From Bacteroidales bacterium (GTDB taxonomy: Bacteria > Bacteroidota > Bacteroidia > Bacteroidales > VadinHA17), in the NCBI GenBank assembly GCA_038248855.1, contig JBBRXA010000010.1:1315-65314 (forward strand): 64,000 bases of DNA, written 5' to 3'. Under the pieces are notes generated by a model that had not been told where the DNA came from, did no database searches, and worked only from the letters and a program-made list of their open reading frames with translations. The position numbers and the translations under genes are program-made. This document shows, one piece after another, positions 1-64,000 of the stretch. Position 1 is the stretch's first letter, and every line of letters starts with the position of its first letter.

Positions 1-106
1 CTCGAGATCAAGGCGGGGTTAAGGTTCTAGGAAGCCGGAATGTCCACGTCATATATTTTCTCCGGATTTTATGCCTGAATAGGTTTTTTTAGGCGATTTT
101 TGTAAG

Positions 107-214
107 ATGAAAACAAAGATCGAAACCAGGTATGCAGCGCACCCCGATGATGTAAAGCACTGGGATACCATGCGCTTACGGAAGGAACATCTCGAAGGCG
201 AATACCGCAACTGA
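107..214 (+). pseudogene. possible remnant of kduI (5-dehydro-4-deoxy-D-glucuronate isomerase), first 35 codons only
   Basis: ORF below the track cutoff (ATG 107, TGA 212-214): MKTKIETRYAAHPDDVKHWDTMRLRKEHLEGEYRN. From memory it resembles the N-terminus of Bacteroidetes KduI (about 280 aa). Far too short to be functional. Confidence 0.25.
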
Positions 215-273
215 TAAGCGAATTCGAAAGTTCGCTGCCCGATAAACCCGCCTGGAAATAAAAGCTGAAGAAG

Positions 274-1536
274 ATGTTATTTTTTGCGACAGGAGGATCT
301 GAAAAAGATCTTCAAAAAGAAGACCTGAAGAAGGCCCTGAAAGTTACACTTGATTCTTTCATTGACAGGAAGAGAATAGCTGTAATTCCGCCCGATATCA
401 CCCGTGCCCACTCCGGCGCGGGTATGATTACCGAAATACTATATAACCTGCTTCATGAAAGGATTAAGGACATTCTGCCCGCCCTTGGCACCCACACGCC
501 GATGGAAAAGGCAGAGATCTCAAAAATGTACGGTTCCACTCCCGATTCCCTGTTCAGGGAACACAATTGGCGGAGTGATATTGAGGAACTGGGAAGAGTG
601 CCTTCTTCCTTTATCAGGAAAGTAACGGGAGGAAGACTTGATTTCGACTACCCGGTACAGGTAAACAGGCTTCTTTCATCGGGGAACCATGACCTCCTGA
701 TCTCTGTCGGGCAGGTGGTGCCTCACGAGGTGACCGGGATGGCCAACTACAACAAGAACATTTTTGTCGGATGCGGAGGAAGCGAGGCAATCAATAAAAG
801 TCATTTCATTGGCGCCGTCCACGGCATTGAAAACATTCTCGGTACCATTGACAACCCTGTAAGAAAGGTACTTAACGAGGCTTCCGAAATTGCGGCCGAC
901 CGGCTGCCGCTTGTCTATATCCTTACTGTAATAGCCCCTGACGCCTCCGGGGCGCTGAAGATGAGAGGACTTTTTATTGGTGATGATATTGAGTGTTTCA
1001 CACTTGCTGCAGAACTTTCACAAAAAGTGAATTTCACCACCCTTGAGGAGAGGCTGAAGAAAGTGGTGGTATACCTTGATCCTGAAGAGTTTAAGAGCAC
1101 ATGGCTGGGCAACAAGAGCATTTACCGCACCCGAATGGCCATTGCTGACAGGGGCGAACTCATTGTGCTGGCTCCGGGAGTCAGAACTTTCGGCGAGGAT
1201 CCCGAGATTGACAGGATGATCAGAAAATACGGTTACAGGACCACCCCGGAGATACTTGACTTTGTATCAGGGAATGAAGATCTGCAGAATAATCTGAGCG
1301 CCGCCGCCCATCTGATACACGGATCTCCTGAAAACAGATTCACCGTGAGGTATGCCACAACACACCTCGCGGCTGCAGACATCGAATCGGCAGGATACAG
1401 TCACGGGAATCTTAACGAGCTCATACAAAGGTACGATCCTGAAAAGCTGAAGACAGGATTCAATACATTGCCTGACGGCGAAGAGATTTTCTATATTCCC
1501 AATCCTGCAACCGGACTCTGGAAAGCGCAAAAGTAG
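274..1536 (+). CDS. LarA-like / DUF2088 (lactate racemase N-terminal domain) family protein
   Basis: 420-aa ORF with ATG start. The core GQVVPHEVTGMANYNKNIFVGCGG resembles the LarA PH..aG.sGG.K region. Assigned from remembered family pattern only. Confidence 0.45.
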   Translation: MLFFATGGSEKDLQKEDLKKALKVTLDSFIDRKRIAVIPPDITRAHSGAGMITEILYNLLHERIKDILPALGTHTPMEKAEISKMYGSTPDSLFREHNWRSDIEELGRVPSSFIRKVTGGRLDFDYPVQVNRLLSSGNHDLLISVGQVVPHEVTGMANYNKNIFVGCGGSEAINKSHFIGAVHGIENILGTIDNPVRKVLNEASEIAADRLPLVYILTVIAPDASGALKMRGLFIGDDIECFTLAAELSQKVNFTTLEERLKKVVVYLDPEEFKSTWLGNKSIYRTRMAIADRGELIVLAPGVRTFGEDPEIDRMIRKYGYRTTPEILDFVSGNEDLQNNLSAAAHLIHGSPENRFTVRYATTHLAAADIESAGYSHGNLNELIQRYDPEKLKTGFNTLPDGEEIFYIPNPATGLWKAQK

Positions 1537-1537
1537 T

Positions 1538-2665
1538 GTGATGAAGATTGTAATCGACGACAAAATCCCTTTCATCAGGGGTGTTTTTGAACCTTACGCT
1601 GAGGTTGTTTATATTGCCGGCCGTGCCATTAACGCACAGACTGTTGCTGATGCCGATGCACTGATAATTCGGACTAGGACAAAATGCAACAGCCAGCTCC
1701 TGAAGGGCAGCACGGTAAAGATCATTGCTTCGGCCACCATAGGCTTTGACCATATTGACACGCAGTGGTGCGAATCAGAGAATATCAGGTGGGTGAACGC
1801 CCCCGGATGCAACTCCGGATCGGTGATGCAGTATATCATTGCCTCCCTTTTTTACCTCGCCGCGAAGAATTCTCTTGACCTTCGCTCCATGACACTCGGG
1901 GTGGTGGGAGTTGGAAATGTCGGAACGAAGGTTGTCAGAGCGGCAAAAGCCATTGGCATGAATGTACTTCAGAATGACCCTCCGCGGAAACGACGTGAGG
2001 GATTGAAAGACTTTATCTCTCTTGACAAACTGCTTACAGATTCAGATATCGTTACCGTTCATGTCCCGCTGAACAGAAGCGGCCAGGACAAAACATGTTA
2101 CCTGATAAACAGCAGGAACCTGGTTGAAATGAAGAATGACAGTATCCTGATAAACACCTCGAGGGGAGAGGTGGTTGACAACCGCGCACTGCGTGCCGCC
2201 ATATCAAAGGATCAGATAGGCGGTGCCGTTCTGGATGTATGGGAGGGAGAGCCTGAGGCTGACCCTGCACTGATAAAATTAGTGGACCTGGCGACTCCCC
2301 ATATTGCGGGATACTCGATTGACGGAAAGGCTAATGCAACTGTCAGAGTCGTCAGGGAAGTGGCGGAGACGCTTCACCTTCCACTCAGTGAATGGCAGCC
2401 GGAGTCATTGCCGAAACCTCAGGATCTGCTTATCGACCTGACCGATAATGCCGGAATACACACCTCTGCCGGGCTGGCCGGCATTGCAGTAAACAGAACA
2501 TATCCCGTCAGGGAAGATGATATTCTTTTTAGAAAAGAACCGCTGAAATTCGAGTATTTTCGCGATAATTACAGGATCCGCAGAGAATTCGGTTCCTATT
2601 CTGTAAAGGTGAATGATGAAGATGCCCGCGAAATGATGTCGGGACTGGGATTTAATATTGTATAA
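1538..2665 (+). CDS. pdxB: erythronate-4-phosphate dehydrogenase (D-2-hydroxyacid dehydrogenase family)
   Basis: 375 aa with NAD-binding GVVGVGNVG. The MKIVIDDKIPF N-terminus and the extra C-terminal domain are typical of PdxB. Starts 2 nt after the upstream stop. Confidence 0.75.
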   Translation: MMKIVIDDKIPFIRGVFEPYAEVVYIAGRAINAQTVADADALIIRTRTKCNSQLLKGSTVKIIASATIGFDHIDTQWCESENIRWVNAPGCNSGSVMQYIIASLFYLAAKNSLDLRSMTLGVVGVGNVGTKVVRAAKAIGMNVLQNDPPRKRREGLKDFISLDKLLTDSDIVTVHVPLNRSGQDKTCYLINSRNLVEMKNDSILINTSRGEVVDNRALRAAISKDQIGGAVLDVWEGEPEADPALIKLVDLATPHIAGYSIDGKANATVRVVREVAETLHLPLSEWQPESLPKPQDLLIDLTDNAGIHTSAGLAGIAVNRTYPVREDDILFRKEPLKFEYFRDNYRIRREFGSYSVKVNDEDAREMMSGLGFNIV

Positions 2666-2698
2666 GACTTTTTAGAAATTTAAAAACTCAATGACGAT

Positions 2699-4147
2699 AT
2701 GAAAGCTGATATAGGACTTATAGGACTCGCTGTAATGGGCGAGAATCTTGTTCTGAACATCGAAAGCAGGGGCTTTACAGTTGCCGTGTTCAACCGCTCG
2801 ACAGACAAGGTAACCGGTTTTGTCAACGGACGGGGAAAGGGGAAAAAGATCATTCCCTCCTACTCGCTTGAAGAACTGATAGGGAACCTGAGCCTTCCCA
2901 GGAAAGTGATGCTGATGGTCAAAGCCGGCCAGCCTGTGGATGATTTTATCGACAAACTGATCCCCCTTCTCGCTAAGGGTGATATAATAATCGAAGGAGG
3001 CAATTCGCATTTTCCGGATACAATACGACGGACAAAATATGTCGAAAGTAAAGGCCTGCTTTATATCGGGACAGGTGTTTCCGGCGGTGAGGAAGGCGCC
3101 CTTCTGGGCCCGTCGCTTATGCCCGGAGGATCAAAGGCAGCATGGCCGTATGTAAAGGACATCTTCCACTCAATTTCGGCAAAGACAGCCGACGGCGCTT
3201 CCTGCTGCGCATGGATCGGCGATAACGGCGCCGGACACTTCGTCAAGATGGCTCATAACGGAATCGAGTACGGTGATATGCAGCTTATATGCGAGGCGTA
3301 CCACCTTTTTCATGATATCGGCGGCTTCACCCACGACGAGATGGCTGACATTTTCACGGAGTGGAACAAGGCAGAACTCGATTCCTACCTGATCGAAATC
3401 ACCGGCGAGATATTGAGATTCAAAGACACTGACGGGTCGCCCATAGTCACGAAAATACTCGATTCAGCCGGCCAGAAGGGTACAGGCAAATGGACTGTCA
3501 TCAGTGCACTTGATCTGGGAGTGCCGCTGAGCCTTATCGGCGAGTCGGTTTTTGCCCGGATGATCTCTTCGATGAAAGACGAAAGAGTAAATGCATCAAA
3601 AATCTTCAGTGATCCGCGAAAAGAAAAGATTGCCGACAAGCAGCAGTTTATCGATGACATTCGCAAAGCACTCTATTGCTCCAAGATAGTCTCCTATGCC
3701 CAGGGCTTCAATCTGCTTAAAAATGCCGCAAAGGAGTACGGCTGGGATCTTAACTACGGTGAGATAGCAATGATCTGGAGGGGCGGCTGTATCATCAGAT
3801 CTGCATTTCTTAACAAGATATACGAGGCATTTACAAGGGATCCGAAACTTGCGAACCTGATCATAGACGGCTATTTCTCAGGCATCCTGACGGCGAATAC
3901 AGAAAGCTGGCGCAGGGTGATTTCAACCGCTGCCCTGAACGGCGTTCCTTTGCCGGCGATGAGCGCAGCACTATCATGGTTTGACAGCTACAGGTCTGCC
4001 TGGCTGCCGGCGAATCTTCTCCAGGCCCAGCGGGATTATTTCGGAGCACACACGTACAGACGCACCGACAAACCTGCGGACGAGGTTTTTCATACCAACT
4101 GGACCGGACGCGGAGGAGATACTGCTTCTTCAACATATAATGCCTGA
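2699..4147 (+). CDS. gnd: 6-phosphogluconate dehydrogenase, decarboxylating
   Basis: 482 aa. GLIGLAVMGENLVLN Rossmann motif, GNSHF, GIEYGDMQLI and the RDYFGAHTY C-terminal motif are all canonical. Confidence 0.95.
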   Translation: MKADIGLIGLAVMGENLVLNIESRGFTVAVFNRSTDKVTGFVNGRGKGKKIIPSYSLEELIGNLSLPRKVMLMVKAGQPVDDFIDKLIPLLAKGDIIIEGGNSHFPDTIRRTKYVESKGLLYIGTGVSGGEEGALLGPSLMPGGSKAAWPYVKDIFHSISAKTADGASCCAWIGDNGAGHFVKMAHNGIEYGDMQLICEAYHLFHDIGGFTHDEMADIFTEWNKAELDSYLIEITGEILRFKDTDGSPIVTKILDSAGQKGTGKWTVISALDLGVPLSLIGESVFARMISSMKDERVNASKIFSDPRKEKIADKQQFIDDIRKALYCSKIVSYAQGFNLLKNAAKEYGWDLNYGEIAMIWRGGCIIRSAFLNKIYEAFTRDPKLANLIIDGYFSGILTANTESWRRVISTAALNGVPLPAMSAALSWFDSYRSAWLPANLLQAQRDYFGAHTYRRTDKPADEVFHTNWTGRGGDTASSTYNA

Positions 4148-4175
4148 GGAACACCTCACTTTTTGCTTATTTGTC

Positions 4176-4183
4176 TAATTTTG
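4176..4183 (+). promoter_or_regulatory. Bacteroidetes sigma-A -7 box (TAATTTTG)
   Basis: Matches TAnnTTTG, 26 nt upstream of ATG 4210. It lies inside the TTG-initiated ORF extension, so it argues for the 4210 start of tkt. Confidence 0.45.
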
Positions 4184-4209
4184 GACAAACATTTAAACTG
4201 ATTGATACT

Positions 4210-6258
4210 ATGAAAAAGACCATACACATGCAGGCTGCCGATAATATGCGGATACTCTCCATGGCAATGGTGGAGAAAGCCAACTCCGGCCATCCCGGGG
4301 GAGCAATGGGCGGAGCAGACTTCATTCATATCCTCTTCTCTGAATTTATGAATTTTGATCCGGCAGATCCCAGGTGGATTAACCGCGACCGCTTCTTTCT
4401 TGACCCGGGACACATGTCCCCGATGCTTTACTCGGTGCTGACACTGACCGGCCACTTCACCCTGGAAGAGCTGCAGAGCTTCCGACAGTGGGGAAGCCCC
4501 ACACCGGGTCACCCGGAACTGGATATTGCCCGGGCAGTCGAAAACACCTCCGGCCCGTTGGGACAGGGTCATACAATGGCCGTAGGCGCTGCCATAGCGG
4601 AACGGTTTCTCGCAGCCCGCTTCGGCAACCTGTTTGAGCACAAGACATTTTCCTATATCTCCGACGGCGGCGTACAGGAAGAGATCTCACAGGGGGCGGG
4701 ACGGCTTGCCGGACATCTGGGACTGAACAACCTGATCCTCTTTTACGATTCAAATGATATTCAGCTTTCCACCGAAACTTCTGCGGTGACCTCTGAAGAC
4801 ACGGCTGCAAAATACAAGGCGTGGGGATGGCGCGTGATGTCAATTGACGGCCACAGCCACAACCAGATACGGGGTGCCTTGCGAATGGCGGTTGATGAAA
4901 AGGAAAAACCCGTAATGATCATTGGCAAGACTGCTATGGGAAAAGGTCTTGTAGATGAGAACGGAAACAGCTTCGAGGGCAAGACATCAACCCACGGTCA
5001 GCCCGTAACACATGCCGGTGCTTCGTTTAAAAAGTCTGTCGCCAACCTGGGAGGCGACCCTGAGAATCCCTTCCTTATTTTTGACGAGGTAAAAGAATTG
5101 TATACGGGTGTTCTGGCCTCCAAAACGGCCGCAGCAAAGGAATGGAGAAAGAAGAAGACCGCCTGGGATGCGAAGAATGCTGATGCTGCCCGCTTGCTCA
5201 ACGGCTTTTATTCAGGAGAAATACCGGCGATCGATTTTGGTTCAATAGCCCAGAAGGAAAACGATGCAACAAGGAATGCATCGGCAGCTGTGCTGGCCCA
5301 CCTGGCAGTGGCGGTACCAAATATGATTGTTGCATCGGCAGACCTTTCCAATTCAGACAAGACCGACGGGTTTCTCAAAAAGACCAAACCTTTTGCACGC
5401 GGAGACTTCTCCGGAGCTTTTCTCCATGCCGGCGTGTCAGAGCTTACAATGGCGGCCGTCATGAACGGAATGGCGCTGCACGGCGGCATCATACCCGTAT
5501 GCGGAACCTTCTTCGTCTTTTCTGACTACATGAAGCCCGCCGTACGCCTTGCAGCTCTGATGGAACTGCCTGTCAAATACATCTGGACGCATGATGCTTT
5601 CAGGGTCGGTGAGGATGGTCCAACCCACCAGCCGGTGGAACAGGAAGCCCAGATCCGTCTGATGGAGCATCTGAAAAACCATCACGGTAAAAACAGCATG
5701 CTTGTACTCAGGCCGGCTGATGCCATAGAGACAAATGTTGCCTGGAAACTGGCGCTGGAAAATAAGAAGTCGCCAACAGCACTCATACTCTCACGTCAGA
5801 ATATCAAAACACTGCCATCCACCGGTAAACCCAGGGCTAAGTCGGCTGAGATGGCAGCGAAAGGAGCATATACTGTCGCCGGATCTTCGGGAAAACCGGA
5901 TGTGATTATGGTAGCCAGCGGCTCCGAAGTAGCCACACTTGTCGAAGGTGCCGCACTGCTTACAGGTGAAGGGATAAAGACCAGAATAGTCTCGGCACCC
6001 TCAGAGGGACTCTTCAGGATGCAGGATAAAAAGTACCGTGAAAGCGTTCTGACGCCGGGGATACCGGTATTCTGCCTGACGGCCGGCCTGCCGGTAACGA
6101 TGATCGGTTTTGCCGGTTCAGCAGGAAGGATATGGGGGGTTGAGAGCTTCGGTTATTCGGCACCCTATAATGTGCTTGACCGGGAGTTCGGTTTCACGGG
6201 TGAAAATGTTGCAGTACAGGTCAGAAAATACCTTAAGGAACTGAACATTGTCAGGTAA
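4210..6258 (+). CDS. tkt: transketolase
   Basis: SGHPGGAMG ThDP motif and GEDGPTHQPVE motif. The track ORF opens at TTG 4171; ATG 4210 (MKKTIHMQ) is preferred. Confidence 0.95.
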   Translation: MKKTIHMQAADNMRILSMAMVEKANSGHPGGAMGGADFIHILFSEFMNFDPADPRWINRDRFFLDPGHMSPMLYSVLTLTGHFTLEELQSFRQWGSPTPGHPELDIARAVENTSGPLGQGHTMAVGAAIAERFLAARFGNLFEHKTFSYISDGGVQEEISQGAGRLAGHLGLNNLILFYDSNDIQLSTETSAVTSEDTAAKYKAWGWRVMSIDGHSHNQIRGALRMAVDEKEKPVMIIGKTAMGKGLVDENGNSFEGKTSTHGQPVTHAGASFKKSVANLGGDPENPFLIFDEVKELYTGVLASKTAAAKEWRKKKTAWDAKNADAARLLNGFYSGEIPAIDFGSIAQKENDATRNASAAVLAHLAVAVPNMIVASADLSNSDKTDGFLKKTKPFARGDFSGAFLHAGVSELTMAAVMNGMALHGGIIPVCGTFFVFSDYMKPAVRLAALMELPVKYIWTHDAFRVGEDGPTHQPVEQEAQIRLMEHLKNHHGKNSMLVLRPADAIETNVAWKLALENKKSPTALILSRQNIKTLPSTGKPRAKSAEMAAKGAYTVAGSSGKPDVIMVASGSEVATLVEGAALLTGEGIKTRIVSAPSEGLFRMQDKKYRESVLTPGIPVFCLTAGLPVTMIGFAGSAGRIWGVESFGYSAPYNVLDREFGFTGENVAVQVRKYLKELNIVR

Positions 6259-6292
6259 TTCCGGTTTAGTATACAACCTAAAACAAAAAGCC

Positions 6293-6850
6293 ATGAAAAT
6301 CTTAAAATGGATCCTGATTGTTGTGGTCGTACTGGTGGTACTCGTTACAGCCATCGGTTATATGCTTCCGCGTGAGGTGGTTGTTGTCACTTCTGAAGAG
6401 ATCAAACAACCTCCCCAGAAAGTGTTTCACTTTGTTGCCGGCTTTGTTGACCGCACTGCATGGGACCCCTGGATTAAAAGTGACACAGCCACAAAATGCA
6501 CTTTCGACCTCAGACCGGATTACACAGGCTCAAAATATATGTGGGAGGGTCCGAAAATCGGAACCGGTGTTATGGAAGTCGATTCTGTTGTCATCGGATC
6601 ATATATCCTTAACAGTGTCTCATTTATGAAGGGTACAACCATTCCGGAAGAGTGGACTTTCACACAGTCAGGTGACGGCACCCGTATGACATGGACCATT
6701 ACGATGGCTTCAGATTCACCTCTTGAACGACTGATGAACTCTATGTTCAAGGGGATGATACAGAAGACAATTGACAGCGGCAAGGCCGACCTGAAGAATT
6801 ATCTTGAAACACACGAGGTAATAATGCCGGACTCCATTCCCGGGGAGTGA
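6293..6850 (+). CDS. membrane-anchored SRPBCC (START/polyketide-cyclase-like) family protein
   Basis: The likely start is the MKILKWILIVVVVLVVLV TM anchor, inside track ORF 6248-6850. It is followed by an SRPBCC-like domain of about 160 aa. Weak, pattern-based. Confidence 0.45.
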   Translation: MKILKWILIVVVVLVVLVTAIGYMLPREVVVVTSEEIKQPPQKVFHFVAGFVDRTAWDPWIKSDTATKCTFDLRPDYTGSKYMWEGPKIGTGVMEVDSVVIGSYILNSVSFMKGTTIPEEWTFTQSGDGTRMTWTITMASDSPLERLMNSMFKGMIQKTIDSGKADLKNYLETHEVIMPDSIPGE

Positions 6851-6853
6851 TTT

Positions 6854-7456
6854 CTACTTCCAGTCGGACTGATACCACCCCCGTACGTCAGTGGCTGTCA
6901 TTCCTGCTCTCTTTGCAGCTTCGATACCCAGGTCGCCGTCTTCAAAGACCTCACAGAAATGCGGTTCAACACCCATCAGTTCAGCACATCGCAGGAAGGT
7001 TTCAGGATCGGGTTTGTGTCGCTCCACATCATTGGCGGTCACTATTATTTCGAAGTATTTCCGCAGACCGGTGATCTCGAGGGTCTTTTCAACTGCCTCC
7101 CTGTGCCCTCCCGTTCCAACAGCCATTGGCAGTATGCCGCTGTATTTGCGGGCCAGGGCCGCAACAGGCTCTATTGCAGTGACAAGATGCTGGATCGTAA
7201 AAAACTCATCCAGCTTAACCTGCATGATATCATCCACGGAAACCTTCCCTGACATCCCGTTCTGTTCAATCACGGCCTCCGCGATTGTCCATCCCGGTGC
7301 ACCGGTATAGCTCTGAAGGAAAGCCGTATCCATCTCGATCCCGAATCTTCTGCAGGCTTTCTGCCATGCCTGGAAGTGATATGGCATGGTGTCAGCAAGT
7401 GTACCGTCAAGGTCAAATATCAGGGCTTTCGTTCCCGGTGTAATGTCGTGGGTCAT
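6854..7456 (-). CDS. HAD-IA hydrolase, beta-phosphoglucomutase-like
   Basis: LIFDLDGTLADT (motif I) and EDGDLGIEAAKRAGM (motif IV), 200 aa. Confidence 0.8.
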   Translation of the reverse strand: MTHDITPGTKALIFDLDGTLADTMPYHFQAWQKACRRFGIEMDTAFLQSYTGAPGWTIAEAVIEQNGMSGKVSVDDIMQVKLDEFFTIQHLVTAIEPVAALARKYSGILPMAVGTGGHREAVEKTLEITGLRKYFEIIVTANDVERHKPDPETFLRCAELMGVEPHFCEVFEDGDLGIEAAKRAGMTATDVRGWYQSDWK

Positions 7457-7473
7457 ACTTTTAATTTGTGCCG

Positions 7474-7481
7474 CAAATGTA
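7474..7481 (-). promoter_or_regulatory. -7 box (TACATTTG on minus strand)
   Basis: TAnnTTTG match 17 nt upstream of the HAD start codon. Confidence 0.4.
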
Positions 7482-7528
7482 GGGAAATATGAATAAAGAA
7501 TTATGAACCATGGCAGACATTATGACTT

Positions 7529-7617
7529 TCAGACCCTCAGACCTCAGACCTCAGTCCGCCTGCTGGCGGATCAGACCTCAGACCTCAGACCTCAGTCCGC
7601 CTGCTGGCGGATCAGAC
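7529..7617. repeat. 41-42 nt tandem repeat (2.1 copies), each copy being 3x TCAGACC heptads plus a TCCGCC-TGCT-GGCGGA hairpin
   Basis: Read directly. Copy 1 is 7529-7570, copy 2 is 7571-7611, and a partial TCAGAC follows at 7612-7617. It sits in the divergent promoter region between the HAD and mnmD-like genes. Confidence 0.9.
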
Positions 7618-7626
7618 ATTTTGAGG

Positions 7627-7634
7627 TATCTTTG
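7627..7634 (+). promoter_or_regulatory. -7 box (TATCTTTG)
   Basis: TAnnTTTG match just upstream of the mnmD-like ORF. It is only 8 nt before ATG 7643, so the internal Met at 7661 (MADRLRL) may be the real start. Confidence 0.4.
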
Positions 7635-7642
7635 CGGATCTG

Positions 7643-8326
7643 ATGGGTAAAGTTGACAACATGGCTGACCGCTTGAGACTTCAGGTTACCGGTGACGGAT
7701 CGCATACGCTTTATGTAGAGTCCCTTGATGAGCATTACCACTCACATTTCGGGGCACTTACAGAGTCAAGGCACATATTCATCAATGCCGGCCTGGGATA
7801 CTGCCGGGGAGAGAGCATTTCCATCCTTGAGGCGGGTTTCGGCACCGGACTCAATGCACTGCTGACAGCGCTGTACGCTGAGGAAAACAGGAAGCATGTA
7901 AGTTATGTGACCCTTGAAAAATATCCGCTTCCGGATGACCTTTTAGATAAGCTTAATTATGCCGTAATGACCGGCAGCAGGGGAAAATGGATGTTTGATG
8001 CCATCCACGCGGCAGCCTGGGAAACGCCAGTGGTGCTGACCCCCAGGTTCACAATCTGTAAAAAGAAATTCGACCTTACTGCAGATACTCTTTCCGGGTC
8101 CTTCGACCTTATATATTATGACGCGTTCGGGCCTGACAAGCAGCCGGAGATGTGGACTCCCACGGTCATGGACAAAATAAATGCGGTGACCCGTGCAGGT
8201 ACTGTTTTTGTTACCTATTCTGCTAAGGGAAGCCTCAGGAGGATGCTCAAGGGTCTGGGTTTTGAGGTCTCCCTGCTTCCCGGACCTCCGGGCAAAAGGG
8301 TCATGACCAGGGCTGTGAAAAAATGA
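7643..8326 (+). CDS. mnmD: tRNA mnm5s2U34 methyltransferase, MnmC methyltransferase-domain family (DUF752)
   Basis: DGSHTLY...HYHS, SAM motif ILEAGFGTGLN, and YYDAFGPDKQPEMWT are typical of the stand-alone MnmC/MnmD methyltransferase domain. Confidence 0.7.
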   Translation: MGKVDNMADRLRLQVTGDGSHTLYVESLDEHYHSHFGALTESRHIFINAGLGYCRGESISILEAGFGTGLNALLTALYAEENRKHVSYVTLEKYPLPDDLLDKLNYAVMTGSRGKWMFDAIHAAAWETPVVLTPRFTICKKKFDLTADTLSGSFDLIYYDAFGPDKQPEMWTPTVMDKINAVTRAGTVFVTYSAKGSLRRMLKGLGFEVSLLPGPPGKRVMTRAVKK

Positions 8327-8362
8327 CGCCCTGACTGATGCTTCCTTTTAGGAAGGTATTGT

Positions 8363-8370
8363 TAACTTTG
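8363..8370 (+). promoter_or_regulatory. -7 box (TAACTTTG)
   Basis: TAnnTTTG match 21 nt upstream of ATG 8392. Confidence 0.45.
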
Positions 8371-8391
8371 CACAAAATTTGAAAACTCACT

Positions 8392-9081
8392 ATGAAACTC
8401 AAGAATGTAATAATCGCCGTTATCGCTGTCACGGTTCTGACTACAGCATCAGTCACAGCGCAGAAAGTAAAGCTGATCAGCAAGGAAGATTCGCTCTCAT
8501 ATGCTCTGGGTGTTGCGAATTTCAAATATTACCAGGCTGACAGTATCCTGATCAATACAAAACTGTTTTCAAAGGGGATGGCAGACGCGTCAAAGAATAA
8601 GGCACTGATGACCGATACAACTGCAAGTTCATTCATTGTAGGCTACATGGGAAACCGTGAAAAGGAAAGACTTCAGGCACAGTATAAAGTTCAGATTGAG
8701 GCTGGAAAGAAATTTCTTTCAGAGAATGCCCGTGAAGCCGGTGTTGTCACGCTTCCCAGCGGGTTGCAGTACAAAGCGGTGACCAAAGGCAGCGGCCCCC
8801 AACCCGGACCTGAAGAGGTTGTAAGTGTGCATTATACAGGCAAAACAATTGACGGTACGAAGTTTGACTCGTCGTATGACCGCGGTGAACCTGCCAGTTT
8901 CAGGGTAAGCAACGTCATTCGTGGATGGGTGGAAGGACTTCAGCTGATGCCGGCCGGATCAAAGTATATGCTTTACATTCCTTCAGACCTCGCCTACGGT
9001 GAAAGAGGCGCGGGCAGCATCATAAAACCCTTTGAAACACTAATCTTTGAGGTCGAACTGCTGGAGGTTATAAAAGAATAA
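8392..9081 (+). CDS. FKBP-type peptidyl-prolyl isomerase (Mip/FklB-like), secreted
   Basis: Signal peptide, then a C-terminal FKBP domain: [27 protein letters not shown]...VIRGWVEGLQLMPAGSKYMLYIPSDLAYG. Confidence 0.85.
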   Translation: MKLKNVIIAVIAVTVLTTASVTAQKVKLISKEDSLSYALGVANFKYYQADSILINTKLFSKGMADASKNKALMTDTTASSFIVGYMGNREKERLQAQYKVQIEAGKKFLSENAREAGVVTLPSGLQYKAVTKGSGPQPGPEEVVSVHYTGKTIDGTKFDSSYDRGEPASFRVSNVIRGWVEGLQLMPAGSKYMLYIPSDLAYGERGAGSIIKPFETLIFEVELLEVIKE

Positions 9082-9111
9082 TATCAGTAGCGTAGTTGAA
9101 AGTCAAAATGT

Positions 9112-9119
9112 TATCTTTG
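9112..9119 (+). promoter_or_regulatory. -7 box (TATCTTTG)
   Basis: TAnnTTTG match 26 nt upstream of ATG 9146. Confidence 0.45.
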
Positions 9120-9145
9120 CCAAAATTCAAATTAAAACATAAAAC

Positions 9146-9835
9146 ATGAAAATCAGAAGTTTAGTGATCCTCGCTGTGGCTACAGCTTTTATCGCAACAT
9201 CATGCAACCAGTCAGGCATAACCGGCACCAAGGTGAAAAGTGCCGATGACTCACTTGCATATGCACTTGGAATTGCAAGTTATTTTTACTATCAGGGTGA
9301 CAGTATTGACATAGATCCCGTTCTGTTTGCAAAAGGCATGATTGATTCAAAGAATGCCAAGAACACTCTTGATGAGACCACAGCACAGGGTTTCATTATG
9401 GGTTATATGCAGAAGAGACAGGCCGATCAGATGAAAGAAATGTACGGCAAAAATATTGATGCAGGCGAAAAATTCCTTGCAGAGAACAAGGCCCGTGAAG
9501 GTGTGACTGAAACCGCAAGCGGACTGCAGTATGAAGTTATTACAATGGGTACCGGCGAAAAACCGGCTGCTGAACAGACAGTTAAAGTTCATTATACCGG
9601 AACGCTTCTTGACGGAACCAAATTCGATTCATCAGTTGAGCGCGGCGAACCGGCTGAGTTTGGCGTAAACCAGGTTATCCCGGGCTGGCAGGAAGCTATT
9701 CAGCTTATGCCTGTAGGATCGAAGTTCAAATTCTATATTCCTTATGAACTTGCCTATGGTGAAGCCGGTACAGGCCCGATCCCTCCGTACTCAACACTCA
9801 TTTTCGAGGTTGAACTTATCGAAATCGTGAAGTAA
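9146..9835 (+). CDS. FKBP-type peptidyl-prolyl isomerase lipoprotein (paralog of the upstream gene)
   Basis: Lipobox IATSC. Same architecture and same length (229 aa) as 8392-9081. FKBP domain [18 protein letters not shown]...VIPGWQEA. Confidence 0.85.
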
Positions 9836-10296
9836 TGATATTTGCCGAGATACATACCCCCAAAGGGGTGATGAAGGCATCTCTCTATGACGATGATGCA
9901 CCCGGCACAGTAGAGAACTTTGTGACCCTGGCCAGAAAAGGTTACTATGACGGTCTGGCCTTTCACAGGGTAATTCCCGACTTTGTCATACAGGGAGGAT
10001 GTCCCTTCTCGAAGGATCTGAGTGATCCGCGTGTAGGTACAGGCGGTCCGGGCTACAAGATCAAATGTGAACTTACCGGCACCAGCCAGTACCATGACCG
10101 TGGCGTTCTCTCTATGGCCCATGCGGGAAGGGATACAGGCGGTTCACAGTTCTTCATATGTCACAGCCGCTCAAACACCAAACACCTCGACAGGCAGCAT
10201 ACCTGCTTTGGAAAAGTAACCGAAGGCGTCGAAGTGATTGATATGATAAGGGCCGGAGACAGGATCGACAGGATTGTAATAACCGAACAGGAATAA
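9835..10296 (+). CDS. cyclophilin-type peptidyl-prolyl isomerase
   Basis: FHRVIPDFVIQGG and LSMAHAGRDTGGSQFFI motifs. TAATG overlap with the upstream FKBP gene. Confidence 0.9.
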   Translation: MIFAEIHTPKGVMKASLYDDDAPGTVENFVTLARKGYYDGLAFHRVIPDFVIQGGCPFSKDLSDPRVGTGGPGYKIKCELTGTSQYHDRGVLSMAHAGRDTGGSQFFICHSRSNTKHLDRQHTCFGKVTEGVEVIDMIRAGDRIDRIVITEQE

Positions 10297-10679
10297 TGGA
10301 GTATCAGATCACAGGCAGGATTGCCGAGGTATACCAGATCATAAGGGTCAACGAGCGGTTCCGCAAACGCGAATTTGTTATCGAACACAAAGACGCGACC
10401 GGCGGACAGGCTTATGTGGACTTCATCAAGTTTCAGCTCACACAGGATAAGTGTGAGATAATTGATGAATCGTGGCTCCGTGAAGAGGTTACCGTAACAT
10501 TCAATATCAGGGGGAATAAGTGGGAAAAGAACGGGATGGTGAATTATATCACCAACCTTAACGCTCTTTCCGTTTCCCGGGGTATTTCAGCTTCCGAGAA
10601 CGGCCAGCAGGCCATTCGAAGCCCGAAGCTTGAGGATGCCCCGGCTCCGGACCCTGAACTTGACGACCTGCCGTTCTGA
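10296..10679 (+). CDS. DUF3127 family protein (OB-fold-like) with SSB-like C-terminal tail
   Basis: 127 aa. The N-terminal 100 aa match my memory of the DUF3127 pattern (..G.I......N..F.KREFVIE......). C-terminus is ...APAPDPELDDLPF. TAATG overlap with the cyclophilin gene. Confidence 0.55.
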   Translation: MEYQITGRIAEVYQIIRVNERFRKREFVIEHKDATGGQAYVDFIKFQLTQDKCEIIDESWLREEVTVTFNIRGNKWEKNGMVNYITNLNALSVSRGISASENGQQAIRSPKLEDAPAPDPELDDLPF

Positions 10680-10697
10680 ATTCATCCGATAAAAGTA

Positions 10698-10731
10698 AAA
10701 AGGCTGTCATAATCCGTTATGACGGCCTTTT
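10698..10731 (+). terminator. rho-independent terminator
   Basis: AAAAGGCTGTCATA / loop ATCCGT / TATGACGGCC hairpin followed by TTTT. Confidence 0.6.
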
Positions 10732-10736
10732 GCCTT

Positions 10737-10744
10737 TATATTTG
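10737..10744 (+). promoter_or_regulatory. -7 box (TATATTTG)
   Basis: TAnnTTTG match 19 nt upstream of ATG 10764. It supports the shorter dcp start. Confidence 0.45.
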
Positions 10745-10763
10745 TATCCAAACAGTTTCCCGG

Positions 10764-12809
10764 ATGAAAGATAAGACAAACCCGCTGTTAATTCCATGGT
10801 CGACACCTTTCGGGGTGGCGCCCTTCGGTTCAGTTAAGGCAGAACATTTCAAACCGGCAACAGAGCATGCCGTTGAAGTTGCCCTCAGAGAGATTAACGA
10901 AATAGTCTCGGGCAGTGAAGAACCTGATTTCGGGAACACAGTCGTGGCACTGGAAGATGCAGGCGAACTGCTGAACCGTATCACTCCTGTGCTCTTTAAC
11001 CTGAACAGCGCCGACACCACCCCTGAGCTCCAGGCAGCAGCACAGCAAGTCTCCCCTATCCTGACAAACTTTGCAAATGACATAACCCTTAACCCTGAAC
11101 TCTTCAGAAAAGTAAAAGCCGTTTATGATAAAAAAGAGACTCTGGGTCTGGACCCGGAACAAATGATACTTCTTGACCGTAAATACAAGGGCTTCGTCCG
11201 CGGCGGCGCCGCTCTGCCGGAAGCAGACAAGGAAGAATTTCGCACCATAACGGTGGAAATGTCAACCCTTTCACTGCAGTTTGAAGAGAATCTGCTCGCT
11301 GAAACAAACGATTTCACAATGCATCTGACAGATGCCCTGGAGCTTGCAGGACTTCCTGAGAATGTTCAGGATGCTGCCGTTATTGCCGCAAAAGAGAAAA
11401 ACCTGGAGGGGTGGCTCTTCACCCTTCACGCTCCCAGTTATATACCCTTCATGCAGTATTCTGACCGCCGTGATCTACGTGAGAAAATGTTCAGGGCATA
11501 CACAATGCGTGCCTTCCGTGGCAATGAACGTGATAACAGAAATCTCGTCTCCCGCCTGTCGGAACTGCGTCTGAGAATGGCTAAACTGCTAGGTTACCCT
11601 GACTTCGCATCTTATGCCCTCGAAGAACGGATGGCCTTCACGCCTGAGAAAGTAAAGATCTTCCTTGAAGATCTCCTGAATTCCTCCAGAGCTGCCGGAC
11701 AACGTGATGTGGCTGATATAGAATCCTTTGCACACTCCAACGGGCATCAGGGCAGGATTGAACGATGGGATTGGGCCTATTACTCCGAAAAACTGAAGAT
11801 GAAGCGGTACAGCATCGATGATGAGGCGTTGAGACCGTTCATGCCGCTTGAGAAAGTTCAGGAAGCTGTGCTTGGTCTTGCAACAAAACTGTACGGAGTA
11901 GCATTCATTGAAAATAAAGACATTCCTGTTTATCATCCTGATGTGACAGCCCATGAGGTGCATGACGGCGCCAGGGGTGTCACGGCCATCCTGATGCTCG
12001 ACTTCCATCCCCGCAAGGGCAAGGGGGGAGGCGCATGGATGACCGGCTACCGCGAACAGCGCAAAGAGGGAGGCAGGAGAATCATTCCTGTTGTTTCACT
12101 TGTAATGAACTTCACCCGTTCCACCCCTGCCAGACCGGCACTGCTTTCACACAGTGAGCTCACCACCTTCCTCCATGAATTCGGTCACGCTCTGCACGGG
12201 ATGCTTACCGACTGCACATATGAGAGCCTGTCAGGGACCAATGTGAAGCGTGACTTCGTGGAACTCCCATCGCAGATAATGGAGAACTGGGCGTGGGAAA
12301 AAGAGTGGCTTGACATGTGGGCGTCACACTATAAGACCGGGGAAAAGATCCCTGCAGACATCCTTGTAAAACTTAAGGAATCACTGACCTACAACGAGGG
12401 GTATGCAAGTATGAGACAGCTGAGTTTCGGATTTCTCGACATGGCATGGCATACATTGAAAGAGCCGTTCAGCGGTGACATTGCATCATTTGAACGTGCC
12501 GCCATGGTTGACTCCGAATTGCTTCCGCCGGTCGGGGGAGCCTGCATGAGCGTCTCCTTCGGGCATCTCTTCTCCGGAGGTTATGCAGCAGGATATTACG
12601 GTTACAAGTGGGCAGAGGTGCTTGACGCTGACGCTTTCAGCCTATTCAGGGAAAAGGGGATCTTCGACCCTGAAACCGCATCGTCATTCCGCACCCACAT
12701 ACTTGAGAAAGGCGGCAGCAGGGAACCTGATGAGCTCTTCAGGGCATTCCGTGGCAGAGAGCCGTCGATAGATGCATTGATAGAGCGGTGCGGTTTCAGC
12801 AAAGACTGA
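10764..12809 (+). CDS. dcp: M3 family peptidyl-dipeptidase
   Basis: FLHEFGHALHG zinc motif, and length and pattern typical of Dcp/oligopeptidase A. The track start at 10719 would lie inside the terminator hairpin. Confidence 0.9.
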   Translation: MKDKTNPLLIPWSTPFGVAPFGSVKAEHFKPATEHAVEVALREINEIVSGSEEPDFGNTVVALEDAGELLNRITPVLFNLNSADTTPELQAAAQQVSPILTNFANDITLNPELFRKVKAVYDKKETLGLDPEQMILLDRKYKGFVRGGAALPEADKEEFRTITVEMSTLSLQFEENLLAETNDFTMHLTDALELAGLPENVQDAAVIAAKEKNLEGWLFTLHAPSYIPFMQYSDRRDLREKMFRAYTMRAFRGNERDNRNLVSRLSELRLRMAKLLGYPDFASYALEERMAFTPEKVKIFLEDLLNSSRAAGQRDVADIESFAHSNGHQGRIERWDWAYYSEKLKMKRYSIDDEALRPFMPLEKVQEAVLGLATKLYGVAFIENKDIPVYHPDVTAHEVHDGARGVTAILMLDFHPRKGKGGGAWMTGYREQRKEGGRRIIPVVSLVMNFTRSTPARPALLSHSELTTFLHEFGHALHGMLTDCTYESLSGTNVKRDFVELPSQIMENWAWEKEWLDMWASHYKTGEKIPADILVKLKESLTYNEGYASMRQLSFGFLDMAWHTLKEPFSGDIASFERAAMVDSELLPPVGGACMSVSFGHLFSGGYAAGYYGYKWAEVLDADAFSLFREKGIFDPETASSFRTHILEKGGSREPDELFRAFRGREPSIDALIERCGFSKD

Positions 12810-12833
12810 AACAGAATAATCACGCATTAAAAA

Positions 12834-12860
12834 AGAGAGTATCCTCACCGGATACTCTCT
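12834..12860. terminator. bidirectional hairpin between convergent genes
   Basis: AGAGAGTATCC / loop TCACC / GGATACTCTCT, a perfect 11-bp stem flanked by an A-run and TT. Confidence 0.5.
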
Positions 12861-12901
12861 TAAACCAACCTAAATTCCACCCCGAAGGGCAAATAATATT
12901 A

Positions 12902-13741
12902 TCAGAGTGCCGTGAATACTCTCACCGATGAATTTGGTGAGGCTACAGCCCTGAATCCCGCCATTGTATGATGATACCTGCGGCCGATAAAAAGTGTTGA
13001 AGTAGCTGTATACGCTGCAAAGGCTCCGCCGGCACCCATAACCTGAAGGTCCCCGATGACTGTTCCGCCGTCGTCCACTTCCTTGATCTTAAAAGTGATA
13101 AGCCGCGAGCCTGATGAAATCAGGTCAGTTTTCACAACTGTGATCTTCTCCCATCCTGTGGATTCACCGAAACCAACCGGGGTACCGATGTTAACAAGTG
13201 CGCTGGTGCGCGTATTAACATACTGGTACTGCAGTTTCTTTGTAGTTGGAACACCTGCAGATTCATACAGGAAATTGTAGAATTTGACCCAGGCTGTTGA
13301 ATCGGTAACATCAGTCAAATTGGCTACATAGGGATAACCGTTGTCAAACACTTTTGGTACCTGTGCAAAGTCATGTACAAACAAATTCTGTTTGCCTGCT
13401 GTAAGCGTTACGCTCTGGTCATAGACAAGCACATCCATATCTGTCCCCTGGTACATCTTAATATTGACGGTACCCGGATTCACTGTATAGAATCTGCCTA
13501 CCCCACCGCTGGGAATGGCATTGTAGGTATTCAGAGGGGCCTTGTTGTTGGAATATAACTGATTGTTTATCTCAACCTTGGTTATATTATTGGCAGCGAC
13601 GGCAGTAACCGGCACAATGTAATGCAGCTGGAACTCAGCCACTTCCCCGATGGTTGTGGCGTCGTATGTAATCTCGTGCTTTTCGCAAGAAACCATCAGG
13701 ATCACTGCCAGAATCAGACTTAAGTATTTTATGATTTTCAT
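12902..13741 (-). CDS. PUL-associated surface lipoprotein, unknown function
   Basis: Lipobox LMVSC. It lies directly downstream of SusD, the position typical of SGBP-like accessory binding proteins. Confidence 0.55.
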   Translation of the reverse strand: MKIIKYLSLILAVILMVSCEKHEITYDATTIGEVAEFQLHYIVPVTAVAANNITKVEINNQLYSNNKAPLNTYNAIPSGGVGRFYTVNPGTVNIKMYQGTDMDVLVYDQSVTLTAGKQNLFVHDFAQVPKVFDNGYPYVANLTDVTDSTAWVKFYNFLYESAGVPTTKKLQYQYVNTRTSALVNIGTPVGFGESTGWEKITVVKTDLISSGSRLITFKIKEVDDGGTVIGDLQVMGAGGAFAAYTATSTLFIGRRYHHTMAGFRAVASPNSSVRVFTAL

Positions 13742-13764
13742 AATTGTTGATTTTTAATTTGCAA

Positions 13765-15684
13765 TTACTTGGTTGGCATATCACCCGGATAGGCAAACCA
13801 GGGTATTGAGGTCTGGTAGTTGGGGGCCATTCCGGAAATCGGCTTCAAAGCTTCAAGAGATGGTTTGTTCCACATGTACTCCGAGTTGTAGCGCGGGCGT
13901 ATCCTGTAGGAGGGTGAACCCTCGTTGAAAGTGTTGTAGGCTGATTTACGGCCCTGTACCTGTGCAGGCGCCAGGTAAAGGCCTTTGTAAACCTTGTCCG
14001 GATCTGTATCCCATTTCATGGTTACCGTGGAGAGATCCCAGCCATTACCGCTTGAAGGATAGTCACCGGTATATTCGATGTCATAGTGGTATTTCCTCAT
14101 ATCAACCCATGCTTCAGTTGCTCCCCACGGATAGAGTGCAACCCATTTCTGCATCATGATGTGTGACAGGGTGAAATCAGCTTCTGTAAGAAGGTCAACA
14201 TATGGCCCGGCTGCATATTCAGCAGCCATCGTCGTAAAGACTGCCTTCGTGAGTTTGTCGCCACCGGAAACTCCAAGGGTAGTCTGGACACCGTCAACAA
14301 TCTTACCCTGTTTCCCGGTTAATATATAGTTGCCTGTAAAATCCAGGTCCGCCTTGACTCCGTCTCTGAGGGCCTGAAGTGATTCGGTCTTACGGTCAAG
14401 CTTCCAGAGTGCTTCCGACAGGCAGAACTTGAGTTCGGCATATGTCATCAGGATATATGGAGCGTCATCACGGTAGATCCAGCGGCCTATTCCGTCATGG
14501 GCTGCATCGTTGGTGCTGGTGGCAGCCGAGATCGAGTTGCGTCCGTAGAATGATGGTGTGGTACCGATGGGGCCCGTCAGGCCTGTAAAGGAACCTCCGT
14601 AATACTTGCGTTTCTTGATTGCATAGGCATTATCAAGATTTGTATAGGCCGGATCATCAACGGTGGCAAGCTTCACAGCAACACGCGGGTCATAGTGACC
14701 AGGTACTGTTATGATTGTGTCGGTCACAATCTGCTTTGCAGCCAGCTGATACGGGTAATATGTGTTCCCTGTAACAGGGGTCTTGTTTCCTGTTGCCTGA
14801 TCATACTCCGGCACGGTGCCCGTGAATACCTGAACAGCATACTCGTGCTGCCAGTAGGAGCGCGAAAGGTTAACCCGGCTGGTGCCCCAGAAGTTGTTGT
14901 ATCCGCTCTGGGCTGCGGCCGCACTACCTCCGGCAACCCTTACAGTTGCATTGTCAGCATTCGAAGCAAACGACTTGGAAGCTGCGTCAAGGAGCTCGGT
15001 TGCATAAGCCGTGCTGAAATCACTCTTGTTCGTGAGAGAGGTCAGGTTGCGTACAATAACTCCGTAGGCAAATTTCTTCCACCTCTCAGGATCACCTCCG
15101 TAGATGAAGTCGTTGGCGCTGATTTTGGTACCGTAGTTGGTGGCATCAGTCATTGAAAGATATTCAATAGCCTTGTTTGCCCAGCCGCGAACCGCAGAAT
15201 AGATCGTGTCCTGGTAGTCATAATCGTGTGCAAGCAGTCCCGGCACAAATGCATCCTTGAGGATGAGTTCGCCGTGCAGCTTGGTAATCTGGTCCCAGGA
15301 ATAGGCCTTGATAGCATAACCTATTCCGGCAAGCGTCCAGTTTTCTGCCGCAACTGACTGGTTTATCATGTTCTCGAGGTTCATTCCGTGGAGCCAGTAG
15401 ACAACACGCCATATCTCACCGCCGGCATCACTTCCGGAATAGTAATAGTGACTTGCAAAGTTTGCATAGCCAGAGGTACCCATCATCTGGGTGAGCGGAC
15501 CGGTGGCACGGATGTCCCAGTACATGCCCTGATATTGCTGGATGATCCCTGCAAGGTACAGATAACCTTCCACCTGGTCCGGAGCATCCACGTTTTTGTT
15601 GACATCTAGATACTCTTCACAACTTGTCGTCATGAACATGAACGATGCCAGCAAAAGAACGGAAATTGATATCTTTTTTATCAT
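13765..15684 (-). CDS. SusD/RagB family nutrient-binding outer-membrane lipoprotein
   Basis: N-terminus with lipobox then ..TTSCEEYLDVNKNVDAPD, characteristic of SusD-like proteins. Sits immediately downstream of SusC. Confidence 0.9.
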   Translation of the reverse strand: MIKKISISVLLLASFMFMTTSCEEYLDVNKNVDAPDQVEGYLYLAGIIQQYQGMYWDIRATGPLTQMMGTSGYANFASHYYYSGSDAGGEIWRVVYWLHGMNLENMINQSVAAENWTLAGIGYAIKAYSWDQITKLHGELILKDAFVPGLLAHDYDYQDTIYSAVRGWANKAIEYLSMTDATNYGTKISANDFIYGGDPERWKKFAYGVIVRNLTSLTNKSDFSTAYATELLDAASKSFASNADNATVRVAGGSAAAAQSGYNNFWGTSRVNLSRSYWQHEYAVQVFTGTVPEYDQATGNKTPVTGNTYYPYQLAAKQIVTDTIITVPGHYDPRVAVKLATVDDPAYTNLDNAYAIKKRKYYGGSFTGLTGPIGTTPSFYGRNSISAATSTNDAAHDGIGRWIYRDDAPYILMTYAELKFCLSEALWKLDRKTESLQALRDGVKADLDFTGNYILTGKQGKIVDGVQTTLGVSGGDKLTKAVFTTMAAEYAAGPYVDLLTEADFTLSHIMMQKWVALYPWGATEAWVDMRKYHYDIEYTGDYPSSGNGWDLSTVTMKWDTDPDKVYKGLYLAPAQVQGRKSAYNTFNEGSPSYRIRPRYNSEYMWNKPSLEALKPISGMAPNYQTSIPWFAYPGDMPTK

Positions 15685-15709
15685 TGTTTCAGTTTTTTTG
15701 TATTATCAA

Positions 15710-18700
15710 TTATTTGAAAGTCACACTTAGACCGATCGAGTAACCTCGCGGGTTGGGCAGTGCCCAGACATCGATACCTTCACCGCCGGTACCGCCTGCA
15801 GCTGCAGACGTTGTATTTCCAACGGCATCAATGCCTGAATAGTTAGTCCAGACAGCAAGGTCATTACCTGTTACGAACAGGCTGGCCTGGGACAGGATTG
15901 CTGTCTTTGCGAGCCATTTCGAAGGCAGGTTGTATGAGAGGCGCAGCTCCTGCAGACGCAGGTAGTTAACATCCTTTTCAATCCAGTCCTCATCATTCCC
16001 TGTATATATTGAAGGGAAGAGGTTATAATCAACTGCTATATTATTTTTGGTGGGATTGGCTGTGTTTTCATTGCCATCCTGCAGTACGCCGTCAAACACC
16101 TGAGGCTGGCTTTCACGCAGATTCACCGACTCCCAACTGAGGCCCTCCTGCATCATATAACGCTTGGTACCATTTACAACTGTTGCCTTGTACCGTCCGG
16201 AAAACATTGCTGAAAGACGCAGTCCCTTGTAGCTCATTGAAGAGGTTACCCCGTAGCGGAGTTTTGGTTCACGGTCGCCCAGAACGCTCCACACACCACT
16301 GACAACCGGCAGACCCGATGTTGGACTGATGAGCACATCACCCGCCTCATTGCGAAGGAATGCGCGACCCGTAATTGTCGTTACCGGATAGCCGAGCATG
16401 ATACCGTTGCGGATGTTCCCTGAGTTCCAGGTGTAAGGGTTGTAATATTCAGTAACGTTAGTAGGAAGGTAGGTCACTTCAGACTCTGTATGTGAAGCAT
16501 TGAACCCGATGTTCCAACGCAGGCCGTTACCCATGCGAAGGACATCACCGTCAACGTGCAGTTCCCATCCCTCTGTCTTGAATGTACCTACGTTCATGTT
16601 GTTCAGAACGAACCCGGTTCCGTAGCTGAGACGGAAACCCTTCACGATCTGGTCATCACAGTGTGTCCAGAAGTAGGTGAAGTCGGCATTTAACCTGTCA
16701 TCAAGAAAACGACCTTCAAAGCCTACCTCTTTTGAGGTGGTGATCTCAGGCCTCAGGTTCCTGTTCGGACCTGTGAAACCATACTTGTAACCTCCGCCGG
16801 TAAGGTAAGTGGGCTCCAGCTGCGGGTCTATCTCTAGCGGACCGGCATCCTTACCTACCTGTGCTATCGACCCGCGAAGCTTCAGGTAGTTTACAAATTT
16901 GTTATCCTGAATGAAAGGCAGTTCGGTAACAATGAATGATCCCTCAATTGCCGGGTAGAAGTAACGATTGTTTGCAACAGGAAGCGTTGATGACCAGTCG
17001 TTCCTTGCACGCAATGTTATATATGCCATCTGGTTATACCCCAGTTCAAGCTGGCCGGACAGAGCCTGAATCCTTCTCTTGGTGTGACGCTGTGATGAGC
17101 TGATTGACAGCGGATCGCAGTTGTTAATCGACTGAAAGTCCACCACTGCAAACTTTGTACCGTATGTACTCAGGCGGGTGACACCGTTCTCAAGCTGGTG
17201 GTATCCGAACTGTGCTGATACTGACAGTTTATCATCCAGGAACTCATTGGTATATCCTGCAAGTACGTTCAGGGTCGGATCCGAGAAGTTTGACTTTGAA
17301 ATGTTGTATATCCCGGTTCCATCCTGGTAAGTGTCATAATATGGGTGCCTGGTGGCAATATATGTCTGCATACCTACGTCCCAGCCAACCTGCGCACGGA
17401 CGAACGTATGCTCAACCGGTACCAGTGTTGCTGACACGTTGGAGATGAGACGGTCAGAGTCATCAAACAGTTTGTTCTTGTAAAGACCGAAAAGAGGGTT
17501 GATCAGGTCACCGTCAAGATAGTAGTTCGGTGTGCTCATATGTGATCCGTCAGGAGCGAGCCAAACCGACATGTCGTCAACCATCGGCCAGCGCATTGCC
17601 CTGTAAAGAGGCCCGTCTGTTCCGAGGGGAACCTTGTTGTTTTCGGTGGCTACATATTGCATTGAAGATTCCACGGTAAGCCATTTCGTTACCTCAGCTT
17701 TTCCGGAGAGGGAAAGGTTAAACCTGTTATAGTCAGAAGTTTTTATTACACCCTGCTGATCCAGCGTGGATGCTGAGGCGCGGAGTGTAACCTTGTCTGA
17801 TCCGCCTTCAACCGAGATGTTGTGCCTCATGGTGATGCCGGTCTGCAGCACCGCGTCAATATTGTCGTAAAGGGTCATACCCTCTATATACTCACCGCCG
17901 AAACGTGTTAGATAATAGTAGTTTGTTGTTCCATAGTAACCGCTGGTGTATTTGTCCTGCAATTCGGGAATGCCATATGCATCATCCCACCTGAACGAAT
18001 TGCTGTAGGAGACTTTGCCTCTGCCTGGCTGGCCCTTCTTGGTAGTAATGATAATCGCTCCGTTTGAGGCATCGGAACCGTAGAGAGCTGCAGCAGCAGC
18101 GCCCTTGAGAACGGTCATTGATTCAATGTCATCCGGGTTGAAGTCGTTTCCGCGCGATGCGAAGTCGAGGTTACGTACCGAGAAGTTGACTCCGGCATCT
18201 GCCATCGACAGCGGGTCAAACGTCGAGTTGTTCATCGGAATACCGTCGACAACATAGAGCGGCTGGTTGTTGCCTGATATTGAGGTGATACTCCTCAAAA
18301 CCACGGAGGTTGAAGAACCGGGGGCACCGCTGGTGCTTCCGACGTTCATACCTGCAACGCGCCCCTGAAGGGCCGTTATGAAGTTGTCACGCCCTGACTC
18401 GATAATGTCAGTGGCCTTTATGTTCTGAACCGATGAACCGACAGCCCTTGAAACACGTTTCATTCCGAATTCTGCGGTTACAACTACATCTTCGACATTG
18501 ATGACATCCGGATTCATCCGGGCATCATAGCGGTTGGAAGTTCCAACCGTAATTTCAAGGTCGGAGTAACCGAGATAGGTAAACACCAGAACCTGACCTG
18601 CCGGAACACTGATCGAATAAAATCCGCTTCCGTCTGTGCTTGTACCGGTTGTGGTGTTCTTGATGATCACATTGACCCCCGGCAACGTTTCATTGGTGCC

Positions 18701-18802
18701 CGCGTCAGTGACGTACCCTGTTACGGTCTTGGGTTGAGCATAAGTGCTTTGGGAAAGCATCAGGCCCAAGACCGCAAACAATGTTAATAGAATTGTTCTC
18801 AT
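15710..18802 (-). CDS. SusC/RagA family TonB-dependent outer-membrane transporter
   Basis: 1030 aa. N-terminal CarboxypepD_reg-like domain (VTGYVTDAGTNETLPGVNVIIKNTTTGTSTDGSGFYSI), plug domain, C-terminal ...SIGLSVTFK barrel end. No STN domain. Confidence 0.95.
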   Translation of the reverse strand: MRTILLTLFAVLGLMLSQSTYAQPKTVTGYVTDAGTNETLPGVNVIIKNTTTGTSTDGSGFYSISVPAGQVLVFTYLGYSDLEITVGTSNRYDARMNPDVINVEDVVVTAEFGMKRVSRAVGSSVQNIKATDIIESGRDNFITALQGRVAGMNVGSTSGAPGSSTSVVLRSITSISGNNQPLYVVDGIPMNNSTFDPLSMADAGVNFSVRNLDFASRGNDFNPDDIESMTVLKGAAAAALYGSDASNGAIIITTKKGQPGRGKVSYSNSFRWDDAYGIPELQDKYTSGYYGTTNYYYLTRFGGEYIEGMTLYDNIDAVLQTGITMRHNISVEGGSDKVTLRASASTLDQQGVIKTSDYNRFNLSLSGKAEVTKWLTVESSMQYVATENNKVPLGTDGPLYRAMRWPMVDDMSVWLAPDGSHMSTPNYYLDGDLINPLFGLYKNKLFDDSDRLISNVSATLVPVEHTFVRAQVGWDVGMQTYIATRHPYYDTYQDGTGIYNISKSNFSDPTLNVLAGYTNEFLDDKLSVSAQFGYHQLENGVTRLSTYGTKFAVVDFQSINNCDPLSISSSQRHTKRRIQALSGQLELGYNQMAYITLRARNDWSSTLPVANNRYFYPAIEGSFIVTELPFIQDNKFVNYLKLRGSIAQVGKDAGPLEIDPQLEPTYLTGGGYKYGFTGPNRNLRPEITTSKEVGFEGRFLDDRLNADFTYFWTHCDDQIVKGFRLSYGTGFVLNNMNVGTFKTEGWELHVDGDVLRMGNGLRWNIGFNASHTESEVTYLPTNVTEYYNPYTWNSGNIRNGIMLGYPVTTITGRAFLRNEAGDVLISPTSGLPVVSGVWSVLGDREPKLRYGVTSSMSYKGLRLSAMFSGRYKATVVNGTKRYMMQEGLSWESVNLRESQPQVFDGVLQDGNENTANPTKNNIAVDYNLFPSIYTGNDEDWIEKDVNYLRLQELRLSYNLPSKWLAKTAILSQASLFVTGNDLAVWTNYSGIDAVGNTTSAAAGGTGGEGIDVWALPNPRGYSIGLSVTFK

Positions 18803-18914
18803 TTGATTGGTTTTAGGGTTAAATGATAGTTAGGTTATATTATTGTGGTTTTAGAAACTCGGACTTTCTTTAAGAGCAAGATAAAGACTTTTTCTGTATG
18901 ATGTATTACAACTA

Positions 18915-20060
18915 TTATATTTTTCTCTGAATAATTCCCAGTCCCGGACCGGAAGGAAGAGTCACCTTGCCGTCAATGACTGTCAATCCATCATAAAGGT
19001 CATTGCTGATCAGAAGGTTTCCGTCAAGGTCAGCCCAGTCAACGAGTGGTGAGAGCTGCGCTGCAGCTGACACTGCACAGGATGTCTCTGTCATACATCC
19101 TATCAAAATCTTCATCCCCATAGCCCTGGCAAGAGTTATCATCCTGTATGCGGCATTCATTCCCCCGCATTTCATCAGCTTGACATTTATGCCCGAGTAA
19201 ATACCCTTCATCGGGAGCAGGTCTGCTACGGTCTGAAGGGCTTCGTCAGCCAGAATCGGCAGCGGGCTTCTCTCTGTCAGCCAGGCAATATCGTCAACCC
19301 GTTCCTTGGCCATCGGCTGCTCGATAAAGACAACATTCTTCTCTTTCAGCCAGAATGCCATTTCAAGCGCCTGATCCCTGTCCTTCCACCCCTGGTTAAC
19401 GTCTACATATAAGGGTTTGTCCGTAACTGACCTGACACTCTCGATCATCTCCCTGTCATTGTCCCTTCCGAGTTTTACCTTCAGTATTTTGAACACGTCA
19501 GCCTCTCTGGTCTTCTCCTTCACAACATCAGGAGTGTCAATTCCAATTGTAAAACTCGTGTCCGGGGTCTTTGCAGGATCAAGTCCCCAGATCCTGTACC
19601 ACGGCTCACCGATGAGCTTGCCGATAAGGTCATGCAGGGCGATGTCCACCGAAGCTTTTGCGGCATAATTACCGGGCATGATGCCGTCAACATACGCAAG
19701 GATGTCTTCCTTAAGGAAAGGATCACTGAATTGCTCAAGTTTTACCTTTGAGAGAAACGCGGTCACAGAAGCCTGGCTTTCACCAAGATACGGCGGCATG
19801 GAGGCTTCTCCGAAGCCTGTAACTCCGTCATATTCAATTTCTGTGAGCACCACCGGAGTTGTTGTTCTCGAATTGGAGGCGACCGTAAAAACATGCTTCA
19901 GCTGCAGTTCATAAGGTCTGAAACTGAGCCTGAGCGTTGAAGACCCTCCTGTTTTTCCTGATCGCTTTCCCATTGATTCTTTTGCAGACGGGGTTGAACA
20001 GCCAGTGATTATGGCCCCTGCAGCCAGTCCCCCGTATTTGATGAAATCTCTTTTCTTCAT
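18915..20060 (-). CDS. dipeptide epimerase (enolase superfamily, L-Ala-D/L-Glu epimerase-like) with Tat-like lipoprotein signal
   Basis: Core pattern of mandelate racemase/muconate-lactonising family dipeptide epimerases (LKVKLG, FIEQP, DE..Q, KL.K.GG). N-terminus is MKKRDFIKYGGLAAGAIITGCS. Confidence 0.8.
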   Translation of the reverse strand: MKKRDFIKYGGLAAGAIITGCSTPSAKESMGKRSGKTGGSSTLRLSFRPYELQLKHVFTVASNSRTTTPVVLTEIEYDGVTGFGEASMPPYLGESQASVTAFLSKVKLEQFSDPFLKEDILAYVDGIMPGNYAAKASVDIALHDLIGKLIGEPWYRIWGLDPAKTPDTSFTIGIDTPDVVKEKTREADVFKILKVKLGRDNDREMIESVRSVTDKPLYVDVNQGWKDRDQALEMAFWLKEKNVVFIEQPMAKERVDDIAWLTERSPLPILADEALQTVADLLPMKGIYSGINVKLMKCGGMNAAYRMITLARAMGMKILIGCMTETSCAVSAAAQLSPLVDWADLDGNLLISNDLYDGLTVIDGKVTLPSGPGLGIIQRKI

Positions 20061-20063
20061 TTT

Positions 20064-21236
20064 TCAAAAATACCAGTTGTGCTCTGAAATGCGTTCAATG
20101 CCTTTGGAGGAAGGCTCCCCGATTATTCTCCTTGCACCCTGAAGGGTGCTCTTCAGATAATCACTGTAGTTCGCACGTGTGGAGTCCAGGCTGTTGACCC
20201 TGATTATTCCCGGCGAATGAATGACCTCGGTATCACCTATATACATACCCACATGGCCTATCATCTTCTTTCCGTTCCGTACCCTTCCGAAGAATAGCAG
20301 GTCTCCTGGTTCAAGGGCGTCTGTATTGTCAACCGGCACTTCCTTTCCGTACCTGTGCTGTGACGATGCGTCGCGTGCCAGTATGACCCCGTATGAAAAA
20401 TAAACTGTCTTTACATACCCGCTGCAGTCTATCCCCTTGGATGATGTACCTCCCCACAGATAAGGGGAACCCAGTAAAGTAAAAGCTGATTTTACAAGCT
20501 CTGCGGCAACGGGCTGCGTATTTACTGCCCACGACCTGAATTCCGTTGCGTCGGATTTGCTTATAAGACCGCTTCTTCCGTCAGGCAACATTACCCGGTA
20601 CGATCCGCCCTGCTCCCCGGTCTTTACAGCTACCGCACCGGAAACGAGATCAGAGACAACCTGACCCCCATCAGTGACCATGTCTCCGTAATTCTTCTGA
20701 AAAATAACCCTGTCTGAACTTCGCCACCCGGCCATCTCCTTTTCGTCCATCTCATACACGGCATCATCATTGGTCCACCCAAGGTATGAGTCAGGAGTCT
20801 GGATAAAGAACCAGCCGCCCCTCTTTTTCAGGATCTTCACCGGAGTGCCCATGATTGCCTGCGTTATCATCTCAGCACCGTGAGAAGGTTTGCTCCTCAT
20901 GTTGCAAACGCTGAGCGTAATTACACCCCACGACTTTTTAATGATTGCAGTGTCAGGGAGCACTGTGATACTGTCCCTGAATGCCTCTCCTGAATTCTCC
21001 ATGTAACCGATGAGCTCTTCTTTCGCCCCGGGGATGTTCGTCTCACCCTTAACGGTAATCTTCCCGTCATCTGACATTAAAAGCTCAATATCGCAAAGGG
21101 TCTCCGAGGACTGAGGCACCCATCCTGCCGCAATGGAATCAATGTCAGCAGCAATGTTGCCGGGGACCTCTGCATCCCTGCAACCTGTAAGCTGAAACAT
21201 ACTTAATAAAATAAGGAAATATCCGGTTACTTTCAT
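20064..21236 (-). CDS. NlpC/P60 family gamma-D-glutamyl-diamino-acid endopeptidase-like lipoprotein with SH3b domains (YkfC-like)
   Basis: Lipobox QLTGC. C-terminal NlpC/P60 catalytic core: GIDCSGYVKTVY (Cys), GHVGMYIG (His) and VIHSPG. Confidence 0.85.
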   Translation of the reverse strand: MKVTGYFLILLSMFQLTGCRDAEVPGNIAADIDSIAAGWVPQSSETLCDIELLMSDDGKITVKGETNIPGAKEELIGYMENSGEAFRDSITVLPDTAIIKKSWGVITLSVCNMRSKPSHGAEMITQAIMGTPVKILKKRGGWFFIQTPDSYLGWTNDDAVYEMDEKEMAGWRSSDRVIFQKNYGDMVTDGGQVVSDLVSGAVAVKTGEQGGSYRVMLPDGRSGLISKSDATEFRSWAVNTQPVAAELVKSAFTLLGSPYLWGGTSSKGIDCSGYVKTVYFSYGVILARDASSQHRYGKEVPVDNTDALEPGDLLFFGRVRNGKKMIGHVGMYIGDTEVIHSPGIIRVNSLDSTRANYSDYLKSTLQGARRIIGEPSSKGIERISEHNWYF

Positions 21237-21263
21237 GAAATGTTGTATTACATCTTACAAATC

Positions 21264-21271
21264 CAAATTTA
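21264..21271 (-). promoter_or_regulatory. -7 box (TAAATTTG on minus strand)
   Basis: TAnnTTTG match 27 nt upstream of the NlpC/P60 start. Candidate promoter of the SusCD operon. Confidence 0.4.
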
Positions 21272-21525
21272 AAAAAATTTATTTTACTGCGGCAATAGAA
21301 TTACGCTTTTAATTAAACTTTTAATAGATGGCTGATTAATTGAAGCATAGACCCTCTGAATTTGTAAATGCCGCCTTCCGGAGAGCCTGTGACTTTTCCG
21401 GTCATCAAATAATTCATATATTAGTTGCTCTTTTGCAGATTCAGATAATACAAAAACATAAGTGCCCGCGGCGGAACCCGCAGGAGAGGCGAACCGAAGG
21501 CAGGCACAACAAAGGATTAAAATAT

Positions 21526-22782
21526 ATGAAAACGACTTTCAGACTTTCAGTCAGGTCCTTGCTGGTGCTCTGCATTGCAATGACATCAGCCTGCGCCATG
21601 AAGGGGCAGACAGTTTCAACGGGTGTTGAACAGCTTGAAGAGATTGATTTTGCTCCGCTCAACGGAAAAAGGGTCGGACTTGTAACGAACCCCACGGGTG
21701 TAGACCGCAACCTGAGGTCGACAGTCGATATTCTGTTCAATGCCCCCGGTGTGAAGCTCGTTTCTCTTTTCGGGCCGGAGCACGGTGTCAGGGGTGATTT
21801 TACCGCCGGTGAATATGTAATGACTGAAACTGATCCTGTCACCAAACTGCCGGTTTACAGCCTGTACGGGAAGACCCGCAAACCGGCAAAAGAGATGTTG
21901 CAGGGAATTGATGTCATGGTATACGACATCCAGGATATCGGATCGAGATCCTATACGTTCATCAGCACCCTGGGCCTTGTGATGGAGGCTGCTGCAGAGA
22001 ACGGTATAAAGGTTATCGTGCTTGACAGGCCGAATCCCCTGGGTGGTGTACGCATGGAGGGAGCCATTACCAAACCCGGATTCATATCTTTTGTCAGCCA
22101 GTTCGAGATACCATACCTGCACGGGCTTACGGTCGGAGAACTCGCCCTGTTCCTGAACGGTGAACGGCTCCTTGCCAATGGCGTACAGTGCGATCTCGAA
22201 GTGATTGCAATGAAAGGATGGCACAGGAATATGTATTTTGAAAATACCGGTCTCCAGTGGGTCCCCTCGTCACCGCACGTACCCCATGCAGATTCTCCCC
22301 TGTTTTATCCTGCAACAGGGATCGTGGGTGAACTCTATTCAGCAACCATAGGTGTGGGCTATACCCTCCCGTTCCAGCTTTTTGCAGCCGAATGGATTGA
22401 TGCCGGCGCCCTGGCCGGAAGCCTGAACGGACTGCATCTACCCGGGGTTATCTTCAGACCCGTGCATTTTAAACCGTATTACAGCACCTCGGTGGGAAAA
22501 ATGGTTCACGGAGTCCAGATCCACTTCACGGATGTCGAAAAGGCACCGCTGTCAATCTTACAGTTTTATATTTTGCAGGAAGCCCATAAACTGTGGCCTG
22601 ACAAAAATCTGTTTGAAATGTGCGAGCCGTCAAGGCTTTCCATGTTCGATAAAGTCTGCGGAACAGACCAGATCAGGAAAGAATTCACAAAAGAATTCAA
22701 GGTCAGCGCCATAGAGGGAATGTGGACAAGGGAAATCCCGGCTTTCAGGAAGAAAGCTGAAAAGTATTTCCTGTATAATTAA
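21526..22782 (+). CDS. DUF1343 / NamZ-like exo-beta-N-acetylmuramidase (GH171), secreted
   Basis: GKRVGLVTNPTGVD...LFGPEHG is the typical DUF1343 (YbbC/NamZ) N-terminus. ATG 21526 gives a signal peptide (MKTTFRLSVRSLLVLCIAMTSACA). The 62-codon upstream extension in the track looks non-coding. Confidence 0.8.
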   Translation: MKTTFRLSVRSLLVLCIAMTSACAMKGQTVSTGVEQLEEIDFAPLNGKRVGLVTNPTGVDRNLRSTVDILFNAPGVKLVSLFGPEHGVRGDFTAGEYVMTETDPVTKLPVYSLYGKTRKPAKEMLQGIDVMVYDIQDIGSRSYTFISTLGLVMEAAAENGIKVIVLDRPNPLGGVRMEGAITKPGFISFVSQFEIPYLHGLTVGELALFLNGERLLANGVQCDLEVIAMKGWHRNMYFENTGLQWVPSSPHVPHADSPLFYPATGIVGELYSATIGVGYTLPFQLFAAEWIDAGALAGSLNGLHLPGVIFRPVHFKPYYSTSVGKMVHGVQIHFTDVEKAPLSILQFYILQEAHKLWPDKNLFEMCEPSRLSMFDKVCGTDQIRKEFTKEFKVSAIEGMWTREIPAFRKKAEKYFLYN

Positions 22783-25106
22783 ATGGCTTCCCCTTCTACG
22801 CTCTTTTCAAGTTCCCGTGCATGTTCAAGGAACTCGTTTATCTTCATTTCCCTGTGATAAACCATCCCGTGAGTACCTCTGATTTTGGGGCTCTCGTTTT
22901 CATAGAAGAAATCCTTGCCGAGGATCAGCTGTACCTGTTTGAACTGTTCCACCCAGACCTGCTGCGAGAGGTCGCTGAAGGGACCGTCATAGGCGGGACT
23001 GGGGAATGAGGCGTTTACCTGACTGACATAACAGTCTTTGAAAGACTGGTTCAGTACTGCCATAGAGTTGAGGGAAACAGGGGTAAAGACATTTGCTTCC
23101 GAGGGCATGAATCTGTACCAGACATTGCGGTAACCGATTATCCTCAGGTCTGACAGATCCTGTTCCATACTCCACTGGCGGAGGGCTTCGGCAATGGCCT
23201 GCAGTACCTTGTAATGAGTATCAGGACCGGATCCTTCAGGATCGAAAGCAAGGCTGATGACGGTTGGCTTAATTCGTCTCAGCGTCTGAAGCACAGGTTC
23301 GACGTCCCTGTTCCGGTCCGGCTGCTGGGTAAAGATGTCACCGGTATAGAATCCCAGCCTGAGATGTTCTATATTCTGAACCTTGACACCGTAATGAGCC
23401 CATACCAGTTCTTCTTCATACTCCCGCAGCATTCCTTTCAGCTGCTGTATGTCAGGCGGGTTTTTCTCGCCGCTGTAACTGCCGGTGATCAGGTCAATGT
23501 TCTGCTTCAGCCGGGTTACAAGCTCTTCATTGGATTTCAGCCTGTAAATATCAACCATGGCTCTTACAATCCTGTGACATATGCCTCTCAATTTGCCGGC
23601 CTCATCCTTGTCGGCGGTCTTGTCGAGATAATGACTTACGTCTTTGTCCCACTTGAATTTGTACCCGCTTTCATAGAAGTCAGGATAACTGAGCATCTGT
23701 ATCTTGTCGGAAGATATGAGAGACAGTGTCTCCCTCAGCAGTTTCAGGAGCATATCGTTTGTCACAGCCGTAAATCCGGATGTAAGCACCGCAAAGTGAA
23801 ACCGGTTGGTTATTTCCCTCAGCTGGGGAATAATTGCCGGAAAGATCCCGAGCATGATATCGTCGTGATGCGGCCCTGTATGGAAAAAGACCTGATTTCT
23901 GTCTCTTGTAAGTCCTGCCTCAATCTTGTCCTTTGTCGATTCTATTACCTGCTGTACGCTCTCCATGCTCAGGCCGGGTATCATCTGGCAGTACTCATCG
24001 TTCTTAAGATCCTCAATGACAAGCTTGTGCGCATACTTGTCAATCTTCTGGCAGAGATCGAAGACAGCTCTTTCAGTCTTTTCAAAAGTCCATTCTCCCT
24101 CCCTGTAATAACGCTCGATGCTGTCATGCAGCTGAACCGAAGCTCCTTCAGTGATGTAGAACCGTGCGTTTTTCTGGTTCTGAAGTACGGTAGCAGGATA
24201 AAGATTATCAGGTCCCATTTCGATGGCGTTCTTCACCACCTGAGCTTTGGCCTCACCGGCGGCAAAAATTATTGATACACCTTGCGGGTTGTAAACAATG
24301 GTGCCCAGGCCGATTGTTATTACCAGGCGTTTCCTGGAGACCTCTATTCCGCCGAGATCGCCTGCCGAAGCTGCCTGTGTCTCAAAGTTCGTGGCTGTCA
24401 GCCTCGTGGTCGAGTTATGGTCACTGCCCCGGGTATTAAATGCTATATGGCCGTCAGGACCTATTCCGCCCAGGAAGAATCCAATCCCGCCCAGCTCGCG
24501 GATCCTTTTTTCATACCCGGTACACCAGTTATCAATCCTGAAAAGCGATGCCTGCTGAAGCTTTTCTGTCGGTGTCAGCGCCTCTCTGTTCCGCAGTGTC
24601 AGATCGATGACGTTATCCGGAAACACTTCGGTAAAATGCTTTCCTTCAGCAAGTTCTATTTCATCAGAATTGATCAGAAGGGCCTTTGCAGGGTCAAGTC
24701 CGAATCCTTTGATATAATAATTTGTAACATAGTCAAAGAAGCTGTTATGCTGTTTAGGGCTAATGGGATAGAACTCGTCTATCTGCACAAAATGAAGCCC
24801 TTTCAGAGACGGTTTTTCTTTCAGGAAGAGCCCGTTATCTTCCCTGATACTCTTTGCCTGGGGCTTTTCCCAGTTGTTGAGAAGATACTGTGTCCATTTG
24901 ATAAAATACTCCGGAGTCTTGCCTGTAGGCAGGCTGATTACTCCTTCAGGATTCTCCGCAACCCATTCGAGAAACCTGAGTGATGTAAGCAGTCCGAGGT
25001 TGGGAAAATTCTTCACAACTATGTACGGCATGGCGGAGGTGACACTTTTCCTTCCGGAGCGCCCGAAGAAAGCCTGCTCAACCCTTGTAAAAACTGCAGT
25101 ATTCAT
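22779..25106 (-). CDS. nagB: long-form glucosamine-6-phosphate deaminase: NagB domain fused to an LmbE/PIG-L-like deacetylase domain
   Basis: N-terminal SLPTGKTPE...GIGPDGHIAFN (NagB/6-PGL fold). The middle has FFHTGPHHDDIMLG (cf. the PH.DD metal motif of LmbE/PIG-L). Confidence 0.75.
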   Translation of the reverse strand: MNTAVFTRVEQAFFGRSGRKSVTSAMPYIVVKNFPNLGLLTSLRFLEWVAENPEGVISLPTGKTPEYFIKWTQYLLNNWEKPQAKSIREDNGLFLKEKPSLKGLHFVQIDEFYPISPKQHNSFFDYVTNYYIKGFGLDPAKALLINSDEIELAEGKHFTEVFPDNVIDLTLRNREALTPTEKLQQASLFRIDNWCTGYEKRIRELGGIGFFLGGIGPDGHIAFNTRGSDHNSTTRLTATNFETQAASAGDLGGIEVSRKRLVITIGLGTIVYNPQGVSIIFAAGEAKAQVVKNAIEMGPDNLYPATVLQNQKNARFYITEGASVQLHDSIERYYREGEWTFEKTERAVFDLCQKIDKYAHKLVIEDLKNDEYCQMIPGLSMESVQQVIESTKDKIEAGLTRDRNQVFFHTGPHHDDIMLGIFPAIIPQLREITNRFHFAVLTSGFTAVTNDMLLKLLRETLSLISSDKIQMLSYPDFYESGYKFKWDKDVSHYLDKTADKDEAGKLRGICHRIVRAMVDIYRLKSNEELVTRLKQNIDLITGSYSGEKNPPDIQQLKGMLREYEEELVWAHYGVKVQNIEHLRLGFYTGDIFTQQPDRNRDVEPVLQTLRRIKPTVISLAFDPEGSGPDTHYKVLQAIAEALRQWSMEQDLSDLRIIGYRNVWYRFMPSEANVFTPVSLNSMAVLNQSFKDCYVSQVNASFPSPAYDGPFSDLSQQVWVEQFKQVQLILGKDFFYENESPKIRGTHGMVYHREMKINEFLEHARELEKSVEGEAI

Positions 25107-25129
25107 ATCATTGAATTTTTATGTTCATT

Positions 25130-28072
25130 TCACTTAATGAGTGCTTCATACATTACCTCAACAGGATGCAATGCCTTTTTGCCGGTCCCGTCGGCAATCT
25201 GATGCCTGCACGATGTGCCCGGAGCCACTATTACTGTGGAAGCTGCTGCTTCCCTGACGGCCGGGAAGAGGACCATCTCTCCTATCTTCATGCTCAGGTC
25301 ATAATGTTCCTTCTCGTATCCGAATGCTCCTGCCATGCCGCAACATCCGCTTGGTATTTCCTCAACACTGTAGCCGGATGGAAGGGATAGCATCCTGATA
25401 GTGGGCGTTGTAGAAGCGATGGCTTTCTGCTGGCAGTGACCGTGCAGAAGAATCTTCAGCGGTTTGCCGGTGAACATATCCGATGTAATTTTGCCCTTTT
25501 CAACTTCGCGGCAGATAAATTCCTCGAACAAAAGTGCATTCTTCCCAAGGGAGGAGGCTGCCTCTGCCAGGCTGCTGCCAACGAGTTCAGGATACTCGTC
25601 GCGGAAAGTCAGAACCGCTGAAGGTTCTATACCTACCAGGGGTAAGTCTTCACTTACAATGTCGTTCAGCATCATAACGTTTCGAACGGCAATTTTCCGG
25701 GCTGACCTCAGCAATCCCTTCGAAAGGAATGTCCGGCCGCTCTCTGCATGTTTCGGGATGACAACTTCATAACCCAGCTTCTCAAGAAGCATTATTGCTT
25801 TTATGCCAATGTCGCTCTCATTGAATTCTGTAAACTCATCGGCAAATAGGCATACCTTTCCCTTATTGTTTTGAGTCACAAAGCCTTTAGCCTTTCTTCT
25901 GCGGTCCAGGCTTCTCAGGGTGGCAGTAGATAATGCAGGCACACTCCGGCTGACTGAAAATCCGACCAGCCGCTTAAAGAGTGAGGTTCCCGTGAAAAAG
26001 TTGGTGACAGGCCTGACTGCCATACCAAATCTGCTGAGGCGGGGAAGGTATGCAATCAACAACGTCCGGAACGGCACATGATGCGAGTCGTAGTAATGCT
26101 GCAGGAACTCGGCCTTGAATTTGGTGACATCTACATTCGAGGGGCATTCCGATTTACAGGCCTTGCATGAGAGACAGAGGTCCATCACACGGTAGATCTC
26201 CTCATGGTCAAACCTGTTTTTCTTCTCTGACCTTGTAAGAAACTCCCTGAGGATGTTTGCCCTTGCACGGGTAGATTTATCCTCATCGCCGGTAGCCATG
26301 AAAGAAGGACACATGGTGCCTCCCATAAGTGAGCTCTTGCGGCAGTCTCCTGACCCGCTGCATTTTTCTACGGCGTAGAGCAAGCCCTCCTCCTCCGGGA
26401 ACTGAAAGGCGGAACCGGGTATCCGTGTCCTTTTTCCGGCCGGATACCTCAGGTTATCCACTATCGAGGGAGTATCCGTGATCTTGCCGGGATTGAATAT
26501 GTTATCCGGATCCCATATATGTTTAAGTTCCTTCAGCAGTTTATAATTGTGTTCTCCCAGCATCAGTGGTATGAACTCCCCGCGCAGTCTTCCGTCACCG
26601 TGTTCACCGCTAAGTGATCCGCGGTATTTTTTCACCAGCTGCGCTACGTCACGGGCAAGAGTGTGAAAGAGTTTTATGTCATCAGGGTCTTTAAGGTCCA
26701 GCAGCGGACTGAGATGCAGTTCTCCCGTGGCAACGTGCGCATAGTAGGCGCAGCTGAGGCCGTGCCTGCCAAGCAGCTTTTCAATTTCGGCGATGTACTC
26801 AGGGAAACGTTCTGGCAGCACGGCTGTGTCTTCGATCACCTGTACGCTTTTCTTACGCCCGGAGATGTTCAGCAGCACTCCAAGTCCTGCCCTGCGGAGC
26901 TCCCACACCCTGAAAATCTCGGCGGCGGCTGTATACAGCGGGAAATGATATCCGTAGCCTGCTTCCCTCATTTCTGACTCCATGGCGGCGGCAGCGGCGG
27001 TAATCTCTCCGACGGTATCCCTTAAAATTTCGATGATGAGTATGATTTTTGGCTCACCCCTGACAAAAAAGCGGTTTTTGTTTTGCGAGATGTTGTCCCT
27101 GGTACAGTTAAGTATATAATCATCAACCAGTTCTATTGCCGAAGGATTATTTTTCAGGGCAATAATATTCGCCTTTGCCGCATCCTGCAGGCTCGAAAAA
27201 TGGGCACACAGTAGCCCTGTCTTCTTCTGCGGAAGGTCAACCAGGTTGAGCTTCATCGAGGTTGTGAAAGCCAGTGTTCCTTCCGAACCGGCAAGCAGCC
27301 TGCAGACATTTATCTTTTCACCGTTGCCGGTAAACGGGTCTGTTTCTAGCAGCACATCAACGGCATAACCGTTATTGCGCCTTTTAAGCCCCGGATCGGG
27401 AAACTCCCTCCTTATCGTTTCTGCATTGAGTGGGTCTGACAGAATGTCCCGAAGTTTGCAGTATATCTTAGTTTCAAGCAATCCTGGGTCTTCCCCGCAT
27501 TTGAGACGGAATTCATCCGTGGTAATCTCCCTGAATGTAACTTCCGAGCCATCTGATAAAATAGCCTCCACCTCCAGGATATGGTCTCTCACGCTGCCGT
27601 GCATCAGAGAGTGGGCACCGCAAGAGTTATTGCCGAGCATTCCCCCCATGCAGCAACGGTTGGCCGTTGATGTCTCAGGACCGAACTGCAGAAGATACGG
27701 CAGGAGGTATTTATTCAGTTCACCAAGAATTACGCCGGGCTCCACCCTGACCCAGCGCTCCTCGCTGCTGAATTCAAGGATGCGGGTCATGTATTTTGAA
27801 ACATCAATGACGATTCCCGGTCCCACCACCTGCCCCGCAAGGGAGGTGCCGGCGCCTCTCGGAATGACTGAGCTGCCCTCGCTGCGCGCAAATGCAATGA
27901 TCTTCTTTATGTCGTCTTTGCTGCGAGGCCGCGTCACGGCAAGCGGGATCTCCCTGTAAGCCGAAGCATCAGTGGAATAGAGTATCCTCTGGGTGTGATC
28001 AGAGTAGAGATCCCCGTCCAGCTCATCGCGGAGGCAGTCAAATTTAAAATCCTGTTTCATCGACTGTATCAT
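25130..28072 (-). CDS. FAD-linked oxidase fused to a 4Fe-4S/CCG module (GlcD-GlcF fusion, YdiJ-like); D-lactate/D-2-hydroxyacid dehydrogenase candidate
   Basis: 980 aa. N-terminal FAD_binding_4 pattern (PRGAGTSLAGQ), CLSCKACKSECPS ferredoxin motif, C-terminal CCG domain (GCCGMAG). Confidence 0.8.
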   Translation of the reverse strand: MIQSMKQDFKFDCLRDELDGDLYSDHTQRILYSTDASAYREIPLAVTRPRSKDDIKKIIAFARSEGSSVIPRGAGTSLAGQVVGPGIVIDVSKYMTRILEFSSEERWVRVEPGVILGELNKYLLPYLLQFGPETSTANRCCMGGMLGNNSCGAHSLMHGSVRDHILEVEAILSDGSEVTFREITTDEFRLKCGEDPGLLETKIYCKLRDILSDPLNAETIRREFPDPGLKRRNNGYAVDVLLETDPFTGNGEKINVCRLLAGSEGTLAFTTSMKLNLVDLPQKKTGLLCAHFSSLQDAAKANIIALKNNPSAIELVDDYILNCTRDNISQNKNRFFVRGEPKIILIIEILRDTVGEITAAAAAMESEMREAGYGYHFPLYTAAAEIFRVWELRRAGLGVLLNISGRKKSVQVIEDTAVLPERFPEYIAEIEKLLGRHGLSCAYYAHVATGELHLSPLLDLKDPDDIKLFHTLARDVAQLVKKYRGSLSGEHGDGRLRGEFIPLMLGEHNYKLLKELKHIWDPDNIFNPGKITDTPSIVDNLRYPAGKRTRIPGSAFQFPEEEGLLYAVEKCSGSGDCRKSSLMGGTMCPSFMATGDEDKSTRARANILREFLTRSEKKNRFDHEEIYRVMDLCLSCKACKSECPSNVDVTKFKAEFLQHYYDSHHVPFRTLLIAYLPRLSRFGMAVRPVTNFFTGTSLFKRLVGFSVSRSVPALSTATLRSLDRRRKAKGFVTQNNKGKVCLFADEFTEFNESDIGIKAIMLLEKLGYEVVIPKHAESGRTFLSKGLLRSARKIAVRNVMMLNDIVSEDLPLVGIEPSAVLTFRDEYPELVGSSLAEAASSLGKNALLFEEFICREVEKGKITSDMFTGKPLKILLHGHCQQKAIASTTPTIRMLSLPSGYSVEEIPSGCCGMAGAFGYEKEHYDLSMKIGEMVLFPAVREAAASTVIVAPGTSCRHQIADGTGKKALHPVEVMYEALIK

Positions 28073-28080
28073 TTACAGTT

Positions 28081-29925
28081 CTATTTGGTGCTCTTTTTTC
28101 CGAATTCAGGGTTTATTCTGAGCAGTGACACCGCAATAAGCGGTACTATGCTGCAAATCATCACCCACAGGAAGAAGTGGTTATAACCGAGCTGCTCCTG
28201 CAGCCAGCCCGCAAATAATCCCGGCAGCATCATTCCAAGTGCCATAAAGCCGGTGCAGATGGCATAATGCGCTGTTTTGTATTTCCCATCAGAGAAATAT
28301 ATCAGGTAGAGCATATATGCGGTAAAACCGAAACCGTAGCCAAACTGTTCAACAAAAACACAGATGTTGATTATAAGCAGGTTATCTGTCTGGGTAAAAC
28401 TCAGGTACAGAAACGTTGCTGCGGTCAGCAGCATGCTCAGGGTCATAGGCCACAACCATTTCCTCAGGCCGCCGGAGGCTGCCACTACACCTCCGATAAT
28501 ACCTCCCAGCGTAAGACCGGTTATACCAATTGTTCCATAAACCAAACCGACCTCGCCGGTGGTCAGTCCCAGACCGCCTTTGTCGATGGGGTCGAGCAGG
28601 AATGGATTTATCAGTTTCAGCAACTGCGCTTCCGCAAAACGGTAGGTCAGCATGAAGAAGAGGGCTACCCCGACCTGCGGTTTCCTGAAGAAAGTCGCGA
28701 ATGTCTTCCCGAACTCCCGCAGAACATCGGAGGGTTTAAGATCTTCACGGGGTGCGTCGGAATCCGGTCTTGGCAGGATAAACCTGTGCCAGAAACTAAA
28801 AACGAAGAACAATCCGGCAAGAACAAAGAAAGTTACCGCCCACGACATCGGGATGTTCCCCGACAGCCCCTCATAATTGACTGACGTATTATTTGTAAGC
28901 TTGGAGTCTGCCTGGAATACCATGTAAGCCGGTTTATCCCAGTTCGATTCGTTGAAGACAAGATGATCTCCCTGAATGAGGGCAATGCTCTTGTCGCCCT
29001 TTTTCAGGACAGTATTCAGCACAATCCTTTTCCCGGATTCAGGCGAGCCGGACAGCCTGACAGGGACAACCGCCACGCTTCCGGTCACTGCAGCGACACT
29101 GCCTCGCTCCTCGCCGAAGTTATCCCTGATCCAGGCTCCCAGTGGTTCAGAAACCTTTGTGGCCCACCACCCCTTGCTCTTTACTTTTTTTCCCTCCGGC
29201 TGCACAAAACCGTAACCCAGGTTGGAGGCCCTGATCGAATCCAGGAGTATACTCAGGCTATCCCTGTCAACGGTTTGCGTGCTTATCTTCAGAGAATCGT
29301 GTTCAAGAAAAAAGTACGTCTCACCCCTGCTCCCGGGTGCTGCCGCAACATATGGCACCTCGAGTACTGTTTTGGAGTAACCGGGTGATGCCTCGATGAA
29401 GACCGAAACGGGCTCCCTGCCTGAAGAGCTTTCAAGAAATCCTGCAAGAATTACAAGAAGTCCCTGCCCGGTGATTGTGGCAACCCGGTAAAAGGTGCTG
29501 CGGATGCCCACATACCTGGCCTGCTGGTTGGTATTCAGCCCGAGCATGTAAAAACCGTCTGCCGCTATATCATGGGTGGCTGAGCCGAATGCCAGAAGCC
29601 AGAAGAAAGCCAGGGTGATCTTGAAAAAGAGTGACGCCGGAATGGTAAGGGCGATGCTCGCGAAACCTAATGCCAGGACAAGCTGCGTAATAACAATCCA
29701 CCATCTTTTGGTTTTGAGCATATCAACCAGCGGGCTCCATATCGGTTTAATGACCCAGGGCAGATAGAGTAAACTCGTGTACAGGGCTATGTCGGCATTG
29801 GAGATGCCCATTCGCTTGTACATGATCACAGATACTATATTAACCGCTACATAGGGTAACCCTTCAGCCAGATAGAGTGAGGGTATCCATGCCCAGGGTG
29901 AACGGGTTTTGTTTTGTGCTGTCAT
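28081..29925 (-). CDS. ampG: AmpG-family MFS muropeptide permease with a 190-aa inserted domain
   Basis: N-terminus is ..PSLYLAEGLPYVAVN..., with LYLPWVIKPIWSPLVD plus a KTKRWW motif-A-like loop. I hand-count 12 hydrophobic segments. A non-hydrophobic block spans residues ~166-358. Confidence 0.75.
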   Translation of the reverse strand: MTAQNKTRSPWAWIPSLYLAEGLPYVAVNIVSVIMYKRMGISNADIALYTSLLYLPWVIKPIWSPLVDMLKTKRWWIVITQLVLALGFASIALTIPASLFFKITLAFFWLLAFGSATHDIAADGFYMLGLNTNQQARYVGIRSTFYRVATITGQGLLVILAGFLESSSGREPVSVFIEASPGYSKTVLEVPYVAAAPGSRGETYFFLEHDSLKISTQTVDRDSLSILLDSIRASNLGYGFVQPEGKKVKSKGWWATKVSEPLGAWIRDNFGEERGSVAAVTGSVAVVPVRLSGSPESGKRIVLNTVLKKGDKSIALIQGDHLVFNESNWDKPAYMVFQADSKLTNNTSVNYEGLSGNIPMSWAVTFFVLAGLFFVFSFWHRFILPRPDSDAPREDLKPSDVLREFGKTFATFFRKPQVGVALFFMLTYRFAEAQLLKLINPFLLDPIDKGGLGLTTGEVGLVYGTIGITGLTLGGIIGGVVAASGGLRKWLWPMTLSMLLTAATFLYLSFTQTDNLLIINICVFVEQFGYGFGFTAYMLYLIYFSDGKYKTAHYAICTGFMALGMMLPGLFAGWLQEQLGYNHFFLWVMICSIVPLIAVSLLRINPEFGKKSTK

Positions 29926-29927
29926 GC

Positions 29928-32399
29928 TTAAAGCTTATTAAACTTGTATCCCTTGTTCGTGTAAAAATCAATAATCTCCTGCAGCCTGAGATATAACTTG
30001 TCACTCCTGGCCGGGTCCGTCCCCGGATGAATGAGTATCATGGCGCCATTCAGCCCCCCCGGTGCGCCCTCCTCAAATTCGGCCAGCCTCTTCACCAGAA
30101 AATCGGATGAACAGTAGTTTGCCATGTCAGGAGTCGTATAATCAGCATTGGTGCCTGTGCCCGGGGAGAAATTGATCAGGGTGAGGCCCGTCTCTTCGCT
30201 CCACCTGCTTATGGCGCTGTTGTACCACTCATACGGTGCCAGAAAATACTGAGGCTTCTGCTTCTTCAGTCCCGCCTTCTGCAGAGCTGCGAAGTTGTTC
30301 CTGAGGTCAGCATTGAATTGCTCCTTGCTTACCAGAAGCGTATCCCTGTCTTCCCAGGGCATATAAAGCAGGTGTGCATCGGAATGTGGTCCGAGATAAT
30401 GACCTTCCTTTATTATCCTGCCGGTTACCGGTGCCCACTTTTTGTTTCTAAGAAAATTTCCTGTAAGGAAGAAGGATCCTTTTATATTATTATCTTCCAA
30501 CACATTAAGAATATGCTCAAATCCCTCTCCGAATTCGTCTGCAGAAAAGATCAGGTAAATGTTTTTTTCATCCGACCCTTTTCTGATCACAGCGCCGTGG
30601 GTATCATACACATCACCCTGTGCACCTGCCCGTGCTTTCCTTCCCTCCTTCTCAAGGGTTGACAGGTAATAGCTCAGGCTTGCGGTACCGTCGAGGGTGG
30701 GCTCATTGGTACTGTAGTCCCCTATATCGTCATGGTATACCACTTTGCCTCCCTGGAAGGCAGCGTAAGGATCCGGCCTGAGCAGGGTCAGTCCCTTCAG
30801 ATTCTCATGGATTGCCTTGTTGATTGGCCCGTCAATCAGTCCTCCCGTGGTTGTCACGCCCAGGAACCGGGTGATGGGTGAGTGCGGATAAAGGGGGTAG
30901 TCGCCTCCTGCCGGCAGCCCGCATATCATGGAGGTGCCCCACGGGTTGCAGCCGAACAGCCAGTCTCTCATAGCGGCCTCCATGTGGTCATACCTGGCGT
31001 CTCCTGTAGCCTCACGGTATAGTCTGCACTGGGTCAGCGCTGCAGCTATGTAGTTATTCGAGCACCAGACAAAGGGTATCTTCACCTGGAAAACATCATT
31101 CTGATCACGCCGGTTGATAAGCTCCAGTCCCCTGCGCATGAATTCAGTGTATTTCCCCGAAAATTCAGTTTCAGACAGACCCAGACCGGCATGGCCCAGG
31201 TTAACGAATGGATAGAACTGGTAATGGCGTGCAGTGTCTTTTTCAATCCACGGAGTGTAAGGCTCCAGTGTGCCCCAGTAATCGGCCTGCACCAGGTAGT
31301 CGCTCTCCCCTGTAAGAGTGTATAACTCCCAGGCTGCAAGCTGCATGTCGTCAACATAGTTGTCCTCCTCGTAGAAATAAGGCGAGACGTTGCACGCGGT
31401 CTGGGTAGCCCCCAGGTCAGTCTGTGCAAACTCGAATGCATCGACGGATTTTGCAGCCAGTTTCTGTGCCAGTGCAGGATCACTCTTCCCGAACACCTTC
31501 GCTCCCATGGCAAAGACTGAGGCAAATTTACCTGCCGTGGAGGCTACTCCCTCAGTCCTGTTTTTGAATTCCGCAAGCCCCTGTGGCTTTCCGGTCACGA
31601 AATAGACCGGCCGGTAGGGACCGAGTCCGTAGTCAGCCTTATCATGGTTTGGTAGCCGAAAGCCGACGTGGTCACGGTCGTCAGCCACCTGGTTGTACAT
31701 CACTCCGCTGTCAGGGTTCATCTTAAGCAGCCACTCCAAACCCCATTTTACCTCGTCTAGAATATCTGGAATACCGTTACGGCCCTGAGAGCCTGCAGCA
31801 TCATGGGAGTCACCAAAAATCTCAGGAGATTTTTCGTATGCAAACATCATCTGGTAGACCGAGTTCGATGTGGTGGCCGTGTACCTTAGGTGATCGCTTG
31901 CATCATGGTAGCCGCCCCTGACGTCAATAACAGTGCCTGAGAGTGTCGGGTGATCAACGATCATGCCGTCATGTGAGTGACACGAGTCGGCCAGAAAAGG
32001 ATTATATCCGCATCGCTGCTGCCTGATATAGTTTAGTATGAAATCGGCGGTTCCGTCATAGACCCCGGCTCCGACCCGGAATGTTTCAGACCGGGTGCGG
32101 CCATATAAGATATAGTATCCTCCCGGTTCAGTAAGCTGCGAGAAGTCGAGCCTGGCTGCGGCTGCCATGCCCCATACAGAACCGTCATAAAATGTTGCAT
32201 TGCCAATGAATACCGCCTTGTCTGTCAGCGCATCACATACGGTGAATGAGGAGCCAACTCCCGGTTCCTGCGAGATATATACTGCAACCTTGACCGAGGC
32301 CGGAAGATAGCCAAGCTGGTTGATCCTGATCCATGACTGTCCGTAAATGCCAGTAAGGGAAGTACACAAAACCAGGATGAGAAGCAGTCTTTTCTTCAT
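29928..32399 (-). CDS. secreted GH9 glycoside hydrolase (Ig-like N-domain) fused to a CE4/NodB-like polysaccharide deacetylase domain
   Basis: Signal peptide, then WIRINQLGYLP (CelD_N-like). GGYHDASDHLRY and YHDDIGDYSTNEPT are GH9 signature-like. The C-terminal 230 aa carry HSDAH and LIHPG (NodB motifs). Confidence 0.7.
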   Translation of the reverse strand: MKKRLLLILVLCTSLTGIYGQSWIRINQLGYLPASVKVAVYISQEPGVGSSFTVCDALTDKAVFIGNATFYDGSVWGMAAAARLDFSQLTEPGGYYILYGRTRSETFRVGAGVYDGTADFILNYIRQQRCGYNPFLADSCHSHDGMIVDHPTLSGTVIDVRGGYHDASDHLRYTATTSNSVYQMMFAYEKSPEIFGDSHDAAGSQGRNGIPDILDEVKWGLEWLLKMNPDSGVMYNQVADDRDHVGFRLPNHDKADYGLGPYRPVYFVTGKPQGLAEFKNRTEGVASTAGKFASVFAMGAKVFGKSDPALAQKLAAKSVDAFEFAQTDLGATQTACNVSPYFYEEDNYVDDMQLAAWELYTLTGESDYLVQADYWGTLEPYTPWIEKDTARHYQFYPFVNLGHAGLGLSETEFSGKYTEFMRRGLELINRRDQNDVFQVKIPFVWCSNNYIAAALTQCRLYREATGDARYDHMEAAMRDWLFGCNPWGTSMICGLPAGGDYPLYPHSPITRFLGVTTTGGLIDGPINKAIHENLKGLTLLRPDPYAAFQGGKVVYHDDIGDYSTNEPTLDGTASLSYYLSTLEKEGRKARAGAQGDVYDTHGAVIRKGSDEKNIYLIFSADEFGEGFEHILNVLEDNNIKGSFFLTGNFLRNKKWAPVTGRIIKEGHYLGPHSDAHLLYMPWEDRDTLLVSKEQFNADLRNNFAALQKAGLKKQKPQYFLAPYEWYNSAISRWSEETGLTLINFSPGTGTNADYTTPDMANYCSSDFLVKRLAEFEEGAPGGLNGAMILIHPGTDPARSDKLYLRLQEIIDFYTNKGYKFNKL

Positions 32400-32400
32400 T

Positions 32401-33744
32401 TCAGTATTTTATTTCGAGAGTGGCATTTTTGAAATAGTGCATAAGTATTTCCCTGTATGTGTAACCTCCCGCTCCCATCACGGCCGCGCCTATCTGACAA
32501 AGACCCACACCGTGACCCCATCCGGCACCATGCAGGACGAAGGAGACCGAATCTCCGTGACTCATTTTTTCCACATAAAATGCAGAACTGTAAAGATGAG
32601 TTGCCGAAAGAGCTTTTCTTATCTCAAGCTCTTTACCGATGATAAGGGTCTTTTTGCTGCCCCTGATCTTCAGCCTGACTATTCTTCCTGATGTCCCCCT
32701 GGATAGAGGTACAAGGTCAGTGATAATTCCGAAGTCAATGCCGGTACGTTTTCTAACCAGGACACTCAGTTCTTGCTGTGTATATTCAACCTTCCAGCGG
32801 AAGAAGTCGTTTGTCTCCTGGTCATAACTGTTCAGGACCTGGGTAAGTGTCTTCTTGTCATTTGTATTACAGAAAGAATCAGGGTTGCCGGCTATCCAGT
32901 TCACTGCATTTACTTCATGTGTCAGGTCGGGCGGTAACACTGAGGGAGTGGGAGTATCGGCTAATCTCTGCAGATAGGGATGATTCACCGGCTCCCATAC
33001 ATTTTCAAAGATTTCCGTCACTCCCCCGCAGCATTTTGAATAGCGTGCGTCACATATAGCGTCAGCGTACATCAGTACTTCACCGCTCGTATCATTTATT
33101 GATTTCTCGACAATCGGGGTTGAGGCACGGGTGATTCCCTGGTAACGCTGGCAGTGATCATCAGCACACACATCGAAATTATGATGATCCTCACGGTCAT
33201 ACCAACGGGTAATTTCCCTGTCGGTCACGAAGCTCGTCCTGTATTCCGTCCTCCTCTCCCCCAGACGTTCACTCTTCTCTGTCTGAGCCAGCAGCCAGCT
33301 TCTTGAGATCACCGCATGAGCTTTCAGGAGTTCAGGGGATGAGGTGGCGCTCATCTCCGATGATATCACACTTATCAGGTAGTCTTCGATTGAGAGAATA
33401 TTGACTGCTGTCAGCCTGCCCTCTTCGGTAATAAATTTCAGCTTGCCCTTAAACGACTGGTCCTCATTGCGCTGCCAGTGAAAATTCACCCCGATTGTAA
33501 CAGCATGAAGCGTGAAATACGATCTGTCCGGGGCTTCCGGCATAAGGACAATCTCTGTCCCCACATCCACTTCCCGTTCATGACTGCGCAGTAAGATCCT
33601 GCCATTACTGTATAATGCGGTCCAGAGACCTTCAAGTCTCAATGATCCTCCTGCATCTGAAAAGGTTCCGGCAAGGGTGAATGTAAGTCCACCTCCCGAC
33701 ACTATTCCAACCCGGATTTCCGGGACATTAACTTGTCCGGTCAT
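32401..33744 (-). CDS. SpoIID/LytB domain protein, no detectable signal peptide
   Basis: YLISVISSEM, HCQRYQG and GHGVGLCQIGA motifs of SpoIID. The preferred ATG 33744 forms an ATGA overlap with the upstream stop. The track start 33789 also gives no hydrophobic N-terminus. Confidence 0.8.
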   Translation of the reverse strand: MTGQVNVPEIRVGIVSGGGLTFTLAGTFSDAGGSLRLEGLWTALYSNGRILLRSHEREVDVGTEIVLMPEAPDRSYFTLHAVTIGVNFHWQRNEDQSFKGKLKFITEEGRLTAVNILSIEDYLISVISSEMSATSSPELLKAHAVISRSWLLAQTEKSERLGERRTEYRTSFVTDREITRWYDREDHHNFDVCADDHCQRYQGITRASTPIVEKSINDTSGEVLMYADAICDARYSKCCGGVTEIFENVWEPVNHPYLQRLADTPTPSVLPPDLTHEVNAVNWIAGNPDSFCNTNDKKTLTQVLNSYDQETNDFFRWKVEYTQQELSVLVRKRTGIDFGIITDLVPLSRGTSGRIVRLKIRGSKKTLIIGKELEIRKALSATHLYSSAFYVEKMSHGDSVSFVLHGAGWGHGVGLCQIGAAVMGAGGYTYREILMHYFKNATLEIKY

Positions 33745-34676
33745 GGCAGATTTTTTATAAGGGGCGAAAGCTCTTCGTCGCTGAGACACACCTGTCCGAA
33801 GATATCAGATATGTCCTCAGCGGTGATTTTAATAAAGTCCTCTTCCCTCGGGGTTATGACAACGCCGCCCATATCCACCGAGGCGGGACTGAGAATTATT
33901 TTTTTATTATCTCCGGCAAAAAACTGCGACGGTCTGTGAAGCATCCGGGGAATGACATGTACAGTCCATATACCCTTGGAAAATGATGTCAGAATATTGA
34001 GCATAGGTTCCGGTCTGTCAGGCTGAATTAGCCTGAAACGCGAATAAAACTCTTCAAAGCAGAGGGTAAGTTCATCAGGATTGGTGCCTTCGATTGTTAC
34101 CATCCCCCTCATATAATTTTTCCACTGCCACAGTTTGATATCCCCTTTCCGGGATATCAGGGAGCAGTTGTTTTTCCCTGCAAAGTCCTTTTCTACCGGC
34201 AGAAATCCCTTATTTCCCGCCTGGAAATGAAGATGATCAGGTGCTGAGGCGCCGCATTGAGGCCCATTATAGAAGATTACAAAATCTGGTAATTCCCTCG
34301 CAAGGGAGAGCATTATTCTGAAACTGTTAAGTATCCTCTGGTCTGTGTGCAGATCAGCCACTATTGTAAGATGCCTGTTGAAGATCGGGAAGGGGTTGAC
34401 AAGCAGGGTCCAGCCTTCCCCAAAGGGGAGCCCCTGCTGCTGCAATGGCCTGTTTTTCGCGCAAAGGAAACACGGTCGGGCTTCTATGGACCTGGAATCT
34501 ACTTTCGCTACGGATGATGTTATGCGGCCGGGATTGAACTGAACCATGAGGTCATAAGTCCCGAAACCAATAATCCGGGTCCTGACGTTTTCAAGCTGTT
34601 CATAGTTTACCCGGGCCAGATCCCATTTGCTTACCTGGCTGATGAAAAGTTGGTTTACACTCTCGGAATAACTCAT
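33741..34676 (-). CDS. DUF4922 protein; GalT-branch HIT-like nucleotidyltransferase/phosphorylase
   Basis: LVNPFPIFNRHLTIV...FYNGPQCGASAPDHLHFQ parallels the Ap4A phosphorylase/GalT motif (..N.G..aGAS..H.H.Q). HLHFQ is encoded at 34221-34235. Confidence 0.6.
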   Translation of the reverse strand: MSYSESVNQLFISQVSKWDLARVNYEQLENVRTRIIGFGTYDLMVQFNPGRITSSVAKVDSRSIEARPCFLCAKNRPLQQQGLPFGEGWTLLVNPFPIFNRHLTIVADLHTDQRILNSFRIMLSLARELPDFVIFYNGPQCGASAPDHLHFQAGNKGFLPVEKDFAGKNNCSLISRKGDIKLWQWKNYMRGMVTIEGTNPDELTLCFEEFYSRFRLIQPDRPEPMLNILTSFSKGIWTVHVIPRMLHRPSQFFAGDNKKIILSPASVDMGGVVITPREEDFIKITAEDISDIFGQVCLSDEELSPLIKNLP

Positions 34677-34690
34677 TTTCCGGTCCTGGT

Positions 34691-36169
34691 TTACTGTTTT
34701 TCCGAACTGAGCATCTTTTTACGTGCCAGAAGCTCGACTGTCCTGATCTTGTCCTTATATAAATTAAAGGTATTGCTTTTATTCACATCAAGGGCTGCGT
34801 CGGAGTTCTCATCCCACCTGCGGCACAGGTAGAGAGGTTCATAGATGCGTCCAATCCGGTAATGCCTGCTGATTGCAAGTCCCACGGCATAATCCTCACC
34901 ATAACTTACATTCGGAATTTTTATGCTTCTCAGCAGAGGAGTGTAGAATGCTCTCGGAGCACCCAATCCGTTTATGCGCAGAGCATTGTTGCGTCCATTG
35001 TCAGGCGTCCACTCCCGGTGATCAATCAATCCGGGGGGTATATCCTGAAGGTCGAAATTTACCATTTTATAAGTTCCTACAACCATGGCGCACTTTTGGT
35101 TGTGGAATGCCTCTGCCACCCTGGTGATTACTGTGTCATCGATATAGAGGTCATCACTGTCAAGCTGAACGGCATATTTTCCGCACTTTTCGCTGAAGAT
35201 GGCTTCATTCCAGCACCCGCCAATGCCAAGGTCCTTCCTGTCAGGAATTATGTGTACAATCCTGGTCTCTTTTTCAGCGAATGATCTTATGACTTCTGTT
35301 GTGCCGTCAGTTGAGTAATTGTCAACTATGATCAGGTTAAAACTGTAATTTGTCTTCTGGCTCAGCACCGATTTTATTGCATCACCCACGGTTTTTACCC
35401 TGTTCTTTACAGGAATGACCACCGATACTTCAGTATCAAATTTGTCTGCATCAGGGGCAATCTCCATGAAAACCGGTTTAAGCCATGCATTTATATCCTT
35501 AAGATGTTCAGTGCAGGCATTTTCCATCTCGATCTGAACAGCCCTGTTCCTCGGGTCAACATAGTCAAACTGCTTTTCTCCCGTCTTCCGTGTGTCACTC
35601 TCTACCTCAGAATAAAGCAATTCCTGGATATGCACCAGACTGCCGTGCTGCGAAATCTTAAGCCTCAGGTCATAAAAGCCGGCATACTGGTAACCGTGTA
35701 CCATTCTCATGCATGCATTCCTGAATGCGGTGGCACGGTAAAGGATCACCGAACCGAAGTTAAAGTCATCACGAAGGCTTCCCTCCTGGTAATCTGTGAC
35801 CGGGTGAGGCGACAGCCGGCCGTCGCGGTTTTCATAATAGTCTGAATACACGAAGTCTGCATCACTATCATCGCATACCTGAATCATGCGGTCAAGGCCA
35901 AATTTTCCGAGATCCAGAGGGGAAGTCTTGCCGTAAATCAGAATGTAATCAGTATCAGCAGACACTGCCATTTTTTTTACCGCCTCCGTTGAGGCAAACC
36001 CTTTTGCCTTTATCAACCCGGTCACGCTCGCGGTATCGGCCCTGGAATGATCTTCGGGGACGACTGCAAAAATACCACTGACGATTCCGGACCCTTTCAG
36101 AGAGGCGACGGTGATGTTAAGTGATTCATTGTCTGATAAGGGGACAAAGCATGTTATCTTTCTGTTCAT
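34691..36169 (-). CDS. family 2 glycosyltransferase with two GT-A-like halves
   Basis: C-terminal half is canonical: VSVVIPVKNR...IIVDNYSTDGT...QLDSDD. The N-terminal half is degenerate GT-A-like (DYILIY...CDDSDADFVYSDY). No signal peptide or TM segment. Confidence 0.75.
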   Translation of the reverse strand: MNRKITCFVPLSDNESLNITVASLKGSGIVSGIFAVVPEDHSRADTASVTGLIKAKGFASTEAVKKMAVSADTDYILIYGKTSPLDLGKFGLDRMIQVCDDSDADFVYSDYYENRDGRLSPHPVTDYQEGSLRDDFNFGSVILYRATAFRNACMRMVHGYQYAGFYDLRLKISQHGSLVHIQELLYSEVESDTRKTGEKQFDYVDPRNRAVQIEMENACTEHLKDINAWLKPVFMEIAPDADKFDTEVSVVIPVKNRVKTVGDAIKSVLSQKTNYSFNLIIVDNYSTDGTTEVIRSFAEKETRIVHIIPDRKDLGIGGCWNEAIFSEKCGKYAVQLDSDDLYIDDTVITRVAEAFHNQKCAMVVGTYKMVNFDLQDIPPGLIDHREWTPDNGRNNALRINGLGAPRAFYTPLLRSIKIPNVSYGEDYAVGLAISRHYRIGRIYEPLYLCRRWDENSDAALDVNKSNTFNLYKDKIRTVELLARKKMLSSEKQ

Positions 36170-36178
36170 AACCTCTGT

Positions 36179-39100
36179 TTACTTTCTTATAAGGAATTCA
36201 AGGGTCTGTTTCATCAGCCTGTTCCTGTCGGTTTCGGATTTAACTGTCTCAAATGGAAAACCCAGCACCAAAGTTCTGTTTTTTCCGCGGTGTATTACGC
36301 CTGCTGAGGTATTATTCTCGGTGTACCTGAAAGCAGTGACCGATGATTTGTCAGCAGGAACAATGGCATCAGTGGCTTCTGCACCGTAAACTTCACCTGT
36401 TTGCTCAGTATTGAATTCCACCGGGCCGCTGAAGAGGGGAGCGGCAATATCAGTTGGGCTTACTGCACCTTTCTTTACAGCGTGCCCCGTCATTGCCCTG
36501 AAATGCAGATAATCGGCTGCAAAAGCCATAACAGATGTATCTGCTGAGATGCGAAGATCTGTTCCCACATAGGATCCTGACATGAAGATTGATATGCCGG
36601 CTTCGGTAATCGCTTTGATTTTACGTGTGAATTCCGGGGTGTATATCTGAAAATCAAGTTTGGTACTGTCATATGCAGCTGCCGTCGTCTTTTCTTCGCC
36701 GAAAATCAGATCTGCGACCTGATACGGAGAGATGTCAAAATCGGGACGGCTGAACACCTCATCACTGACGGAACAGAAAGAGTAACCTGCGGCCATGATG
36801 GCTTTACCGTGAACAGAGGCAAAGTCAAAAGTGTTACCCGGAATTATTTTCCCTTCCATATCAGACCAGGAGGCTCCCCAGCCGGGATTGTCATCATCGA
36901 TCCACGGCAGACTGCGCTCAAAGTCATACTGATCGCCGGTGGTGACAATGTCATAACCGTCTGCCACACCCCGGTCTCTCCACCACGCCACTCCTGCCAT
37001 TCCATTCCTGTCAAACCATTCAGGACCAGAGGTACGGTCAAAACCGTTGACAATCAGCACTCTGGTTTCCTCTCCCCTTTTCAGTCCCACAGCAAGAGTC
37101 TCTGACTCGAAGCTTTCACCCCCGTCATTGAAGGCAGTGACCCTGAAACTGTAAACAGTGTCATAGTGTGGCAGTTCTACTACTGCCGAGGTTTCAGTCA
37201 CGTCAAATCCATTATCGAATCCGTTGTCACCGGTGCGGGTGTAAATCCTGTAACCTGCAGGCTGTGCCGAAGGCTCCAGAGGGTCCTGCACAGGAGCCCA
37301 GCTGATTTTTACACTTCTGCTCTCAAGGGGAATAATTGCCAGGTCAGTGACGGGAAGCGGTTGCACAGTATAGTCTCTGGCCCGGTCAGATGACAGGTAC
37401 CTGAGTATTCCTTTATAGACAGCGCGGCTTACGTGGAATCTGAAACGGGGATCCAGGCCGTAACGCTGGTCTCCCTGGTTCTGATGCGAGAGAAGTTCCA
37501 GCAACATTGCCGGTACGGCGGGGGTCCTGGCTTCCGAGTAGGATCTGTCCCACAGCCCGCGACGGGTCCACTGAGGATTGAACAGCACTTTTACATCCCC
37601 GACTATCTGAGTCTGAATCATGTCAGTAAGATCACGGCTGGCCATCCGGCTGGTGCCGTCAGGAAACTTTCCGCCTCCCGCAGCGGTGGAATAGATGCCA
37701 AGGGTTCCTATTATGGAGTCATCAGGTGTGACCCCGGCATCAGTGTGAAAAGCGAGGGCCAGATCAATGGGAATACCAAGGCCCGATGCCTCCCCTGTGC
37801 CTGCCCCGGGTTCAGCCGGGCCTGCAAGGTAGTTGACCCAGGCACCGCGTGACATATAATCGTCATTATAGTCGTTCCTGTTTTTGTTCGGCGTATAAAC
37901 AAGAGTATCCGGCATTCCCGCATACTGCAGATAATACCTTGCACCCTCCAGGTATCGGGGTTTTCCGCTGAGTTTCCATGTATGGCTGACAGTGTCATTA
38001 TGAGCTTGCAGGGTTTCTGCCGGTGAGGTTGCATTGAGAGACCACTGGTTGGAAATCAGGTCATCAGAAGGGCGGCGCGCCACATTCCCCATGCCTCCCC
38101 CGAACCTCACGGCATCAAGGGCAGTATACCCGTTATCACCTGAAGTGACCGTGACAGCCCCTGTGGATTCGTTTTTGCCGGCGTTAAACTGAAATGTTCC
38201 AAGATAAATCCAGGTGCCTCCCCCGACAGTCTGATTGACGACAAACGAGGTGTTTCCTCCGCTGTGCCTGACGGTGTACCTGACAGCATTACTATTGTCC
38301 GCCGATTGCGGATAGGAAACATATACAGAATAATTTCCTTTTTCCGGAATGTCTGCAATGTAATCTGCAGTACCCTCGCTGAATCTCAGGGAGGTCCCCT
38401 TGCTGAAAGGATTGTCACCTGCAAACAGCGTATCAGTCAGAAGAAATCCCTCACCTGTCGCTTCCTGCTGACCGGAAATGTGTATGACAAATTCCGATTC
38501 ACCCGATGAGCGGTCGTTGTCAACAATAACTTCATTGACCTGTGTGTCTCTTTCCCTTGGCAGTAAGACAGTTGCTCCTGAGTTTTCAAGCATCCTGGTG
38601 AGGTAGGGCAGAACATAGCCCATCACCGATATGTCTTCAACAGTCCCGAACAGTTTTGCCCTCTGCCACTCCCAGCGGTCAAGGGGCTGATCAAAATAAT
38701 AACCATGACTGTGCCAGATCGCCAGGTTGGTTTCAGCCAATCCCGCAGAAGGAATAATACCGTTGATTTTCGTGATGAACACCGGTCTGTCAGCGGATCT
38801 GCGCAACAGCCTGGCGGTGTCGGCCGGAAGGGACTTCCTGTAGTAGTTCGGGATAAGGTCACGGATTAAAAATCCGTTTGTACGGATATTAATGCTGTAA
38901 TTACTGAACTTCCTTCCAAGAGCCTCTCTAAGTGAATTCTCGAAGACAGCAAGGGTTCCTTCCCTGACCGGATTATATGAAAATGCAGCAGGAAACCACA
39001 GGTCAATACTCCCGGCTTTGTCGATACTCAGGGAGTCAGGCCTGATTCTGTCGGGAAAATGCCATTCTGCAACGGGATTGGTCCAGGAATCAAGTTTTGT

Positions 39101-39208
39101 CAATGCTTTTTTTTCGAGCCTTGCCTCTCTCTGTCCTGAAAGACTGGCGCCACTGATCAACATTAAAATGATCACCGCGTATAATAACCTTCCTGATCGG
39201 GTTCTCAT
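36179..39208 (-). CDS. secreted multidomain protein: split MurNAc-L-Ala amidase-like fold, golvesin-C-like insert, FN3 and an unknown C-terminal domain
   Basis: Signal peptide. IWHSHGYY ... ALAFHTDAG ... MLLELLSHQN resembles Amidase_3 metal and catalytic positions. NYSVYVSYPQSADNSNAVRYTVRHSGGNTSFVVNQTVGGGTWIYLGTFQF matches my memory of the golvesin C-terminal-like domain. FN3-like region: SVKISWAP...YSFRVTAFNDGGES. Confidence 0.5.
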   Translation of the reverse strand: MRTRSGRLLYAVIILMLISGASLSGQREARLEKKALTKLDSWTNPVAEWHFPDRIRPDSLSIDKAGSIDLWFPAAFSYNPVREGTLAVFENSLREALGRKFSNYSINIRTNGFLIRDLIPNYYRKSLPADTARLLRRSADRPVFITKINGIIPSAGLAETNLAIWHSHGYYFDQPLDRWEWQRAKLFGTVEDISVMGYVLPYLTRMLENSGATVLLPRERDTQVNEVIVDNDRSSGESEFVIHISGQQEATGEGFLLTDTLFAGDNPFSKGTSLRFSEGTADYIADIPEKGNYSVYVSYPQSADNSNAVRYTVRHSGGNTSFVVNQTVGGGTWIYLGTFQFNAGKNESTGAVTVTSGDNGYTALDAVRFGGGMGNVARRPSDDLISNQWSLNATSPAETLQAHNDTVSHTWKLSGKPRYLEGARYYLQYAGMPDTLVYTPNKNRNDYNDDYMSRGAWVNYLAGPAEPGAGTGEASGLGIPIDLALAFHTDAGVTPDDSIIGTLGIYSTAAGGGKFPDGTSRMASRDLTDMIQTQIVGDVKVLFNPQWTRRGLWDRSYSEARTPAVPAMLLELLSHQNQGDQRYGLDPRFRFHVSRAVYKGILRYLSSDRARDYTVQPLPVTDLAIIPLESRSVKISWAPVQDPLEPSAQPAGYRIYTRTGDNGFDNGFDVTETSAVVELPHYDTVYSFRVTAFNDGGESFESETLAVGLKRGEETRVLIVNGFDRTSGPEWFDRNGMAGVAWWRDRGVADGYDIVTTGDQYDFERSLPWIDDDNPGWGASWSDMEGKIIPGNTFDFASVHGKAIMAAGYSFCSVSDEVFSRPDFDISPYQVADLIFGEEKTTAAAYDSTKLDFQIYTPEFTRKIKAITEAGISIFMSGSYVGTDLRISADTSVMAFAADYLHFRAMTGHAVKKGAVSPTDIAAPLFSGPVEFNTEQTGEVYGAEATDAIVPADKSSVTAFRYTENNTSAGVIHRGKNRTLVLGFPFETVKSETDRNRLMKQTLEFLIRK

Positions 39209-39245
39209 CCTGATATTCGTTTTGCTGAAAGTATGAAATATCTAC

Positions 39246-39253
39246 CAAAAATA
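39246..39253 (-). promoter_or_regulatory. -7 box (TATTTTTG on minus strand)
   Basis: TAnnTTTG match 37 nt upstream of ATG 39208. Candidate promoter of the eight-gene minus-strand operon. Confidence 0.4.
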
Positions 39254-39413
39254 GAAAGTTTTTTAAAATATGTCATACATCTGACAAAAACTGGTTTTGT
39301 ACAGAATAATTATTTATTTTTGTTATTGGTAAAGATTTCCAAATTGGTTCCTTTTTAATATAACAGCTGTTATAATACTAATATCTAACATAGTGCAAGT
39401 TTTATAAACGCTT

Positions 39414-40268
39414 ATGATACTCATAGCCGACAGCGGATCCACAAAGACTGAATGGAGGGAACTGACTGAGGGAACATCCGGGAAGTCATACAGATCAACG
39501 GGACTCAATCCCTTCTTTCTGAAAAGTGACGATATAGTTGCGCTCCTTCAAACAGAAATGTCAGAAGTTGAAGGTGTGCCGGTCAGTCAGATATTTTTTT
39601 ACGGTACGGGGTGCAGCAATCCTGCCAAAATTGAAATAATAAGCATTGCCCTGAAGAAGTTTTTCGGTGACGCCGAACTGTTTGTCGGCAGTGACCTCCT
39701 CGGCGCTGCCAGGTCTCTGTGTCAGAACGAGGCGGGTATAGCCTGCATAATAGGCACAGGATCAAATTCATGCTATTATGACGGCAAAAAGATTGTCTCC
39801 AATGTTTCGCCCCTCGGTTATATCCTCGGTGATGAAGGAGGCGGGGCAGTAATAGGGAGAAAACTGGTCTCCGGGGTTCTCAAAAAACAGCTTCCGGGTA
39901 TTGTAATTGAGAACTTTTTCAGGGCATATCCAATGTCACCGTCAGAAATTCTTGACAGTGTCTACAACATGCCTTTTCCGAACAGGTTTCTGGGCCAGTT
40001 TGCCAGGTTTATCGCAGAGAATATCCATGTCCCTGAATTGGAGGCAATAATCACCTCAAGTTTTGATGAGTTCCTCTTAAGGAATGTGCTCCAGTACCCC
40101 GAGGCAAGAAAATTTCCGGTACATTTTACCGGGAGCATCGCCTGGCATTTCAGGCCTTTCCTTGAAGACCTTTTGATCAGGTACAGGCTACAGCCGGGAA
40201 TATTTTCATTGACCCCTATGGAAAACCTTGTCCGGTACCACCTTCACAATCAGCAGAAAGCATTATGA
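39414..40268 (+). CDS. BadF/BadG/BcrA/BcrD-type sugar kinase (GlcNAc/MurNAc kinase, MurK-like)
   Basis: MILIADSGSTKTEW N-terminus and GTGSNSC motif of the ASKHA BadF-type kinases. 4-nt overlap with murQ. Confidence 0.7.
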   Translation: MILIADSGSTKTEWRELTEGTSGKSYRSTGLNPFFLKSDDIVALLQTEMSEVEGVPVSQIFFYGTGCSNPAKIEIISIALKKFFGDAELFVGSDLLGAARSLCQNEAGIACIIGTGSNSCYYDGKKIVSNVSPLGYILGDEGGGAVIGRKLVSGVLKKQLPGIVIENFFRAYPMSPSEILDSVYNMPFPNRFLGQFARFIAENIHVPELEAIITSSFDEFLLRNVLQYPEARKFPVHFTGSIAWHFRPFLEDLLIRYRLQPGIFSLTPMENLVRYHLHNQQKAL

Positions 40269-41104
40269 GCAGACCTTCCTCATCAAAGCCGGCAATAAGT
40301 ATCACCGAGTCGCCTTCCAACTTTGAAAACCTTGATAATATGTCTGTGCATGAATTGCTGACAAACATAAATCATGAAGATGCCAAGGTGCACCTGGCAG
40401 TCAGGGCTGCTATTCCGCAGATTGAAAATCTTGTTGACCATATACTCAGGAGGATGAATAAGGGCGGCCGTCTTTTTTATCTTGGTGCCGGAACCAGCGG
40501 AAGGCTGGGCGTGCTTGACGCTTCGGAGATACCTCCCACTTTCGGGGTCTACGATAAGGTGATCGGACTCATTGCTGGCGGTGAAGTAGCCCTCCGCAGA
40601 CCCGTTGAATCAGCTGAAGATGACCCTAATAAAGCCTGGAATGAGCTGGAGATCTTCAACATCAACACCAAGGATACAGTGATAGGAATAGCTGCATCCG
40701 GAACCACTCCGTATGTCATCGGGGGAATACAAAACGCGCGCGCGAAAGGCATACTTACCGGATGCATAACCTGCAATCCGGGCAGCGCCATTGTCAAAGT
40801 GACTGAATTCCCCATTGAGGTTGTGGTAGGTCCTGAATTTGTCACCGGCAGTACCAGGCTGAAGGCGGGCACCGCCCAGAAGATGATCCTCAACATGATA
40901 ACCACCACACTCATGATCAAGCTCGGAAGGGTCAAGGGCAACAAGATGGTCAACATGCAGCTCTCAAACAAGAAACTCATCGAACGAGGCACAAGAATGA
41001 TTGTGGAGGAGCTTAATATCCAGAGTGACGCTGCCCGGATACTTCTGCTTCAGAACGGGTCTGTCAAGAAAGCCCTTGAGGTTTACAGGGAAAACTATAA
41101 GTGA
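40265..41104 (+). CDS. murQ: N-acetylmuramic acid 6-phosphate etherase
   Basis: GRLFYLGAGTSGRLGVLDASEIPPTFG, SGTTPYVIGG and STRLKAGTAQK motifs, SIS domain, 279 aa. Confidence 0.93.
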   Translation: MSRPSSSKPAISITESPSNFENLDNMSVHELLTNINHEDAKVHLAVRAAIPQIENLVDHILRRMNKGGRLFYLGAGTSGRLGVLDASEIPPTFGVYDKVIGLIAGGEVALRRPVESAEDDPNKAWNELEIFNINTKDTVIGIAASGTTPYVIGGIQNARAKGILTGCITCNPGSAIVKVTEFPIEVVVGPEFVTGSTRLKAGTAQKMILNMITTTLMIKLGRVKGNKMVNMQLSNKKLIERGTRMIVEELNIQSDAARILLLQNGSVKKALEVYRENYK

Positions 41105-41829
41105 TTATGGAAGACATATTCAGTAAAATCGGTACCGGACTCACCCTGAGCCAGAAGATCGAAAGGAAAATCGAGGAAGCGATAAGGCAGAAAAAGCTTC
41201 TTCCGGGAGCCAAGCTGCCAACAGAAAAGGAACTCTGCGCCCAGTTCGCCGTCAGCCGCACTGCACTGAGGGAAGCCCTGCGGCGTCTGAGTGCCCGCGG
41301 ACTTATTGACATTAAAAAAGGCAGTGGAATGTACATTACCGAGCTGAAGATCGAAGACGCCATCAACTCGCTGCATCTCTTTTACGACCTCAGGTTCAAT
41401 TCCGATCTCATCCTGCAGATCATTGAGGTAAGGCGCCTCTTTGAACCTGAGGTAGCACGACTGGCGGCTCGCAACAGGACCGAAGAGGACATCAAGATCC
41501 TGCAAAAGAACCAGATAGAACTTGAAAAGTGCAACCCTGACAACACCCAGCTCGAGGTTGACCTCATAAACAGGTTTCACATGAACCTTTCCAAATCAAC
41601 AGGGAACCCAATTGTAATTATCAGTCTTGAACCCGTTTACTCACTCCTGCCGCGGATGCGAAACCTCATTTACGGAAACATAGAGGGAGAAAAGGAGTAC
41701 ACCCTCAAATACCAGAAGGAGCTCCTCAGGGCACTGAGGGAAAAAGACAGCCAGAAGGCATACGAGGTATCTGTTGCCCTTCTTGAACGCAACAAGGAGA
41801 TTTATAACAAGTATTTCAAACCCAGCTGA
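41101..41829 (+). CDS. GntR family (FadR/FCD subfamily) transcriptional regulator
   Basis: N-terminal winged HTH (LPTEKELCAQFAVSRTALREALRRLSARGLI) plus a helical FCD-like C-domain. Overlaps the murQ stop by 4 nt. Confidence 0.85.
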   Translation: MIMEDIFSKIGTGLTLSQKIERKIEEAIRQKKLLPGAKLPTEKELCAQFAVSRTALREALRRLSARGLIDIKKGSGMYITELKIEDAINSLHLFYDLRFNSDLILQIIEVRRLFEPEVARLAARNRTEEDIKILQKNQIELEKCNPDNTQLEVDLINRFHMNLSKSTGNPIVIISLEPVYSLLPRMRNLIYGNIEGEKEYTLKYQKELLRALREKDSQKAYEVSVALLERNKEIYNKYFKPS

Positions 41830-41854
41830 CCTTCCGGCAGTCATTAATTCTGCA

Positions 41855-43300
41855 ATGCTGAAAATATATCTTGCAGCTGCATTAATCTCATTCAGCGGGC
41901 TCTGTCTTCAGGCACAGGAACCTGACACATCGCGGGTTGGCATACACCAGACCGAGAGCCAGTATTACTCGCTGATAATTGATAAAGCACTTTTTGACGA
42001 TAAAATTCTAATGGCAGCTCCCTCAGTACTCAAGAGTAAAGCAGTCGTTCCTCTTACACACAAGGTCTACGGATGGCACCCTTACTGGGCTCCAGAATCA
42101 GCCTATCTCTCATATGATTACAGCGCCCTCACCCATATCGCATATTTCAGTTATGAGGTCGATACGGCAACCGGCGGGTACATGACGCTCAGGGGATGGA
42201 ACACCACCCCGGTAATCGACTACGCCCATCAGCGGGGTGTCAAAGTCACACTGACCGTAACCAATTTCGGCGCAGCAAGAAATACTGAATTACTGTCAGA
42301 CACTGTCAAACAGACGTTACTAATAACTACGGTCGTCCAGCAACTTAAGGCGCGTAACGGTGACGGAGTCAATTTCGATTTCGAAACTGTTCCGGCAGCA
42401 CAGAAAGCCAATATGGTTGATTTCTGCAGGCGGGCTGTAAGGATGATAAAGAAAGAGCTCCCTGCCGCGGAGATATCACTTGCGACACCAGCGGTCGACT
42501 GGTCTTCCGCATGGGATTACCACTCACTGGCAGGGATATGCGATTACCTGATCATTATGGGGTACAACTATTACTGGAGCGGATCCGCAACGGCCGGTCC
42601 TGTTGCTCCGCTCACAGGAGAGACTCAGAATGTGACCCGTAGCATTGACACTTATCTCAACGCAGGTGTCCCCCCGGAGAAACTTCTGCTGGGAGTTCCC
42701 TGGTACGGGTACGACTGGCCTGTTGTCAGCAACGAAAGAAAGGCTGCCACAACCGGTACCGGAACGTCACGTATTTACAGGGCAGCTGAAGTGCTTGCTG
42801 AATTGCACGGCAGGGAGTTTGATCAGACCACGGGAGTTCCCAGAGTGAGCTACATGGCAGGTACCGACTGGCGGCAGTTGTGGTACGATGACAGCCTGAG
42901 CCTCTCCCTGAAATATGACCTTGTGAAAACCAAAAGGCTGGCCGGGATCGGCATCTGGGCATTGAGCTATGAGGCTGACAGAAAGGAACTCTGGAGAAGT
43001 ATCAAAGCATCATTCTCTGAAGAGCCACCGGATAACTCCCGGATCCTGGAAATTGTCCCTAACCCCGTTTCAGAAATTTCAGTTATCAGCTTCGCCCTGT
43101 CATCACGGGGCCATGTAAAACTTATGCTTTATGATATAAGCGGCAACCTCAGGGCTATCCTTTTCAATCACGAACTTGAACCTGGCTACTATGATCAGAG
43201 CTTTAATTCTGCAGGCTTCAGCGACGGTATTTACATATGTGTATTGCAAACCCCCTCAGGCAGGTCATCGAAGAAGATAGCAGTAATTAAAAGAGAGTAA
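41855..43300 (+). CDS. GH18 family hydrolase (YaaH/SleL-like) with T9SS C-terminal sorting domain
   Basis: Signal peptide from ATG 41855. Catalytic DGVNFDFE at 42362-42385. The C-terminal ~80 aa (LEIVPNPVSE...IYICVLQT...KKIAVIK) are typical of the type A T9SS CTD. Confidence 0.75.
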   Translation: MLKIYLAAALISFSGLCLQAQEPDTSRVGIHQTESQYYSLIIDKALFDDKILMAAPSVLKSKAVVPLTHKVYGWHPYWAPESAYLSYDYSALTHIAYFSYEVDTATGGYMTLRGWNTTPVIDYAHQRGVKVTLTVTNFGAARNTELLSDTVKQTLLITTVVQQLKARNGDGVNFDFETVPAAQKANMVDFCRRAVRMIKKELPAAEISLATPAVDWSSAWDYHSLAGICDYLIIMGYNYYWSGSATAGPVAPLTGETQNVTRSIDTYLNAGVPPEKLLLGVPWYGYDWPVVSNERKAATTGTGTSRIYRAAEVLAELHGREFDQTTGVPRVSYMAGTDWRQLWYDDSLSLSLKYDLVKTKRLAGIGIWALSYEADRKELWRSIKASFSEEPPDNSRILEIVPNPVSEISVISFALSSRGHVKLMLYDISGNLRAILFNHELEPGYYDQSFNSAGFSDGIYICVLQTPSGRSSKKIAVIKRE

Positions 43301-43324
43301 TGAGTTACAAAAAACATACACTAA

Positions 43325-44575
43325 ATGAAAAAATTTGCTGTGGTTATGCTAATGCTTTCAATTCTCCCGGCATTAAAAGGTCAGATGCAGGAAGCAGTAA
43401 ATAAGATACAGGCTGATTACCAGCTTATGGGACTTTCAGTGGTCACCGTCTGCGGAGACCGTGTAACCGGGTCTTTTCACGCTGGATTAAGGGATTATGA
43501 ACGCAACCTGACGGTTAATGACAGCACCAGATTCAGGATTGCGTCCATATCAAAGCTTGTCATGACTACGGCAATGATGAGGCTGTATGACAGGGGTCTT
43601 TTCAAGCTTGATGATGATGTCAGCCGCTACCTTGGGTTCACACTCAGGAATCCGAATCATCCTCAGATACCGATAACGGTCCGGATGCTGCTCTCACATA
43701 CGGGAAGTCTCAATGAGGGGACAGGTTATGATACCTTCCTCACGGATACTTACAATAATGTCAGTAATCCGCCCGATTTTTCTCAGCTGCTGACTCCCGG
43801 AGGCAAATATTACACTGAAGATATGTGGAGGAAGGAGCTTCCCGGAACATATTTTTCATATTGCAATGCAAACTTCGGACTTGCCGGTACCCTGATTGAA
43901 AAGATAAGCGGACAGAGATTCGACAGGTTCATTGCAGAGAATCTCTTTATTCCCCTTGGTATAACAGGTGCTTACACCGTGGAAGGACTCAGTGATATAA
44001 ACAGTCTTGCGGTAATTTACCGTAACGAAGAAGGGAAATGGACTCCCCAGACAGATAACTTCAGGGGTGAGCTGACTGCACCCCGCGATTTTTCAGGATA
44101 TAAAACCGGTACCAACGCTGCGGTCTTCTCACCCCAGGGAGGGCTCAGGATATCAGCCTCTGAACTGGCAAGGGTAATGATACTGCACCTTAATAAGGGC
44201 ACCTTTGACGGAAAAAGGATTATATCAAAAAAGAGTATTAGGCTTATGCATTCACCGCAATGGAAATACAACGGAAGTAACGGTGATGATGTGGGTCAGT
44301 CTAGGTCCTGGGGACTCAGCATCCATATTCTGACCAACACCCCCTCCGGTGATGTAATCTTTAAGGATTCAAAAATGATGGGGCACACGGGTGATGCCTA
44401 CGGACTGAAATCCGGCTTCTGGTTTGACCCGGTCAACAGGTCAGGATTTATCTTCATGACAAACGGCATTTTCAAACAGCCGCCACCGGGATCCTATTCC
44501 GCTTTTGACAGCTTTCAGGAATCGGTTTATTCAGCAGTCAGGGACAACTCCGGAGTGCCCTGCAAAAAAGAATAG
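43325..44575 (+). CDS. secreted serine hydrolase of the beta-lactamase/DD-peptidase family (AmpH-like)
   Basis: Signal peptide, SxxK (ASISK), Y.N (YCN) and GHTG (KTG-equivalent). Confidence 0.8.
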   Translation: MKKFAVVMLMLSILPALKGQMQEAVNKIQADYQLMGLSVVTVCGDRVTGSFHAGLRDYERNLTVNDSTRFRIASISKLVMTTAMMRLYDRGLFKLDDDVSRYLGFTLRNPNHPQIPITVRMLLSHTGSLNEGTGYDTFLTDTYNNVSNPPDFSQLLTPGGKYYTEDMWRKELPGTYFSYCNANFGLAGTLIEKISGQRFDRFIAENLFIPLGITGAYTVEGLSDINSLAVIYRNEEGKWTPQTDNFRGELTAPRDFSGYKTGTNAAVFSPQGGLRISASELARVMILHLNKGTFDGKRIISKKSIRLMHSPQWKYNGSNGDDVGQSRSWGLSIHILTNTPSGDVIFKDSKMMGHTGDAYGLKSGFWFDPVNRSGFIFMTNGIFKQPPPGSYSAFDSFQESVYSAVRDNSGVPCKKE

Positions 44576-44644
44576 GAATATCTTTTCCAAACAGCTAGTT
44601 TTAGATTTTAATTCGGCTTATTCACTTCTCAACACCCCAAGGAG

Positions 44645-45223
44645 ATGAATATTGAACTGATCACAGCAGTGGCTATAGGTATCGGACTGAGTGCCAGCGC
44701 CGGCTTCAGGGTTTTCATACCCATGCTCGTGGCTGCCATTGCGGCACGTGCCGGCATCCTGCCACTGAATGAGAGCTTCCAATGGCTCTCGTCATGGACC
44801 GCTATAGCCTGTTTCGGTACTGCGACGGTGGTCGAGATACTGGCATACTATATTCCGTTTGTCGATAACCTGCTTGACACAGTGACAACTCCCCTGGCAG
44901 TCGGTGCCGGAACCCTCCTGCTTACATCGGTACTGCCCATTGACAACGATCTGCTTAAATGGATCACCGGGGCGGCCGTGGGAGGCGGCGCCGCGGCCAC
45001 TGTTCAGAGCGGAAGTGCAATCACACGCCTTTTCTCCACAAAGCTGACTGCCGGTATTGGTAATCCTGTAGTTGCAACCGGAGAAAACGTTGCAGCCATT
45101 GGCACTTCGCTGCTTTCACTCGTGATTCCTTTCTTTGTGGTGGCCGGAATTCTGTTATTGATGTTATTCATATTCACCCGGCTACGCATAAGAGCTGTCA
45201 GAGATGATCAGTCCCTGAAGTAG
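44645..45223 (+). CDS. DUF4126-like polytopic membrane protein
   Basis: 192 aa, glycine- and alanine-rich TM segments. Family name from memory. Confidence 0.5.
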   Translation: MNIELITAVAIGIGLSASAGFRVFIPMLVAAIAARAGILPLNESFQWLSSWTAIACFGTATVVEILAYYIPFVDNLLDTVTTPLAVGAGTLLLTSVLPIDNDLLKWITGAAVGGGAAATVQSGSAITRLFSTKLTAGIGNPVVATGENVAAIGTSLLSLVIPFFVVAGILLLMLFIFTRLRIRAVRDDQSLK

Positions 45224-45244
45224 GTCAAAAGGCAAAAAAAGCAT

Positions 45245-46342
45245 ATGCATATGAACCGTCTGACTTCTGCTTTATTATTTTTTTCCGGGCTTCTGTCCGT
45301 TGCCGGATGTAAAAATCATTTTTCCGAACTGTCTCTCCGCTTGCCTGTTGACACGGTCGGCTTCGCTCAGTACGGCTGGCAGACCGACAGCCTGCTGGCA
45401 AGAATTGAGAGATTTCAGCCTGCGCAGCTGAAGGAAGCCGGGGCCCTGTTTGCCAGCTCTGCATCTCTGAGGGTTACGATATCACCGCATGACGACTACA
45501 CATATGTTGGTTACCTCTACCCGGCCCTGCTCAGTCACGTCAGGTCCGATGTAGTGATTCTCTTCGGAGTAGGTCACAAGGCCAGGGTGTTCGGAATTGA
45601 AGATAAAATTGTCTTCGGATCCTTCAGTAAATGGAAAAGTCCCCGCGGGACCGTTGAAATCTCGGAACTGCAAAACTCAATAATAGAAAATCTGCCTGAG
45701 GATCAGTTTACTGTACACGACAGTCTGCAGGCGGCAGAACATTCCATGGAAGCCCTTGTGCCTTTCCTGGAATATTACAACGAGGATGTGAAGATCATTC
45801 CCATTATTGTGTCGGCCATGTCTTTTGAACGTATGGAGGCTGTTGCATCATCCCTTTCAGCAGCGATAATGAAGACAATGAAGGAGGCAGACCTTGCCTG
45901 GGGCACAGGGTGGTCAATTGTCATTTCCACCGATGCCGTTCACTACGGCAACGAAGACTGGGGAGGGAAAAACTATGACCGGTTCGGAGTAGATTCGGCA
46001 GGTTATTTTCAGGCTGTTGAATATGAAAAACAGATATTGAGCGGGATGCTCGGGGGTGACCTGACCCCTGAAAAGATAAGGGCATTCAGCAGCTGCACCG
46101 TGTCAGACGATGATTACCGTGAATATAAGTGGACATGGTGCGGAAGATATGCAGTTCCGCTCGGCCTGCTTACCGCTTATGACATCTCTGTAAAGACAGG
46201 TGCCCCTCTCAAGGGAAAGGTTGTCGGATATTCGACAAGCATTGCCAATCAACCCGTGCCGCTGTCCGACCTTGGCATGGGCATCACCGCCCCGGCAAAA
46301 CTGACTCACTGGGTTGGATATGCAGCAGTTGGATATGAATAA
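45245..46342 (+). CDS. Memo-like (AmmeMemoRadiSam system protein B family) lipoprotein
   Basis: Lipobox SVAGC. ISPHDDY and GVGH patterns of the Memo/dioxygenase-class-III fold. Confidence 0.6.
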   Translation: MHMNRLTSALLFFSGLLSVAGCKNHFSELSLRLPVDTVGFAQYGWQTDSLLARIERFQPAQLKEAGALFASSASLRVTISPHDDYTYVGYLYPALLSHVRSDVVILFGVGHKARVFGIEDKIVFGSFSKWKSPRGTVEISELQNSIIENLPEDQFTVHDSLQAAEHSMEALVPFLEYYNEDVKIIPIIVSAMSFERMEAVASSLSAAIMKTMKEADLAWGTGWSIVISTDAVHYGNEDWGGKNYDRFGVDSAGYFQAVEYEKQILSGMLGGDLTPEKIRAFSSCTVSDDDYREYKWTWCGRYAVPLGLLTAYDISVKTGAPLKGKVVGYSTSIANQPVPLSDLGMGITAPAKLTHWVGYAAVGYE

Positions 46343-46362
46343 CAAAACAAAAAAAATAACCG

Positions 46363-47682
46363 GTGCTGAAGAGCAATGAACCTATAGCCATTTTCTGGTT
46401 CCGCCGTGATCTCCGTGCCGAAGATAATGAAGGCCTTGCCCGTGCACTTAAGTCGGGGTACAGGGTACTTCCCCTGTTCATTTTCGACACGGGTATACTT
46501 GACAGGCTGGAAGCGCGGAAAGACCGGCGAATTGAATTCATTGCAGGAGCCCTTGGTGAACTGCAAAAGACTTTTACCGCGGCAGGCAGCTCACTTGCTG
46601 TTTATCACGCCAGCCCTGTTGATGCCTACCGTAAATTACTGACTGAATTTAATGTCAGGGCAGTTTATGCCAATCACGACTATGAACCATATGCTGTCAG
46701 TCGTGACGCCGCGGTTGGCGAACTTCTGAAGGAATCGGCAATTCCTTTCCACACGTTCAAAGACCAGGTGATCTTCGAAAAAAATGAAGTGCTAAAAAGC
46801 GACGGAACTCCCTATACTGTCTTTACCCCCTACGCAAAGGCCTGGAAAAGACTTCTGACAAAAGAACCTGTCACCCCGCATCCGTCACCGGACCTGAGAA
46901 GTAATCTTCTTAAAATAAGTCCTTTGCTCATTCCTTCCGTATCTGACCTGGGTTTCCTGAAGACCGGGTACACTTATTCAGCCCCGGAAATTGACACTGA
47001 CATCATTAAAAACTATCACAACACAAGGAACATTCCCTCGCTTGCCGGTACCAGCAGGCTCGGACCGCATCTGAGGTTCGGGACTGTATGCATAAGGAAG
47101 CTGGTTAGTACGGCCCTCACCCTGAACGAAGTATGGCTCAACGAGCTTATCTGGCGGGAGTTTTTTATGGCCATACTCTGGCACTTTCCTCATGTTGCGG
47201 AAAACTCCTTCAAACGGAAATATGACAGCATCCGATGGCTGAACAATGAAGAGGAGTTCGGCAGGTGGTGCAACGGTATGACAGGGTTTCCAATAGTCGA
47301 CGCCGGCATGAGAGAACTGAATGAGACTGGCTTTATGCATAACAGGGTGAGGATGATCACCGCGGGATTCCTCATCAAGGATCTGCTGATCGACTGGAGG
47401 TGGGGGGAGGCATATTTCGCCTCAAAACTTCTCGACTACGAGCTGTCGTCAAATAATGGTAACTGGCAGTGGGCAGCAGGATGTGGCTGTGATGCAGCTC
47501 CGTATTTCAGGGTCTTTTCGCCAGCTGAACAAACCCGGAAATTTGATCCGGACCTGTCATACATCAAAAAATGGGTGCCCGAATCAGCCTCACCTTCATA
47601 CCCAAAACCTGTTGTGGATCACAGTCTTGCCAGTGTGAGAGCCGTACTGGCATACAGAAATGCCCTTCACCAGAACAACTGA
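46363..47682 (+). CDS. cryptochrome/photolyase family protein (deoxyribodipyrimidine photolyase or Cry-DASH)
   Basis: IFWFRRDLRAEDN, TSRLGPHLRFG, WREFF and GNWQWAAG..DAAPYFRVF motifs. GTG start at 46363. Confidence 0.85.
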   Translation: MLKSNEPIAIFWFRRDLRAEDNEGLARALKSGYRVLPLFIFDTGILDRLEARKDRRIEFIAGALGELQKTFTAAGSSLAVYHASPVDAYRKLLTEFNVRAVYANHDYEPYAVSRDAAVGELLKESAIPFHTFKDQVIFEKNEVLKSDGTPYTVFTPYAKAWKRLLTKEPVTPHPSPDLRSNLLKISPLLIPSVSDLGFLKTGYTYSAPEIDTDIIKNYHNTRNIPSLAGTSRLGPHLRFGTVCIRKLVSTALTLNEVWLNELIWREFFMAILWHFPHVAENSFKRKYDSIRWLNNEEEFGRWCNGMTGFPIVDAGMRELNETGFMHNRVRMITAGFLIKDLLIDWRWGEAYFASKLLDYELSSNNGNWQWAAGCGCDAAPYFRVFSPAEQTRKFDPDLSYIKKWVPESASPSYPKPVVDHSLASVRAVLAYRNALHQNN

Positions 47683-47687
47683 TAATC

Positions 47688-48095
47688 ATGATACTGACAA
47701 GACAGGTAAGATCACTTTTTAATCCTGAGATGTACCAGGGATGGGGAAACACGAGAAAGTACTTTGAAGGCTGGTATTTTAAGGTGGTAAAACTTACCAG
47801 GTTTACAACCTATAACGGTTCAGCACTCCGGAAACTGGCCTTTACTGATTCCGCAGCAGAACTGGAGCTGGAAAACAAATACTACATCCTGAACGTAAGT
47901 GCGCCGCTTGATCAGGCAACCGGACTTGCCGCACCCGTTGCAGGGATGATGAACGGCCGGATTGAAGAAAGCATGACGTCAGTAATTACAGTCACCCTTA
48001 TCGACAAAAAAACAGGAAAGACAATTTTCAGCGGAGAAGGCCGAAATGCAAGCATCGAAAGATCAGGAGACACCTCAGTTCTGATTCCCCGCTGA
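47688..48095 (+). pseudogene. tocopherol-cyclase-family remnant (N- and C-terminal pieces fused in frame)
   Basis: 135 aa from ATG 47688. FNPEMYQGWGNTRKYFEGWYFKV is the typical start of bacterial tocopherol-cyclase-like proteins (about 320 aa, from memory). Most of the body is missing. Confidence 0.35.
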
Positions 48096-48155
48096 CACCG
48101 CGGACGGCCTGATTCCTGTTGTTCTAAAACATCTTTGGGAGTACTCTCTTTTGAA

Positions 48156-48163
48156 TATCTTTG
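48156..48163 (+). promoter_or_regulatory. -7 box (TATCTTTG)
   Basis: TAnnTTTG match 38 nt upstream of ATG 48202. Confidence 0.4.
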
Positions 48164-48201
48164 CCTCCTGTTATGAAACCAAATAGCTCCGTAATCCGGT
48201 G

Positions 48202-49482
48202 ATGAAAAAAAATATATACAGTCTGATACTTACTACACTGATACTGGCATTGTCAATAACGGTCGATGCCCAGGAACAAGCCTCCGGCCAGGACACTGTG
48301 AGAAAAAATGCAGCCAAAGTTTTCATCGACTGCCGGAGCTGTGACATGAGCTTCACACGTCAGGAGATACCCTGGGTGAACTATGTCAGGGATGTGAGGG
48401 AAGCTGAGGTTTACGTCCTTGTGACAAGCCAGAGGACCGGTAGCGGTGGCGATATGTACACCTATAAATTCCAGGGAATGAAAAGGTTCGCCGGGATGAA
48501 TGACACACTGTCATTTACCAGCAATCCTGATGAGACCGGACCACAGTTAAGAGAGTTGCGAACCAATCTCCTGAAGGCCGGACTGCTGAGGTATGCTGCC
48601 AAAACCCCGGTAATAAGGGAGATCATGATATCCCATGACAAGGAAATGGAGCAGGAGGAAATAGTCGATAAATGGAATTACTGGGTCTTCGAACTGCAGA
48701 CCAGCCCACGTTTTAACTCTGAAGAATCATACCAGAGAATCCAGCTGAACAACTCCGTCAACATATCCAAAGTCACCCCCGATGTTAAGCTTGAAATTGA
48801 AGCCGACCAGAGCTACAACAGACAGCGCTTCATCGAAGGTGATGATGACACCACATATATAAGAAGCTCAAAAAGCCTTGACAACCTGTACGTTAAGAGC
48901 CTCGGCGAGTACTGGTCAGCCGGGCTCCGGTGGAACATCAGTGCATCGACCTCCCAGAACTACATTTTCAACAATATGTTCATGCCCTCGGTGGAGTATG
49001 ACATTTTTCCCTATTCCGAAGCCACCCACCGGCAGCTCAGGTTTCTTTACAGCGTGGGATACCAGTACAGCCATTACATTGACACCACAATATACAACAA
49101 GACGTCTGAAAACCTCTTCCTGCAGCAGATACGGATTGCCTATCAGATTCAGGAGAAGTGGGGATCGGTAAATCTATCCCTGGTGGGTTCGAGCTACTTT
49201 CATGATGTGTCCAAAAGCCTGGTTCAGCTGAATGCGTCTGTCAGGGTCAGGATCATCAAAGGACTTTCCCTTTCGGTCAACGGCGGAGCAGCATATATCA
49301 ATGACCAGATGAATCTCGCCAAGGGAGAACTCTCTGAAGCCGACAGGCTGCTGAGACTCAAGGAGCAGGCTACCAGTTATAATATCCAGGGAGGACTGAG
49401 CATTACCTACACCTTCGGATCAATATACAATAATGTCGTTAATCCGAGATTCGGCAGCGGCGGTTATGATTATTACGACTGA
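48202..49482 (+). CDS. secreted protein, probable outer-membrane beta-barrel, unknown function
   Basis: Signal peptide (..SITVDAQ). The C-terminal 250 aa have alternating hydrophobic/polar strands rich in Y, S and N. Confidence 0.45.
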   Translation: MKKNIYSLILTTLILALSITVDAQEQASGQDTVRKNAAKVFIDCRSCDMSFTRQEIPWVNYVRDVREAEVYVLVTSQRTGSGGDMYTYKFQGMKRFAGMNDTLSFTSNPDETGPQLRELRTNLLKAGLLRYAAKTPVIREIMISHDKEMEQEEIVDKWNYWVFELQTSPRFNSEESYQRIQLNNSVNISKVTPDVKLEIEADQSYNRQRFIEGDDDTTYIRSSKSLDNLYVKSLGEYWSAGLRWNISASTSQNYIFNNMFMPSVEYDIFPYSEATHRQLRFLYSVGYQYSHYIDTTIYNKTSENLFLQQIRIAYQIQEKWGSVNLSLVGSSYFHDVSKSLVQLNASVRVRIIKGLSLSVNGGAAYINDQMNLAKGELSEADRLLRLKEQATSYNIQGGLSITYTFGSIYNNVVNPRFGSGGYDYYD

Positions 49483-49530
49483 TTTTCAGTCCCCGGATTG
49501 ACTGGATCAGGCGGTCACCGGCATCATGGC

Positions 49531-49620
49531 ATTCTGCAAATCACCTGCATAATGGGCGTCTGCAAGTCATCGGCAAAAAGGGATTCTGCATGGCACCTGC
49601 ATAAAGGGATTCTGCATACA
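49531..49620 (+). promoter_or_regulatory. two 38-nt direct repeats (period 52 nt) with six phased CTGCA cores upstream of purL
   Basis: Repeats are ATTCTGCAaatCACCTGCATAAtGGGcgTCTGCA and ATTCTGCAtggCACCTGCATAAaGGGatTCTGCA. CTGCA cores start at 49534, 49545, 49560, 49586, 49597 and 49612. Confidence 0.5.
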
Positions 49621-49650
49621 AAAAATGGGAAGCAGACACAGGAGATTTAT

Positions 49651-49658
49651 TATCTTTG
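49651..49658 (+). promoter_or_regulatory. -7 box (TATCTTTG)
   Basis: TAnnTTTG match 54 nt upstream of the purL ATG. Confidence 0.4.
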
Positions 49659-49712
49659 CGATTGTAAAGAGCCTACCCTTGATTATATTATAATGCTCTT
49701 TATCAATATATT

Positions 49713-53409
<3,697 letters not shown>

Positions 53410-53417
<8 letters not shown>

Positions 53418-53964
53418 CCTTCGGCTTAAATATCAGTGAATTGATAAGCGTATGCTCATCAATGTTCACTTTGGCTGCGTCTGAAGAGTGCGGTAAAACC
53501 CTGTCGCTGATAACCTGAATCTGGTATTCACCGGCCTCGCTGAAAAAGACCGAACCCATGTGGGAGTCAGCCCTGAACCAGGGAGACCTGACATTTTTAT
53601 CATCTGTTACAATCTCATCACCCACCGGCACTTTTTCAATCCTGGTATCACCTGCCGTGATTGTCACATTATCTGCATACAGCAGGTTGGAAGTATCAGA
53701 TGTAATGCTTGACAACCACACGTCATACCTTCCCGGTTTATCAACTTTAAAACTCCATTCTGCAGTATTGTACTCCGGATTCGAATCAACCTGCATCAGA
53801 TCTGCATTTTCAATCAGCAGCGTAACGCCACCGTCATGGCCTGGTATTCTGTCAATCTTTCCAACGGGCTTTGAGCCGTCGGTTCCCTTATTGTCCTTAC
53901 ACGATACTATTATAAATATGATGACAAGGACAATTCCTCCTGTCTTTCTAAGCAATTCTCTCAT
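53410..53964 (-). CDS. hypothetical lipoprotein
   Basis: The internal start gives MRELLRKTGGIVLVIIFIIVSC (lipobox). The rest looks beta-rich and CBM-like. The 3' end overlaps the purL stop by 8 nt. Confidence 0.4.
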
Positions 53965-54108
53965 TTTTTCGGATGAATTATTAGAAATGAATAACGTCAA
54001 AAACCGTTCCATAGTATTCTGGAAGTCTTTGATGGCTGCAAACAAAATTCAAAAAGGAATGACTCAAACGCCTAACCTGCTCTTTATTCAATCTTTAAAT
54101 AGTAGTTT

Positions 54109-56001
54109 TCAACTGTTGTCAACGCGGTGAAGCACTTTCTTCCTGGTGCTCCTGGCCGTTTTTTTGAACTCCGGCAATGCCTCGGCCACGAGTTCGGCAA
54201 TATCAGTCACCCTTGTTTCCGTTGCCGGACTGAAGGTTTTCCTGCAAAGCGGACAGGCAGTAATGAGTGCGTCAGGAGCACCCGAGGTAAGTATCTTTGC
54301 TGCATCCTTCGCAATCAGCATTCGCTTCTCCGACGCGATGTGCATATTAGCGAGGCTTCCGCCGCAACAGAGAGACATTGACTCTTCCTGACGGGCAGGC
54401 TGTAGATCAGCCACATAGCTGATCACCGCCCTGGGCTCCTCATAGACTCCGGACCCTCTGCCGAGATCGCAGGGGTCATGATAGACAACTTTCTTATGCA
54501 GGTACCCGGGCCTGAGAGACCCCTCTTCTATGAGCAGATTGATGAATTCTGAGTGATGCATTACCGCGGCATCAAGATAATAGCTTTCTTTAAAGACCTT
54601 GTAACATATGGGGCAGGAGGTTACAAGTATCTTTGCACCTGATTTCCAGATTATATCAGAATTGTGATTGATGAGTTCTCTCGCCTCCTTGTCTCTTCCT
54701 GCCAGCATAAGCGGCCTCCCGCAGCATACCCCTCCGGATTCATCCATAAAGTGCCATCTTACTCCGGCGCTCTCCATTATCTTCTTCATAGCCTCTATGA
54801 CAGAGGGTGTAAGATGTGTCATGCACCCGGCGAAGAACAGTATGTCAGCCTTCACGGGGTCCGGCTTCCTAAGGTAACCGTATGAATGAGTTGGTTCTTT
54901 CTCCGCAACAGCCACAGTCTTTTTGAGTGTATACCTGTCAAGGAACTTCAACGGCTCAGCTGACCGTCTTTCCTGACGCCTCTGGATCAGGCGAAGTGGC
55001 CCCAGCTCAATTCCCACCGGGCACACTTCCTCGCAACGGCCGCACATGAGACAGTTCATTGTAATGTCAGTGATGTCCCTGCCGTCACGCAGTCCCTTGA
55101 TGAAGTAGGTAGACTGTATATCGTTTATCCCTGCAGCATAGCTCATCTGGCAGGTGCCGATACAGATGCCGCATGACGAGCATGCATGTACCTGCACTTC
55201 GGCATAAGAGGAAGTCCTGTCTCCTGTTTTGATTCCTGAGTTACGCATAAAGATCAGGAACAGTTCGACGGGTATGTGAAAATAGCGTGAAGCCGGGAGG
55301 AGAAAGAAAAAAGTACCCAGGGAAAGCGAGTAGAGCCACCAGAAATAAGGTGCCGTCTCAGCTGCCGGGAGAAATGATGCGAGTGCAGCGCCTAAATTAC
55401 CTGTCAGGAAACTTCCTGTCCCGTGGGCCCCGCAGGTGAAACTCTCAGCCAGAAGTCTGGAGGGAAATATGAGCCAAAGGCTGATGAGTGCGATGCGGTC
55501 CGTCCAGGTATGCCTGGTACGTTTTTTCATCCCCACGGTCTTCGGAATGAACCGCTTGACAATAGCAATCAGCAATCCCGAAAGGATAAATGCGAGGAGG
55601 AAATCCATCCATATACCGTAGATCTTTGCGAAACCTGCCTCACCGTGTTCAGGATTAAAAAACCGGAAAAAGATGGCTTGGTCCGGCGGGTTAAGGTGCT
55701 TCTCACCGAAGAAGTCAGCCTCTATGGTGCCGAAAACGATAAGCAGGAACCAGCCGAAGGCGAGGCTCATGTGCATATAGCCAAGGACAGGGTTATCCTT
55801 GAAAATCCGTCTGTGAAGCAGGCTCTCGTTGAAAATCTCTTTAATGCTCTCCATAAAGGGTCTTCCGAAGAAACCTCTCTGAAGACGTAGCTTGTCAGGC
55901 CGCGACAGGTCGCGAAACCATATCACGCTCCTGATTACGCTGTAGATCAGGATGAAATACAGCCCCAGGTTGAACGGCAGTAAGAACAGCTCAGAGTTCA
56001 T
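54109..56001 (-). CDS. membrane-anchored Fe-S protein: NarI/DsrM/HdrE-like 5-TM domain fused to an HdrD/DsrK-like module (2x 4Fe-4S plus 2x CCG)
   Basis: The N-terminal 250 aa have ~5 TM segments with conserved His. Ferredoxin motifs CSSCGICIGTCQ and CLMCGRCEEVCPVG. CCG motifs (VCCGRP...CPICYK; LCCGGS...CPLCRK). Confidence 0.75.
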   Translation of the reverse strand: MNSELFLLPFNLGLYFILIYSVIRSVIWFRDLSRPDKLRLQRGFFGRPFMESIKEIFNESLLHRRIFKDNPVLGYMHMSLAFGWFLLIVFGTIEADFFGEKHLNPPDQAIFFRFFNPEHGEAGFAKIYGIWMDFLLAFILSGLLIAIVKRFIPKTVGMKKRTRHTWTDRIALISLWLIFPSRLLAESFTCGAHGTGSFLTGNLGAALASFLPAAETAPYFWWLYSLSLGTFFFLLPASRYFHIPVELFLIFMRNSGIKTGDRTSSYAEVQVHACSSCGICIGTCQMSYAAGINDIQSTYFIKGLRDGRDITDITMNCLMCGRCEEVCPVGIELGPLRLIQRRQERRSAEPLKFLDRYTLKKTVAVAEKEPTHSYGYLRKPDPVKADILFFAGCMTHLTPSVIEAMKKIMESAGVRWHFMDESGGVCCGRPLMLAGRDKEARELINHNSDIIWKSGAKILVTSCPICYKVFKESYYLDAAVMHHSEFINLLIEEGSLRPGYLHKKVVYHDPCDLGRGSGVYEEPRAVISYVADLQPARQEESMSLCCGGSLANMHIASEKRMLIAKDAAKILTSGAPDALITACPLCRKTFSPATETRVTDIAELVAEALPEFKKTARSTRKKVLHRVDNS

Positions 56002-56341
56002 TCCTGTCGTATTTCATTATTGCTTCGGCTGCAAGTGCCGCCACATTGCGGGTATTCACACCGCGCGGACAAATAAGCTGGCATTTACCGCATAGCATGC
56101 ACCGTGATACTTCCTCGCGCAGAGGTGCTATTTCACCGCGCCGGATGAGCGTGGTCATCCTCCTGAGATTGAAAGAGGCGTGCTGTCCCGCGGTGCAGGT
56201 TGCAGTGCACCCCCCACAGGCAAAGCAAAGCCTGAAGCTCGGCTCTCTCTCGGTAATATACTGTCTGACCTTCCTGTCCGAAGTGTCATAGTCTATGAGC
56301 CTGCTCTTGTTTATATGGAACCCGAATCTGTCCATTCTCAA
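55991..56341 (-). CDS. small 2x[4Fe-4S] ferredoxin (HdrC-like)
   Basis: 116 aa with CFACGGCTATC and CMLCGKCQLICPRG. 11-nt overlap with the downstream gene. Confidence 0.7.
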   Translation of the reverse strand: MRMDRFGFHINKSRLIDYDTSDRKVRQYITEREPSFRLCFACGGCTATCTAGQHASFNLRRMTTLIRRGEIAPLREEVSRCMLCGKCQLICPRGVNTRNVAALAAEAIMKYDRNEL

Positions 56342-56345
56342 CGGA

Positions 56346-57377
56346 TCACTTTGAGGAGAGGTATTTCACGGCTTCGACGGCTGCCGCCCTGGCATGGGAA
56401 ATTGTATCGGTGATATTCATCGGGGCAGTGCAGGTGCCGGCATAGAATACGCCCTTCATCCTGCTCATGTTGCTGCCGTAGTGATGATCTGTGCTCTCCA
56501 GAAACCTGTTGATCCCTGTGGCTAAACCCGATGCCTCTGCCAGCTTTGTGCCGGCCTTCGACATTTCCATGCCAGTCATCAGAACGAGAAGGTCGACTTC
56601 CATCTTCAGAGGTCTCCCTGCAAGTGTATCCTCCACTTTCAGAGCCACTCTCTTCTTCATAGTTCCGGAAGCTTCCGAGACCTTTCCCCTGATATAGTTC
56701 ACATTGTATTTCTCCTGTGACTCACGGTAAAGCTCCTCGTAAAACGGACCGAACATGCGCATATCCATATAAAAACAAAACACTTCGCACCCGGGCAGCT
56801 TCTCTCTCACTTCTATAGCCTGCTTAACGGCAGTGACGCAGCACACCTTCGAACAGTGTTCGTTGCATACTTTCTCGTCACGTGAGCCCACACAGTGGAC
56901 AAAACCGATGCGGTCAGGGACCCTGCCGTCAGATGTGAGGAGCCTGTCGTCACTGAACATCTGTTCGAGGTCGGCGGAGGTTATGACATTGTCATAGATT
57001 CCGTAACCGTACTCTTCCTTGCGCCGTGCGTCGAAGAGATCGAAGCCTGTTGCCACAATGACGGCATCGGCTTTCATCGTTGTGCCGCCTGAAATCAAGA
57101 CAGTAAGACCGCCGCCGTACCGCTCGATCTTCTCCACTGAAGTCCCGGCGATGAATCTGATATTTTCGTTTTCGATCCGTTTTTCAAGGTACCCTGTAAC
57201 CTCACCGGCAGGCCTTCTGTCAGGGAAGAGGGCATGCCACTTTGAAACATGTCCGCCCGGATTTCCCTCCTTCTCCAAAATACTGACCGAGTGACCCAAA
57301 TCGGCAAGGACTCCCGCCGCCTCGATCCCCGCGACGCCGCCGCCGGCAATGATTACATGCTTTGACATCACGATCAT
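56346..57377 (-). CDS. short HdrA-like FAD/Fe-S oxidoreductase
   Basis: VIIAGGGVAGIEAA dinucleotide fold. HCVGSRDEKVCNEHCSKVCC is the HdrA [4Fe-4S] signature. At 343 aa it lacks the ferredoxin and insert domains of methanogen HdrA. ATGA overlap with the upstream gene. Confidence 0.8.
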   Translation of the reverse strand: MIVMSKHVIIAGGGVAGIEAAGVLADLGHSVSILEKEGNPGGHVSKWHALFPDRRPAGEVTGYLEKRIENENIRFIAGTSVEKIERYGGGLTVLISGGTTMKADAVIVATGFDLFDARRKEEYGYGIYDNVITSADLEQMFSDDRLLTSDGRVPDRIGFVHCVGSRDEKVCNEHCSKVCCVTAVKQAIEVREKLPGCEVFCFYMDMRMFGPFYEELYRESQEKYNVNYIRGKVSEASGTMKKRVALKVEDTLAGRPLKMEVDLLVLMTGMEMSKAGTKLAEASGLATGINRFLESTDHHYGSNMSRMKGVFYAGTCTAPMNITDTISHARAAAVEAVKYLSSK

Positions 57378-58435
57378 GAATTGATAAGATTGGCAGGTTC
57401 CGGCAACATGCTGCCGTCCTTTGCCAGGAATCTCTTTTCAGGATCGGCCTTGATGCCCATTTTACGCAGCAGGGGGAGAGCCTGAACATTATGGAACTGT
57501 AACCCTGTGATCCATGGATCATAACCAAGGACCAGGGCAGCCATCTCCTCATATGTCAGAACCGGGATGCCTGCATTGTAACCTCCGTATGTCACATCGT
57601 CAATCTCTTTTATGGTATACTGCCACCGGTCCATGAACATAGCGCAACCAGGGCAGTTAGCTACTATCATATCTGGTTTGTAGGGCTCCATTGATTCGAA
57701 TTTCTTGCGCGAAGCCGAAATGGAGTAGCCCCTGTTTGCCTGCACCAGATACTGTCTGAAACCGAAGCCGCAGCAATGGCGTCGCTCTGGATAGTCGATG
57801 ACATCGCCTCCCCATGACTCGATCATCCCTACAAGCACGTGCGGGAATTCCGCTCCGCCGATCCCGTGTTTGGGGAACATTTTGGCATAATGACAGCCTA
57901 TATGCTCCACCACTTTCAAAGGTTTGCCGGTGGTAATATCACAGAGTTGATACTTCGCCTTGCGGGCTATTTCATCCCTGAATTTGTAAATAACATCGCT
58001 TGCATGAGCTATTGATTCCGGTAGGTCAAACTGACGGCCGGTTGCTTTAAACAGGTTCTCCCGGGTTTTTGCCAGCAGCTCCGGAAAATGCTTCCATGTC
58101 TCAAGTATCTCGGTATAAATGCCGAAGGAGGTGACACAGGAGATAGCGATATTCTTGTATCCTGCCTCGGTGGCAAGCGCAAAATGGCGGGCGACAACCG
58201 TGGAAATCGTCTCAAAAGGCACAATGTCACCGTGATAACCTATGCCGGTACAGGTTGTATGTCTTGGGTCCTCGAAAATATCCTTGCCGAGGTCATCGCG
58301 CATGATCTTCAGAAATATCTGCTCAGAGCCGGCAAAGAATGTCTGCCTGATACATGACCTGACATAAAAGAAATGATCATCGGGGATATTCTTCTGGTAT
58401 TCAGCCCAGATCCTCTTTTTACCTTCCAGTTGCAT
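57374..58435 (-). CDS. HdrB-like CCG-domain protein
   Basis: 353 aa. The C-terminal CCG domain is intact (HCCGFG...CPGC). The N-terminal domain is degenerate (TTCTG in place of CCG). Confidence 0.7.
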   Translation of the reverse strand: MQLEGKKRIWAEYQKNIPDDHFFYVRSCIRQTFFAGSEQIFLKIMRDDLGKDIFEDPRHTTCTGIGYHGDIVPFETISTVVARHFALATEAGYKNIAISCVTSFGIYTEILETWKHFPELLAKTRENLFKATGRQFDLPESIAHASDVIYKFRDEIARKAKYQLCDITTGKPLKVVEHIGCHYAKMFPKHGIGGAEFPHVLVGMIESWGGDVIDYPERRHCCGFGFRQYLVQANRGYSISASRKKFESMEPYKPDMIVANCPGCAMFMDRWQYTIKEIDDVTYGGYNAGIPVLTYEEMAALVLGYDPWITGLQFHNVQALPLLRKMGIKADPEKRFLAKDGSMLPEPANLINS

Positions 58436-59168
58436 GTCCTTTACTTATAACTTCCTCAATTTCAATCTGGTGCTTACCGCTGTCAGCAGTAACTACATGC
58501 CGGAAATATTCAAAATCCCGGCCTTCCCTTTTAAACTCCAGATTCATTTCCGCGGCCTTCAGTTCGGAAGCCTCCTCTATGGCGTCATAGAGATCCTGGC
58601 CGCCGGTCACTTCGAAAATATTCTTCAGTTCCTGCAATACGTCGTCGCTAATTTTGCGCGTCGGGCCTTCTTTACCGTTAAGTTCACCCCCGACGCGTGC
58701 GAGTGAGTCATCCATGTGATTAAAATAGTGTTCCCATGCCGGGCCCTGTTCAGGGTGAGAGTTCGGGTCCACATCATATGATACCACGCAGTATCCGTGT
58801 TTCAGAATGTTGTCACCTACGGTCCGTTTGATGGCAAACTGCTGCCTCCCCTTTTCTGAATCTGTAAAGTAGCCGAGCTCCTGCGAGACTTTGCGCAGTG
58901 CCATGATGACCATACCGGGGGTGTTGCCGCGCGGGCAGCGGGTCTTGCAGCTCATGCACTGACCGCAGTACCAGATTGTTTCGCTTTTCAGGAGTTGCAG
59001 GATTGTGTCGTTGTTTCTGGTCTGTACAAGATCCACTACCCTCCTGGGGTCATAGTTGTAGTACTCCGCTGCCGGGCATATGCCAGTACAAACACCGCAG
59101 TTCATACAGGCATTGAGACCCTCCTCAAACCTTACGTCCTTCATTAACCTTGTATAGAGATCTTCCAT
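58419..59168 (-). CDS. HdrC-like 2x[4Fe-4S] protein
   Basis: CMNCGVCTGICP and CGQCMSCKTRCPRG motifs. Start moved to ATG 59168 (MEDLYTRL) because the -7 box lies inside the longer ORF. Confidence 0.75.
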   Translation of the reverse strand: MEDLYTRLMKDVRFEEGLNACMNCGVCTGICPAAEYYNYDPRRVVDLVQTRNNDTILQLLKSETIWYCGQCMSCKTRCPRGNTPGMVIMALRKVSQELGYFTDSEKGRQQFAIKRTVGDNILKHGYCVVSYDVDPNSHPEQGPAWEHYFNHMDDSLARVGGELNGKEGPTRKISDDVLQELKNIFEVTGGQDLYDAIEEASELKAAEMNLEFKREGRDFEYFRHVVTADSGKHQIEIEEVISKGHATGR

Positions 59169-59192
59169 TCTTCTTCCTTTTATCCGGAAGTT

Positions 59193-59200
59193 CAAAATTA
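59193..59200 (-). promoter_or_regulatory. -7 box (TAATTTTG on minus strand)
   Basis: TAnnTTTG match 24 nt upstream of ATG 59168. Candidate promoter of the hdr-like operon. Confidence 0.45.
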
Positions 59201-59310
59201 TCCTTTGTCCGTCAGAACCGGAGCAGGATTAAAGCCTATTTTGGAAGGGGTATTTATACCTATTCAGGCAGTAGACAATAGAGGTGCGAGGGTAAAGAAA
59301 TTATCCGGTG

Positions 59311-59328
59311 GTCCGCCAGCAGGCAGAC
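59311..59328. repeat. third copy (inverted) of the palindromic element seen at 7553-7570 and 7594-7611
   Basis: The reverse complement GTCTGCCTGCTGGCGGAC matches TCCGCCTGCTGGCGGA at 15 of 16 positions. Confidence 0.7.
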
Positions 59329-59332
59329 AATT

Positions 59333-59437
59333 TTAGGGAGGAGGCAGACTGTGGGGAGAACTAATCTCATTATTTTGAGGCTTGTTGCATGATGCAACCA
59401 GGGCGATGACAGCAATGAGCAGAATAATATTTTTCAT
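59333..59437 (-). CDS. unannotated 34-aa lipoprotein candidate
   Basis: ATG 59437-59435, stop 59335-59333: MKNIILLIAVIALVASCNKPQNNEISSPHSLPPP, a textbook signal peptide plus lipobox (LVAS|C). Below the ORF-track length cutoff. Confidence 0.35.
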   Translation of the reverse strand: MKNIILLIAVIALVASCNKPQNNEISSPHSLPPP

Positions 59438-59542
59438 GAGACCCTCGGTTAACAAGTTATTGTTAAATTTATGTGTTTTGAAAAGGATAAGCCATCTTTA
59501 ATTTCCCGGTTTATTGAATTTACAGTTGCAAATTCCTGATTT

Positions 59543-61177
59543 ATGAAAGCCTCCAGACCGTTTAAGTACATCCTCATTTCCGCATTAGTCACGCTGCTTC
59601 TGAGTTCCTGCACCCGTGACAAAGTTGTTTCCTTCCGTTCCCTGCTGGTGGAAATAACGGACACTGAAGCAATCACCCGCTTTCCAGATCCCTCTTACAG
59701 GCTTATCCAGCAGAGCTCCTATGACCGGAGAACCGTTTCACCCGACAGTACCGGATGGTTTGCAAACAATGATTATACTCATTTTATCCGCGAAGAGGAG
59801 AATGAAGGCCGGCGTGAATTCGTGATGTTCGAGGCTGAAGAACCCGGGGCGATTGTAAGGTGGTGGATGACATTCGGGAATCAGGAGGCACTGGATTCAT
59901 ACATCAGGGTGTATCTTGACGGCAATCCGGTTCCGGTACTGGAGGGAATGGCTCCTGCACTTGTCGGGGGCGGACTTCTTGCTCCCGCGCCGCTGAGCGC
60001 TGCTGTCTCACCCCTGACTGAACCGCAGCGTCAGGGATACAATCTCTACCTCCCGATCCCTTTCTCAAAGAGCTGTAAGATCACACTGACAAACAGTTCG
60101 GTGGTTATAACTCCGGAAAGGCGTACCCCGTCAATATATTACAATATCTGCTCAAGATTGTATGAAAAGGGCGCCAGGGTGATCTCCTTTACCCGGGAAA
60201 TGCTTCTGGCTGACAGCCTGGCAATAGCTGAGTGCTGCAATGTGCTGAAAGGAATAACAGCGCCGGATGCCAGAGGTGAGTCTGTCAGTTCTTCTGAAGG
60301 ACGGTACCCTCCGGGGACGGCCTGCACACTTGTTTTCGATGAAAATAACAAAGCGCTTGAGAGCCTTGCTCTGCGCCTTGAAGCCGCTGATACCGCTTCC
60401 GCACTTCGCAACACACGCGTCATAATAACATTCGACGGTATCGAAAACGTGAATGTCCCTGCCGGCAATTTCTTCGGAACGGGTTATTCTGTTAATCCTT
60501 ACCGGACACTCTTCAGCAGCACTGACAGCACCGGGAAAATGACTTTCAGCCGGCGCATGCCTTTCCGTGAAGAATGCACTGTCTCTGTCGTTAACGAAAG
60601 CAGTGATACAGTCGGGATTGAGTTGGTGGCTGCCACTGTCCCTTATCGCTGGGACAAACATTCAATGTATTTCGGGGCATCATGGAATGAGTACTCCGGT
60701 ATAGAGACTGCAGGATCCGAAAATACCGGCGGCACCGGCAGGCACATCGACCTGGCTATTACCGGCCTTGAGGGAAAGGGCGTTTATGCGGGAGATGCGG
60801 TCACGGTATTCAATACCGCTGATGCCTGGTGGGGTGAAGGCGATGAGAAAATATATGTTGACAATGAGACTTTTCCTTCCTCCATAGGAACAGGCACTGA
60901 AGACTATTACGGCTATGCGTGGTGCCGGCCCGAACCCTTCTCCCATCCCTTTATCTCACAGCCTGCCGGAGAAGGCAATTTCTATCCCGGAATGACGGTA
61001 AACATGAGATACAGGGCTCTTGATGCCATTCCGTTTGAAAACGCCATCAGGGCTGACATCGAGCTGTGGCACTGGGTCAAAACAAAAATCGACTACAGTC
61101 TTACTGCTTATTATTATGTTTTCCCGGGATATGTTACTGTACCTCCCCGGACTCCAAAGTCAGTTCAGAAACCGTAG
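59543..61177 (+). CDS. DUF2961 / GH172 family lipoprotein
   Basis: Lipobox LLSSC. WWGEGDEKIYVDNETFPSSIGTGTEDYYGYAW is the hallmark DUF2961 block. Confidence 0.8.
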   Translation: MKASRPFKYILISALVTLLLSSCTRDKVVSFRSLLVEITDTEAITRFPDPSYRLIQQSSYDRRTVSPDSTGWFANNDYTHFIREEENEGRREFVMFEAEEPGAIVRWWMTFGNQEALDSYIRVYLDGNPVPVLEGMAPALVGGGLLAPAPLSAAVSPLTEPQRQGYNLYLPIPFSKSCKITLTNSSVVITPERRTPSIYYNICSRLYEKGARVISFTREMLLADSLAIAECCNVLKGITAPDARGESVSSSEGRYPPGTACTLVFDENNKALESLALRLEAADTASALRNTRVIITFDGIENVNVPAGNFFGTGYSVNPYRTLFSSTDSTGKMTFSRRMPFREECTVSVVNESSDTVGIELVAATVPYRWDKHSMYFGASWNEYSGIETAGSENTGGTGRHIDLAITGLEGKGVYAGDAVTVFNTADAWWGEGDEKIYVDNETFPSSIGTGTEDYYGYAWCRPEPFSHPFISQPAGEGNFYPGMTVNMRYRALDAIPFENAIRADIELWHWVKTKIDYSLTAYYYVFPGYVTVPPRTPKSVQKP

Positions 61178-62000
61178 CATATCTCCAAGCCTTCAGAAAG
61201 ATCCGGAGGACAAACATCGCCTGCGCTAAAATAAAGAACAGAGATATCATCAACCCCTTTTCAGGCATTGCGACGGCAGTGAATGTAAACATCAGACCAA
61301 GGAAAACCAGGTTCACAATAAAAACAATGAGCACCGCAAGGTAGGAGACTCCGAAGTTTTTCCGCAGCGAGGAGAAGCCTGCACCCAGGGCTTTGAACAC
61401 CCTGCGGATGCCGGTTGTTGCCACCCAGACACGTGCACGGTCAGCAACCAGGAACCAAAGAGGTAATCCCAGTAACCATACTACTGTCATTATCTTTGAA
61501 ACGACAAGTACCGTAAAGGGATCCTTTGCAGCAGTTCCGGTAATCCCGGCCGGAATGCCAATGATGACAAGGGTCCAGGCAAGGATCAAAAGAAGCATAA
61601 TAACCCCTATCCCCAGAAAAGTAATAAAATGATGTGCCGATGATTTTAAAAATGCTGAAACCTTGAAGCTGCCGTAAGCAGTGGTATAACAGACAAAAAG
61701 CCCTCCCGCAAAAAATGTATACAGCAGGAACCCGGCTATCAGGAGCAGAAAACCGCCGTAGGTAGCTGACCCTAGCAGGTTGCCGAATGCGGGACCCATG
61801 TCTCCTGTGAGTCCTGTGTCAAAACCGCCGAGAAGGCCGTCAGTTGCAAAGCTTTTAGTGAAAATCATCTTTAATCCGAGCTTTAGCGGCATTGCTACAA
61901 GGAGTATCATTACAAGTGTTATTACCCACATTGTAATCAGAAGCTTATATGAACCGGCTGCCCTGGCAGCGCCTTTTTTCAATACCGAAAAGAGTCTCAT
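61134..62000 (-). CDS. polytopic membrane protein, unknown function
   Basis: 288 aa with about 6 TM segments. Starts 10 nt downstream of the M1 peptidase stop. Its 3' end overlaps the convergent GH172 gene by 44 nt. Confidence 0.5.
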   Translation of the reverse strand: MRLFSVLKKGAARAAGSYKLLITMWVITLVMILLVAMPLKLGLKMIFTKSFATDGLLGGFDTGLTGDMGPAFGNLLGSATYGGFLLLIAGFLLYTFFAGGLFVCYTTAYGSFKVSAFLKSSAHHFITFLGIGVIMLLLILAWTLVIIGIPAGITGTAAKDPFTVLVVSKIMTVVWLLGLPLWFLVADRARVWVATTGIRRVFKALGAGFSSLRKNFGVSYLAVLIVFIVNLVFLGLMFTFTAVAMPEKGLMISLFFILAQAMFVLRIFLKAWRYATVSELTLESGEVQ

Positions 62001-62010
62001 CGTCTGAAAA

Positions 62011-63978
62011 TTAAATGGTGATCATTGATATAAGCAACTGAATGATTGTGATATACTTGGTCATCATTCTCCGGGAGGCCGGGAAATTATCTTCTCTGCC
62101 CCAGGAATTGTTGATACGGTTTACATCCATATCGATTTTGTTTTCCGGATCAATCACTGCCCTGACAACCTTCCGCGTACCCTCATATTCAAAATCAATG
62201 TAACGCGCTTTTCCGTCCCACTGCTCCCTCACCTCGTCGCCGTTGTCAAATCCTACCAGCACCTCAATGGGGAGCATCATATCCCCGATCCTCTCGATTC
62301 TAACTTTAGCTTTGTAGAGAGAGTCCGTTTTGCGGTCACTCCTAGCAAAGGCAACCGTGTCGCCCTCGATGATTCCGGTGTAGCCGCTGATCTTGCTGTT
62401 TGAAACGTTGATCACTTTGTAGTCGCATATCCCGCTTCCGTAAAGCACCTGGTCAAAATACCAGTCCATATCTTCGCCAAACCTGTCTCCGTGCTCCTTC
62501 TTTACCACCTCACTGACGACATTAATAAAATCGCGTCCTGAAGGATGCCTGAAAGCCCAATGCCTGTAATACTCTCTGAACACATCATCCATGGTCTCAG
62601 TCCCGATTATCCCCTCAAGTGTATGAAGCCAGGTCGAAGCTTTCATATAGGACATCATAGAGTAGGTCCCGTGCGGATACATCCACGAAGGAAGGTCATT
62701 GGTGGCTGCTGCCCTGCTGGGGGATGAGATATAAGATGACCTTCCCAGATCGGTGTCTGAGCTTTTCAGAAACGGAAGGCGTACCATCCCGTATCCGTCA
62801 CCGTAATAATTATCAACGATCCGCTGTTCCCAGTATGAGTTGACCCCCTCATCAAGCCATGGCTCCTCAAACTCATTGCTGGCAAGGATGCCCATGAAGT
62901 ATGCGTGCCCGAACTCATGAATTGTCACTGACTCAGGCATCCTGTAAAACGCGGGTACCATTGCGGCTCCGGCGGAGGTGAAAAGTGTTGTGTACTCCAT
63001 CCCGCCTGCTCCTGCACCTGCTGCCGGGGGATCCACAAACGTCAGGTGCGGCCACGGGTAGGGCCCCACCCTTGAATCAAGGTATTCAAGTGCGAATTTC
63101 ACAGCCTCCAGCTGTTTGTCCTTGATCCTGAGACCTTTCTGAAAAGTAAGAAAAGTAATGTCAACACCTCTCCACTTGTCCTTCACAATTTTGTAACCCG
63201 GCCAGGCTGTCCATGCGAAGTCGACAATATCTTCAGCCCGCCAGACTACTTTCTTCGTGCTGTCGCCGTTGTCAATTTCCTCAATCAGAATTCCCCCTGA
63301 ACCGGCAACATATTCAGAAGGCATTGTCACGGAGACATTATAGACTGAATGGTTCGAATAAAACTCAGAATTGGGATGGAACTGATGGCAGTTCCACCCG
63401 TCAGCTTCGCGTTGCCTCATCCCTGCCGTTTCATACACCCCGAACTTCGGGAACCACTGGGCGACAAAATAATAATCCTCCGCAAAGCCTGTCCTGACTA
63501 TGGGCGACGGGAGCTTCGATTCAAACTCAATGTTCAGCCTTAATGTGTCACCGGGCGCCACGGGTTTTGCCAGTAGCACCTGCAGCACGGTTTTATCGTA
63601 AACGTTTCCGTCATCAGGAGATATGTATTTCATTTTACCCGACAGGTCATTCCCCTCCCCGTCTGTTAAAGACCTGATCTTCACCCATCCCCATCCGTCA
63701 TCACCGGCTGCTATCCAGCGTCCTTCGCCGGCAAAAGATGTTTTTGTGCTGCTGAATGCATTCAGGTACATATGCAGCAAGGCATCAGGAACAGGTGATG
63801 CTGAGGTGTTGACCCACCAGGCAAGTATTTTTCCGGAAACAGTGTGATCCTTTGTGTTGAGAGAACCAATTATGTCATAGCCAGTTACTCTCGGACTTAA
63901 CGGAGTCTGAAATATGACCTGCCCATTTGTATAAATACACAGGGGTAGTATCAGAAACAGGATTGATAGTCTTTTCAT
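62011..63978 (-). CDS. M1 family metallopeptidase (aminopeptidase N-like), secreted
   Basis: Signal peptide, GGMEYT (GxMEN-like), HEFGHAYF...WLDEG zinc motif. Confidence 0.85.
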   Translation of the reverse strand: MKRLSILFLILPLCIYTNGQVIFQTPLSPRVTGYDIIGSLNTKDHTVSGKILAWWVNTSASPVPDALLHMYLNAFSSTKTSFAGEGRWIAAGDDGWGWVKIRSLTDGEGNDLSGKMKYISPDDGNVYDKTVLQVLLAKPVAPGDTLRLNIEFESKLPSPIVRTGFAEDYYFVAQWFPKFGVYETAGMRQREADGWNCHQFHPNSEFYSNHSVYNVSVTMPSEYVAGSGGILIEEIDNGDSTKKVVWRAEDIVDFAWTAWPGYKIVKDKWRGVDITFLTFQKGLRIKDKQLEAVKFALEYLDSRVGPYPWPHLTFVDPPAAGAGAGGMEYTTLFTSAGAAMVPAFYRMPESVTIHEFGHAYFMGILASNEFEEPWLDEGVNSYWEQRIVDNYYGDGYGMVRLPFLKSSDTDLGRSSYISSPSRAAATNDLPSWMYPHGTYSMMSYMKASTWLHTLEGIIGTETMDDVFREYYRHWAFRHPSGRDFINVVSEVVKKEHGDRFGEDMDWYFDQVLYGSGICDYKVINVSNSKISGYTGIIEGDTVAFARSDRKTDSLYKAKVRIERIGDMMLPIEVLVGFDNGDEVREQWDGKARYIDFEYEGTRKVVRAVIDPENKIDMDVNRINNSWGREDNFPASRRMMTKYITIIQLLISMITI

Positions 63979-64000
63979 ATTCCTTAATCAATGAAAGAAA

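Follow-up and report, generated by a model that had tools for sequence, protein, structure and literature searches.

A conserved Bacteroidales operon joins an sHdr-type core to a predicted heme-b membrane subunit

What enzyme is encoded by an operon of heterodisulfide reductase (Hdr)-like genes in an uncultured anaerobic Bacteroidales bacterium? The operon lies on the minus strand at 54109-59195 of the window, the 64,000-nucleotide stretch of DNA that we analyzed, and an initial annotation had described it as five Hdr-like genes. All five ORFs were found as described (Table 1), and the Pfam and NCBIfam models agreed with their assignments: the products are, in order, an HdrC-like 2x[4Fe-4S] protein, an HdrB-like CCG protein, a 343-aa HdrA-like flavoprotein containing the CVGSRD...CSKVCC motif, a 116-aa dicluster ferredoxin, and a 630-aa fusion in which a hydrophobic N-terminus is followed by Fer4 and two CCG domains. 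We conclude that this cassette encodes a previously unstudied iron-sulfur/flavin enzyme, in which an sHdr core is joined to a heme-b membrane subunit. Our literature search found no characterized complex with this architecture and no paper describing it, consistent with the earlier view that it fits neither the methanogen Hdr, nor Qmo, nor the described sHdr arrangement.

Table 1. Features of the cassette and its immediate surroundings, with the ORFs as originally listed
Feature	Coordinates	Strand	Listed ORF	Basis or remark
TAATTTTG, candidate Bacteroidota -7 promoter element	59193..59200	-		25 nt 5' of the first gene's likely ATG start
sHdrC1-like subunit, 2x[4Fe-4S]	58419..59168	-	58419-59195	Fer4_8 and HdrC models
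sHdrB1-like subunit, candidate catalytic site	57374..58435	-	57374-58435	HdrB models and PDB HdrB alignment
Short sHdrA-like flavoprotein, FAD and one [4Fe-4S]	56346..57377	-	56346-57377	Best PDB match 6TJR
sHdrC2-like small ferredoxin, 2x[4Fe-4S]	55991..56335	-	55991-56341	Fer4 and HdrC models
Membrane subunit: five TM, heme-b His pair, HdrC-like 2x[4Fe-4S], two complete CCG domains	54109..56001	-	54109-56001	AF2 model
Predicted lipoprotein ORF, downstream of the cassette, co-directional	53410..54045	-		No family match

The genes are tightly packed. Three junctions are overlaps (17, 4, and 11 nt), as originally listed; the fourth was listed as a 4-nt gap, but comparison with orthologs puts the most likely start of the small ferredoxin gene at an ATG (56335) instead of the listed TTG, which widens that gap to 10 nt. 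By the same comparison the sHdrC1-like gene, too, most likely begins at an ATG (59168); its listed TTG falls within the -7 box, TAATTTTG, that had been proposed as a promoter element. This box is present upstream, but the motif TAnnTTTG is no more common in the window than expected by chance (29 observed vs 31.7 expected in a pattern search), and thus the sole argument for a promoter is its position upstream of the first gene, which is suggestive. The lipoprotein ORF, for which Pfam and NCBIfam searches gave no match, adjoins the fusion gene only in two loci of the same family (L048 and L049, 38-40% identity) and is probably outside the core module.

Far from being patchy among relatives, the five genes keep their order at 37 of 40 loci, which were taken from different Bacteroidales families, and stay together while their flanks are unrelated or variable. 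Every predicted cofactor ligand is invariant in the cassette orthologs, whose identities range from 37 to 93%. About a third of the sampled Bacteroidales species have the fusion gene (138 of 401 genomes), and the total number of species carrying it is at least 590. The cassette is therefore a conserved operon, far beyond chance, and based on the overlapping or 4-10-nt junctions, the co-occurrence of the genes and the invariant ligands we read the five genes as one unit.

Sequence comparisons support a core that is sHdr-type rather than methanogen-, Qmo- or Flx-like, in keeping with the hallmarks recognized in the initial annotation. Within a genuine type I sHdr locus of metagenomic origin (L097, TusA-DsrE-DsrE-C1-B1-A-H-C2-B2-LbpA-Trx-DsrE-LbpA-LipS), each of the C1-, B1-, A- and C2-like subunits matches its own counterpart best, with 31% identity both for the C1-like subunit to sHdrC1 and for the small ferredoxin to sHdrC2. 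The cassette HdrA matches the sHdrA of H. denitrificans over its full length (residues 6-337 vs 2-337, E 1e-61), and in the HdrA tree the cassette HdrAs form a clade of their own, with a type I sHdrA lying outside it. The B1-like subunit, which is the most conserved of the cassette (65% mean column identity), has a complete C-terminal CCG set (C181, C221, C222, C261, and C264) and a degenerate N-terminal set of three cysteines (C28, C62-T63, and C100), and has the "TCT" and "C-x-TSFG" motifs in common with the sHdrB1 of L097. All four [4Fe-4S] cysteines of HdrA (C162, C175, C179, and C180) are invariant among orthologs, as are C136 and the eight cluster cysteines of the C1-like subunit (36 orthologs) and the eight cysteines of the ferredoxin (26-33 orthologs). 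The gene order proposed earlier holds for C1-B1-A...C2; however, the 116-aa ferredoxin is the counterpart of sHdrC2, and it is the "small protein", sHdrH, that is missing.

The terminal subunit had been likened to NarI/DsrM. A cytochrome-b/HdrD-type module was indeed recovered, and its AF2 model (pLDDT 88.6) has five long transmembrane helices, but there is one heme-b histidine pair and not the two of NarI/DsrM. The best fold match, over the whole chain, is M. smegmatis EtfD (9OJN; TMq 0.69, Foldseek E 1.6e-21), in which the heme ligand H78 aligns with H77 of the fusion, and the invariant H77/H242 pair, our predicted heme-b ligands, is equivalent to EtfD H78/H241 (PMC13083937). Invariant W84 and F231 occupy the positions of the menaquinone-stacking F85 and F230 of EtfD, and the subunit most likely couples the complex to the menaquinone pool. 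Across 44 sequences, 18 cysteines and three histidines of the fusion are invariant, and all 10 cysteines of two Hdr-type non-cubane clusters are kept. Unlike the fusion, which has CC and C-x-I-C, the stand-alone EtfD-type proteins of other Bacteroidota carry the EtfD signature, CT and C-x-H-C. The capping histidine renders EtfD non-catalytic (PMC13083937); since the fusion has CC, and isoleucine in place of that histidine, its clusters are predicted to be Hdr-like and open, and the membrane subunit may consequently be a second catalytic thiol/disulfide site, beyond an electron wire.

We propose that the five proteins form one membrane complex connecting a cytoplasmic sHdrB1-type sulfur/thiol site with menaquinone, with sHdr-like sulfur oxidation as its most likely activity, a reading to which we assign a probability of roughly 45%. 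Electrons would leave the substrate at the non-cubane cluster of B1, run through both cubanes of C1 and on to the short HdrA, with its [4Fe-4S] cluster and FAD, and would then cross the small ferredoxin C2 by way of its two cubanes. The Fe-S clusters of the membrane subunit would hand them to the single cytoplasm-side heme b, which would reduce menaquinone bound near W84/F231. By analogy with the sHdr systems, its closest relatives, the complex would most likely oxidize sulfane sulfur carried by a protein or a thiol to sulfite; lipoate-binding proteins would not be involved, and menaquinone would receive the electrons directly, before they reach fumarate reductase or cytochrome bd. In favor of the membrane link, this genome encodes a quinone/heme-b chain (fumarate reductase cytochrome b558, cytochrome bd and three UbiA-family prenyltransferases); the canonical MenA model had no match in it, which is a point against menaquinone coupling. 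Also counted against this reading are the textbook potentials (sulfite/S0 about -40 mV, menaquinone -74 mV), which by our own calculation put sulfane oxidation with menaquinone near equilibrium, and the existence of CCG-domain proteins with non-sulfur substrates, such as LutA, GlcF, and GlpC. The direction of electron flow is not readable from sequence.

The genes found near the cassette, and those missing there, bear on the sulfur-oxidation reading in both directions. Cysteate synthase consumes sulfite, and a gene for a cysteate-synthase-like PLP enzyme lies 0.1-3.3 kb from the cassette on the same strand in five genomes of four families, its arrangement varying to either side, which suggests a link between the cassette and sulfur or sulfite. 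In one family (f145) the cassette is accompanied by the full sulfonolipid triad CYS/CFAT/SDR (as defined in PMC11525784). Genome-wide, however, CYS does not co-occur with the cassette (both in 21 genomes, cassette only in 117, CYS only in 49, neither in 214; odds ratio 0.78), a point against sulfite formation, and neither membrane GcvH-like proteins nor Psr/Phs co-occurred with it in the cross-genome test. This genome has no cysteate-synthase-like gene, and no sulfite reductase, PAPS/APS-reductase-family gene, DsrC or DsrAB was found in it; having no other route to sulfite speaks for a cassette that produces it. In this genome and at the 40 other loci alike, the cassette has no linked LbpA, DsrE or TusA gene (the initial annotation had observed their absence from the window) and no linked lipoate-assembly gene. 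This argues against sHdr-like oxidation, based on the fact that published surveys found sHdr systems "always accompanied" by such genes (PMC11094781).

It is possible, although we consider it unlikely, that the complex runs in reverse, as a terminal reductase that oxidizes menaquinol and, like HdrDE or DsrMK, reduces its substrate at the Hdr-type CCG domains of the membrane subunit; that substrate would be cytoplasmic sulfite, a persulfide/polysulfide or a (hetero)disulfide. These nearest membrane relatives by function are reductases, the full cysteine complement and missing capping histidine would suit this role, and by our calculation the textbook potentials slightly favor electron transfer from menaquinol to sulfite. 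The host, furthermore, lives anaerobically, possesses hydrogenases and respires fumarate, and its genome includes a Psr/Phs-like operon that also encodes YeeE and rhodanese. However, Psr/Phs is not associated with the cassette (20 of 80 cassette-positive vs 30 of 80 cassette-negative genomes), the genome offers neither DsrC nor a CoM/CoB-type substrate (to our knowledge, CoM/CoB metabolism is not expected in bacteria), and the C1-B1-A core is specifically of the sHdr type, a type that we know solely as oxidizers. A sulfite consumer is also harder to rationalize alongside cysteate synthase than a sulfite producer.

B1 and the membrane subunit each hold a candidate thiol/disulfide site, which would suit thiol-redox housekeeping, in which a low-molecular-weight thiol or protein dithiol:menaquinone oxidoreductase, and not a dissimilatory sulfur enzyme, keeps the cytoplasmic thiol/disulfide pool in balance with that of quinones, for example during oxidative or sulfide stress. 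The cassette behaves as an autonomous block whose flanks vary and to which no dedicated sulfur-carrier genes are linked, and a HisKA_3/LuxR two-component pair just upstream in 5-6 of the 40 loci, and also in L095, suggests conditional induction. We regard this role as improbable, given that thioredoxin or thiol-biosynthesis genes are not linked, that five subunits and about nine Fe-S clusters are heavy machinery for housekeeping, and that sulfite is indicated by the lineage-specific joining of the cassette to genes for capnine (cysteate) synthesis. More doubtful still is a non-sulfur dehydrogenase passing electrons from a hydroxy-acid-like substrate to menaquinone (compare LutABC, GlcDEF, and GlpABC) or a plain ETF:menaquinone oxidoreductase. 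While LutA, GlcF, GlpC, and LdhH, all with CCG domains, are among the weaker NCBIfam and fold matches, the best match of every core subunit is to Hdr or sHdr, and a substrate-binding dehydrogenase subunit is absent. Similarly, the closest solved folds are EMO and EtfD and the genome encodes EtfAB, but away from the cassette; etfAB adjoins it in none of the 40 loci, and the membrane subunit departs from the Bacteroidota EtfD type at precisely the positions that confine EtfD to electron transfer.

Among known systems, HdrDE (Methanosarcina) and DsrMK (sulfate reducers and sulfur oxidizers) resemble the membrane subunit in combining a NarI-type cytochrome b with an HdrD/DsrK-type subunit, so that thiol/disulfide chemistry at non-cubane clusters is coupled to a quinone-like carrier in the membrane, and HdrD likewise has two complete CCG motifs. 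They differ in having two polypeptides and two heme histidine pairs where the cassette has one of each, and in that the cassette protein is embedded in an sHdrC1B1A operon; this genome also lacks DsrC and DsrAB. EtfD/EMO (M. smegmatis EtfD and Syntrophus aciditrophicus EMO) share the whole-chain fold with five transmembrane helices, one cytoplasm-side heme b with an equivalent histidine pair, aromatics at the menaquinone site, and two cubane plus two CCG-domain clusters. However, EtfD is only 18% identical to the fusion and has a linear [3Fe-4S] and a capped cluster where those of the fusion are predicted to be open, and the cassette protein lacks both a linked ETF and a long disordered tail and has an extra invariant His63.

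Type I sHdr (shdrC1B1AHC2B2 with lbpA, tusA, and dsrE; Hyphomicrobium denitrificans and Aquifex aeolicus, compared via L097) shares with the cassette the C1-B1-A...C2 order, a short HdrA of ~340 aa with FAD and one [4Fe-4S], and the degenerate first CCG motif of B1 (C...CT...C-x-TSFG). In contrast to type I, the cassette has no sHdrH and no nearby LbpA, TusA, DsrE or lipoate-assembly genes, its C2 is half the size (114-116 vs ~250 aa), the last CxxC of its B1 is complete (one Cys in L097), a heme-b EtfD/HdrDE-family membrane protein stands in place of the soluble sHdrB2, which is absent, and its hosts are anaerobic fermenting Bacteroidales rather than sulfur lithotrophs. Type II sHdr (shdrC1B1AHB3-etfAB-emo; Sulfobacillus, Chloroflexota, and Actinobacteriota), compared by published description, differs in having EtfAB, which the ferredoxin C2 would replace, as well as sHdrB3 and sHdrH, and a further difference is that both CCG cysteine sets of the cassette membrane protein are still of the Hdr type. 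Type II nevertheless has the same C1-B1-A core and a membrane EMO-family protein in the same cluster, which is proposed to deliver sulfur-derived electrons to menaquinone (PMC11094781), a precedent for the route proposed here.

The five minus-strand genes of the cassette, in the order C1-B1-A-C2-F, were all found at the coordinates proposed in the initial annotation, and the junctions described there, three overlaps (17, 4, and 11 nt) and a single 4-nt gap, were also confirmed. Comparison with orthologs indicated a different start codon for two of the genes, with C1 most likely starting at an ATG at 59168 and C2 most likely at an ATG at 56335, rather than at the positions listed in the table. 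The pattern TAnnTTTG, to which the box in the table conforms, was found 29 times in the window versus 31.7 expected, which is not above chance. The flanking genes (purL, a DUF2961 protein and an M1 peptidase) are unrelated to the cassette. Directly 3′ of F, on the same strand, is a predicted lipoprotein without a family match that is kept at the same position only in two loci of the same family (L048 and L049). The intergenic 34-codon ORF located upstream of the cassette has a lipoprotein-like signal (MKNIILLIAVIALVASC...), was not found 5′ of the cassette in related loci, and is probably a chance reading frame.

Features of the cassette and its immediate surroundings in the window; cofactors are predicted and their ligands are invariant
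Feature	Position	Strand	Basis	Predicted cofactors
HdrC-like 2x[4Fe-4S] protein (C1)	58419-59195	-	Pfam + NCBIfam	2 cubane clusters
HdrB-like CCG protein (B1)	57374-58435	-	Pfam + NCBIfam	1 full non-cubane site + 3-Cys site
HdrA-like flavoprotein, 343 aa (A)	56346-57377	-	Pfam + NCBIfam	FAD + 1 cubane cluster
HdrC-like dicluster ferredoxin, 116 aa (C2)	55991-56341	-	Pfam + NCBIfam	2 cubane clusters
Membrane subunit, ferredoxin domain + two CCG domains after hydrophobic N-terminus, 630 aa (F)	54109-56001	-	Pfam + NCBIfam	2 cubane clusters, 2 non-cubane sites, 1 heme b
TAATTTTG	59193-59200	-	pattern TAnnTTTG	
Predicted lipoprotein, ~180 aa	53410-54045	-		
34-codon ORF	59333-59437	-		

The source MAG of the window is 2.97 Mb and 98.6% complete. 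In an even sample of Bacteroidales species, the gene for the membrane subunit was present in 138 of 401 genomes, representing 98 of 237 genera; it was found in 20 of 40 genomes of the host's own family, in all three of its own genus, and as full-length matches in 2 of 400 genomes of an even sample of the phylum. A pattern scan of species genomes returned at least 590 carriers, of which the best 80 matches were all MAGs of uncultured Bacteroidales, Rikenellaceae, Marinilabiliaceae or Prolixibacteraceae, with fens, peat, lake sediment, soil, and digesters as their sources. The initial annotation had named a patchy, non-conserved operon as the outcome that would count against it. This was not what we observed, as all five genes occur in identical order in 37 of 40 loci from different families, and the predicted cofactor ligands are all invariant at sequence identities of 37-93%. 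Presence or absence of the cassette is consistent at the genus level, and B1 is its most conserved subunit.

The order C1-C2-F-B1-A was seen in two of the 40 loci, both of family f145. Among the variant cassettes of families f145 and f99 (L065, L081, and L087), this order is preceded by a 356-aa glyoxalase/VOC-fold protein, whereas in L087 neither B1 nor A lies within 3 kb of the C1-C2-F block. In another locus (L084, family f166) the order is A-C2-F, with a 2131-aa ORF in place of C1-B1 before A. The cassette may consist of two modules that can occur separately, the C1-C2-F block and the B1-A pair.

In public annotations F is named "(Fe-S)-binding protein" or "Fe-S oxidoreductase." Its AF2 model (pLDDT 88.6, pTM 0.84) shows five TM helices together with an HdrC-like domain and a pair of CCG domains, and its sole whole-chain structural match is EtfD of M. 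smegmatis (9OJN; Foldseek E 1.6e-21, TMq 0.69, 18% identity); the next matches are HdrB chains that cover the C-terminal part only. EtfD has one heme b on His78/His241 and a menaquinone stacked on Phe85/Phe230, while its first CCG motif reads C-T, giving a linear [3Fe-4S] cluster, and His583 in a CxHC motif renders the second non-cubane cluster non-catalytic (PMC13083937). In F, H77 aligns with EtfD H78, and H77, H242, W84, and F231 are invariant, whereas a second conserved transmembrane His pair was absent from the aligned F sequences (n = 44). Based on these residues, F most likely has a single heme b on the cytoplasmic side and an EtfD-like menaquinone site. There are also 8 + 10 invariant Cys residues and an additional invariant His63.

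The EtfD/EMO (ETF:menaquinone oxidoreductase) architecture of a five-TM NarI-like domain, a heme-b His pair, two cubanes, and two CCG domains in one chain is predicted in its entirety for F. However, the non-catalytic distal clusters and ETF donor of EtfD/EMO have no counterpart in F, which has Hdr-like Cys sets and no linked etfAB: in all 44 F sequences both CCG motifs read C-C, and C-P-I-C stands in place of the C-P-H-C of EtfD. As an internal control, stand-alone relatives of ~680 aa in other Bacteroidota (L014-L018, families f24 and f37) carry the EtfD signature of C-T and C-x-H-C, and these probably represent genuine ETF:menaquinone oxidoreductases of aerobic Bacteroidota. HdrDE and DsrMK differ from F in having a separate di-heme cytochrome b, as F is a single polypeptide with one conserved His pair plus H63, and their substrates are CoM-S-S-CoB or the DsrC trisulfide, while this genome has no DsrC. 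Judging from its model, F is built on the EtfD/EMO/HdrDE scaffold (bioRxiv 10.64898/2026.08.18.745454), and its Cys residues indicate that it keeps the ligand set that forms the catalytic cluster pair in HdrB and HdrD.

The remaining four proteins resemble a different system. HdrA matches the crystal structure of sHdrA from H. denitrificans (6TJR) over its full length (E 1e-61), whereas methanogen HdrAs match residues 100-340 only. It is a short sHdrA-type flavoprotein (~340 aa, FAD and one [4Fe-4S]) in which the four cluster Cys are invariant, and an exhaustive search for its relatives returned short proteins of ~340 aa. All four relatives at 41-45% identity whose context was examined are inside the same five-gene cassette, and one at 39% identity is in a textbook type I sHdr cluster in a metagenomic locus (L097; TusA-DsrE-DsrE-C1-B1-A-H-C2-B2-LbpA-Trx-DsrE-LbpA-LipS). 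Every core protein of the window matches its own counterpart in this reference locus best, with identities of 31% (C1), 27% (B1; 98 bits, vs 39 bits to sB2), 39% (A), and 31% (C2). Further, B1 and sHdrB1 have a first CCG domain that is degenerate in the same way (C...(T)C-T...C-x-TSFG, with three Cys, not five), a derived feature that methanogen HdrB does not have, and a second CCG domain with CCGFGFR. By these sequence comparisons the soluble core is sHdr-type. The initial annotation had proposed placing HdrA and HdrB phylogenetically among the known clades, and a quick maximum likelihood tree of HdrA accomplished this in part: the cassette HdrAs group together (aLRT 96), apart from type I sHdrA and the long multidomain HdrAs, in an unrooted tree with a poorly resolved base, one type I sHdrA verified by its context, and no Qmo, Flx or named type II references.

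Both sHdr types have a dedicated LbpA with lipoate-assembly genes (sLpl, LipS1/S2) and are accompanied by the sulfur transferases TusA and DsrE2/E3, which as a rule belong to the cluster. These have no linked equivalents here. The initial annotation had remarked that LbpA, DsrE, and TusA were missing from the window, and the genome-wide search extends this, as none was linked to the cassette. No GCV_H gene was near the cassette in the 40 loci, LipS had no match in the own genome by tblastn, and neither TusA nor DsrE is linked to the cassette in the own genome or in the flanks of the 40 loci. The sole TusA domain in the genome is in a YedF-like TusA-DsrE fusion, and there is one lone DsrE beside doxX. 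We rejected the TusA-DsrE fusion as a partner since it adjoins selD, pointing to selenium metabolism; the gene (contig C26; L008:6342-8142, -) is directly upstream of a selenophosphate-synthetase-like gene, and the two look like a selenium-trafficking pair and not a part of sulfur oxidation.

In the own genome, GCV_H domains are encoded by a canonical gcvH and by two genes for membrane-anchored proteins, the latter within an NrfC/NrfD cluster away from the cassette. This cluster (C30:23276-31052; L007:3276-11052, -) encodes a 568-aa protein that combines a signal peptide and a periplasmic domain with a TM segment and a GcvH-like domain in the cytoplasm. Behind it are, in order, an NrfC-like 4Fe-4S protein, an NrfD-like membrane protein and a GcvH-like protein of 236 aa with a TM anchor; a histidine kinase and then a sigma-54 response regulator follow. 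The lysine of the GcvH-like domains is seemingly one position off relative to the lipoyl-lysine of canonical GcvH. The family is present in 54 of the 401 Bacteroidales genomes and was rejected as an LbpA substitute based on its lack of co-occurrence with the cassette (both, 22; cassette only, 116; GcvH-like only, 32; neither, 231; odds ratio 1.37, p 0.36). In this and the following co-occurrence counts related genomes are treated as independent, making p-values indicative only.

The 20-kb neighborhoods of the 40 loci have nothing in common besides the cassette genes. A HisKA_3 kinase and a LuxR-type regulator are just upstream of the cassette in 5-6 of the 40 loci, and also in L095. An ABC transporter that follows the cassette in one locus (L187) was considered as a partner and proved to be PstCAB, a coincidental neighbor. 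The sulfonolipid triad consists of CYS (a cysteate-synthase-like PLP enzyme), the AONS-family acyltransferase CFAT, and an SDR (PMC11525784). Genes of this triad adjoin the cassette in the arrangements CFAT-CYS-SDR-VOC-C1-C2-F-B1-A (family f145) and CFAT-CYS-C1-B1-A-C2-F (family f187), and CYS is ~100 nt downstream of F in family f89 (genome G431) and ~1.8 kb upstream of F in family f99 (genome G787). Among the 401 genomes 21 have both the cassette and a CYS-like gene, 117 only the cassette, 49 only CYS, and 214 neither (odds ratio 0.78, p = 0.41). CYS adjoins the cassette in 5 of the 21 genomes with both, versus ~0.06 expected by random placement by our own estimate, and thus the link is real but lineage-specific. 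A role in cysteate synthase/sulfonolipid supply was rejected as the general one due to this lack of genome-wide co-occurrence and the absence of a CYS-like ortholog from the own genome, and is retained as a clue for particular lineages only. That the cassette has been fused repeatedly and independently to an enzyme that uses sulfite supports a link to sulfite. The own genome does encode an AONS-family acyltransferase (C3:32026-33270; L091:8026-9270, -) that shares 61% identity with the CFAT-like gene of capnine-type operons and scores far under the serine-palmitoyltransferase cut-off; no cysteate-synthase-like partner for it was found in this genome.

In the 98.6%-complete genome we found no siroheme sulfite reductase (NIR_SIR), PAPS/APS-reductase family protein or DsrC, and the latter two are also absent from two congeners; the host is apparently unable to assimilate sulfate and would depend on reduced sulfur. 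It does have a Psr/Phs-like operon, PsrA-PsrB-NrfD-YeeE-YeeE-rhodanese (C11:53605-59130; L200:3606-9131, +), encoding a molybdopterin subunit, a Fer4_11 subunit, an NrfD anchor, two half-size YeeE/YedE sulfur transporters, and a rhodanese, and a second YeeE-YeeE-rhodanese locus on contig C51. Their gene content points to menaquinone-linked inorganic sulfur metabolism in this fermenter. As a pathway partner the operon was rejected, being present in 20 of 80 cassette-positive versus 30 of 80 cassette-negative genomes. The three candidate partners, CYS, the membrane GcvH-like proteins and this operon, show no genome-wide association with the cassette. The cassette behaves as an autonomous module. 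The menA model TIGR00751 had no match in the own genome, which we do not read as absence of quinone because three UbiA-family prenyltransferases, a fumarate reductase cytochrome b558 and cytochrome bd are present.

We envisage that the five proteins assemble into one complex in which electrons would move between the B1 site and menaquinone via C1, HdrA, C2, and F. The likeliest substrate, by homology, would be sulfane sulfur, oxidised to sulfite. A bolder reading, to which we give a probability of about 0.3, is that the cassette is a third, LbpA-independent sHdr type. With it, strictly anaerobic Bacteroidales might form sulfite by oxidising the sulfane sulfur of sulfide, polysulfide or cysteine persulfide, menaquinone and fumarate being the acceptor. 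In some lineages it might in addition provide the sulfite, hitherto without an anaerobic source, from which cysteate and sulfonolipids (capnine) are synthesised. A serious rival is that the same complex runs in reverse, as a menaquinol-driven reductase, consistent with a membrane subunit that looks like a competent HdrD. The potentials of sulfite/S0 (~-40 mV) and menaquinone (-74 mV), calculated from textbook values, put the reaction near equilibrium, so this direction has to be taken seriously alongside oxidation to sulfite.

Communities of the gut, rumen, and digesters, and many of those in sediments, are dominated by Bacteroidales, which are regarded as fermenters having a short respiratory chain to fumarate. 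That about a third of their species carry a conserved Fe-S/flavin/heme complex of five subunits represents a sizeable gap in what is known of their energy or sulfur metabolism. If the cassette is indeed a third sHdr type, fermenters of gut, rumen, peat, and sediment would have an unrecognised sulfur-oxidising respiration. If the complex acts as a sulfur oxidase or reductase linked to quinone, anaerobic sulfur cycling would gain a step that has gone unrecognised, and this could explain the source of sulfite from which anaerobes make sulfonolipids, a class of gut lipids with immunological activity. To enzymologists the cassette is a natural hybrid that would test whether lipoate-binding proteins are required for sHdr chemistry and whether non-cubane clusters of the Hdr type have catalytic activity on an EtfD scaffold.

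We found no description of the cassette in the literature on sHdr types, Hdr in Bacteroidales/Bacteroidetes, EtfD/EMO or sulfonolipids, nor an already characterised complex of the same architecture, the other outcome that the initial annotation had said would count against it. Type I sHdr is defined by syntenic shdrC1, B1, A, H, C2, and B2 (PMC11094781); of these the cassette has counterparts of C1, B1, A, and C2 in order, while tblastn with the proteins of the reference type I locus found neither sHdrH nor a soluble sHdrB2 in the genome. Type II has shdrC1B1AHB3 and etfAB in one syntenic cluster, whereas the cassette is without etfAB or B3 and the EtfAB of the own genome is on another contig (C18). 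A 2024 survey reported both recognised types in 397 assemblies and required sHdrH-C2-B2 or etfAB in the cluster (PMC11094781), a requirement that excludes this form of cassette; the count of at least 590 carriers is to be compared with these 397 in light of the older, smaller genome release used by the survey. As it is without LbpA, TusA, and DsrE and falls outside both published definitions, we class the cassette as a member of neither sHdr type, but as sHdr/EMO-hybrid-like.
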